This document shows, in pieces, positions 1-64,000 of a DNA stretch of 64,000 nucleotides (its first letter is position 1; the number at the start of each line of letters is the position of its first letter). A model generated the notes under the pieces. That model saw only the letters and a list, made by a program, of their open reading frames with translations. It had not been told where the DNA came from and did no database searches. The DNA is from Bugula neritina (taxonomy: Eukaryota > Animalia > Bryozoa). The stretch spans positions 868,001 through 932,000 of the forward strand of contig OZ037770.1 in NCBI GenBank assembly GCA_964035545.1, read 5' to 3'. A program made the position numbers and the translations under genes.

Positions 1-246
1 TTATATTTTAAGTAGACACACAAACATATTCTTATTGGTTATTGATGAATTGACAAATAACTTTAAAATCAAACTGAATTTTCTAGAAGAGTTTTGCTTG
101 ATTTAGAACACTTGAGTATGAAATGCTGCACCACACTAACATCAGCTGGTAATTTAATCAATTTTGTTGTTGAGAATGTTAGATTGTTGATTAAGCAATA
201 AAGCCAGAGGAGAAGTTCAGTGTATAAGCGCTGTTGTAGATCATAG

Positions 247-660
247 ATGTCATTTGACACAAACAAATTATTGGAGCAGCTTACAGCTGTAGAATACGCT
301 GCTCAGGGTTTGCTGGAAGAGAGGCAGAGTATTGTAGCTTTAGATAGAACTCGTAATCACACTCGGGAGGCTCGTACAGCGCTGAAACATGTTGTCTCGG
401 GCAGAGAATCCTTGGCAAATCATGGAAGTAAAACCTGGATGTGTTTTGGCAACACTTTTATTAAAATGAAGAATGACACTGCTCTTAAACTTCTGAATGA
501 ATCTCATTTAGAGTTAGATAGAGAAATTGAAAAGAGTAGAAATGGACTCAGGGATAAACTGAATAATGTGAGAGAGTTGGAGGGCAACTCTCATGCTGCT
601 GGTTTTAATCTGAAGGCTCTTTCACCGGATGAACAGAAAGCTTTAAATCGATTATTGTGA
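247..660 (+). CDS. PDRG1: p53 and DNA damage-regulated protein 1 (prefoldin-like subunit), single coding exon, 137 aa
   Basis: ATG-to-TGA ORF with PDRG1 hallmarks: IVALDRTRNHTREA, KTWMCFGNTFIK, LDREIEKSRNGLRDKLNNVRELEG and C-terminal GFNLKALSPDE; typical length. Confidence 0.93.
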   Translation: MSFDTNKLLEQLTAVEYAAQGLLEERQSIVALDRTRNHTREARTALKHVVSGRESLANHGSKTWMCFGNTFIKMKNDTALKLLNESHLELDREIEKSRNGLRDKLNNVRELEGNSHAAGFNLKALSPDEQKALNRLL

Positions 661-2339
661 AATTGATCTCCCAATTTATTCTCACAGAATGAAATGTGCT
701 CCAGCTTGTTATATATTTTTTGTTAGTTGTTAAGCATATTTTATGCTATCAGTATCTAATATATAGTATAATATAACATGTGGTGCAATGCCGATGGTTC
801 AAACCAAATCTACTCTAATAAGCAGACTGTGCTCCAGCTCATTATTCGCATGTGTTTTGTAGGTTGTTAAGTATATTTTATGTTTGCAGCACCCCATGTA
901 TATAATAATATAATATAACTTATAATGTAATAACAACTTTACTATATTAAAAAGTTTTGCTTAAAAATTCACTTTGCATAGAAGACATACAAACTTGTAG
1001 TAGCTGGTTACCAACTCCTTTTTCGTATATTATTGGAATTTGTTATTTTCATTGAGCCTATTGATTTATCATTCAATTGTATAAATTTTAATACTTTAAT
1101 ACTTTGAACACCAACACCTTGAATAGATCACTAAATTTCTTTCATATAAAACAAGTTTCAAACATGCTATAGTTGTTAGCTTTCAAGTGCAACGCAACTC
1201 CAATACAGTGGATATTTTTCATGTGATTATTTTGAGTTTGCTTTTTGGCATAAGCATAAAATATACAGTGTAACTAATATGTAATAAAATAAGAGTTGGT
1301 ATAATGTCTGTACTTTCAATAGCGAGTGTAGCTTCTTCACATGTGCTAATTTTTCAACGGTGCAGCAATCAACGAGTTTGAAATAAACACTATGACTATC
1401 TTGAAAGCCAGTTCAGCATTATATATAAATTATTCAACTGTTGGAGGATTTTCAAATCTAGCTGACCTGCGGGCACTTTTTCACAGCAAAGGTAATTTAT
1501 ATCATCTACATCAGTTGGTATCATTTAACTTCCAAAATGTCTTCATCTAAAAAAATTTATATTGTAACACTAAAATGTTTTCTTTGGTTATTGCAAAAAA
1601 ATGTTTCGAAAATTTTCAGAAATATTATCGGTGAATTATAACTTTAATATCAAGAAAAGAATTAAGCATAGATAAAATAAAATTACAAAATTGAATGCGT
1701 TTTCATAACAACATAGAAAACACAAACTTGGAACTGACTTCCTAAATGCAAAAAATATAAGGATTACAAACAGTTTTATTTAAACATGAAGCCATACTAA
1801 AAGTAAAATGTGGAGAATATAAGGATATACAGCTATTTGTATTATGTTGTGTTACTCTATAACATTGTATATGTGAAATAAAAGTGTAACGCAACTCAAA
1901 GCAAGACAAAATAAAGTCACGGTGCTCCCCCCACTCTTGGAGTTCAAAGAAAATTCTATGCAGGGACTATTTTGACCTAACTTTTAAAAGGATCAAGTTT
2001 AACTTAGAAAAAGTAAAATCGTTTTAATAATGGATCAGCACACTTCCTGTACTGATGTAAGTGGAGACAACACTGTCCTAAGAGTTGACATATATTAGCC
2101 CGAGTATCTTTACAGTAGCCAGTGGGTGAATGTTTGAGAGCGAGTAGTAGGAGACCCTTAGCGTGTTTGTAGTCTGATGATGAGATTAGAGTCTGAAAGA
2201 GATTAACTAACACGGTTGTATATAGAGGGAGATGAACAGTATTACATCTATCTCTTTCTATATGATATAGTAGTGCAAGAATGAGGTGTATTCTAAGAAA
2301 ACTGAGGCTCTACTGTGATAACTACTAGCATTGTTCGCA

Positions 2340-4040
2340 TCACTGCCATACACATTTACCCATTTCTAGCCCTTTCCTATAGTACTCCAGTGCCTTGCTA
2401 TATTCACCCATGTAATAATAGATCTTACCAAAGTTGGTGTAACTACTAGCAATGTCTGCAGGAACGGCATTACAGCCGTAGAGAGTTATTCTCATCTCCA
2501 GACCTTTCCTACAGTACTCTAGCGCCTTGCTATATTCACCCATGTTACTATATACAGTACCAACATTGTTATAACCACTAGCAATGTGTGCATGCACTGC
2601 ATCACTGCCATAGACAGCTAGTTGCATCTCTAGACCCTTCATGCAGTACTCCAGTGCCTTGCTATATTCACCCATGTTAGTATACACATTACCAATATTG
2701 CGATATGTAATAGCACTGTCTTCGTGCACTGCATCACTGCCATAGACAGCTATCTTCATATCTAGACTCTTCCTATAGTACTCTAGTGCCTTGCTATATT
2801 CACCCATGTTACTATACACATTACCAATATTGCTATAACTTCTAGCAATGTCTGCATGCACTGCATCACTACCATAGACAGCTAGTTGCATCTCTAGACC
2901 CTTCATGCAGTACTCTAGTGCCTTGCTATATTCACCCATGTTAATATACACATTACCAATACTAGTATAACTATTAGCAATGTCTGCATGTACTGCATCA
3001 CTGCCATAGACAGCTTGTCGCATTTCTAGACTCTTCCTATGGTACTGTAGTGCCTTACTATATTCACCCATTTCACAATACACATTACCAATATTGTTAT
3101 AGCCACCAGCAATGGTTGCATGCACTGCATCACTGCCATAGACAGCTAACTGCATCTCTAGACTTTTCTTATAGTACAATAGGGCTTTGCTATATTCATT
3201 CATTCCATGATACACATTACCGACATTGGTATAACTACTAGCAATGTCTGCATGCACTGCGTCACTGCCATAGACTGCTAGCTGGATTTCTAGACCCTTC
3301 CTACAGTACTCTAATGCCTTGCTATATTCACCCATGTTAGTATGCACACTACCAATACTAGTATAACTACTAGCAATGTCTGCATGCACTGCATCACTGC
3401 CATAAACAGCTAGCTGCATCTCTAAACCTTTCCTATAGTACTCCAGTGCCTTGCTATATTCACCCATGTTAGTATGCACATTACCAATACTAGTATAATT
3501 ACCAGCAATGTGTCTATGCACTGCATCACTGCCATAAACAGCTAGCTGCATTTCTAGACCTTTCTTATAGTACTCCAGTGCCTTGCTATATTCACCGGTG
3601 TTAGTATACACATTACCAATATTGCGATATCTAATAGCAATGTCTGCATGCACTGCATCACTGTCATAGACAGCTAGCTGTATCTCTAGACCCTTCATAT
3701 AGTACTCTAGTGCCTTGCTATATTCACCCATTTTACTATGCACAATACCAATATTGTTATAACTACTAGCAATGTCTGCATGCACTGCATCAATGCCATA
3801 AACAGCTAGTTGCATCTCTAGACCTTTCCTATAGTACTCTAGTGCCATGCTATATTCACCAATGTTACTATACACATTACCAATACTAGTATAACTACCA
3901 GCCATGGGTCCATGCACCGCATCACTGCCATAGACAGCTCTGAACATCTCACATCCCCTATTGAAATACTGCAAAGCTTGGTCATAGAGACACATATCTC
4001 TATAGACATTACCAACTCTCATGTAACAAGAAGCTACATC
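2340..4040 (-). repeat. Coding tandem array of ~13 x 132-bp units (44-aa TPR)
   Basis: Consensus DIAxxYxxIGxVYxxMGEYSKALEYYRKGLEMQLAVYGSDAVHA, repeated with high DNA identity (e.g. gtgccttgctatattcacc recurring every 132 bp). Confidence 0.95.
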
Positions 4041-7000
4041 AGGACTAACACTGTTCATCTCTCTACTAGCTCTCTCAATATTCAACATCATGGCCTCTGC
4101 ACTCAGTTCTACAGACATTTTTCCCATATCACCATGGAGCTGGGAAAACAATGGAATACTATCAATACTGCTCAGAATTTCTATGTTAATTTCCAATGAC
4201 TTTGTGTAATGTTCTAATGCAACTTCTGTCTGTCCCAATTTACTATAAACTTTACCAAATGCAGAGTTTATGTCTGCCATATCTATGTGGGTGTTCTGAA
4301 CTTCAGACTCTATCATACTGAGAGCTGAATCAAGATATGACAGAGCTGAGTCATATTCACTCTTACAGCAATGAAGAAGACCAATTTCTACTGATAGAGA
4401 ACTTTTTTCATGTGCATTAACTTTTAACCTATCAAACAATCTTTCTACAATTTGATACTTTTCAGTGCATAAACTGTAATCACCCATTTTTGCATGCAGA
4501 TCTGCAATTCTTCGATAACATTGAGCAACATCAACGTGATCCGAACTGTACAAACTTTTTGTCATAGCTAATGCTCTGTTGTAGAACTCTAGAGAGCTTT
4601 CATAATTTTCAGCTTTTTCATTGAGTTGACCTAAACCACTCAGTAGAAGGGCAATGTCTGGGTGGTTAGTCTGGTCAGTGTGAACTTCTGTCAACTTATC
4701 TAAATGATGAGTCAAGTATTCAACACCTCTATCATGCTCACCTTTTTCTGACTGCACTAAAGCAAGAGAAACTATCAAATCCACGTAATGGCTGCCAAAT
4801 TGTTGCCCTGACCTTTGGGAATACAAAATATCAAAAAGTTTTTGTGACTTATTTGCCAACTCTTCAGCTTGCACATAATGTTTTACATTTTCATAAGCTT
4901 TGCTAGTCACCCTTAATGCTTGTGCAATAATTTCAAAAATGTCTCTGTCCTCAGCTGAATGCTGAGTGTTGTTAGCCTGTTCTCTAACAAATCTGCTTAA
5001 AGTCTGATTCCCTTTTAAGTTGTACTTTGATCTAAGGACAGAAAAAACGTCACCAATCAAAGAGAAGACCTCATGGTAATTGTGAAGCTGATTGGCTGAG
5101 TCAGCTGCTAACACTTTCCATTTTAACCTATCAGATGCAGAGTCTACACAGTTGTCTGCTAACCAAATGAAATACTTAAGACAACTATCATACTTTCTAG
5201 TGGAATACAATAAATATGCAGCCATTTCAATGTATTTTGGCACAACAGTTGACGCATTATTGTTTTCAGTCTGAAGTGTTTTGATCAAATCTTGGGCACT
5301 TTTATCAAATACATCTGCACCCCAATTAGCTTTGAAACTTTTAATAGATTGCTCAAAATCTCCACAAAAAAACTCGACCTCCATTTTTAAAGTCAAACCT
5401 GGGTTAGTTATTGCAACTTGGTTCATCAGTTTTTCTAACACAGCAATGCCTGTTCTTTCACTCTGACAATCAACCTTATCTATGTTTCTCTGAACTGATA
5501 TCTTTACGGGAACAAAGAGAAAAGCTAACAGAACAAACATGTCTCTAGATAAATGATAAATTCCTTTAGTCTGGCATTCAGTGGGAGGATATAAAGAGAA
5601 ATGATCTTCTTGAGTTTCTGATTGTAGGTATGCAGTTGTTCTGATGTATATTGCCAGTGCTGTTATCAAATTCAATTTTATCAATTGTTTGTCAGTCACA
5701 ATGTTCTGCTCTTTCAAATGACATGTTATAGACCAAGGAGTCATTTTATCTAAAGCTATCAACAGTCTTAGGTGATCAACTAACAGTGTTGGATATCGAA
5801 AAATATCACTTTTAACTTTGAGTTTTGTATTGTCAGGAGGGCCAAAGAATTTAAAAGTCGGCAAAAAGTTGTACGCAGCAGCATCTGTTTTCAATAACTT
5901 TAGGCGTTTGTTTATTAAAGTTGAGTTATTTGCTTTTTTTGCTAAAGCAGCTTGAAGGTTTTCAAGAGTCTTATCAAACAGTATTTCCCCATTTCCATAT
6001 GCATATATCATGACAATAGAAGATAACAGATCAGCTATATCTGCTATGTCACCAGCTGGTGACGTAAGTGTCTCAGAGTATAGTTCAGTCAACTGTTCTA
6101 CAGTCAAAATCAAACCCCTGCTACCATCTTCTTTCCCTGTGGGAATATTCCCAGCGTTCTTGAATATTCCATCAATACGAAACCCTACAGTAGCACTATC
6201 TGTGTATGATTTGTCTATTTCAGGAATATTAAAACCCTTCAATGGTGACTCTCCCATATTACCAATTCTAAAGTAGCTATCAACTGCTAGTTTAGTAAAG
6301 TAGTTAATATGAGAGTCTGACTCAACAACAAAGGCATACTCTAGGTCAGAATATAGAGTGGCTGTACCACGGGCAACAGAACCAAGACCAATCACAGCAA
6401 ATGAACAGGGAATATTTAGACCTGATGTACTCAAAGTATCAACACTGGACTGTATGAACTTACTACAGGTTGATATAAAGTTATCACTGCATTTCTGACT
6501 TAGTTCAAATACAGAAGTACTAAACTCAGTGAATGCATCTTTTGCTACAGATAAGTTATCAAGTTTCAGATTACTTGTGTCAATAGAGCTGAAGTCAGTT
6601 TTTGTCTCAGTTCTGTAGTCCTCCAGCAACTTGAGTTGTTTCTTTGTCAGTTTCTGATGTTCCTCATAGCTGAGTGGATGTCTTCCTTCATACCAACAGT
6701 CTTCTATTTGGTAGACTCTCCTCTGTCTCTCCTCACTGAACTCTAGAGCCAGGCATCTGTTAGCTAGTCCATGAGCCTAGAAAACAAAATATGATGGAGC
6801 TGCAGTTGAATGCATACAGTTCTCTCTCCAACAGTTAGCATGTGTTGACAGCACACTTTTCATGAGAATTTCATCTACCTCAACGTAATCTAATCAGCCA
6901 AATTATTATTTAATTACCTGGTCGATAAGAATAATAGGATTATAGCAAACTACCTGCAGATGATGCACCCAGTTTCTACTAGATTCAGCCTTCTTTTGGT

Positions 7001-7049
7001 ATTTTGTGGTCAGTTCTTCTAACTTTAATATGTCTTTGTAGTCCTCCAT
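2340..7049 (-). CDS. Nucleotidyltransferase (DUF294/GlnD-like, pol-beta fold) fused to a TPR-repeat solenoid, ~1510 aa
   Basis: Exon 1 7049-6954 (ATG...HHLQ, donor GTAGTT, phase 0); 177-bp intron; exon 2 6776-2340 (acceptor TTTTCTAG, phase 0, in frame with the 1429-aa ORF). NTase signature FAVIGLGSVARGTATLYSDLEYAF (hGS...DxE) at ~6330-6400, then GFRIDG and a helical segment (KVKSDIFRYP...IRTTAYLQSETQED); diverged TPRs in the middle; ~13 highly similar 44-aa TPRs at the C-terminus. The 3' end is uncertain (see findings). Confidence 0.85.
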
Positions 7050-7999
7050 GTTATGATATGAAACACATTGTGCACTATTGAATAAAACATGTATTGACAT
7101 AGGTGAGTTTACATCTAGTGATGGAATGTAATGCTAACTATTACTATCTGTGTTTGCAATGAACGAAAGAGAGTGAATGGTAGACATGTGTGACATTCAG
7201 ATACATTAAACAAATACTAATTTGTATAAGAAGTATATATAAACACTAACCCTATATAGCACTATAACATTTAAATATATTCACTGTCGTCACATCTACA
7301 ATTATTATATTATCTTCAATTTTCTAACTTTGAATGTACCTGGCAAAACTCCAATATAGTATAGATTTGAAACACAATGTTGCTAGTGCTTATGGGGGGG
7401 GGGGGGGGGAGGGCGCGACCACCAATTGTGGTTGGGGTGTGTACTGTCATTCCTGTGTCTGCCAGTCTAGTCAAATCTAAAAGATATCTTAAATTAGAAA
7501 AAGCAATAATTATCCAATTATATATCTATATGTAGGTATAGACTGGATATAGACATAGCTTAGGAAAAAGAGCCTTAAGGAAATGTGGAGTAGATAGGAA
7601 AATTGTTTGCAGAGTTTGTGGATAGATAAACAAGATTTTTTAGTAAAATTTATGTAAAATTTATTTTTTAGAAAAATATTACTAGATAACTATTTTAGAC
7701 ACCCATACTTTTTTACATACCATAGATTTCTTTTTCTTGCACAGTTGTATACCAATTTCGTTATAAAACAGATGTGAGCAGATGCGGAAAATGTTGGTTA
7801 ACTTCTGTATATATTATTCTTTTAGTCTCAAACTACAAAAGTAAAAACATGTCGAAATTAGGCTCACAATAAATGTGGTATATGTGAGGTTACTTGAAAA
7901 ACTAAAGCTACAGTCTACAAGTATAATCTATTGCCCTAATTATAAATTGAGTATAGTCAAAATAAAGGTTGTCAAGAACAATGAATATACTCACCCTAT

Positions 8000-8310
8000 A
8001 TAACCTTGTCTATCACTAGTTATATATACTCTCTATGTTCTTGGACTGAGTCGATTATTTTTTATTCGTCAAGTACAGTAGTTAGTGTATAAGGAGGGGG
8101 TAACTTCTGTCTATTTATCTGAATATTGCAGACAAGATCCTGGCAAAGAAAATATAAACAGGTATATTTATTTGCCTATATAAATGCTTTAAAATAAATC
8201 TTTTTAAATTATACAGTGTTTGCTTAAAGTGTCTATCTATATTGTTTGCTGGTTGTTAAACTGCTTTTTGGTCATCTATAAACACATACACAGACATGCC
8301 CATGTATATA
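8000..8310. repeat. Dispersed repeat family A, copy 1
   Basis: Same-orientation similarity to ~61628-61910 (tgtctatcactag...ggaggggg...tttatctgaat...taaacaggtatatttatttgcctatataaa). Confidence 0.75.
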
Positions 8311-8844
8311 CGAGGGTAGCTCAACTTTGTAGTTTGGCAGTCTTACCATGATGTCTTGGATATTTTACAGAAGAAAGTCAGAACTGGCTATATCTATAGA
8401 TTTTACTAACATTTCAACTAATTTTTTGGACGAACAGATTGATAATAGTATAAATTAGAGTGAAATGCATGGTTAGGCGGCCCAATTAGTTTGGCTCATT
8501 GTGCCCGTGTAGTCAAGTTGAAAATAAATGTGGCTCAAGGGAAAGTTATTTTAGACTTTGCTATTGTACTCGCTAAGCAATGTACAGAAAAGCAACGGCA
8601 ACAATATCAGTAATAACTAGGCTTGTCACTTTTGAGTGTGAAAAGTTATAAAGCTTTAATGAAGTCCTAAAAAATTTACAAAAGGTAAGTAAAAACAGAT
8701 TTTGACTCCCCTCTTTAGCCTATATTATGTTCTACAAGTGCTGAAAATACAATGGATGATTATTTTTGTCATTGCATTTTTATTTAAAATAAATCACAAT
8801 TTTAAGTCAATAAGTTCTTTCACAATTTGACCGGCTTTTTGTGT

Positions 8845-9030
8845 TGTGAGTGTTGAGTTGAAAAAAACAGTTTATATATTTCAATATAACAAACCAGTTA
8901 CCAAGCTATGAGTGCATTGATTATTTGCTATGTAGCCATAAACATTTTTTTTAATTCAGTCACAATAAAATGCATTATATGTGTGACATTTTATATTTCA
9001 ATAGGTTCACTTTGTGTCCAGGGCATAATT
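8845..9030. repeat. Dispersed repeat family B, fragment
   Basis: gtgttgagtt...tataacaaacc...aagctatgagtg...tatatttcaatagg shared with 34565-34720 and 63225-63385. Confidence 0.55.
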
Positions 9031-9530
9031 TCACAGTATCTCGTCCTCAGACATAACACTTATGTACCAATACGAGATACATTACATCATAATTAAATGT
9101 TGTCTATCGGCAAAAATTTTGCAGTAGCCAATCATAGTACTATAACAGGGCAGTCTGAGTGTAGTATCTCGTTTATCGGCATAATTATAATAGCCCGTAG
9201 TTGAAGATGGAGTTGGAAGCTTTTCAAATACCTCCCGCATATAATAGCATTTATGCTAGTCCTTAAAACTAAATAAACATTATGGTAGACCAATAATCAT
9301 GAAAGCTCTACTCATTTGTAACTGGAGGACTTGCAGCACCACAATACTAAATTTCTTGCATTGGAGGTGCTTAGGCTGTGTTGTCATAGTTATATGTACT
9401 TATTGGGGCTTGGTATAAAATTAAACCTGACAATTATAACGATTAAAGTATTATTGCTGTGGTTTCAACTGACCAACTTTGGAGTTATTATCTCGATTCT
9501 TTGTCAGGAATGGTTAGATAATTTCATGCA

Positions 9531-9591
9531 ATAATGAGTTTTGGCTTTATATCATTATAAATAATGAGTTTTGGCTTTATATCATTATAAA
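9531..9591. repeat. Perfect 30-bp tandem duplication
   Basis: ataatgagttttggctttatatcattataa occurs twice in tandem. Confidence 0.9.
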
Positions 9592-12500
9592 TATCTACAT
9601 TGATGGCAGCACTGAGCTAGAATTCTAATATCTTTTCAAGCTCATTGGGTGGCAGCTTATCGGCTAAATTTTATGCAGATATTGAATAATGTGGTTTGAT
9701 AGTTATGCTATATTGTTAGGTTCACAAGCATCTTTAAAAAGTTATAATTATTGCGTTGACCATAGGTCAAAAAAATACCTAAAGAGAGGGCAGACAACTC
9801 CAAAAGATTGTTTTCGCAGAAGCAAGTAAAATTCAGCTAAACTGAATACTCCAACTGATCAACATTTTCATCTATTGAAATTGAAGAAAAGTTAAATATT
9901 ATTATACTATTCTAATCATGAATAGGCACAAGCTAAAAAGATATTTATTTCAAAAAATATAAAAAGTAAAGTAACACAACAATGTTTGCAAACGCAGACC
10001 TAAAAATGTGAATATTCTAGCTTGAAATTAAGTCTGAAATTTAGACTTTTCTAGGTTGAATTGACTTTAATTGACTCACCAGAAAAAACAATTAATAAAA
10101 TTATAAAGACAAGCATATAATGAAAAATGTAGTTCATTAGCAAAACTGGAGGAAAGCACTTTTTTTCTAGAAATTGTTCGATTACATAATACATTTTTGT
10201 GCAAATGATATTTTTTAATGAAATGAAACTGTTGTATTGTTTGGCTAGATGAAGTTTCAAAAGTATTTTTAATATTTTCTCAAATAAAGTAGACATGCAC
10301 TCCATTTTCACATTTTTTGGCAAAACATATGATTGGGATTCAGTAGTCAATCAGTTAAGCTTGACACAAGGAGTTGTCACATCCATCCCAAAGAACAAGA
10401 CCATCTACAATAACAAACATGGAAAGTACTTAAAATTACATTTAAGTTTACAATAATCCTTAAAATATATGTTGCCTTCTGCAAATGCTAAATAAAACAC
10501 GACGTAATGCTATGTTTACTTAGACTAAATCTTGCTGACTTACAATGAAATTCATTCATTTCAATTTGAAAATTCCTGTCAATAACTTGACTCTATGCTA
10601 ACAACTAATTGTAATACCAAAATCACACTGCTACTTTTAGTTTAGGGAATTTATTTTTATTATTAGTTCAATATTCAGCAGAGGTTTTTCTTTAATGAAC
10701 AAACAATAGGCATACATGCAGATGAAAGATTAGGTCTAGTGAATACTAATTTTGTGCCTAACAAAAAAAAATGAAAGACTGCATGAAAAACTAACAACTC
10801 TAAAAAATTGCAATTTGAATGAGGCTCAGGCTTTTAGGTGAGCAAGAGTAACCAGAAGAGCTACTTTAATGGAAGAAATTACTGACTGATTGTGTAGTTG
10901 CAGGCTGCATGATGCGTTTTGATTCTCACAACCACTTTTGAAAAAGGAAAATCCATTAAATTAAGACTACTGGCAAACAACGGAACGATAAGGAAAAAAT
11001 ACCAAGTAGAAATTCACTTCTCAAAGCAAACTGTAGTTAATACATTATAGATGCTTAGAAGAAGCAGGCAATAGTGAATGCTATATAGTGTAGATCAGGA
11101 TTCTATACAATGACAAGTAAACTGAAATTCCAGTGCACTTTGAAACTACTTGTAAGAATGGGCTTAGTGCTTTGTAGTGCCTTGAAATTTTTTCAAGTCT
11201 AATTGGCACCATGCTATTAGAATTCGCAGAGAGATGACCCTTTAAACTTTCACTTTAAACTTTAATACCTTCACGATTTTCAGTAAGAAATTCAATTTAT
11301 CTAGGTCTGAAATTTCACCGAGTTGCATTGCAAGCCGCTGGTCAAAATGTTTAGTTTGTGATAACTTAATCAGCTGATTTCAGAATAACAATCATTGGGA
11401 ATGACATCTTCATGTAGATATAGATATTTATGCTTATAATTATATCGACTGCCTTCATCAATCATCGATACTATGCTGCCAAATCAACTAATTAATTACA
11501 GTTGGAAACTTCAAAGGGCATTGAATAGCAATTAAGCAAGTTATACTTTTAATATTACAAAAAGAACTTATGCATCAATATGATTTAAAATATAGGTGGG
11601 CACTCCGCTAGTGATATTAACTGAAACTGGAACTTTTTTCATGCAGGAAAAGCAAAAACGCATCTCAACAGAAACCCAAAAATTTCCAGCACACTTTATG
11701 CTTTGACAACACGCACACAATAACTTCGTTTATGGTACAAACCTTTTTGTTGATTGTTTTCCAACATTTTCACTAGAGCAAAGCCGAAAGAAATTTGGAA
11801 ACTGCATAATGATGCCAGCCACCGTGGCATCATCTTCTCTGGAAAATTATTGACAAATCATCACCCAAAAACTTCAGCAAAGCCTCCATCAATAGTATGT
11901 AATACTTTAGGTGAAACTAAAAAGAAAGAGACAATATTTTCGTGTAATTTAACCCATCAATAAACGCATCAATAGTTAGTGTGGCCACGGTTTAAACCTC
12001 ATTAATTTCATGCTATTTAAGGCTTTTACAACTTAAAAGATGTAATTCATCTGCAAGAGAAATGTTAGGTATATGAAATGAGTAGAAGTGCAAAAGCGAG
12101 CAGGTATTAAGGAAGGAAGAGTTAGTAGGTGTACTTTGACTTGCGATAAATCAATGTGATACCAGATGTGAATTTTGAGGTGTGTTTACTCCAATCTCAC
12201 TGAAAAGGTAGAAATAGCTAAATTTACGAGACACACAATATTTTATAAAATACTGCACATTCATTAAAACTTTATAAAACTCTAGTGTGAAGGGTGACTC
12301 ACACTTTTAAACCGTCGATGAGCTAAGTTGTAAAAGTTTGATGAGAACCTTTTACTCTATAAATTTATGCAATATAAAATACTCTCCACATATTCAACAG
12401 CTACGAAGTTTTGTTGAAGATAAACTTCCTCAACAAATATACAGAAAAAAGCTATTTGAAAGCCAAATTTCATTAGCATATTATAAGATTATTTGTGTTT

Positions 12501-12964
12501 CATCTTTATAAACAATGATTTAGTCATTTAACGGATAACTAATGATTTCACTTTGTTTTTCATTCAATAAAAACTAAGTGTAGTTGGTATTAAAAACAGC
12601 TTTCATTTCTCACTTTTTTTCTCACCCTAATCTGCGTAGGCAAACAATTGGTTTGTTTCAAACACCACAACAGTAAAGCGTGACAGCATAGCCAGTGGAG
12701 AAAACAATCATCTATACTGCTGGATCAGTGACAACTTGTGAGTGTGTCAGAGTAGTGTCTTGTTGTGTGACTCTACAAATAAATTATGAATTTGAATATA
12801 CTACAAAGTTGCAAACATTGTTTTAACAAAACACAGCATTTATTTGATATTATATGTAAAGCTCAAGTTGGTATAATATATATTAAATAAATTTTAGCTT
12901 TCCTTTTGGATACTCTGAAACAAAATAAAAAAATAAACCAAAATTGGGTAAAGCCATGCAAACT

Positions 12965-13235
12965 AGAGAGAGAAAGGTTAGGAGAGAGGATGGAAGAGAG
13001 ATGGGGTAGAAGAGAGAAAGGGAGAGAGTCAGAGAGATAGTGGAAAAGGGAAGAGAGAAAGGTTAGGAGAGAGAGAAGGTGGGAAAGACGGAGAGTGGGA
13101 GAGAGAGAAGGTGGGAGAGACAGAGGGTGGGAGAGAGGGAGGGTGGGAGAGAGGGAGGGTGGGAGAGAGGGGGAGAAAGAGAGAGAGGTTGAGTGGAAGG
13201 TGTGGGAGAAAGAGACAGAGAGAGGAGTGAGAGAG
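12965..13235. repeat. GA-rich polypurine low-complexity tract
   Basis: Runs of gagag/gggtgggagaga; the overlapping Pro/Leu/Ser-rich ORF is a by-product. Confidence 0.85.
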
Positions 13236-16200
13236 CTTCCAAACTAACACCATTGACTTAAAAAATGTTGATAAAAACTGCAGCAAGTCTTTAAAAACGA
13301 TGCTAGCAAGTTCAAAGCTCACTATAACTTTCAAAATCAATAAAATGTCAAGTTCAAAAAACTCATCTGCGAGCAAAAAATAGTTACAGAGACAACCAGG
13401 TATTGGGCAAGAGCCAGCTAATAGGAGTACCTTTTTAGATAAACTGCATGCAGGCACAGTGAGATAGCATCGGTGAGTTGTGTCTTCATTTTAATTTCCT
13501 AAAAATGAACATAAACAAATGCTAGTAATGAAAGTTTTCAGGGTTATTAAGGGTGCAATTTTATCACTAAACATCATAGCAATAGCAAAAATTGCTCAGT
13601 ACAAATTTAAGAAAAATTTCTTTCATCCATTACATAATACCCGAAATCTAATCCATTTATTCAATTCATCAAGCTGAAAAACCAAGAATAATCAGAAAGA
13701 CAGTAAAATCACTTTCTAGTAAAAAACAGCTTTAGATCATAATTGTTGGGTTCAGCTCTTAAGCTAAGACACCGATGCACTGAAATACGAAAAAGATCAG
13801 CATACTTTTGACTGTCACAAAATTTATTTTACGTGCAACAGACATTTTAAGGTCACCCGCCACCCGCGCAGGACCACGTTGGTGAAAGGTGACCAGATAT
13901 TTTAAGGTCAATCAAAATCAAGCAAAGTTCATCGTCATATTGCTTACTGCTTAATGCTGCAGCTTATTTTTGCTTACCAAGTTTCTTTCTGCAGAATAAT
14001 TGTAGCTAGCTTCTCGATTTGCCATCTTTATTCCAGTCCAGGTTCAAATGACATCTTGATCGTTGCAAATATCCATGCAAGCTAAAAAATATTTATCAAT
14101 CAGTACAACAACAGAAATACTTACAATGATCCAAATAATATTACTATTACATTACTATAACATTACACAGTAACACTATGTTTATAATTGTAATACGGAA
14201 GCATGACTTTGTGGTAGTTTGATATGCTATAGCAAAAGGTAGAAAAATCAACTGAAAAACCGACAGAAATAATCAAGTACAATTAACTAAAGTAAATAAA
14301 CTTACTGAATAGTAAATATTTTACTATACTTAGTGAATTGATTTACTTCCACTAGGTTTACTTTCATGATTAAATGCTTCTGTCTATTTTCCAGTTTATA
14401 GGAATATATTAAAAGTGAAACCAATTATAATTACTATTACCTTATCTAGTTTTGACTATATATTTTTCACAAATATAAACATAGTTATATGCGTATTCCT
14501 ATTGTGACTGCAGATACCATTGCGGTAACTGAAATCAAACTTCATTCTACTTCAAGTTTCAAACATTGTCCCAGTTCAAAGACTAACAAGTAAATAATTA
14601 ATAACTGTGAAAGCTCCAATAAGTTACTTCATTATTAAATAAGATACAACTGATTCTACTGTATATGATACTATGGTATCTGTATTAAATTAAAACATAA
14701 TTATGAAAATCAAAAGTTGTATTTTGAGCACTTATATTATAGTAATTAAATTAACAGCTTAAAATAGGCACATTAAACCATGATTGGAATTTTTATCCAT
14801 TTATCTTTATAACTATATTTATTCTTTATTCTGAAAGTTGACCCAACACTGGTAACAAAACTAAAAGTAATTGATTAAGTATGATTTATTCTTACACACT
14901 TTACCATTATATTTAGTCTTCCTGACTTTCAGTCTGTCATAGTGATTACTACTATATGAAAATGACTTTGACTTAGGAGTCATAATTATAGTCACAGTGT
15001 TGATAAGTCAACAGTGTAGGATTAACACAGCACTAGACTAGTACTACCTCCAGCTTTCAAGTTTATGTTAGGGTATCTCTAAAACTAAAGAGTAACCCAT
15101 ATAATGTAAGCAAAGAGCAGTGAGTAATAAGCATGCTATTCAACTTCAAGTTTCACTAGTACTATAACCAATACCACATGTATTTTAATAAAATTATGTA
15201 GCTGGTGAGTGAACTATAAAATTAAATAGGGATCAAACTTTGAGCAATATTAATAGAAATAATATTAGGACAGAGGTTTCCAATTATTAGTATGTGAAAC
15301 CAAAGGGGAATGGATAACTACTATTAGTATCATTACATTTACTTTATATTTAGTTTTACCAGTTCGTATTATGATTATCTTACTTTGAATTGTAAAGTAT
15401 AATAATTATAATATTCATAGTAGTATATTTATATTAGTAATTAATATGTATATTAGTAAAAACATTTGTTTTAAGTTGCTTGTTTATTAAATTATTCTAA
15501 ATCCTAATAACGATAATCTTAATATTAGTGATAATCATTATGCTCATCACTGTCCCCAAGTGCTATCAGTATGACCATCGCAATGTGAACCTAGACGTGA
15601 ATGTAAAAAGGCACTGCAAAACAGAACATGGGATGGAGGCAGATATCCATACCATAATACAAATATCGATATTGAATTTGATAATCATAATTATTATACA
15701 AATATAATGATAATAACTACAATGATCAAAAATAAATAATACCAAAGAGTTTTCGAATTACTATTCATAAAATCAAATATCACATTTATAAAGATATAAT
15801 CATATCTATTATTAAATTTAAGTCAATTATACTAATAGCAATAGTAATATAAATAGAAAAAAGAATCATTGACCAGGAGTAGGTGCAAAATAAAAGTCAA
15901 TTTTAAGACAAAGAGTAAGAAAAATACTAAATCGATATTTAAAATTACTTATTTTTAATCTTAGTCACTTACAGTCAGTCTTAGTTTAATTTTTACTACT
16001 AAGTCTTTAATTTCAAGTTCATTTTGACAATAAACTTGAAGACTTTAACTAAGAATATGTATAATTCAAAATTCCAAACTGGTACAAGTAAAAGTTGCTA
16101 CTGAAGCTTTGTAATATTATTTTAAAGTATTGGTATGATAGCATTATATTTTGATTCATAGCAATACTGATAGTGACAATTTCAAACATACCCATACCAT

Positions 16201-17092
16201 TACTGTTACAGTTTAAGTTACTATTGCCATTGTGATTGCCGGTAATGAGTAAATATAACTTAAATTTATATGACTATTACTATTACTATTAGTATTACTA
16301 TCACTTTCAGTACCGGTCTAGTATCAGTATCACCTTAATTCAAAATCAATGTATAATTTATCAAATTACTTTTATATTATCATTTATCAATAATATGTCT
16401 ATCACTATGATATTATCATGATATTGATTTTTAATTTAAACATAATAAAATCATAGGTATAATCATAATGATAATCATAATGCTTAATTTTACTTTTAGT
16501 TCAGGTTCAATGATTTAAGAGTAAGTGAAAGTTACTATAACTATTGCCATTGTGATTGCTAGAAATAAGTAAATATAATTTAAATTTATATGACTATTAC
16601 TATTACCAACACTCAGACTTACTCGGACTCACTCTGTCTCTAACTCTAAGTCTGAGTCTCACTCCACCAGAGTGAGAGTGACACTGAATTACTATAACTA
16701 TTACTATAACTATTAATATTAGTATTAGTATTAGCAAAATATATCAACCTTATGATTATCTTATTAGTTATTACAATATGTTCGGCATTGATGTTGAACT
16801 AAAAATATTAATAGTTATTACAATCACAATGACAATGCCAATATGATCAAAGACAAATGATTCCAAGCAGTTTCAGTTTGAGTTGAAGGTAAGTTATAAG
16901 TTGAAGTAGTACGTAAGTGGTAGTTAATACTGATACTATCAGTGATAGGTCTATACTAATACTCCATACCAATGAACTCAATAATATTACCTATATATTA
17001 CCATAAATTATATTACTATTGGTATTACCTATAATTAAAATATATTCTTTCTTTTCCAGCTCAGTGCTTCATACCCTCTACTTAGTCTAATG

Positions 17093-19597
<2,505 letters not shown>

Positions 19598-20329
19598 GTC
19601 TAATGCCGCGCACATGACGAGAATGTGAGGTGAAGGTCACTCACAGCTAAAATCGCCAAGGATCTGTAATCCATCACTAGTAGTAGTAGTTCTAGTAGTC
19701 GTACTACCAGTAATCTGGCTTCGCTATGACACTACGAATTGAATGTTGACAAGACGCATGCATGTTTGCTGTTGGTAAACTAATTTTTACTGAATTTTAA
19801 TCATGCTAAGCTGCAACCTATTTTCTAATGAAATAATATATTCAATAATAATATAATAAATATAATAATTATCATTATAATATTTTATCATTTAATTTTA
19901 TAACTTTTACTTTTAGTTTTAGTATTTTGGCTTTACATCAAAATTTACATCATTATGATTATCATTATGATTACAAATTGAAAATAATTATCATTAATCA
20001 TTACCTTTTAATTTATGATTATAATTATTGTTAGAATTACCACAATTACAATCATAATGATAATCATAATGATAATGGCATAATGCCAATGATAATCACA
20101 ATCGTAACACTAATAATAATAGTAATAGTCAAACTCAAGGATTGAGCCAATGATTCAGATTGTCTAAATTTAATTAAATAAATTTCAGCCTTGGGTTTAA
20201 CTTTACAGTTCACAATTTTATTTTACATTACGACTGAGAGTCACAGTAAGACTAAGAAAAAGAGTAAGTCATACCTTTCTTACAGTTATTTTCAAAGTTT
20301 GTAGTTGTACTGGTAGTGGTACAGTAGTA

Positions 20330-20475
20330 GACCTAGTAGTAGTACTAGTAGTAGTAGTAGTAACAGTACTATTAGTAGTACTAGTAGTACTAGTACTAGT
20401 AGTAGTACTAGTAGTACTAGTACTAGTAGCAGTACTAGTACTAGTTGTAGTACTAGTATCAGTGGTAGTAGTAAT
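20330..20475. repeat. Mixed (TAG)/(TAC) trinucleotide microsatellite
   Basis: tagtagtagtactagtagt... visible directly. Confidence 0.9.
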
Positions 20476-21520
20476 AGGACTGCGATCTTAGATGTAAGTC
20501 TAATGAAATACGAATAATAATAGTATAAGTATAACTTTTACATATTTAGTTTTACTATAAGTGTAAATATAATGAGTAATAGTAAAACTCAAAGTATATA
20601 CATTAACTCAGTTTAGCATTAATGATAAAATATAATAATTATAATAAAGTAATATGATCACCATTACGATTATAATTTAAATTCTTAGTAACACTTTTAT
20701 GATACTCAGTTTAATTTATTAATATTAAACATTAGTTTGGCTACCACAAATAACTAATAAGTGCTACTATAGGTAACTGTAAAGATAAGTATAAATTTAA
20801 CTATAACATAGACTATTAGCAATAATAATATATCATATTGATATTAAACTATATATGGATAATGCAAATCATAGATCATACCTCATGATAATTATTCCTA
20901 ATGATCTTACTTTTTATATGCTGATGCTAATAAGTAGTAATTTTAAATTTGATAACTCATGAATGATGAATAAGATAACAAGAATAATACTGGACCTAGT
21001 AATACTATTAGTCCTACTACTAGAATTTTATTATCTTATATTTGTAATACGCTTCTTTTAGTAATACTGCTGGTCAAAGTTAGCGTTAATCATATTTATA
21101 GTTAAATGTTGAAGGAATAAATTAGTTCATAATATAAACATTTCACTATGTGAATATGAAATTTAATATGAATATCCCAATTACACTTGCTGTTGCTCTT
21201 TAGAGACTAGAGTTATAACTTATAACTATGATATAATAATGAATACCATTATTTTAACTAATCATATTACTCAGCTAATGTTAATGATAACTGTAAGTCT
21301 AAAAACCATTACGGTTATAGGTATCACTGACTAATATTATTAACAATATAATCATTCGTTTTATACTTGTACCTATATTTATATTTATACTTATACCTAT
21401 TTTTATACTTATGATCATATCTATACTTTCAGGTATGCTTGTACATTTTACTCATAGTATCAGGGTGGCAATCGAAAAGTCATAATCGATATGCTAATCT
21501 AATAATAGAACCAACTGCAC

Positions 21521-24510
21521 TATTATTATTATTATTGTTGATTGACCGTAGTTTTTTAGCTGGTGTAACCTTTTACCATTGGCCTAGTTATACTAGGCTG
21601 AAATGACTAGAACTTTCCTCAGGATGTGAGCTTATCCTGATCCTAGTAAGGGTGTCTGCTGAATTAATGAGCATTTGTTTTCAGCTACTCCAAGTAGTGT
21701 CAGCCAGTCTACAATCTTGTATAAAGCTCCAAAGGCTCCAGTTACAACGGGATGACTTTTTTGATGTTTTCCAAAGGCGGGTTTATTCTAGTGCTAAATT
21801 CTGATATTTTCCTAACTTTTCGAATTTTTTTCTTTTACTCTGTAGTTAACAGGGACTGTGATATCAATTATCGTTGTTTCAGCATTATGCTTGTCAACTA
21901 CTAATATATCGGGTCTCCTAACTTTGATGACTACGTCAGTGTGTATGTTAAAATCTTACAAGGTTTTCACGTTATCATTTTCCAGTACTTATTCTGCTTG
22001 ATGGCCGTACCAATTTTTATATTTCTGAAACCCACGAAGTTCACACAACTACTATTGAAATTATCAATGCCAAAAGGTTGTGTTTTTTCTTATATTCTCC
22101 TTCTGCTACCTTCTCAAACTCACTCAATACGTGCATCGAAGTTTTGTCTCTTGCGTTACACATTCCACACTTCTTGCTACCCTGTTCTCTCATCATAGCC
22201 ACTTTATAATTTCTAGTAGTGAATAGTTGATTTTGCGCAGCTGTCAGCAGTCCTTCTGTTTCTTTTTTCAGCCAACCATACTTCAACCAGTTCCAGGAAA
22301 ATGCTTTCATGTCTTTCACCATTTTGATGTATTGACCACGTGAAGCTTTTCTTTACACTCATCAGTTCTTTCTGTCACTTTATCATTATTTAGTTCTACC
22401 GCTGTTCTGTCTTTTAGGAAGGTATTCAGTGTGGTGTTTCTATCAGTCTATGTTATATTTATGTAGTCTGACATGCTGCAGTTTTCAATCTTTATGCATT
22501 TTTCAGTTGACAACATTCTTCTACCGCCTTCCCTTCTGCTAAAATACAGCCTGCCTACATCTGCTCTCGGATAGGGTGCACGGTTTGTTGTCATTAGCTT
22601 CCTTGTCTTTCAGTCTATATTTTTTAGCTCATGAAACAGTTCAGTCAAGTATTCTAGCTGTGTAATGCACTGCTGTTACTGCCCATGTGTTTATTGCTTT
22701 GATTGTGTTCTCACCATTCAGTTTTGAATCCAGAACTTTTCTTATTTGTTTGTAGTACTCCTTGATCTTATTTTTCATTTCATATATTTGTATTCCATCA
22801 ATCTCAAGAACTCCTAGATATTTATACGGCTTCTCACCCAGATCTTTGATTACCTGTTCATCAGGCAAACTGATTCCTGTGTCCTTAATTTTCTTTCCCT
22901 TTCTCATAACCAGTGTGGCACATTTTTTAATCCAAATTTCATTTCTATATTCCTTGTGAAGATCCCGGCAGTGTTTACCAAAGCTTCCAGTTCCCACTTT
23001 GATTTCCTATTTACCTTCAGGTCATCCACATATAGGAGATGGTTTGTTTTCTGTCTCGTCGAAATTTGCATCATTGAGCCGCTTCTGTCATGCGAATCGG
23101 TAGTTGGAGAAAAGGGATAGAGATAAAGAGTCTCCTTGGAAAATTCTTAGTTTGATCTTTATTTCTCCTATCTTTTCTTCCAGGTATTTCAGTTGTGTTT
23201 TCCAGGTTTCATGCTTTTTCTTATCAACCTTATGACATTAATTGCTATTCCAGTTGTTTGCATCGTTTCTAAGATCTAATTTCCTTGTCTTTACATATGC
23301 TCCAATTTGTTGCTAACTTTATTTAGTCATTCTGCATTGGTATTATTTTTAGTTGGCTGACCCCATATATTTTATCAGAATGCTTTTGATTTCCTTGTCA
23401 GGTGCCTCTTTAGATGTACGTATTCATTTCCTCGTAATTCTTGATAAAAGCGCTTATCATTGTAAACATTGTGTTCTGATTATATTAATCAACTCATTCT
23501 GTATATCTGTTTATCTTCTGGCTTACAGCTCTCAGGTTTTGCTTCAGTTTTTCAATCACTACACCACACTCTTTGTTCTTTATCCTATATTTTTCTTCAA
23601 CCATTCTTCTCAATGAATCATTGTAAGCTCTACTTTTTCACTCTGCTATTTTACTCAAGTCTGATCTAATTTCTTTTTATTTCTTCTGCAGTCGTATTTT
23701 CCATACTTGTACATTGTCAGTTTTTCTTTTTCCTTTTTGTTACACACTTGTTCTGTTACTATTTTTCGCACAAGCCATGGTGGTGTTATTAAGCTCAATG
23801 GTATTAATAATCTCAACACAGTTTAGCACATCATTAATCTGTTTTACTGCCTGTAGTAATTTGACCCTCTCAATGTGCCTAAGGGCTCTTAGTGTTGGTC
23901 GATCATTAGATAGTTTGTTATGCTCATTTATAATTTTTCTACTAACACTTTTTCTACCTCTGAACTAGGTACTCTTAAAATTCTCATGGCTGATTTATAT
24001 GCTATCTCATGTTGTACTATAACATCCTCTATTTGCAAATTTAGCTCTTCATTATCTTCTTCACCAATTGATGTGCTTAGGTCTTGCAAGGTTCCTTCTT
24101 CAATCTTATGGAGTTCTTTTTCCATAAAATGCTTGTGTTTCTTCATAGTTCTTGCTTAATCCGCTAGTCTCTATTCGCTGATGTTAAACCCTCCTCTGTT
24201 TTCCAGCCTTTGCACATTCTTTTTAAATAATTCCTTGATCCGGGTCTACAGAGCTCATACATTGTTTTTCTATAACCTCTTAATTTGGGTGTACTTTTGA
24301 AGTAGCATTTCATGACAACTTTGTTGTCTTCTCTTGAGTATCTTCTTCTAGTTGTGCCATTAACGGGTTGACGGCCGTAGGTTGCCTGGCCCTCCACATA
24401 CCCACTGCCAGACGAGACATGCCATGTTTAGTTAGACATACCATTAACGTCGTTGGCTTTATTAGTTCTATTTTAATGGATCATATTATTATTTTTAATT
24501 ATTATTATTA
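21521..24510 (-). mobile_element. Decayed RLE-type non-LTR retrotransposon, R4/Dong-like
   Basis: Minus-strand fragments in order: N-terminal RRRYSREDNKVVMKCYFKS..RGYRK (~24270-24350); RT motifs IFQGDSLS (~23121-23145) and HLLYVDDLK (~23015-23041); YKYLGVLE; ETEGLLTAAQNQ; degenerate Zn knuckle CGMC..TSMHVLS; RLE motif RRPDILVVD..IIDITVP..KYQNLALEI (~21785-21920). (TAA)n at both ends; many stops, frameshifts and deletions. Confidence 0.88.
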
Positions 24511-26549
24511 TCACTATCAGTAGCAAATAAATAATTTTATATTTGTTATTAGTTACTACTTATAGAAATTGAGTGCCACAGCTTGAGGGTTATAAAGTCA
24601 GTCTTAGTCAATGTAATGGGGATGCTGATACTGACATTTGGCTTCGAGCTCATAGTTAAATTGCTAACAACTATACCTAAGGATAACAGGAGTATTAAAA
24701 TGTTAATTTATAAGGATTATAACCTTAGAGTGGAGATATTATTCTCAATTTATTTAGTTTTTACTTTACTAACTTTTATTTTATTCATCAACCTTACTGT
24801 CTATTTAAATAGCAAACTAAAGAATAATTATGAAGGCCTTTGAATTGAAGTACTTTTCTGTAGCTGATTAGATTTCAAGTATTAAAATAACATACTAAGA
24901 CAGAATACCATTATATGAGCTAGATTAATAAAGTAAAGAAGATTTCTTTGTTAATCAAAATATAGGTGTCACATATGCCTATTTTTAAGATTATGTTCTT
25001 ATATGTGCTGTCTTTTTAATATTTTTAAAGTGCTACATTTTGAGGGTAGCCTACATCAATATGACTGCCCTGTAATTGCTTGTCAACTATAAGAGTTAGA
25101 CCTATAAACTGTCTCATTTTCAAATTATCTTTACTTTTCTAATTGATGTTAACATGACTATTCCTATTAGTATTTTGGTGTTTACCATTAGTAATGTTTG
25201 AAGTAACATCAATATCATTGTTAATTTGTCTAATTATTCAAATTTTAATATTCATCATTTGTGAACAGTAATAAAATTTTGTCTTTCTTAAATTAATGTG
25301 ATGCTAGATTAGCTACTCTAGCAAGTGTGTATTGTGCAATGAGTACTAATGCCATATTTTTGCACTTCTTGTTCTATATAATTTAGATTTAAGGTAACAA
25401 TTCCTAAAGCTATCACATAATGCTGCTATCAGTTATAAAGATGTCACTGATCCAAACATTGAAAACCAGCTGAGTGCATGCAAGGTTGAAAACTTATTTT
25501 CTCTGGTTAGGTAAGTAGAAAGGTATTTGCTGTAATTTACAACTATTTTGTTTTCAACATCCTTGATGTTCATCTCTAAAAGATAAGTAGCACATAATGG
25601 TACCTGTTTTACTTAGCAGAAGAAATTATTGTCAAAGCTCTATTACTACATTTTAAATTGTATGACACTCTTTTGACTACATTTGATTTCATATCTCAAA
25701 TAATTATATTTCTGACTCATGAAACTGTAACCACACACTTAAGAACAAAATAAATAATGATATGGAAGCTTTCTTTAACTTTGTCAATTTAGTCAACAGC
25801 CAATGACTGAAAACATGTTTTGTACACTATTGATTGCCTCTCTATTTCCGCTATAAGGCAGAAATTTTAATCTCAAAATTTAAGACACTGGCAATTCTTC
25901 CCAATAATACGTTGTTCAAAACAAATATTTTTTGCCAAGTAATATAGTATTTAATTATATTTTTTAGTCAAAGAAATTTGTTTGGTTTCTTGTGTCATCT
26001 TGAATAGGTTGTTATTCATTATCTTTTTCTTCATGTTTTGGCTATGAGTGTATATAACCTTTGCTGACAGGTTTTTCCTCCATCACTATATGTTTCTCTG
26101 TTTACTCTCTAACAGTTTTATTTCCGTTCATTTTTTAGAGTTTACTAAAATGACATGGGTGTGCTTTGTTGTGGCTCCTAATTGAGCGCATCCGTTGAGA
26201 TTATTGGAAGTTTTGTTGAAACTGAGCTGAGACCTCTTACTCCTAAAGGCAAGAATTTGAGTCATCTTAGCTACTTGTAGCATATCAACATCGAACAGCA
26301 CCATTCCACTACTCTAAGCTTAAGGTTTTGGCTGCATTAGATCAACAGGTAAGTTTAATAGTTTGTATTTCGTACACTATTTCATGATGTCTGTTCAGCA
26401 TTTACTTGGTAGCACACATTTATAGATTTTGCATTCTTTTAGTTTTTTGCAGTACAACTTTTCTACGCAACTATTACACTGTTGTTGCTGTTAATTGTAG
26501 TTTATTCTGCTTGACCATGCAATTATTGAATTATGTTGCAAAGGTGATT

Positions 26550-26946
26550 GAGTCCTTTTATTTAATTTAGTACACACTGGAAATCTGCAGTTTTTAGCCA
26601 TTTTTACATTTTAGCTGCTAATGAACAATGCTTTTTGCTTAAAATTAGTGAGACATCAAGAAATACACCTAAATAATCAAGGTTCTTCTTAATTTTGCAT
26701 GATTTCTCATGTTTTTTCCTATTTATTCATTTCATTTGGATTGCCTACTGTTACAAACTAACCGTGGCGATCCCCAGTCAGAAGTTGCTGTAATTAGAAA
26801 AAAAGCATAGGAAATCAAAGAAAATTAAAAAGAGCCTTGATTATTTAGGTGTATTTATTGATATTTATTTAGTTTCGGGCCAAAACTCATGTTCATTAGC
26901 AAAAACTTGAGATCTTCAGTATGTACTAACTTAAATAAAATGAACC
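26550..26946. mobile_element. Palindromic MITE, family C copy 1
   Basis: The left half (gagtcc..ttaatttagtacacactgg..aaatacacctaaataatcaagg) is mirrored in the right half (ccttgattatttaggtgtattt..gtatgtactaacttaaataaaatgaacc); homologous to 55446-55866. Confidence 0.75.
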
Positions 26947-29900
26947 AATTGCAGTAAATTTCTGCATTTTCTAATACTTCTTAAATTTATACCTAAAATA
27001 GTGCTGTCTTAAGAAAATGACACTAGCTGCTGTTTTCATGTATGTGCCCCAATTGTATATAATGCTGTTGATTTGTTTAGTGCTTTTTCTATTTGTTTGT
27101 TATATAACTTTTCTTTTATGGTTGTTGCCAGCACCTAAAGCATTATTCATTAGTGTCAATTAATTTCTACTCACAGTTTTACTGTTACATAGTTTATAAA
27201 GCCCTTGTGTCAACTTTTCTAGATATCCTGGTTAAAATTGTTCTACTTGATGAATGGCATAGGGCATATGCAATAGCAAAACAGTTGCAGGCTGTTTTGG
27301 AAAAAAAATTGTGCATATAACCTTTATTTTATACATGTTATTTAGGCTTTGGTAGAACTGTTGGAGAGCCTTCCTCTTGAATAAAGCTACTCAACTTCCC
27401 GGATTCTACTTTATTGACATTAACCCACTACCTACAAAACGCCTTGAAATTTAGCTAATAAATTATGTATTTTGTGATTTTTTTTAAATGTACAATGTTA
27501 TGTATAAATTACAATCAGTTTATATATATATACATATCTTTTACTACTTAGTATTACAGTGTAAAAAGCATTTCAGGGTTAACAATTTAATTAATTGGCC
27601 CTAACAGTAATTATGTATAATACAGATTTGCAGATGCTTTAAATGAACCCAAAAAGCTGATGTTGTTAAACAGTGTACAAAATAGTCACCTCATATCAGC
27701 CAGACATGCTTAGTCATTACCTAGCATTAAAATCATATTATGAATGCAGTCAAGTTTTGATATGCATCCCTATTAATGATAGTTTGTGAACCAGCAATTA
27801 AATATCAAGAAGCAATATTACTAACCAATGTGCTGGTTAAAGAGTTTCAAGTTGTAGATATAGTATCAAACTATTATAATGGCATAAAAACTATCAGTTA
27901 AAACATCTTATTAATATTTACTACAGGAATACATATTATAGGTGTGCTAAAAATCTGGTAGAAGCATCAATTATTTTAGATGTTTTGGATTTAGTATCTC
28001 TGTACTATAATGTAATATACAGAACATCAGGTGCTGTCTCCACAGTGCATTGATGGCACTAATGAATATTAATACATGCAGGCAGTGTTGGTAATGATTT
28101 ATTGAAATAGGAGTTTAAAAACTGTTTAAACAACAATGAAAAGCCTGAGATTAGTCCAAGGAGAGGGGTATTTCAAGCTAGCAGATGAGCAATATAGATG
28201 CGAAAGTCTTGCCTAAAAATCATTATTGTTATATCTAGTCATTAATTTCTTGCAATAGATCTATTTCACTATTGAGAAGAACAAAATTAGCTAGTAAACA
28301 GTGTAATAGAGTCAAGGCACTTTGGCAGTGCTAGTTTAAAATAAACCTGGGATAGTCGAATAGCAGAAGTACTTTTTGATGCATAATATAATTATGTACA
28401 GCTTAAGATTTTGCAATACTGTGTTTTCAGTGCGATATTAATTTCAATAGCTACATTAAAATAATGTACAATTCTAGCAAGTGATGCAAAATCTTCTAAG
28501 ATGCTATGACTGTAGCAGTTTGCTACTAGTCTCAAGTAACAAACCAAATAGCCTTTCTTTGTGCCATCATCCAAATGCCAAACAAATAACTCATTCACTC
28601 TGTAACAACAAGGTGGTCTCCCAAGTAGATTGTTAGACATTTCAGGCATTAATAACCAAAGGCTCTTCACTTTGGCATAATTGTATAGTTACCCAGCTAA
28701 ATAAATAATGTATTCATGGTATTGTAATTCCAAGCCATGCATTTATCTGTGAATGCAGCTAAGTATTTAATACGGCCATATATTTATGTACTATGTAGCA
28801 ATGCCTAATGTAGCTGTCAAGCTTCTACTTATACTCATTTTACTGATGCTTTACTTCTGATTACATGATTACAAACATAGCAGTTCAAACAAAATTATTT
28901 TAGATAGGAATAAATATAATGCTCCTAGCAAATGTTGTAAAACTATTTTCCAAAAACATATACTTTGCAAAAAAACTTTTCAGAAATTTATAATGCATTT
29001 ATCATATTATTGTTTCATTTAAAAGTTATAATGATAGAATATTATACTTAAAACACACTCAAATTTTTAGAGTCTTGTAATATTGTTAAACAAGAGTTAA
29101 CAGTAAGATTGGCTGTAGAGTAGAATGTTTAGCTGTTTGTACTGAAGCTAACAAGTAACTGGCATTAAAAAGAGATGTAGATAAAAAGTGACAGAATAAC
29201 AACTGGCTTGTATATTGGTAGTGCAAAAAGCTGTATATAACAGTTTAAACAAATACCCATTAGAATAAATGGTAACCCAGTACTTAAAATGTGGTATGTC
29301 ATAATACATATTTGTGGTGTATTGACTAGGCTAGATCAACACATAGCACTATATAATTGCTTTAGTATTTACAATTAGTTTGTGGTCTGGTGGGATTTGT
29401 TGATAGCCATTGTCTTTATTAACATAACAGTTTCCTAAAATTAGCAGTTTTCCTTATTCACCTAGTTAATTTTTAAGATTTATGTACAATATTTACATAT
29501 TAGGATATAAAAAATATCTTCAACCAGTGAATATCAAAATAATGATTAAAGACATATTTTAAGTCATATTTTTGTGGCAATCTAAATAATAAGCTGGTCT
29601 AAATTGTACTTGTGCAAACAGAACCAGCTCATGAATATATGTTGTTTTTTTTTAACTTGACAGTTAATCTAATATGGATGTGTATTTTATACTTGCTTTT
29701 GTGTTTAAGGTGATAAAATTGCACTGGTAAGGTAAATAAACATTGCTTGTTTGGCATGCTTTTGCGTGGCATTGCATATTATGCTAAACTAATGGCCAGT
29801 TTTGCAGTAGCTTCACCATAACCTTCAAAAGAATGCAAATATCATCTAATTATTGTAAGATTTTTAAGTTAATTTGTCTAGCTATAAACACATGTAAAAC

Positions 29901-32058
29901 TATTAGGCTATTCCAATTTCACGATATACATAGCTCTATAATTCTGAAAAACTGCTAGGTAGAGTGGAAATTAAACATGTGATCTATTCATTGCTAAAGT
30001 ATTACAGCTATGAATAATATATATGTGATTACCTGAGTGATATCACAATCTTCACTTGCTAAGTTAGTTTAAATACAGGAAAAAAAATTAATCTGGAGAA
30101 AGATTATATATGAGAAGCTGTTTTTGTAATAATTTCCTGCTCTAGGGTGATTTAGAAGAATTGTTTTAATGCAAAACTTTTGCATACATGAGTTGAATAA
30201 AATCATTGAGAGTTTTATGAAGGTCTATTTGTGTATAGATAGCCCTAATGCATGTCACAACTCAAGTTTTTAGATTTTATGTAATTTGTGGTGCAAAGTT
30301 GCAAATAAAAACCTTATTTTAATAATACTTAGACATATGCAAGCAATAAAGATAATGAAAAAAATGCTATAGTTGCTAATTAGCTAATATTACTTGCATA
30401 TGATGCAAATATTTGTATGCATGCATGTTTAGTTTATTAGCATTGGTTAGATATAATTGAATATATAGATTTGATGTGGAAATTGAAGAAAATCAATATG
30501 TTGTGTTCTATATACAACAACAGTTTTTACATTGGTTTGTTAATTACTTCATAAATCATTTATTACTTCATGCAATATTTGTTCCTGCAATTTTGCAGAG
30601 TGGCAAAATGCATTTCAAAGACATATATTAAGTGATTTTAATTATACTAGAATTTTCAAACCAAGAATTTTTGGGGAGTTTTCTTCTTCCTAAGACATAT
30701 GTGGCAATTGAACACATAATAAGTTCTAGGCCACAACTCCTTTATACAACCTTGCAAGAAATTATGCAGCCATTTAAATAGAAAAGGAATTATTGAATTT
30801 ATTTATTCAACATTATTAGTATTTTATAAATATTTGTTGCATTTAATTAATGAGCATAAAACTTGTTTTACAAATACTGTAATTAACAGCATGGTAAAAA
30901 TATATTATATATACTGGTATATATTTTGTATTGTATTAGATTTAGGCTACATTGATAATTAAAAAGAGTTAATGGCTAAGTTTAAATATCTTCGACTTAT
31001 AGATTACATTTTTATGTGCTATAAAAATTTAACTCGTTTGTTACAACATTTCTCCATGCATAAAAACAAAACTTACGGCAAGAAATCCTTAGCTAGAAAG
31101 ATAAATAATAATTTACTTTAATTACATCAAAAGCTAATATCAGCAAGCATTCTATAAATAATGGGAATTTACCTAGTGTAATTTTTCTTAAACTAGCTAA
31201 GCTTGCTTGGTACTTTAATAAGTTTATTGGCATAGTGTATTATGTTATACTTATATACTTTTAAGACTTTAAGGAAAATGATGTTTTAGCTGCGTTATTC
31301 CTAATGCAAGCCTTATAAATTTACAATATATACTAAAATATTATATTTGTAATTAGAAAGAAAACAAATTATTTCTTTCATAAACTTATAATTATTGCAT
31401 TCTGTTATTGTTAATGCTAGAATAACAAATTGAACACGGCATATGCTTCCCTAACCAGATGCTTTTAAACGGATTAAAAATAATTTGTCAATTTCTAATT
31501 ATGAGGAACAAACTCCTCGATAGTTTCTACATTTGCGCATGATTTTATCAAGATAGGCTTGCTTTTGTGTCAACCTGTAGCCAGTGCAACTATACTTTAT
31601 GTAACGAGTAAAACAGACTCATTTCAAAGTACACAGTCTAAAGGGTAGGAATTACTACAAAGAAAAGTGCCGGTTAAAAGTTAATTATAATTGGAAATAA
31701 GGTGAAATATCAGTCAGAAATTAAAAAGTGTCAACTAAAAAGGTGTATTGTTATTTCTTTTTGGCTTAATGAAAATGTTTTTTGAGGAAGAAGTACGAGA
31801 AACATCTAGGAGGGGTTCATATCCACCACTGGCGACTACCTGTTTATTGATGAAGAACTATCCAATGATAGTACAGTATTATGGTCTTTTGCCTTATAAT
31901 TGGCTTTGATTTTTTTATGTCTAATTACGAGATACTAAACAGATGCAAAGTATGTTGTGCATAGGCAGTTTTTTTATGTCTCTAAACAACATTCTAGGAA
32001 AATATATACTGTTTGTGTCATGAGTTAGACATTGAAGCCTATTTTTAGCTTAATTTAA

Positions 32059-32345
32059 ATCTTTAGACCAGCTATTATTTCTCTCCTAACAAAGTGTTTG
32101 CTGCTAGGCTATCTTTACAATTCATCTGTGAGAATGTTTGTTTAACAACACAGCTGTGTGGCTATTGTGAGAATATTTCTCTTAAAAACACAACTGAACT
32201 GTGATTTCAACATTGCTGCCAATTTTTCCTTTGATCTGCATCTTTAGACCAGCTATTATTTCTCTCCTAACACAATTTTTGCTGCTAGGCTACCTTTACA
32301 ATTCATTTGTGAAAATATTAGTTTTAACAACACAGCTGCATATAG
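32059..32345. repeat. Two tandem copies of a ~100-bp family B module
   Basis: atctttagaccagctattatttctctcctaac...tttgctgctaggcta..tttacaattcat..aacaacacagctg at 32059 and 32240; related copies at ~34765 and ~63607. Confidence 0.75.
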
Positions 32346-32796
32346 CTAAATGCATTGCCAAATAGTTAGAGAATAGTGAATAGTATAGACATGTGATAAT
32401 ATAATGAATAGTGAAAAGCGTTATAGAAATACCCACTCAAAGCCTGAATAAACCCGAAGTTTACAGAAAACACTTAACTAATAGTTATATAATATAATAT
32501 GTTTATTTTGACTACATATTATAGTTAAACACTGCCAATATAATCTATCTAGACTACACTAGAACGTTTCTAGCAAAGCTCTATTGTCTATTTTAAAACT
32601 AGAAAACAGTTGAAAGTCGGGACAGTTTACTGTAGGTTATATATCTTTTTATTCAAGAAATCAGATAGACTGAATCAATTTATAGAAATATGACAACAAG
32701 ATTTTCATTACAATGCCACACACCCAATTGACAAGATATTATAATATATTTACTATAGTTTATAGTTTATAGTTTATAATTCATAGTTTATATATA

Positions 32797-32850
<54 letters not shown>

Positions 32851-34447
32851 ACTATGCATATATTAAATAAATTCACAACTATATATACAAGTATATTATA
32901 CACCTAAATGTATACAAGTAAATGTTTATATAGCCCAAAAAGGTAAGTATAATTATAAACATCACTACATAAATATGTAGAGAGATACCAATTGCAAGCT
33001 TATCATGGCATCTGCCAATTTTATCAGTAAAAAGGCATGTCTGCAAGGTATTTCAATAATATGCTCAGAAATTTTGTTGCCTATACTAGTTTGAAATTTT
33101 AATTAAATCTGCTTCAAACTTACTGCAGTAAGTTGAATGTTGATAAATTGCTCAATCAATATTAACATGCTGCAGTAATAAATTAGTTTAATGGTGTTAA
33201 CCAATTACATTTAAATATAGCCAGATATAGCTTCTAATGCACTGCTGTTCTCTTTTATTATCTAATATTATGATTACAGCTCTAAATATACAGTACAAGT
33301 AGCTTATAGACTGGTAGGATGAATATGTCAGGTAGCTGTATCTATATCTTACATCTATGACCACTGCATGGAGTATCGCTAGGTAACAGCAAAGGAGCTC
33401 TTGACACACACATAATGTTAGCTACTCTGTAAACTTACATCATAAAGAACAAATGTTAGCTACTTTGTAAACTTATACGTATGTACATCATGAAGAACAA
33501 ACATGTGGATATAACTACCTAAACAGTCTTGCTGTTACATGAATTATAAACTATAGTTTGAGCATTATAGTGGTTTCATTTATGCTATAGAGTTGGAGCT
33601 ACACGTACATTTGCTTGTTTATAATAATGTATTTAATAATTATGTTCTAAATTATACTACAGATATTTTATTGGTGACTAAAATTCAAAAGAAACTATGA
33701 GAGCCGACTGTAACTTCAACTGATTTATTAAATTATTTATTTTTTGTTCATTGTTTACTTATTATGTTTATTCTTTGTTTACTGTTTAGTTTTTTTTTCT
33801 CATTAATTTAATTTGATTCATCTTAATTATAAATGCGTATATTACTGACTAAATCTTGCCTATTTATAATATTATCATAATATATAGTCAAGTGACACTC
33901 ACATAAGGTTTATGCAACGGAACATCATGGGTCAATAACTACAGTTTGACATGTTACACAACATATTTGGTATTAGGAATATAGCAAGAGTAAAACATAT
34001 GTAATATCTGCCCTGTTTTGTTTTATGTATTACATCCTGTTTATTTCGTTACTTAGCAACAAAGCTCTTAAAGCATCTTCATCTGTCTGAGAATAAACAG
34101 GCCCTTTGCTAAGGCTTGACAAATGTAAACAAACAACCATAAATCATTTTTGACTTTCTTATTTTAAATGCGAATTTCTTAAAAATTCAAAATGAAGATT
34201 ATAAAAATACTGAGGTGTTTCAATGCCAATATATCTCAAATTCAATTTGCACAACAGACTTCAATTTGAACTGCAAAATAATTGCAAAAATCTGTTTCAT
34301 AGCCTCAAACTAATAACTCAGTTTTGGTAAAGTGGCATAAATTCCCTTTTATTGTGGTGACGTGTCCCATATACACAACTAATGTATATATATATCAGTA
34401 TACTATACTCAGCAATAAAGTGAAATATTCGACTATTATATAAAACT

Positions 34448-34860
34448 ACTAAAGTCAGAGAAACTTACCTAAAACTGAGACTCACTGGTGAAAGTAACGG
34501 AATTCATCTTTTATGTAGAGAAACTATCAGAGGAACCACAGAGTAAACATTCTACAAGATTAAGTGTTGAGTTAAAGAGAAAGCTTTACATATTCCAGTA
34601 TAACAAATCAGTTAGCAATTAAGCTATGAGTGTATTTTCTATTCACTGAAAACCTTTACAATTTAGACACAATACCACACATCATGTAAAATTGTATATT
34701 TCAATAGGTTTACTTTGTTTCTTTATTTAAGAATTGCCGTCAATTTTTCACTTTGAGTTCCATTTTTAGACCAGCTATTATTCCTTCTTTTAACAAAATA
34801 TTTGCTGCTTTGTCAACCTTGCTATTCATTAGTGAGAATGTTTTTAAGTAACACAGCTTA
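34448..34860. repeat. Dispersed repeat family B, copy
   Basis: taaagtcagagaaacttacct...gaattcat..tttatgtagagaaactatcagaggaaccacagag..aaacattctaca nearly identical to 63100-63250. Confidence 0.85.
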
Positions 34861-34880
34861 TGTATAAGGGGTGCTTTCCT

Positions 34881-35157
34881 GAGGGTACTGAGTCTACATA
34901 TACATTGTATTTACTATATCCAGGGTACTGAGTCTACACATACATTGTATTTACAATATCCAAGGTACTGAGTCTACACATACATTGTATTTACAATATC
35001 CAGGGTACTGAGTCTACACATGCATTGTATTTACAATATCCAGGGTACTTAGTATACACATACATTGTATTTACAATATCCAGGGTACTGAGTCTACACA
35101 TACATTGTATTTACAATATCCAGGGTACTTAGTCTACGCATACATTGTATTTACAAT
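34881..35157. repeat. 40-bp minisatellite, ~7 copies
   Basis: Unit cagggtactgagtctacacatacattgtatttacaatatc head to tail, with no spacers. Confidence 0.95.
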
Positions 35158-37337
35158 TTTTCGGAAAATGTTGAGATGTAGTGAATTGTAATGGAGTGCA
35201 TCATGATGTAGTGTCGTGTATTGTGATGTAGTGTCGTGTATTTTGCACTTCAATATATAAACAAAGATGGAATTCTTCTCTTTTAAACCATGCATTATTA
35301 TATATTATATACAGTTATCTCCACATGTATAGCTTATACAACTACTTTCAGAGTATGTAGTAAGTAATGATATATTTGTTTAGTGATTATCTCCTCTGAT
35401 AATGTCACATATTTTAACCCTCACTCTGCAGGGCTGACTGGTTCAGCTGCAGCTGGTAAATGAAATATAAACCACTCTGTGTGTCTGTAGATCCGTCTAA
35501 GAGAAGAAGAGGTGGGTTTATGATTCTCGGTAAACTGGTACTGTTTGGGTGCGTCATCTCTACCATCTTCTCTCTCCTTGACTCTGTGCATGTGTCTGTA
35601 GATCCGTTCTCTTATAATAATAACACATACACAGTTACTTACCTGTTATCATCATATATATTGAAAAACATTATATTCATTCAGTAATTCTTTTAGGCAT
35701 TTTAACAATGCCTTGCTGGTTTTATAATATATTACTTGTTGTTTGAAGTTCTATAAGTCTTCTGTCGCTGCTCTAGTACTATGCATATGCTAGCTAATTC
35801 TTTCTCAATTTAGGCCATCAGTGTTATTTTGGCTACTCCAAACAGCTCATAATTGTTGTCATATAACCTCAATTTTCTAGTTATTACTACAAACTGTTGT
35901 CATCATTGGAATTTTTATCGTTATCATAATTTCAGCTAATTATGATAAATACCATTAATTGTGAGAGAATGACCTATATATTTTGATTGGTTTAATAGCA
36001 TTTTAGTCTTCATGCACAAATTCCTAAATATGAGAAAAGCATTTCATTTGAATTTTAGTGAGTTTCAACATTTGAATGTTATATAAGATTGTCTTTGATC
36101 TCTCTATACTTTAATATGCACATAGCAGCAAGGCATACAGCTACTAACCAAGCTAAAATATCATTAGATTATATATAATTCTAAATTCAGAAAAAAAAAC
36201 AATGTAATTGAAACATTGAATGATTGATGAAATAAAGATTTTGTTCTGCAAATGCTATAAAAAGCAACGATGACTTCAAGTAGAAAAGTGCATTAAAGTT
36301 GAAAGGTAGCTATGAAAACACTTTAACTTTTTCCCAAATGGTTTAGCTAACGTAGCTTAAACATGTTAGTAGAGGCTATTGGTTGCATGAAGTTTATAAT
36401 ATTATATTTTAATAAATGTATTTGGTATAACTAATAGTACTCTGGGTGCGCTCAGGGGTCACTACCTATTCTATAGCCTACAAAAATGACGTGATCTTGG
36501 AGCAAAATTACTATAACTGCCTGAATAATTGCGCCCTTAGCTTGGTTGTTATGTGGAATAGTCATAGAGTTATAGAACCTACAGTTATCCATATTATATA
36601 TACGAGTAGGGAATCCGAAAGTGCCCTAATTGAGTATGTTAAAGCTCAAAAATGCACCATGTTTAAAGTTTACTGCTGCTTTTATCGGTTCCTATACTCT
36701 GTCAACATATTTCTCTGCCAACTCTCAGATTCATAGAATTACAAGTCAGCTGCAAATCTTACACATTATGTGACGTCATACACATGATGTATGTATAAAC
36801 TTTGTGCGGCATTATTATTTTTTTCTGATAACTTTTTTCAGCTCAATTTCTTTAGCTGAGACTGAGTCTGCGTCCATAAATGTTGTGCAACACGTATATC
36901 TATATACTGTCTTTATAGCCACATATAAAACTGTAGCAAATCTATATAAAGTTATGTAAATGGTAGATACGCATATTGCATATATATTTTGTTGATATGT
37001 TTTCAATTTAGTTTATCAGCAATTATAGTTGTCCACCAATGCTTGCACAAAGATTAGTACAGTGCGTAAACAATTTTTATAACTGTAAATGAAACTACAG
37101 TTTCAAAATATAATTGTGAAATATAATTTTATTGGCAAAAATTTTCACCAATGAAAAAACTATATTATATACAAACTGGTTGGAAAATTTCCACTTTTCC
37201 TGGAAAGCTTACAAATAGTCTTAAGCAAGTTTTTAACAAGTCATTTCAGTTGTGAGATAAACAACAAATGACCTTGCAATCATTGAAATGTTGATAGAAA
37301 TATTTCACTCACTCTCAATTACTCATTTAGCAGTTTA

Positions 37338-37645
<308 letters not shown>

Positions 37646-38242
37646 GCTTATATGATTATTTTCAATTCACTCAGCACAATAAGTATCTTTTCTAAAGAAT
37701 TTTTTCTCAAATTCTTCATTGCTTCCTAAAAATAAGATTGAAAACTCATAAAACAGATTTCTTGAACTGACAAGTGATGCTATATTGGTGTCCCTGTGTG
37801 TGGTGTTTATTCATTCATTACACAATTCATATGCCGGCATACCAACCATCCAGTTTGAATGCTAATCACTCACTCGTGCTTCTTGAGTAACAAGAAACTG
37901 AATTGAGCCATGCATATACTGTTGATAAATTTATATATTCTCACATTTAGTTAGCAACATTCCTCACTGATTTATATATTATGGTGTACGTGTCAAGAAC
38001 GTTGATGGATGTGTTTGTTTGTTTGCACACATGGCTGATTTTATTAGACTGTGACCCAATAAGACACAATTGTGCTTTGAATTTTGAATATAATACTTAT
38101 AGCTGCACATATATAAATTTTTACAACCTTGTGTAGAATCCACGCTATAATAAATCAAATTGTTTCATGAACAGAAGTATTTAAAAGAGAACAGAGTTTG
38201 AAATTATAAACTATTATTGTCGGTGTGCTTCTTACCAGGAAC

Positions 38243-39888
38243 ATGTTTCTGAAAATCACTTTTGCATTGATTGGTAAGTTTTTAAACTGGAATTTTGCAA
38301 ATTACCTGATGACTATATATACTGCTTATACAGAACTCATCAAAGTAGGTTACATGTATTTCTTATTTGTCTATAAACTTATCTCATAATATCCTCAAAC
38401 ACACATTGCAGCCTACAAGTGGATATGCTAGCAACATTTAATCCAATTTATTGCATTATCATTTGAAGAATATGCACAGTTTTTATTAAATGCAACATTT
38501 ATTAGTTTCCAATATACCTGATGAATTTTCAACTATCTAACAAGAATGTTTTTGAACTATAATAGGAACTTTTATCTCGTGTGTTAAAACCAATTTTTAT
38601 TAGAATATCAGAATAACTATTTGTGAGGTTTTTATTTTGTTTTGTGTTGCAGCATTGTTGGCCGGCCCTGCAGGGGCTAGCACACGCTGTAATCTGTATA
38701 ACCTTGGTGTAAATGCTGGACTCCCTTGTGGCCTACAATGGTGGCAATCAAATGACCTTGGGCAATCAATTACAGTTTCTAACAAGATATCAGACTTTGC
38801 ACGGAGTGTTTTGGATACTATTGACCCAGCTCTGTACAGCAGTATTAATTCTACCTTGGCCGGGCAAATCGCGGCTGAATCAGATGATCCTCTAGCCAAA
38901 ATTATTGAGTCCGTTCTTACAGTGTTGCCTTTTTATTCAAATTTTCTGGCCGATTTTCTGTACAGCTTAGAATTGACTCCAGATATATTATATATTTTCA
39001 ACCTGTCTCAAGATTTTGCAACCAAAGGGTTCTTGCAGCAGCTGGCAAAAGAATATTTTGACTTTTCATGTTCACCGTAAGTAGTTTGTATTCATTGCAA
39101 ATTTGTGTTTATTATAGGGCATGATATAGTGTTATGTTGGCCTACTGTAAAAGGTGACTATAGTAATAGTACTGAACTTTCTGCAAGAGATTATATTACG
39201 GTTTAATTATCTCTACATTGTAGATACGGAGTTAAAAACTTTACAAGCTGCATTTCCAACTGGGTTGATGCCAATTGTGACGCAGAGGACAACGTGGCTT
39301 ACCTCAACCAGATTTTCAACAGCCTGGCTAATGAATACTGTAATGGCAACTCTGTTAAATCCAGTGTTTTGAGATGTGAGTTAATTAATCGCAAATTTTC
39401 TAATTTTCAAGTAGAAATAAACTAGATGAGTCACTAAAAACAGCAGCTACATTTGATATCAAGTTTGCCCTAATGACTGACAGGGAAAAGTGACACACTT
39501 TAAAATTTTTATTGCAATATATTATTTCAGCATGCTTTTAATCAAATCTGCTATACTGTACTCTTCCAATTGATTTACATTATTATATATAATTTATATG
39601 AACATAATATGTCTACATGTTTGCAGCTTTCAACAGAAACTTTGGAGTGTTTGGACAAGGACTGGTAAAACTTTACGGAGTTGAAAAAGATCCATCAAGT
39701 TCTTTTCAGTTCCGTCTGTCAAATAGCTCTCGCCTTGCAGACATCATCTCTGGTGCTAACCTGACAGCTGTGACAGATTATGCTAATGCTTGTACTCCAC
39801 TTTTATTAGCATTGGGTAATGAAATAACAGAGTTGAGTGAGGCAAACAGCACAATAGGCACTGGTGATGCCTTGCAAAGTATCATAGG
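38243..39888 (+). CDS. Secreted, Cys-containing protein of unknown function (first four coding exons)
   Basis: Phase-compatible exons 38243-38273 (ATG; G|GTAAGT), 38653-39076, 39224-39375 and 39627-39888 give MFLKITFALIALLAGPAGA|STRCNLYNLG...SCSPYGVKNFTSCISNWVDANC...QSIIG. Clear signal peptide and several N-x-S/T sequons. The 3' exon(s) probably lie at ~45480-46001. Confidence 0.8.
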
Positions 39889-40128
39889 GTGAGTAGAACA
39901 ACTTCAGATATGTAAAGTCTGTCATCATGCTACATAGTGTGATGTCTTTGGACATGTCATCTTTCTTTTGATTCAAAAGTCAATTTTGGTCTAGACCTGC
40001 ATAACTATTAAAGCATATATGTTACTATAAGATAAGCCTGGATGTTATACTAACACACTGGGTGCTTTCTAATCTATAATTTTGTTAACCAAGACTGCAT
40101 GAGCTTGTTTATTATCACCTTTACATTG

Positions 40129-40207
<79 letters not shown>

Positions 40208-40255
40208 GTATTGATAAAATTTCGGATATAAAATAAACTTATTTATTCATTCTAT

Positions 40256-40304
40256 CGACTATACAATATTGTTTCACGTAGTGCGAGCTACGATCATCAG
40301 GTCG
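40256..40304 (-). ncRNA. Minimal type I hammerhead ribozyme (PLE-associated), left arm
   Basis: Minus strand reads CGAC CUGAUGA UCGUAG cucgca CUACGU GAAAC aauauu GUA UA GUCG; it has a 2-nt insertion after the cleavage triplet relative to the right copy. Confidence 0.7.
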
Positions 40305-41787
40305 TTATGTGTACGGTTGAGTGGTTTTGTTTTGAAATTAACATTGTTTGCGTATTACTACGCTGGAATGTCTTAACTAGCGTCTGTCAAATGCGCAAGT
40401 AAAAATTTGCGTTTATGTTTACACGTGCTGGAAAGTTCTTTTCGTTTGTTAAGGGAGGATAATTCCGGTTGGTTTAAAATTACATATTTTTCATAGTTGC
40501 ATAAGTTACATCTGTTAGTTATGTTTGAGTATGATTTACAAATTTTTAAAATATTCCATTTTAGGCTGAATTTAGTGTTGTTGTCTTTTAAATTCCAGAT
40601 GTGTTTGCTGAGCTGTGTGTTGTTAGCTTTATCTGCATGTAGGAAAGAGGCTTTATGGTTATTGAATCGTGTTTTGAAGGTGGTTGAACAGAGTCATATG
40701 TACGATTGGTTACAGTTATTGTCATGTCTTGTTACAGTTGCTTGGTATATCACGTTTTTGTATAAGCATTTACCATTTAATGGACAGTGGGAGAGTTGTT
40801 TACAGTTACATTGTGTGTTGTTTGAGTTAGTAGTGGTAGTAGGGGTGTATGCAGTTTTAAGTTTGTGTTGGTTTGAGCCATCAATAATATTTTTCATGTT
40901 GGGCATGCACGAATAACTAATTTTTATGGTTTTCCTATTAAAAATTTTTGCCTAGTTGGTTGGATGGTGGAAAGCATTGGTCGATAATTTGAAGAAATTT
41001 CTTCTCTATTTTGGTTTTTACTGTTGAACTAAAAGGTGGGTTGTACCACAATATGTTTCTATTTCTATTTTTATTATTGTTGCTGGATTTAGGTGTCGGG
41101 TTATATTTTAATTTATAGTCATATCCGCTGTTTGATAGTTTGATAAAAAGCCCCACATGACCTAGCTAAATCAATCACAACTAAGCTTTTATTACATATA
41201 CATATTATTGATGGCTCAAACCAACACAAACTTAAAACTGCATACACCCCTACTACCACTACTAAACCAAACAACACACAATGTAACTGTAAACAACCCT
41301 CCCACTGTCCATTAAATGGTAAATGCTTATACAAAAACGTGATATACCAAGCAACTGTAACAAGCCATGACAATAACTGTAACCAATCGTACATAGGACT
41401 CTGTTCAACCACCTTCAAAACACGATTCAATAACCATAAAGCCTCTTTCCTACATGCAGATAAAGCCAACAACACGCAACTCAGCAGACACATCTGGAAT
41501 TTAAAAGACAACAACACGAAATTCAGCCTAAAATGGAATATTTTAAAAATTTGTAAATCATACTCAAACATAACTAACAGATGTAACTTATGCAACTATG
41601 AAAAATATGTAATTTTAAACCAACCGGAATTATCCTCCCTTAACAAACGAAAAGAACTTTCCAGCACGTGTAAACATAAACGCAAACTTTTACTTGCGCA
41701 TTTGACAGACGCTAGTTAAGACATTCCAGCGTAGTAATACGCAAACAATGTTAATTTCAAAACAAAACCACTCAACCGTACACATAA

Positions 41788-41834
41788 CGACCTGATGATC
41801 GTAGCTCGCACTACGTGAAACAATATTGTAGTCA
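41788..41834 (+). ncRNA. Minimal type I hammerhead ribozyme (PLE-associated), right arm
   Basis: CGAC-CUGAUGA-U-CGUAG/CUACG stem II-U-GAAAC-palindromic loop AAUAUU-GUA-GUC; core boxes intact, very short stem III as known for Penelope hammerheads. Confidence 0.8.
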
Positions 41835-41944
41835 ATAGAATGAATACATAAGTTTATTTTATATCCGAAATTTTATCAATACCAAATATAAATACTCTAT
41901 TTTCCGAAATATTGAGTTCTTTTGATTCATTTTTTAATTATAGA

Positions 41945-42029
<85 letters not shown>

Positions 42030-42209
42030 AATATTAGTGTTAGAGTGAACATAAGCTGACAACTAAAACCTCTCGTTTTTTGGATCCCTAAATTGACCAG
42101 CAGTGAATAGAAATTAGTGTCAGGTACTGTTCACAGTGAATAGTATGTTAGATCAATGTTGATATAAAGAGTTGTGAAGTTGATTCTTTGTATTTATCAC
42201 AATGAGCCA

Positions 42210-42485
42210 AATTATGTTCAATGGTGATCTTATATATGTTCAATGGTGAGCTTACATATTTTCAATAGTGATCTTCTTTATGCTCAATAGTGATATTATA
42301 TATGTTTAATAGTGATATCATATATGTTCAATGGTGAGCTTATATATATTCAATGGTGATCTTATTTATGCTCAATAGTGATATTATATATGTTTAATGA
42401 TAATCTTATTTCTGTTCAATGATGATCTTAGATATGCTCAATGCTGAACTAAGTTATATTCAAAGCTGAACTTATAAATGTTCCA
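42210..42485. repeat. ~22-bp degenerate minisatellite, ~12 copies
   Basis: Unit ~ttatatatgttcaatggtgatc. Confidence 0.85.
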
Positions 42486-45400
42486 TGCTGCTCTAATTTT
42501 CGTTGGAAATAAGCTTCTGCAAAAATTATTACTGATCACTCTGAACTAACTTGTCATAACTTCTAACCAGTATGAGAGTCTAGTAATGTGGATTTTATTG
42601 TATATGATAGTTGAATATAAGAAATGCAACAACAAATAACTTCTAAAGATTAAAATAAGAAAAAAAAAACATGAAAATAAACATTTGCAGAATTTTTCTA
42701 TGACTGTAAATTCAGTTAACTTTTCTGCTAAGACCATAGTGTGTGTCATAACATTCTTGCTCTGTAGTGTAGTGATAACTAAGCAGTTGTGGTGTGTAAT
42801 GGTTAGCACACCTGTGTGCAAGTCCAGGTCCGTGATAGTAACTCCAGTACAGGAGAGGGGAGGGGGAAGTTTTATAACTAATTCCATCGGTTGGTAAAGT
42901 GTGGTAGTACTCCGAGAGGAGTTGAGTGGTCAGGGAAGCCTGGAGAAGTAGTATAAAAAAGGCAGCTGGGTTCTTGAGAAGTGGGTGAGGTGTAGTGTCG
43001 AGAGCACCCAGTGACGCTTGTAATGCAGTGGTGAGTGCGCCTGCTTGCAGGCTGAAGGTCTCAGCATGATTCAAAGTTTTGTAGCGGTCAAATTCTTTTT
43101 TGTGCTCCTATTCAGCACCTTTGAGTGCATGGTCTTAAAAAATGTTATGGGATCTACAACAAAAGATAAAAGTTGGGTAATATTTAAACTGTATTAGTAT
43201 AAACAGTAAACATTTGGTTAAGATATACAATCACAAGCAGCGTAAATAAATTAAGTTCAACTTTGAAGAAGCTGAAGTCTAAGGCCAAAACTAATAATAT
43301 CAATGATGTTAGCTACGAATCTTTTAGCATATTTTCAGCACCATCGTACCAATCGTTTGATTCTGAATAACCATACTGGCTTTGGCAAACTTATGATCAT
43401 TATGTTGCGTAGTGTTTGGGTTAGTTTGAGCTTATCAAAATTTAGTAACAATTTTTGCCATCATTTTATTTTACTTCTTTCTTAATTACAAATGCAAGAG
43501 CTGTTGGGCATAATTAGTTTAGTTTATAGAAGCTTCTCTGCATTAAAATTATATCAAAATGTCAGTGAATCACAATTTAAGCTGGAGTCAGCATTTTATA
43601 TGGACCCCTCATATCGAGATAACAGATATTGATAAGTTTCAGTATGTCTATAAATTGAAAAACAAATAAAGTACTACCAAGAAAAATATTGCTACTTAAA
43701 CATGTTTTTATATTTAATTGTGCTGTGCAAAGATAAATAAAAGAATAAACTGGTGGCACGGAAGTTAATGAAAAATTTTGCCAACTCACCACTAATATTG
43801 GCATTTTGGTACTTAGCTATAAAAGAAGAAGCTAGCTTGGCAGCTGATTAAGGCTAATAACTACTTGTAGGCTGCTAAATTGCATTATTAACAATACTTT
43901 TACAATGGGGGAGGGAATTTAAATTAATGAATTTAGCACAAATTGTTAGAAGGTGAAGTGGAAATAAAACGCTAATTTTTTTGAAAATAGATTGTTACAG
44001 GAAAACTCATATCAAATTGATATAGGAATAGAGTAGTTTGGGAATTATTAGTCAAGGTGGTCTCTTAAAAGTTATGGTTGCACAAATTCAATTATCTGTC
44101 TACAGCAATAGTCATACTGTCATTGTGATATCAAATGACAACGTTAAGCAAATGATTGGGCTTACCTTTTGCTGCAATGACAACTTCAGTTCTTAACTCT
44201 GAAAGAAAGTGATCATCTTCTATCTCTGAGAGGTAGCTGCAATCTTCACCCATGTGATGAAATGATTCAATGTTTTCCATGTTGTGGGGTTGTTTGGAAG
44301 CACAAATTCACTGAATCTCAAAGCACAACCTCTTAGTCTGAGCCTCTGGTGTTCACTATGCCGGCAAAATATTTCTTCTGTCAATAGCCGTGAATGAAAA
44401 CTATGTGCTGTTATGTGATAACCTTTGCTTTGCTCTGTCACTGCTTGGTAAGCCAGTTTCTTGCCTTTGAATTACAATTTAAATATTTCCTTACTATAAC
44501 TCTGTTATGCAACATCTTCTTTTGTTCCACCGGGTAGTTTACACAAGTTTACACAAGGCTCTTGAAGTGGTTCACCTGATCCACAATTGACTATTCAGTA
44601 GCTTGTTTCATTGTTAATTTTAAGCTTCTTGTTTGAAACACATTTGCTGATAACTGAGTACATTGGAGTTTAATGGTGCATCTCTCTGATCTCTCTTTTA
44701 CACACATTTTAAATTAGTTGGCTTTCCTTTCCATGAATGAAATTGACTAGTGAAGCCTAAACTACCCATGCAAGAGATATGTGCAGTTGAAATTTTTTGT
44801 TGATAAATTCAACTTAAGTCTTTGATAAACGGAGTGGGGCAATGTTTAATAGTAGTCTGGTAACAAGCTATTTGAAAATGTCTTGAGTTCAAAAAAATTT
44901 CAAAATCATAAACAGCTAGTAGGTTGAAGGAGTTTCATGCCACTTATATGCTCCCCAGTTAGGTTGTATTTTTTGTTTTGGTACTAAGTATTATATACCT
45001 ATATACCCTTATTTAACTTTCATATCAATTGCTAAACATAAAATAACCATTAATATGATAAATTTGCAATAATATTTCAATTTTTTCAAATTTGTGTTGA
45101 AAAAAAGCATTAAATGCATTAATAATAACATTTTTTCAAAAAACAAAAAATATAGAAAATGCAAAATCAATAGGTTTATGCAGAGCAAAGAAATTTATTT
45201 GTGTGCCAATTATAAAAAGCAATTGACTCAAATTCATTTAAATACACATATATTTTAATAGTATTCAAATAAATTACACGTAAAATGTATAAATAGCATC
45301 TAAATGGGAAGCACCAATTGAAATGACCCAAATGTAGGGTTCAACTCTATCCTAGCTTGCTATAAAGGTTTGTGATCATCATTAGTGCACATGTGAACGA

Positions 45401-45755
45401 ATAATGTTGTTAGGTGAACAACTGCCGATTGTTCCATAATTCTTATGTAAATAAAATGTTGCTTGAACATATTTAGTTGTAGCATTGATCTCACTTTCTG
45501 CTCCTATCAACTACTGTTTAGCTTCATTCAGACCTAGGGATGATGATTACGTAATACTTGTGAAAAGTAGCGTTGATTTAACAACTAAGTAGTTTCAGAG
45601 CTACTACAAAATATTTTTCAGCTTACACTAATCGGATTAATTTTCAATTTCATCAAAATAAGTGCAGGTCTAACAACTATTAGAGGTGTGGTGCAGGCTA
45701 TACCGACAATAAAAGGCTCTTTGAACAACTTTAGTGCAAGCGCTGCACTAATATT

Positions 45756-45800
<45 letters not shown>

Positions 45801-45868
45801 GTAGACATAATCTGGGAAGTATTTCCATGTATATTTAGCTTCTTACATTATCCTCTAATTGTTTTCAG

Positions 45869-46001
45869 AAGTGCAAGCTGCTATGTGGAGTGTTTCTTAA
45901 AGGCTACTGGTCAATTGGTGCCTGAGTTGGCAACTCCTAGTGTTCTAGACAAATTTTCACTCATACTTCGGCGATTAGGTCTTTCTGTAGATTTAGATTA
46001 G
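45869..46001 (+). CDS. Candidate terminal exon of the secreted-protein gene
   Basis: Acceptor GTTTTCAG; read in phase 2 after exon 4 it gives G-SASCYVECFLKATGQLVPELATPSVLDKFSLILRRLGLSVDLD*. Other exon-like pieces at ~45483-45550 and ~45622-45740 could intervene and change the frame. Confidence 0.4.
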
Positions 46002-46542
46002 GCTTTACTATAGTATGTATTGCTGTATCATTATGATGTTATTTATAATGCAGTTTTTGTTGCAATAGTTGAGGGGACAAAACTCCTACCAACGAACTAA
46101 CAACATGTGCTTTGAAAAGTGTTAACTTTACACACGATATTACTAAAGTTACTTGCTTAAAAGGTTTTAACATTTATTCTGTGAGAAAATTGTTTGCCAA
46201 AATAATAAAATTCAAAATATCACAATTAATGAATTGTAATGCTTAACCACTTTGTCTGTTAAACTAAATTTTAGTATAGATTTCTATTTCAATTGTGTAG
46301 TATAAGTTCACTATTATAGTTCGATCACTATAGTTTACTATTATAGTTCACTATAGTCAAATCAAATTTAACTAATTTTATCTTAGGCTGCTGATGATTG
46401 AGTGACTCCAATGAATGATGCAACAATCAGTGAGCAAAAACCAGATGACTGCTTTTAGCTGTTATTATGACCTACTTTTTTGGCCTTTCTATTAGAATTT
46501 TGCAATGACTAATAAAGGCTATAGATATGCTTTGATTTCATT

Positions 46543-46592
<50 letters not shown>

Positions 46593-46968
46593 TTATATAT
46601 ATTTATATATATTTATATTTATATATAATATCAAAATGCTTGCCAACAAAAAGGATATTAAAACAAAACAGACACCCTGGTATTTGATGGGAAAATGGCA
46701 ATTGCAAAAGATATCATATAACTAAAGGTGACTAAAAGCTTTGTCTACTCAAATGGCCCCGTTTCCAGGTAAAAGAGATAAAACATTCTAAAACATTCAA
46801 CCTATATACAAACAATAGCACATTAGCAAATTGGGTATAATTATTCAACCAATAATAGTGAAAATAGTTATTTTAGTGAAATGAGTGTAAGCCACAATGC
46901 GTTTGAAGTTTGCACCAAACCAAAGTATTTAGCGCAAATTCTTATCTTGTACAAATCAATAGACAAGA

Positions 46969-49299
46969 TTATGTTGTGTTCAAAACGTTAGTCTCAGGTA
47001 AACAAATGTTATAAAAAGTATTTAATTGGAAACTGTTAATATTTCTCCACTGTATCCAGCCATCTCTCTGAAGTGAAGACTTGGTAGTTGTCTGTTCATT
47101 TTCTTCAAGAGTAGACAACTCATAGTAATGTGGATCCTACAATAATGTATGGATTACAATAGCTTCTCATTACTGATAAAAACACAATTAAAACTGATTG
47201 CTGACTTTGAAAATACAAACAGCAGAAAAATCTTTTTTAGCAAATGCTACCAAATGTGTGTTTATTCCAGTCACAAGCAAGAAATGAAATAAATGGAAGT
47301 GGTTAGAATTTCTTTACTAGCACTAGCAGATATGAATCGGATGTGAGAGAGGAAGTAGCCAGTCCCACAATTCCTTTAGAGGAAGTGTCAGATTCTCTGC
47401 CTACAAATATGTATGTAGAGAAATATTATTGGATGAAAACACTCAAAATATCACAGAACCTGTTGAGAATACCCTGGCTTTCCAAATAGAAAATAACTCC
47501 TAAGTTTGACTAATGTATACAAAATTTAGATATATTTTATTACTCCAATCATGGGTTTAAATAGAAAGAATTCTTTTGCTTTTCTAAAATATATGATAGT
47601 ACTGATTATAAACTACCCTGTGCCTCTGATATACAATTCCTCAGAAACAATGCAAAGCTATATAAAGAACTGTATGTCTGTCTGTTTACTAAACAAACAA
47701 TAAACAATGTAACACTAACCCATCATAAGTACAGATTGATTTGAGAGAAACTGGTTTCTTATCTCCTGAATGTGAGAGCTCAACTGGTAGCCACTACTGA
47801 CATGTAATATCTTACAAGGTATCTACAAAACGTATGCAATAAGTTATTCTAACTAATTATTAGTACTGAAATAATAATTGGAAAGAAAACATGAAGATCA
47901 TTCACCACATTAAAGCATGACATGCTGGTAAACATTATTATAAACATCTTCAGTTTATCTTTAAAGTTTCCACCCCTGTGAGAACCCCTGAGGGCGAGGG
48001 CTTCCACCCCTGTGAGAACCCCTGAGGGCGAGAGCTTCTACTCCTGTGAGAAACCCTGAGGGCTACTATATAGGCCAAGGATTCAGTATACTGTAACCAA
48101 TTGTGCCAAATGTCTTTATGGCATCACCAATAGTATTACTGAATTTGACCCCGTGACCTTACGTTTGCTAAGTAGGCACTTTAAATGTTGGACTATAGTA
48201 TATTATATTACAAACATATTATATTGCATTAAAGATACAATACATTCTATCAGTAATACCATGTAGTCATGTACTAAATAAAAAATACTTTATTATAATA
48301 TAAAGAAATTATTGTACGATATATATATAGAAATAATTGAAAGATATAATTATACTAGAAATATTAGAAATAAATTATAGTATATGATTATATTAGAAAT
48401 TATATATTAAATATTCAATTATAATATCAAATTAATATTGCAATATATCATTGCGTCAAAAATGTATTAGATTCTAAATTTTGAAACTTTATCAATAAAA
48501 TAGAGTTTTGCACTTTTAAAGGGTCAAATTCGAACTATCATAGAGTTATGATAATAGTAAGTCTAAATGACTTACATCATATAACTTGTCAATAACCAAC
48601 CCCACTTCTACGCTGCCAATCCACTCCTTGGAGCCGACAAAACTCTTTTCCTTGTCGCCAATAGCAACCAGTATTTCCTGTATTTGCTGTAAGCTGGGCA
48701 CGGGCTGACTGACTGCCTTAGAACTTATCCAAGAGCACATTGTCTGGAGGGTACGGTAGCCACACCCCCAACCCTAGAAAACACAACTTAACATTAGACT
48801 ACACGGCATAAAATAAAGCATTTGGCACAGTGTGTATAGTGTTTTCGTATTTAAGGTATGCAGGGGCGTACAATGTGGTCACTTTGAAGGGGGTTTGGGG
48901 TAGAAATGGTCAGTAGACAAGGGCAATATTTTCAGTAACTAAGCTAACTGCAGTGTTGAGTTTACCCAGCAGTCTCCGTGGCGTAATGGTTAGCATGCCT
49001 GTTTGCAAGCCAGAGGTCTCGGGTTCGAATCCAAGTGAGAGCAAAAGTTTTATACTAACAAATATACAAACCAATTATTTACTGTAAGTCACACACTTTG
49101 CTTTCAACATCATGCTAAAGATAATAATAAAGACTTGTAATAGTAAATATTCCACGCAAACTACAATATAAAATTGTCTCACCCTGTCATCTATTCCATC
49201 ACATTTGTAGTGATAATATTCATAACCTGAGCTCACAATAATCTCATCACAGTTAGGGGGCGGGTCAAGCCCTTCGTGTACATCCTGTAACAGGTTCAT
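46969..49299 (-). CDS. UFSP1: Ufm1-specific protease 1, 5 exons, 222 aa
   Basis: Exons 49299-49183, 48773-48576, 47822-47720, 47400-47318, 47136-46969, all GT-AG and in frame (669 nt). Motifs YEYYHY..DDRGWGCGYRTLQTMCSW (catalytic Cys), WIGSVEV, MMGRESDTSSKGIVG, LVLDPHY, FYNICLP; catalytic-domain-only length fits UFSP1 rather than UFSP2. Confidence 0.92.
47968..48063. repeat. 34-bp GC-rich tandem repeat, ~3 copies, in a UFSP1 intron
   Basis: ttccacccctgtgagaacccctgagggcgagggc repeated. Confidence 0.85.
48972..49045 (+). mobile_element. tRNA-derived repeat (SINE-like head or tRNA pseudogene)
   Basis: A box TGGCGTAATGG and B box GGTTCGAATCC with tRNA spacing, but acceptor and anticodon stems are broken; degenerate relatives at ~42783-42850 and ~42994-43080. 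Confidence 0.65.
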
Positions 49300-50156
49300 C
49301 AACCTCAGTCACTATATACTATCAAATCTTAGCCACTTTCTACAAAACAGAAGAGAACTGTCTATTGAATGCATACTATTGTAAACTACAGTAACCTGGA
49401 TGACCAGAAACTTGCAAGATTTTGAAGTTGCATTTATATTTGTTGATATAAGAAGTTAATTAATTCCTATTATGTAAGAAAATATAACGCAGTAGTCAAG
49501 TAATACAGATTTCGGGAATTGATTAACTGTCACATATTAGAATATTAACTCAGCCACATTTTATCATCTATTCCTTTGGTTTTCATTCGACTCAGGTTTC
49601 AAAAACTCTACCTAGCGTAAGGCTTCCTGTTGCACTTATAGACTGAGTGTCCTACAACTTGCAGCTAAGAAACTACAATAAGTACTGATCGGCTAAAGCA
49701 CACAGGCTATGTAAACTGGAGCTAGTCTACATTTATAGCTTTTTCATTCGGTCTACTATAATACCACATTTCCTGTGTTCATTCCATCAACTGCAGAACA
49801 AGAAATTTCTAGCTTGCTTTTTAGAGACCACAGTTCTATAAACTATTGAAATAGTGGCTCCAATTTGTTTTCTTATGGTCACCTTTGGTCACCTTTCACC
49901 GCCGTGGTTCTTATATCTAAAGCTATTTTACAGTGAAGAACGAATAATTACCAATTTGATAAAATCTACCTCAACTCAATAAACTTAGAATCATGTGCAA
50001 TGAAGTAACGTGCATTTCCTGTCAGGTTATTGGAAAGAATAACCGTATGAGCCAACTGAATAAATCAGAAAGAAGACAACTTGGGTTTAGAAACATCAAC
50101 AATGATCTGTATTAAACATAAAAATGTACAAACAAGTTTGACTATAAAAATAAAAA

Positions 50157-52457
50157 CTAAGATTTAAATATTTTTATTTTATCCTTCAAAAGTGTGAACT
50201 TAGCAGGCATGACTTCAAACTTCTCATTGTCCATTAAATAGCATGGGTTCTCTGTCTTTGGTTCCAGGTGTATGCTAGACACTAGGAGGGATTCCGAATG
50301 CAAGGAACTCAGTCTTTCTGTCAGAAGTTGACTCTTTGAGGTCGGAGGGCTGACTGTGACCTCCAGAGCTGCAGCTAAAACACAGTAAAGGTCAAGGTCA
50401 ACATGAGTCACCAGTGAGCTGTTGGTTGTAAGCAAGGGTGACCGAATCCCCAGCCCTAAGTATGAAGTCTAGGGTGGAAAGCTCTCATAAAAACTATGGA
50501 TCTTTGCTTTATAGTTGAAATGTTAGAAGTAAAAGGTGCAAATAAATGTCAACATTAAAAGTGTAAGTAGATAAACCAACCTTGACATTCAGAGTCCTGC
50601 TTAGGAACTGTGGCTATATTAAACTGAGGACTAGATATCTCTTTTCTGTAGGTTTCACCACATTCCGGGTTATTTATCTGCAAAAAAACCAAAGCATAAG
50701 AGAAAACAACTACAAGTGCTACTCTGTGCAATCACTTTGACTACTGACTGACTGACAATGAGCATAGACTTAGAGCCACACCTGTAACCTGGGGTCAGGC
50801 TTGGCGGGTGGGGACGCCTTCCTATTGTCTGTGGGCCACCACCAAACAGATTTCTCAGGCTTAGCCTTGACTTCAGTCTCCTCAGGAGTGTAGCAGTTCC
50901 TGCACCCATCACAAGGGGGAGATAACTCTGCTGAAGCTTGCACATCTATTGGCCAATCACTGAATAACACCTGTTAACAGAGAATGTATTTTTTGAATTT
51001 AAAACAAAGAGGATCATGCTTGCTTAGGGTTAAAGTTTAAGACTTTTCTGTACTTTTTCGAATTTTAGAAGCCCAATCTCTAATAAAATATTATTGATTG
51101 TTAATAATAGAACAGTGCTATGTCTTCCTGGAAAAGCTATAAAACATAACACGACTGATTGAATTTCTTAAAGTGAAGTGTGTTAGGGGTGGGAGTAAAG
51201 GCCACCCTACCTTTTTGAGGTAGCAGTAGTACTCCTTCAGTGGACCAGGGAAGTACCAGTATTTAGACTTGAGTCTGTCTACATCTGAGTGGACACCCCA
51301 CTTGAGGTCGGACAGCACGTAGACATTCTTGTTACCCTCCCTACCGCCTTCCTCAGACTCGGAGCTAAGTTCCTGTGCAGACGGCTCCGTCTGCTGCACT
51401 TCTATTACATCAGCTAGAGTATATCTAGAGAAAAGTTAGTGTGTATCAGAGGATATCTACAGAAATTTTAGTGTTTATGAGAGTATATCTACAGAAAATT
51501 CAGTGTGGATCAGACAGAGGATATCTAAAGAAAAGTCAATGTGCTATGTAAGAAAGAGACCAATTGAAAGACAGAAAAAAAATTTCAAAAATAAAAAGTG
51601 CAAGTACGCTTTGAGCAGAAAAAGTAAAAATCTTTAAAAATTGAACACTATAAAAGAGATTAGGATGTATAGAAAAGAAACACAAAGTAAAACCAGCCTG
51701 TTATCACCAAAAAGAACAAACTACTCAGGATAGAAAAGGGGAGACTCACTTGTTAGCTATAATGGCCATCGATGCCTCACAATATCGCTCCACCTCGAGT
51801 TCACGCTTAGGAAATATTCGAGTGGCAAAATTGTTGTTAGATCCAAATGGAAGGACGCCTGCAATAAGACATGTGGCACGTATACGCAGTGGTGAAAAAA
51901 TTAAAAAAAATTTAAAAATCTTTTAATGCACTAGTTTTGTTTTTAAATTTTAATATATCAAGATAGATGAGAAAATTGTTGGAAATATATTGAAAATGCG
52001 TACCGATAGGTAAGCGTTGTGCAATTTCATCTCCTCGTCTTAGAAGGCCAGTAACAATTTCAGAAAGTGTGCCATCACCCCCGGCTACGACTATCGCATC
52101 GACAATATTTTTATCCAATACTCCCATATACTCCTTAGCCTGACCTTCGTGCTCTGTTCTTACCACGTGAATCTCAATACCAGCTAGGTGGAGCAACGGC
52201 AAAACATGTTTCTCTAACAAGTACTTAGTTTTCCCGTTTTTAGCGGCTGGGTTGAGGAATACAATAATTTTCCTAGGTCGCTCACTAGCACTAATGGTTT
52301 GTCTGCCGATTTCACGAGCTTTGAGGCAATATTCTCGCATGAGCTGATCTTCCTTGTGCCATTTTATTGCGTATTTAGAGGCGTATAAGCCACAAGCAGT
52401 AAAGAATATAGACTTTTTCCAATGTGTCCTCAATGTGGTGAATACTTTGATTATCAT
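50157..52457 (-). CDS. AGK: Acylglycerol kinase, mitochondrial, 6 exons, 426 aa
   Basis: Exons 52457-52004, 51858-51750, 51424-51211, 50970-50782, 50677-50581, 50374-50157 (1281 nt, in frame). N-terminal LRTHWKKSIFF; DAGK-type motifs VFLNPAA, VVAGGDGTLSEIVTGLLRR, PIGVLPFG; SKYWYFPGPLK; PCDGCRNC; DNEKFEVMP. Confidence 0.95.
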
Positions 52458-54789
52458 GATTATGGTTTTCTTGTTTTAATGTACTGAAGTTGTATTCATC
52501 TTTAACATACAATTATTTTATGTTTATCAAGAAAATATGTTAGAGTAAACCAGTTTGAAGGTTAGAGTTTTGAATATTAATTCACTCATTATGAAAGCGT
52601 GAATGAACAACTAAACTAAAATTGAAAGATGAAGCAGAGATAAAACTAGATTAAAACAACACTGGAGTAGTACTGGAGTGGTGATAACAGAGATATTGAA
52701 ATTTACATATAAGTTAAACTAATGAATTCCAATAATTCATGATAGTGTTACACGCAACATTTAGTCTTAAATTTAAATAAATGAAATTCAAATGATCAAT
52801 TATCCAATTATTAACTTAAATTTTAATACACATTATCAGTTTGAGAAAATCTACTCATTTAAAAACTCAAAGTTATCTTCATTTTTTCAAAAATACTATT
52901 TAGCAATATAATAATCATAGCGACTAAAAGTGAAAAGTAATACATATACTAATAGTAATAAACAAGTAATAGAGCAATACTTATACTTATAGCTATACTA
53001 AATCTAATAGCAATACTAATAGTAACTTAAATATTATTTTTATACAATTATTACCAGTGTGATTCTTTATGATTCTCATATAATTATTTATTAATTAGTA
53101 TTAATATTAATTAGTATTACTAACACTCGTAGTCATACTCATAGGACATAAACTTAGTGTGATATAAACAGCTCCGTCACAGTAACTTATATAATAAGCT
53201 ATTAGTTATCAAGTTCTTAGTTAAGTTCATTTGTTTTCATTTTGATTTTTACAAATCTTAATTTAATCACAATTTCAGATTGATATTGTCCTGGGTATGA
53301 ATTAGAATATCAATAACTATGAGTGGTAATCATTATAACTTATGATAAAGACTTGTTATTGTAGATTGCGTCTTAGTTCTTACAGTTACATTCACTCTTA
53401 GTCCAACACTTTACAGTAGCAGTTACTAATACTGACTTAGTCTAAGTCTTAATGTTACTTCTAATTTTAATACCCATACTCATATCATAATTTAATAATG
53501 TATTAAACGTAATAATATTTATAATATGAAGAGTTATACTTATGCTTATAGTTAGTTAGTTATTAGTTATACTTGTACTTGAAGTACTTTCTGAATAATA
53601 ATACTAATAGTAATACTTCAATAGTAATAGTAATACGGCGTTTGAATGAGACTTTAATAGGAGGTATTGAAAATATTGGAGGCAGGTGCAGTAAAGTAAA
53701 TCGAATCAATGAAACTTAGAGTAAAACCAAAATCTAAAACTAAAAGTTGGAGTAAATCACTAAACTTTAATTAGATTTAGTGACTAAAAGTTAAATAAGA
53801 ACTAAAAGTAAAAGTAAAAAGTAAATCAAAATTGAAAATGCACACATGATAATACATTACTATCATAGATGATTTAATCATTAATCATTTAATGTAGCCT
53901 AATCGTAATGTGTAAATGTAATGCTAATACTAATAGTAATAGTAATAATACTAATAGTATTACTGTAATAGCAATCTAATAGTAACACTTATAGTTATAG
54001 TAATACTAATACTAATAGTTATAGTCATAGTAATACTGAATATAATACTAATATTAATAATTATAATAGTTATAGTATAGTAATGCTGATACTGATACTA
54101 CTACTAGTAGTAGTAATACTGTAATAGTAATACTAATACTAATAGTAATACCGTAATACTAATAGTAATACTAATAGCTATACTAATAGAGTAATACTAA
54201 TAGTAATAGTAATACTAATAGTTATACTAATAGTAATACTAATACTAATAGTAATACTAATAGAGTAATACTAATACTAATAGTAATAGTGGTAATCATT
54301 TATTCAAAATTATTGATCATTACGTTTACACGCTGTCAATACACTCTGCACCTTTTTGTGCTTGTAGTTTAATTTCATCACTAAAGGTAATACTACAGCT
54401 ACGAGATTAGGCTATTAACTCTAAGTACTGTGAAAGCAACAAGAGACCATTAAAGTTAATACAAATCTAATGAAATTATATGGTTGTATTATATTATATT
54501 GTAGTGAAGCTCTTTGGATTTGAAGGCATGAAACCTTCGACGCACTTGTCAAGGTCAGTCATAGTTCTATGTGATTGGACCGCACACCAAAAGTATGTCC
54601 AATTATGTATGAGCTGCTAGGATAAAAAATTCGCGGACTGAGGAAATTTTATTATCAAATATTTAGTTTATCATTGCATGCGTCGACTCTTTCATCTGCT
54701 TTGTGGACTGCTCAGAGTTATAAATTAAGAATAATAATATCTTGTAAACTAGATTTATTAATATTAAATTGTATCACTTTGATCCAAAG

Positions 54790-57700
54790 ATGAGTGGTTA
54801 CTCAACACCTTCCAGTTCACCAAATAACCATAAAGGTATGTTTATACCTCTAATAAAGTACCTCGGAGACTCAGCTTTGCCTTTAGCGTTTGCTCTTTAG
54901 CATTTTCGCGGTTTTTTTGTTTTTGGGGAGTACATAAAACAACCTCAATAAATCTGGAGCGCGCGCTATGGCGCACCTATAATAATGCGGGCACGCCTGA
55001 ACATGAATAAATCGATAATCATTTGAACAATTATTATTCTCAGTGTTTCGTAGGACGTTGCCTCGGCAACTAAGGCTACAGTTTGAGTTTGGAGAATTAT
55101 ATAACTATTATACTATTAATACTAATAGCCTTACTTGTTATTGTTAATGTTATAATATTAATTATAATATTATTATTACTGAAACTGAAATATTATTAAC
55201 TACTACTAGTACTAGTAATACTAATAGTAATAGTAATACTAACAGTAACTGTAAGTAGCAGTACTCGATCTCACTCAATCTCATACTTATACTTATAGAA
55301 ATACTAATACTATTAGTATTAGTATTAGTGGTACTGATAATATTAGCACTATAGTAAGTGTAACACTAAATATAAATGTAGCCTAATATTAATAGTAGGC
55401 CCCCCATACTAATAGTAATAGTAATACTAATACTATTTAGTATTTGGGTCATTTTACTTAATTTAGTACACACTGGATATCTTCAGTTTTTGGCTATTTT
55501 TCACAATTTAGCTGGTAATGAACATGGTCTTTTGGCCAAAACTAGTAAAACACCAATAAATACACCTAAATAATCAAAGTTCTTTTTAATTTTGCTTCAT
55601 TTCCTATGTTTTTCCCTAATTATTCAGCTAGTTTTGGTTATGGACCGTTACGGTTTTTTCGTAACGGTCCGCACATATAGAATATTAAGTGCATATGACA
55701 ATGACCTGTGCTTTAATGTTGGGGAATCCCCTTCCGCCTTTTCTGTTATGTGTAGTTAAAACCAGCACATAAAAATAGCATGTATAGTAAATTTCAATTG
55801 ATTTTGAGCAAACTTTAATGTTAGGTCATAAGTTGCTGGTGTGTACTAAATGAAGTAAACTGACTCATTTAGATTTAGTCTTACTTTAGGTATAACTATA
55901 AGTATATTACTAATATTATTACTATTAGCATTATTATTTCTCTAAGTATGAGATTGAGTGAGTGAAACTGAGTACTACTAGTACTACTTACAGTTACTGT
56001 TAGCATTCTTAGTATTTAATTATCATACTCATAGTGATTACAGTGATAATTACTAAATTAGGTCTAAGAGTTAGAGCAAACCAAATTCTTCCAATTTGCA
56101 ATGGCCAAGCTACTTTTCTTAAAATTTTATTCAAATTTAATAAAGAAATATTAGAAATAAAGCATAGCTGAAAGTAAGCTAGTAATCATAGATTTATGAT
56201 TTTTTTTGGATTTATATTTTTCATGGGTCAATAATAGTTGTCCAAACTATATAAAAAATATATAACTTTCATTTATCAGTTCAGCCTAGGTTTTACTGTT
56301 TGTTCTTCACTACAATTCTAAGATAATTTAAGTTTTTCTTCCGAAAAACATCGCAGGTTTAATTTGAGACCGGTTTTCTAAGAATTGCCTAAAGCAACCT
56401 TTATGTACCGCTGCCTAAGATGCGTGCTGTATGCTCAAACAACGTTTAGAGTTAGACTCCCGACAGTTCATAGGTGGAACCCATGGCGTCAACTGAATCT
56501 GTACATTAGATATAGTGGTAGGTATATCCGTGAAAGGTTCCCTAAAGCTACTAACTCACTCTACTACTTCACCTGATTGCGAATAGTTATAGTTATAATT
56601 AGAGATTTTCCAAGTTTCTGCTTTAGCTAAAACGTGTGTTCAAAGATCCTCAGCATTGTTTTATAGTCATTGAAGCTATTCTAAAATTCTCTTTTGCATG
56701 CATAAAGGCTTTTAAAAGATTTCAAGTTCAGTTGTTCTCCTAGTAATTATTTACTGCTTGAAAAATGTCGACGTGTAGATTAAAAAATTGCCAGAGGTTG
56801 AATTTTTGCAAACTCCTCTGTACTGCTGAATAAGAAGAAAATTAATATATTTAATATTTTTTTCCTGGTTGAACATTATTTGATAATGAATTTGGTTATC
56901 GTTAATCTCTTCTTCGTTGGTTTCCAGGCTTCAGATGTTCTAGAGATTCCGGTTTTCTTTCCAGTAGCGGCAGTTCTGTAGATTTGGAAAGTGAGAAATT
57001 TACAGTAAGTTACCCTAAATATAGTAAGCAGCATGTGTTTAGTAGGTTACAGTCGATTTTTTGAGTGTAGCAGTAAGTAGCAGGGCGCATAGCGAGTTAA
57101 CGTAAATACAGTAGATACAGTCAGTACAAATGTGGTACAACTCACCTGGTTACCCATTTGTACCGATACGGCAGTGGTGTCCCCTCTCTCACTCATATAT
57201 ACTCTGTCTTCAAGGTATTCCCTTATGTTTTGATGAAATTATTAAATAAATATTTTTCAATTGAACTTTGACTCAGCCTGACATATCCACATGGTTAGTC
57301 TGTCTAAATCCCCCTCCCCGATGTTTGCACGAGTGTTGATTCAAAGCTCTGTTTCTTATAATCTAATTACTAGGTTTGTCTACCTGTTGCCATGACAACT
57401 GTTGCTAGGTTACTATATGTCACCTGTAGGTAGTGGTGGAAGGTAACATCGGAGTAGGGAAGAGCACCTTCCTAGAGCACTTGCAGCACAGCACCTCAGA
57501 CGTGGAGATCTACCCTGAACCTGTCGCTCTATGGAAGGACATCAAAGGACACAACGCTCTGGTCTGACTCTTCTACTTCTTTTATAGGCCAAGAGATATA
57601 TTTTGGGAGTTATCTGCTTTTTCTTATCGGAGTTTATGTTCGTAGGAAGGAAATATTATGGTGGATTCATTGTTTTGAATTTCATTACAGTTTGTGTATT

Positions 57701-58082
57701 TAAATTATAATTTCACAGCCCAAGTTTTCTCAACATCTTTTTAATGTGTTCCATTTTTTATTCATAACCAATTATTAGACAACTAAACACATTTGAAGAC
57801 GAGGAAAAAAATGCATTCAGTTTTCAAGCTAGAAGTCCGAGTGATGGTTCTAGTCTGAGAAACTAGACTATATTTATCATCTGCCTCAATTCTCCCTTTA
57901 ATTTAAGTTACGAGTGTAAAACTTTGGACTAGATTATAAGCATGGAGTGGAGATAGAAGAAGTAATTATCAAAGGTACTTCTCTGTTCACAGGAAATGAT
58001 GTATAAAGACCCGGAGAGGTGGAGCTTAGCTTTTCAGTCGTATGTACAGTTGACTATGCTGGACAATCACAATGCTAAACAG
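54790..58082 (+). CDS. TK2: Deoxynucleoside kinase / thymidine kinase 2-like, 5' part (the rest lies beyond the window or was not recognised)
   Basis: Exons 56928-57004, 57430-57561 (VVVEGNIGVGKSTFL P-loop; EPVALWKDIKGHNAL) and 57993-58082 (MMYKDPERWSLAFQSYVQLTMLDNH). First exon is 54790-54835 or 56403-56517, both phase 1. The ERS-motif exon was not found. TK2 versus multisubstrate dNK cannot be resolved. Confidence 0.88.
55446..55866. mobile_element. MITE family C, copy 2
   Basis: TIRs gggtcattttacttaatttagtacacactgg / gctggtgtgtactaaatgaagtaaactgactc; the left ~170 bp match 26550-26720. Confidence 0.75.
56403..56517 (+). CDS. TK2: Alternative first exon of TK2/dNK encoding a putative mitochondrial presequence
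   Basis: MYRCLRCVLYAQTTFRVRLPTVHRWNPWRQLNLYIRYS-G|GTAGGT: 7 Arg, no Asp/Glu; phase 1 matches the exon at 56928. Confidence 0.65.
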
Positions 58083-58089
58083 GTGATGC

Positions 58090-58708
58090 TACTAGTAGTA
58101 GTAGTACTAGTAGTTAGAGTAGCAGTAGTAGTAGTAGTAGTAGTAGTAGTTAGAGTAGCAGTAGTAGTAGTAGTAGTAGTACTAGTAGTTAGACTAGTAG
58201 TAGTAGTACTAGTAGTAGTAGTAGTAGTATAGTAGTAGTAGTAGTAGTAGTAGTAGTTAGAGTAGTAGTAGTAGTACTAGTAGTAGTAGTACTAGTAGTT
58301 AGAGTAGTAGTAGTAGTACTAGTAGTAGTAGTACTAGTAGTTAGAGTAGTAGTAGTAGTAGTAGTACTACTAGTAGTAGTAGTAGTAGTAGTAGTACTAG
58401 TAGTATAGTAGTAGTTAGAGTAGTACTAGTAGCAGTAGTGGTAGTAGTAGTACTAGTAGTGGTAGTAGTAGTACTAGTAGCAGTAGTGATAGTAGTAGTA
58501 CTAGTAGTGGTAGTAGTAGTACTAGTAGTAGTAGTGATAGTAGTAGTACTAGTAGTGGTAGTAGTAGTACTAGTAGTAGTACTAGTAGTAGTAGTAGTAG
58601 TATAGTAGTAGTTAGAGTAGTACTAGTAGCAGTAGTGGTAGTAGTAGTAGTACTACTACTAGTAGTAGTAGTATATAGTATAGCAGTAGTAGTAGCAGTA
58701 GTAGTAGT
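58090..58708. repeat. ~620-bp (GTA)n compound microsatellite in a TK2/dNK intron
   Basis: Seen directly; starts just after the 58082 donor. Confidence 0.97.
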
Positions 58709-58806
58709 TGTAGTATAATGTTGTTTACAATTGCTGAGTTATTTATATATCCTAACAGTAATATGCTATTAATACATATGTCGTAGATTTGTGATTCATT
58801 CCTATG

Positions 58807-58842
<36 letters not shown>

Positions 58843-59935
58843 CTTACACTTATGATCAGCAGTAGTTCTTTCTATGCTGTCATACTACTACTACCTATGG
58901 CATGTTATTGCTAACTCTATATGTCATAGAGTTAGCAATAACTCTATGTATATGTATGTATAATCTGACATAGCATGTTAGATTATGTCATATAATCTCT
59001 CTGGTCTTTTAACTAACTTTCCTCTTTGAGTTCTATATGCACCTGGAAGATTTAAATTTGAACTATTTTCAAATTGTGAACGTTTACTAGTAGACTGTGG
59101 CCTCATAAGTACTCATGCAACCTCCAAATCAGCAAATGTTTACTCAAAACATTGACTCACTGATGAGCTCAATAATAAACCACTTGCTATGTCATTAACA
59201 ATTAACTTGAAATCATTTCCATCCAAAGAAAACAAGTCAGCTGCTACTGTATGAAAAGGATATTTAGGTATCTCACTAGCCATCATTGGCTGCCTACATT
59301 GCTGCTCAATGTTTTCCCTACATTGCACGCATGACTGAATCATTTCCTCAATTTGATTGTTTATTCCAGGCCAAAACACCACGTCTTTGCCAATGCCTTT
59401 GTTTTCACAATGCCTTGATGTGACTTGTGTAATTTTTGCAAAATTTCTGTTTGTTTTGACATTGGTACTATCAGCCCAACAAATAGAAATTCATCACAAA
59501 TTCTAATTTCATTACGCCATGGCCAATATTTTCTCCCAACAAAGCTACATGATTTTTCATCTGGAGGCCATCCATTAATTACAATCAGTTTGAGTGCCTG
59601 TAATTCTCTGTCTCTTAAAACTGCTTGTTTGTATTCTGCTTTAGCTTTATCAGAACAAACTATGACTTTAGGCAAATTTTCATAGGATCAAATTCAGCAA
59701 CATTTACAAATGTCTCTACATCAGGATAGGATGCTTTACTAAGCATATCTTTGTTCACTTGCCTAGGATCTAAACTAAGTCTTATTTGATTGTTAGGATG
59801 TACTGTGAACCCAAACCTGCAGGTTCATTGCATTTTTTGATAACTTCTAATTCTTCGAGCTTACCAAGCTCTGTTTTTAGCTTTGGTTTTACATTTATGG
59901 GAACAGGCCCACTACTGCCAACTACTGGCTTAGCC

Positions 59936-61210
59936 TCAGGTCTTAGTGTAATGTGGTGTTCTATGTCTAATTTTCCAAGCCCCCTCAAAAACATCCTTTA
60001 ATTCTTCAATTATCAACTTACTGCTATCAGTATCTACTTGCTCTACATGATCTATTCCAATTAGACCAAGCTCCTTGATGGTGGGCAAGCCTAAAAGAGG
60101 TGTGTTTTTAGCAGTGGTTACATAGAACTCAGACTTGTAGGTTTTACCCCTAAAACTGAATGGCAGTTCTACGACTCCATCTACTGGAATAACATGACCA
60201 GTGTAGCCTGTGAGCTTTGTACCAGCTTTTCTAAGTTCCCTACTTACATCAAGATTTTCAAAAATATCTCTTGTCCAAACATTAACTTGTGCACCTGTAT
60301 CAACTTTCATGGCAACCTTAGTTTTACCAAAAACAAAATTTTCAAACCAAACTGAAGAATTGCATGCATTAAGTTTAACATTGCTACACAATCCTACATT
60401 AAACATGCATGGTTCCTCATTGACATCTGTAGTAGCATCTGGTACTTGTACAGCATTAGTTGTAGATTTCATTATAGACTTAGATCTACATACCTTAGCA
60501 AAGTGATTAAATTTACCACATTTGTTACAGGATTTTCCATACGCTGGGCAGTGTCTCCTTCTGTGACTAGATCCGCAGCTATGGCAGTTGTTAATAATAT
60601 CCATTGTATGTTTTTTTGGCTGAAAATTGTTTGAGTAATTTCTTTTCCTTATTGCATCTACATCTGCTGGTTGCTCTGGTGCAGCACTCGCAAGGTTTCT
60701 CTGTATTATCTCCTTGGCTCTCATGCGTTGTGTTACGTTTTCTAGCGTTAACTGATCTTCTGTCAGTTGCTGTAGCTCAATTGACAGAGCCTTGTCTTTC
60801 ATCCCTGTCAGCAATCTATATTTAATGTTATCATTTACCGCATTGCCAAATTCGCAATGTTGTGCTAAAGAGTATAGTGCCCTGATATACTCCTCATTGT
60901 TTTCATTAGGTTCCTGAGTTCTTCCATTGAACTGCACAATGTGATGTGCCTTGTTTGTCCTAGGTTTGAAATATGTGTCAAATGCTTCCTTTACCTTATC
61001 ATATTTCTTTCTGTCATCATTTGTGAGTGGTAGCTGTATAAAAATGTCCTCGGCTGCTTCTCCCATCGTATATAATAGACTGTCTATTTGTAAGTCGTCA
61101 GCTTCTTTTGACATTTTTGTCACATTGTGATATCTGCTATATCTTCGTATCCACTCACCCCATCCACTTGGGTTAGTGAAGTCAAATGATGAAGGTGCTC
61201 TGGTAGCCAT
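59936..61210 (-). CDS. Gypsy Gag-protease
   Basis: Gag N-terminus W.EWIRRYSRY; two Zn knuckles CHSCGSSH..C / CNKCGKFNHFAKVC; aspartic protease KVDTGAQVNV. Reading into pol is broken by one extra G in a G run at ~59980-59984. Confidence 0.9.
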   Translation of the reverse strand: MATRAPSSFDFTNPSGWGEWIRRYSRYHNVTKMSKEADDLQIDSLLYTMGEAAEDIFIQLPLTNDDRKKYDKVKEAFDTYFKPRTNKAHHIVQFNGRTQEPNENNEEYIRALYSLAQHCEFGNAVNDNIKYRLLTGMKDKALSIELQQLTEDQLTLENVTQRMRAKEIIQRNLASAAPEQPADVDAIRKRNYSNNFQPKKHTMDIINNCHSCGSSHRRRHCPAYGKSCNKCGKFNHFAKVCRSKSIMKSTTNAVQVPDATTDVNEEPCMFNVGLCSNVKLNACNSSVWFENFVFGKTKVAMKVDTGAQVNVWTRDIFENLDVSRELRKAGTKLTGYTGHVIPVDGVVELPFSFRGKTYKSEFYVTTAKNTPLLGLPTIKELGLIGIDHVEQVDTDSSKLIIEELKDVFEGAWKIRHRTPHYTKT

Positions 61211-61244
61211 TATTCTTCTTTCAGGTCACACACTTCTGACACCA

Positions 61245-61505
61245 TGTAATGTTTCTTGTTTGTTGTACGTTTGCGTGGGTAATAATTAAGATGAGACCAT
61301 TGGAATAATGTATCGTGACGTTTATTATTGTAAGGTATAAAGTATACAGCTTGACAGCATAGAAAGAACTGCTGCTGATCATAAGTGTAAGGTATATATA
61401 TATAACATAGGAATGAATCACAAATCTACGACATCATATGTATTAATAGCATATTACTGTTAAGTATATAAATAACTCAGCAATTGTAAACAACATTATA
61501 CTACA
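61245..61505 (-). repeat. Gypsy 5' LTR (261 bp)
   Basis: TGTAG...TTACA termini on the minus strand, directly followed by the PBS. Confidence 0.85.
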
Positions 61506-61627
61506 GGTACAGTAATAGACAAACTAAAAGTATACAGTTTATAAGTTGCTGGTATATAGTCAATTATATTAGTAGTTAATTGAGTGGTCATTAGATATAC
61601 ATTCTAATTAATAAATCTACTTACCTC

Positions 61628-61910
61628 AACCCTGTCTATCACTAGCTCTATGTACTCTATTCTGTGTGACTGGGTATAATATTACTTCTCTATTAAGTAT
61701 TACTGCTATTGTGCGAGGAGGGGTTACCGGTCAGTTTATCTGAATCATTCAGAAAAAGATCCTCATGGCAGAGAAAACAATAAACAGGTATATTTATTTG
61801 CCTATATAAACACTTTGAAATAGTTCTGTTTAAAGAGTGTTTGTTTGCCTATATTGCTTGCCTGTCATAGAAAAGCTTTCTCAGTTTCTATACACACATG
61901 CCTATGTATG
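61628..61910. repeat. Dispersed repeat family A, copy 2
   Basis: Matches ~8000-8310. Confidence 0.75.
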
Positions 61911-62044
61911 TATAGAAACTTGATAATTTTAGGCTCAGTTTTCTAAAATCATAATCAAATATACTTTCAGATTACAGTTGAAAAATAGCAGTCTGCAAAT
62001 ATCCCATTCATGCATGTTACTACAACATGAGCTGTATAGTTGCA

Positions 62045-62210
62045 TAGCAACAGCTATTAGTGTTGTGACATCTAATGTAAAACAGCTGGCCTTGGGTTTA
62101 TATGTTTATATGTTGTCATGGAGATGATAACGTCACTAAGCACATGTTTTATATCCATAGAATATTGTTAACATTCTATATAAACAAAGAGCCACAACAC
62201 TAATAGCTGT

Positions 62211-62216
<6 letters not shown>
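62045..62216. repeat. Short inverted-repeat (MITE-like) element
   Basis: atagcaacagctattagtgttgtg ... cacaacactaatagctgttactat (24-bp arms, 1 mismatch). Confidence 0.55.
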
Positions 62217-62288
<72 letters not shown>

Positions 62289-62289
62289 A

Positions 62290-63088
62290 CTTACAACACT
62301 TAGCACCCTAAAATCAGTGTTATGTTCTTGGGTTGTATAACATCAAAAGGACGTGTTGGTCGACTCAGTATTTGCTCTAGAATGATGTTAATACCCAAAA
62401 ATATATAGATAATCTCAATGCTAAACTTCTTCCAATTATAAAAAAAAAATTTAAATGAAGTTTACATGTTTCAAGATGACAATGCACTATGCCATCGGGC
62501 AAACACTATTAAAGAGTGGATGAAAATGCAGAGGGTCTCAATGCTCAACTGGCCAGCACAAAGCCCTGACTTGAAGCCTATAAAAAAATTATGGCCAAGA
62601 ATGGCTAAAATAGTCTCCTCAAAGAAGCCAACAACTTATAGAGTCTGTAATTCATGCATATGGCATCATGTCGTGACTGAAAACGAGTTGAAGAAGAATA
62701 AATAAGAATAAAGGCTGGTCAACAGAATATTGATATTAAAATTGAAAGCATTGTGTGTTGCAATGCTGCTATAAGGTGTATAACAAGTCACATATAATAT
62801 TTTTCTATATTTTAGGTAAAATATTCTGATATATCATACAGTACACACAAATTGTGAGAGCATCGAATAATTTCCGTATACGTATAGTATCTCATTGTTT
62901 CACCCAAATTTTGAGATGATGTAAAAAAGACAATAATAATTTTATATGAATGGGATTAGGAGATCTTAAGGATCATTTTGGTAGACAAAATGCTTATGGA
63001 TTAGGGCATTTATTATGTCGTAAAATTAGCTTGGAAAATTGCTATTATGGAAAACAGTGAGGTGTCCTTAAACTTTTTCACAGCGCTG
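62290..63088 (+). mobile_element. Tc1/mariner transposon, 5'-truncated and degenerate
   Basis: Catalytic-domain remnants GCITSKG..VGRL, FQDDNALCH and WPAQSPDLKPIK (N>K and catalytic E>K relative to SPDLNPIE); right TIR ...gtgtccttaaactttttcacagcgctg followed by TA. Confidence 0.88.
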
Positions 63089-63099
63089 TATACAGATAG

Positions 63100-63720
63100 T
63101 AAAGTCAGAGAAACTTACCTGAAATTGAAACTCACTAGTAAAAGTAACTTGAAGTTACAGAATTCATTTTTTATGTAGAGAAACTATCAGAGGAACCACA
63201 GAGCAAACATTCTACAGGATTGAGTGTTGAGTTGAAGAGAAAGCTTTATATTATATGTGGCTATATAACAAACCTATTGGTAATAGTCACTATTATATAG
63301 CCATAGAAAAATGTTTTCAATTCTTATACACAATGCAACTCATCATATGTGAAAGTTGATATTCCAATAGCGTCGCTTTGTGTCTTGATCTCAGCTTTGG
63401 CATCAGTTTTTTGTTTTATCCATGACTATAACAAGCCAGCCGTCAATACATAAAAATATTGATTATTCATTATTATCACAGAAAAACGTTTTCATTTGAG
63501 ACACGATACCATGCATTATGTGGAATTTGATATTTCAATAAATTTGCTTTGTGTCATTATTCAAACACAGGCTTTAGTTTTTGTTTGGATTCACATTTAA
63601 GGACCTTGCAGCTATTATTTCTCTTTTACCAAGCCATTAGCTGCTTAGTTACATTTACAATTCATTTGTGACAATTTTTCTTCTAACAGCACAGCTGCAT
63701 ATGGCTATTAATGCATTATT
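63100..63720. repeat. Dispersed repeat family B, longest copy
   Basis: Matches 34448-34860, 8845-9030 and the 32059-32345 modules. Confidence 0.8.
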
Positions 63721-64000
63721 TTTAGCAGTGATGAGTTTACAGATTCACAGTGTATTAATTTTAATCAGAGTGTATTAATATTATTATTGCACTTATATGC
63801 TATGACAATTTAAATATTATATAAGGAAAGGTGGGGCTATAGTTGAACCAAAAATTGTGTTTTGAGCATAAATTTCGACAAATTTTGTTTGCCAATCTAA
63901 AAACCACAACATGAAAGTCAGTCATAATTATGTTGCTGTTTTTGTTCATTAAAACTAAATGTATAGACATTTTACTCACTAAGATAAAGCCTTTGTTTCA

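What the first reader, a model, noticed from the sequence alone, without database searches (positions are those of the whole stretch)
2340..7049. Nucleotidyltransferase fused to a hypervariable TPR array: candidate animal sensor-enzyme (immune-receptor-like) system
Seen: an N-terminal pol-beta-fold motif with its acidic pair intact (GLGSVARGTATLYSDLE, plus a possible third acid in GFRIDG), a helical domain, then a TPR solenoid ending in ~13 near-identical 44-aa units. Known: hGS..DxD/E enzymes of this superfamily (GlnD/GlnE, MNT, OAS, cGAS/CD-NTase) either NMPylate proteins or make nucleotide second messengers, and internally conserved TPR/WD arrays act as the ligand sensors of fungal NLRs. 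Inference: the repeats recognise a ligand and the NTase is the output, with no NACHT/NB-ARC switch. That would be an uncharacterised signalling route parallel to cGAS/OAS.
Basis: partly seen in the sequence, partly recalled or inferred. Interest (0 to 1): 0.88.

Follow-up and report, generated by a model that had tools for sequence, protein, structure and literature searches.

The report
Animal DrrA-like AMPylase with variable TPRs
A marine bryozoan carries about 60 genes that join an enzyme built like the Legionella protein-tagging effector DrrA to a fast-changing binding groove, an arrangement shared with amphioxus and with bacteria living inside cells, which points to an untested animal recognise-and-tag system, most likely defensive.

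Summary
Observation confirmed. A two-exon gene (intron spliced in three RNA-type runs; ~1,510 aa) encodes a pol-beta nucleotidyltransferase, a HEPN-like helical domain, divergent TPRs and 12.2 units of 44 aa (83% identical), with no P-loop switch. The confident model matches Legionella DrrA (Z 25.7) and GlnE (Z 21/20), not cGAS/OAS. The acidic triad is almost invariant across bryozoans, amphioxus and bacteria, so protein AMPylation is likelier than second-messenger synthesis. The genome (Bugula-like) gives 65 matches. Close paralogues carry roughly 6-24 units. Known TPR ligand-contact positions show dN/dS about 1.9 and 2.3 in two subfamilies, against 0.4-0.5 elsewhere. Kin with the same architecture occur in Watersipora, Branchiostoma (hundreds of hits), Owenia and intracellular bacteria (Neochlamydia NEX2 effectors, Rickettsiaceae, Amoebophilaceae); Ciona has the enzyme domain. 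One branch separates animal from bacterial copies; direction is unresolved. This copy has lost the family's ~290-aa C-terminal cap and has Leu for a near-invariant Pro, so it may be a decaying or altered member. No paper describing the animal family was found. The scan noted this family before on other DNA of this genome (s1-456718). Activity, ligand and immune role are untested.

The parts
6954..7049 (-). Exon 1, 32 codons from the ATG; no signal peptide
   Evidence: conserved 55-94% in 18 paralogue loci; covered by RNA-type contigs
6777..6953 (-). 177-nt phase-0 GT-AG intron
   Evidence: joint 6775/6953 in runs X10, X5, X12; depth near 0 inside
6426..6776 (-). N-terminal helical bundle of the DrrA/GlnE-type enzyme (exon-2 residues 1-117)
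   Evidence: model pLDDT >86 in 10-residue blocks; aligned to DrrA from residue 1
5934..6416 (-). Pol-beta nucleotidyltransferase core (DUF294/SidM_N-like). G132-S133 at 6383-6378, D144 at 6347-6345, E146 at 6341-6339, D202 at 6173-6171. This copy has Leu at 141 (6356-6354) where the family has Pro
5451..5933 (-). HEPN-like / DUF294_C helical substrate-binding domain with near-invariant K322 and R327; no RxxxxH RNase motif
3987..5429 (-). Divergent helical/TPR solenoid; no NACHT, NB-ARC or Walker A
2343..3986 (-). Array of 12 full 44-aa (132-nt) TPR units plus a 20-aa stub; variable at TPR positions 2, 5, 6, 9, 12, 13
2040..2342 (-). Early stop (2342-2340) and out-of-frame, partly deleted remnant of the conserved ~290-aa C-terminal cap of intact paralogues
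   Evidence: 91-95% identity over 2040-2255 to intact caps, with several gaps and the last third missing

Best explanation
The gene is one of about 60 members of a bryozoan birth-and-death family of cytosolic DrrA/GlnE-type protein nucleotidyltransferases. The N-terminal ~440 residues bind Mg-NTP (most likely ATP) through D144/E146/D202 and transfer NMP to a hydroxyl side chain of a protein (class shown by fold and residues; activity inferred). The 44-aa TPR array is a variable recognition groove: unit number and six concave-face residues per unit diversify, so each paralogue binds different partners (diversification shown; binding inferred). Binding of a foreign or altered protein either brings the substrate to the enzyme or switches it on, as Rab binding does allosterically for DrrA. 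The NMP tag then disables the target or starts a cell response (inferred). The likeliest context is defence against intracellular microbes or other non-self, in a colonial filter feeder that hosts symbionts. The module is shared by descent with effectors of intracellular bacteria. This copy keeps enzyme and array but has lost the C-terminal cap; I put it at about even odds of being still functional.
For: Fold: DrrA Z 25.7 (rmsd 4.2, 321 aligned, model 1-441), GlnE Z 21.4 and 20.4; next unrelated full-length rows Z <=7.7; no cGAS/OAS listed. The profile finds DrrA by sequence, E 1e-7, over both domains. G-x11-D-x-E matches DrrA G-x11-D110-x-D112 (PMC8097203); DrrA's triad is D110/D112/D150 (PMC7815794). 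D144 and E146 are 100%, D202 94-100%, K322 81-100% and R327 94-100% conserved in bryozoan, amphioxus and bacterial sets. Enzyme dN/dS is 0.21-0.28 among the ten closest paralogues. 65 matches in the genome, in tandem clusters. About 6-24 units estimated from frame lengths. 59 different six-residue face codes in 69 units. Face dN / unit dS is 1.89 (bootstrap 1.24-2.97) and 2.29 (1.52-3.39) in two subfamilies versus 0.38 and 0.49 for the scaffold; these positions are the ligand contacts of HOP TPRs (PMC1261162), and fungal NLR TPRs evolve the same way (PMC4986451). Spliced transcripts of the subfamily. Large expansion in Branchiostoma.
Against: No activity, substrate, ligand or infection data. 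Identity to DrrA is only 14%, and DrrA D249 aligns to Ser/Thr. D202 = DrrA D150 is inferred, not superposed. For this gene's 11 units alone the face ratio is 1.43 with an interval (0.80-2.47) that includes 1. Pairwise dN/dS among converting repeats is approximate. RNA contigs are 85-99% alike, so they show the subfamily, not this copy, to be transcribed. Neochlamydia NEX2 expanded under birth-and-death with purifying selection and possibly drift (PMC4209131), so expansion alone does not prove immunity.
Confidence: 0.5

Rival explanations
1. Captured weapon, not receptor: a constitutive or lightly gated NMP-transferase whose TPR array only aims it at targets (proteins of intracellular microbes, or of competitors and foulers), as presumed for the endosymbiont effectors.
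For: Same enzyme + 42-44-aa TPR layout in Neochlamydia NEX2 (F-box + DUF294 + TPR), which carry type III secretion signals (PMC4209131), and in Rickettsiaceae, Holosporaceae, Amoebophilaceae. No switch domain.
Against: No signal peptide or membrane segment, so export is unlikely. An ungated AMPylase in 60 copies would risk self-toxicity. DrrA itself is allosterically gated (PMC7815794).
Confidence: 0.2
2. Second-messenger receptor: ligand binding makes the enzyme synthesise a cyclic or linear oligonucleotide.
For: Same superfamily. The Hailong oligo-dA synthase HalB is a weak fold match (Z 5.9). cGAS-like domain + TPR fusions exist in oysters (PMC8195603). One member of this wider group was proposed as an adenylyl cyclase (PMC3710099).
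Against: All four significant Foldseek hits and the top four VIA hits are protein-NMPylating enzymes; no cGAS, OAS or CD-NTase in either list of 50.
Confidence: 0.1
3. Allorecognition: the variable arrays read self versus non-self of neighbouring colonies and the enzyme triggers rejection, like fungal het NLRs.
For: Evolutionary regime matches fungal incompatibility NLRs; bryozoans are colonial (own knowledge).
Against: The family is also hugely expanded in solitary amphioxus and present in an annelid. The protein is cytosolic. No linkage data.
Confidence: 0.07
4. Largely neutral tandem amplification of a foreign gene; this copy is a young pseudogene and the repeats vary by slippage and conversion.
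For: This copy has an early stop, a decayed cap and four private changes at otherwise invariant columns, more than any of nine close paralogues (0-3). Several paralogues carry stops or truncations.
Against: Purifying selection on the enzyme (0.21, also for this copy versus the others), excess amino-acid change confined to the binding face, spliced transcripts, retention across bryozoan genera and phyla. The neighbouring paralogue ends at the same point yet keeps a 2,000-codon frame.
Confidence: 0.13

Closest known systems
Legionella DrrA/SidM N-terminal AMPylase (PDB 6YX5, 3NKU; Pfam SidM_N)
   Same: Whole two-domain fold (Z 25.7), G-x11-D-x-D/E motif, HEPN-like lobe without RNase residues; detectable by profile (E 1e-7)
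   Different: 14% identity; Glu at the second acid; no GEF or PI4P-binding domains; a TPR solenoid instead; host-encoded, with an intron, about 60 copies
GlnE/GlnD (GS-ATase; DUF294 + DUF294_C)
   Same: Fold (Z 21.4, 20.4), DUF294 above cut-off, acidic triad
   Different: Bacterial nitrogen-control enzymes regulated by PII, without TPR arrays
Neochlamydia NEX2 family (F-box/OTU + DUF294 + TPR; PMC4209131)
   Same: Direct homologue (tblastn E 2e-14 over 87% of the enzyme part, 11 places on plasmid pS13), C-terminal TPR array, birth-and-death expansion
   Different: No F-box or OTU here (an Owenia relative has OTU); 44- versus 42-aa units; animal gene, not a secreted bacterial effector
Fungal NLRs with internally conserved TPR arrays (PMC4986451)
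   Same: N-terminal enzyme plus 42-44-aa repeats with number variation and positive selection on the concave face
   Different: No NACHT/NB-ARC; identity of units (83% nt) is around, not clearly above, their 85% criterion
cGAS/cGLR, OAS, CD-NTase
   Same: Pol-beta superfamily; expanded in marine invertebrates
   Different: Different lobe architecture; not among the fold matches
Metazoan AMPylases FICD and SelO
   Same: Protein AMPylation; FICD also uses TPRs for target recruitment (PMC8097203)
   Different: Unrelated catalytic folds; single-copy, conserved genes

Membership tests
DrrA/GlnE-type (DUF294 + HEPN-like) protein NMP-transferases | Pol-beta core followed by a HEPN-like helical lobe | tested here: met
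DrrA/GlnE-type (DUF294 + HEPN-like) protein NMP-transferases | G-x11-D-x-D/E motif | tested here: met
   G132, D144, E146; PMC8097203
DrrA/GlnE-type (DUF294 + HEPN-like) protein NMP-transferases | Third acid (DrrA D150, GlnE D753) | tested here: inconclusive
   D202 is 94-100% conserved in all groups and suitably placed; residue-level superposition not available
DrrA/GlnE-type (DUF294 + HEPN-like) protein NMP-transferases | Transfers NMP to a protein hydroxyl | not testable with these tools
   needs an assay
DrrA/SidM proper | Rab1 GEF and P4M domains after the AMPylase | tested here: not met
   only TPR families follow; SidM_N below cut-off (16.3 vs 27)
Neochlamydia NEX2 | DUF294 domain with C-terminal TPR array | tested here: met
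Neochlamydia NEX2 | N-terminal F-box (or OTU), chlamydial gene | tested here: not met
   no F-box/OTU hit; intron-bearing animal gene; separate side of the tree
NLR / STAND receptors | Central NACHT or NB-ARC ATPase | tested here: not met
NLR / STAND receptors | Repeat sensor with number variation and positive selection on the concave face | tested here: met
   between paralogues; between individuals not tested
cGAS/cGLR/OAS/CD-NTase | Mab-21/OAS two-lobe fold | tested here: not met
   no Pfam hit; absent from fold lists
cGAS/cGLR/OAS/CD-NTase | Makes a cyclic or 2'-5' oligonucleotide | not testable with these tools
   needs an assay
Active HEPN RNases | RxxxxH motif | tested here: not met

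The most novel reading that the evidence does not exclude
Bryozoans, amphioxus and other marine invertebrates run a diversified intracellular receptor system without a STAND switch, in which variable TPR arrays detect non-self proteins and directly gate a DrrA-type AMPylase. This would be a third class of animal AMPylase and a new immune-receptor type, shared with (and exchanged once with) the effector arsenal of intracellular bacteria.
Probability: 0.35. Interest if true: 0.9.

Novelty: new variant of a known kind. Interest (0 to 1): 0.72.

Why it matters
A 2021 review of metazoan AMPylation names only FICD and SelO as animal enzymes and treats DrrA and GS-ATase as bacterial (PMC8097203). A DrrA-class family in tens to hundreds of copies in several animal phyla, with antibody-like diversification of a binding face, would add a new writer of AMPylation and probably a new kind of innate receptor. 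It would also give a natural code between repeat residues and targets. The many uncharacterised DUF294-TPR effectors of amoebal and arthropod endosymbionts would get a testable activity too. Databases now hide the family under labels such as KLC1, TTC28 or 'Protein-PII uridylyltransferase N-terminal domain'.

Tried and rejected
Single-sequence PDB search gave only DrrA at E 0.5; the profile and fold searches were needed. A single-sequence model of enzyme plus first TPRs failed (pLDDT 37), so no autoinhibition geometry is claimed. Assembly error as the cause of the early stop: rejected, because several separate gaps follow it and the neighbouring paralogue ends at the same point. Bacterial contamination: rejected (spliced intron, animal neighbours, 16-Mb contig, bryozoan orthologues). 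Viral origin: no relative in IMG/VR contigs. Direction of transfer: not claimed, no outgroup. Ten literature searches found no description of the animal family; subscription papers are not covered.
Full report
Observation. The finding is a real gene on the minus strand. Exon 1 (7049-6954, 32 codons) is followed by a 177-nt GT-AG intron and a second exon open for 1,478 codons to a stop at 2340. Contigs of three RNA-type runs from three studies skip exactly this intron and have no depth inside it. They are 85-99% alike, so they show transcription of the subfamily rather than of this copy. Exon 1 is conserved in 18 paralogue loci. The repeat array is 12.2 x 132 nt at 83% matches.

Organism. The genome is 216 Mb in 321 contigs. 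One paralogue is nearly identical to a Bugula neritina protein (branches 0.017 and 0.013), and the best named relatives are from Bugula and Watersipora. I read it as B. neritina or a close relative (inference).

The enzyme. Pfam gives DUF294 just above its cut-off and a weak SidM_N hit. A profile of 102 relatives finds Legionella DrrA at E 1e-7 over both domains. The alignment-based model is confident (pLDDT 92.7, pTM 0.93). Its best matches are DrrA (Z 25.7, 321 residues aligned, model 1-441) and the two halves of GlnE (Z 21.4, 20.4), followed by HEPN domains and aminoglycoside NTases. No cGAS, OAS or CD-NTase is among the 50 rows of either search. In exon-2 numbering G132-x11-D144-x-E146 reproduces DrrA's G-x11-D110-x-D112 (PMC8097203). 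D202 is the likely counterpart of D150, the third acid (PMC7815794); this last match is inferred. These acids, K322 and R327 are nearly invariant in bryozoan, amphioxus and bacterial members. The helical lobe lacks the RNase motif, and the protein has no Walker A, signal peptide or membrane segment. The class is therefore that of protein-NMPylating enzymes acting in the cytosol.

The family in this genome. The enzyme part has 65 matches, mostly in tandem clusters on contigs 2, 5, 6 and 7, most with open frames of 860-2,270 codons. Ten lie within 0.6 Mb around the window at 85-98% identity to each other. Among them the enzyme evolves at dN/dS 0.21-0.28. Cap-bearing neighbours have an estimated 6, 10, 12, 15, 18 and 24 units (from frame lengths).

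The repeats. In 69 units from five close genes, variation concentrates at unit positions 30, 33, 34, 37, 40 and 41, which are TPR positions 2, 5, 6, 9, 12 and 13. These are the residues that HOP TPR domains use to bind ligands (PMC1261162). I fixed this set after seeing the first subfamily, so the independent test is the second subfamily: 68 units from 16 genes, entropy permutation p 1e-5, face dN over unit dS 2.29 (bootstrap 1.52-3.39) against 0.49 for the scaffold. The first subfamily gives 1.89 (1.24-2.97) against 0.38; this gene alone gives 1.43 (0.80-2.47). 59 of 69 units have their own six-residue code, and the nearest unit lies in another gene in 33 of 69 cases, which suggests exchange between genes. 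Fungal NLR TPRs show the same regime (PMC4986451). The ratios are pairwise counts among converting repeats and are approximate.

This copy. Intact neighbours end in a conserved ~290-aa cap after the last unit. Here the frame stops 20 residues into a thirteenth unit. A cap remnant lies out of frame at 2040-2330, 91-95% identical to intact caps over 215 nt but with several gaps and without its last third. The adjacent paralogue 28 kb upstream stops at the same point and still has a 2,000-codon frame; a third appears to end inside the cap. This copy also has four private changes at columns invariant in 18 paralogues, including Leu for the Pro of the TPYSD motif (98% conserved; DrrA has Glu there). 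Its dN/dS against the others is still 0.21. It is either a cap-less variant or a young pseudogene.

Distribution. The enzyme domain has 846 relatives among 50%-identity representatives. Named animal kin are Watersipora, Bugula, Branchiostoma (823 hits from an amphioxus query, 115 or more of the best 120 from that genus), Ciona and Owenia, one Owenia protein being OTU + two enzyme domains + TPR. The named bacterial kin are mostly intracellular lineages: Parachlamydiaceae, Rhabdochlamydiaceae, Rickettsiaceae, Holosporaceae, Amoebophilaceae, Legionellaceae, besides unclassified bins. Those checked carry TPR arrays, often of 42-44-aa units. A Neochlamydia plasmid holds 11 matches; the best is F-box + DUF294 + TPR, the NEX2 family, whose tested members have type III secretion signals (PMC4209131). 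In a 50-sequence tree one branch (98/97) separates all bacterial from all named animal rows. This fits a single old exchange, but without an outgroup the direction is open; the midpoint falls among animals. Rows lacking enough of the domain were left out. No viral relative was found.

Mechanism. Shown: fold class, conserved catalytic acids, purifying selection on the enzyme, diversifying binding face, copy and unit-number variation, spliced transcripts of the subfamily, no STAND switch. Inferred: the array binds a variable protein ligand; binding presents the substrate or activates the enzyme, as Rab binding does for DrrA (PMC7815794); a protein is NMPylated; the outcome is defensive. I give this 0.5, a pure targeting weapon 0.2, neutral amplification 0.13, second-messenger synthesis 0.1 and allorecognition 0.07.

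Novelty. The catalytic class and the bacterial architecture are known. The HEPN survey lists the GlnD/GlnE/DUF294_C/DrrA group as bacterial (PMC3710099), and the review of metazoan AMPylation lists only FICD and SelO in animals. I found no paper on the animal family. It is not an NLR, not a cGLR and not DrrA proper; it works most like a DrrA-type AMPylase with an NLR-style repeat. The scan noted the same family earlier at other loci of this genome (s1-456718 and others); my reading was set down before that look-up and each point above was tested here. Verdict: new variant of a known kind, interest 0.72.

Noticed in passing
window 247-660 +: Single-exon 137-aa gene with a weak Prefoldin_2 hit; looks like PDRG1 (name from memory); convergent with the finding, ending about 1.4 kb from the cap remnant
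   Followed up: partly
window 51912-52457 -: First exon of an acylglycerol kinase-like gene (DAGK_cat E 2e-18, Tim54-like)
   Followed up: partly
window 59140-61210 -: Broken Ty3/gypsy-type LTR retrotransposon: gag-protease frame and fragmented downstream pieces
   Followed up: partly
window 22041-24397 -: Fragmented non-LTR retrotransposon-like reading frames in a T-rich stretch (from memory)
   Followed up: no
window 40497-41719: Two near-identical adjacent copies of a stretch whose + strand encodes a GIY-YIG/Penelope-like fragment (from memory)
   Followed up: no
window 57996-58232 +: Exon resembling a deoxynucleoside kinase, running into a long TAG-type microsatellite at 58093-58715
   Followed up: no
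window 62466-62705 +: Tc1/mariner-like transposase fragment (from memory)
   Followed up: no
P0149 (Owenia), P0025/P0042/P0050 (Branchiostoma), P0112, P0132, P0134: Relatives with two or three tandem enzyme domains in one chain, in animals and in bacteria; the Owenia protein adds an OTU domain as in NEX2
   Followed up: partly
L107:203-14541: Probably bacterial locus: double-enzyme gene followed by a gene with faint TIR and NB-ARC hits and a TPR gene
   Followed up: no
repeat unit spacer, window 2343-3986: Each unit carries an off-frame TGA in its GGC AGT GAT spacer, so a frame slip in the array ends translation within one unit; three independent or shared truncations end this way
   Followed up: partly
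L060, L067: Metagenome bin labelled Rickettsia typhi carries 2,700-2,800-aa members; the label was not checked and may be a misassignment
   Followed up: no
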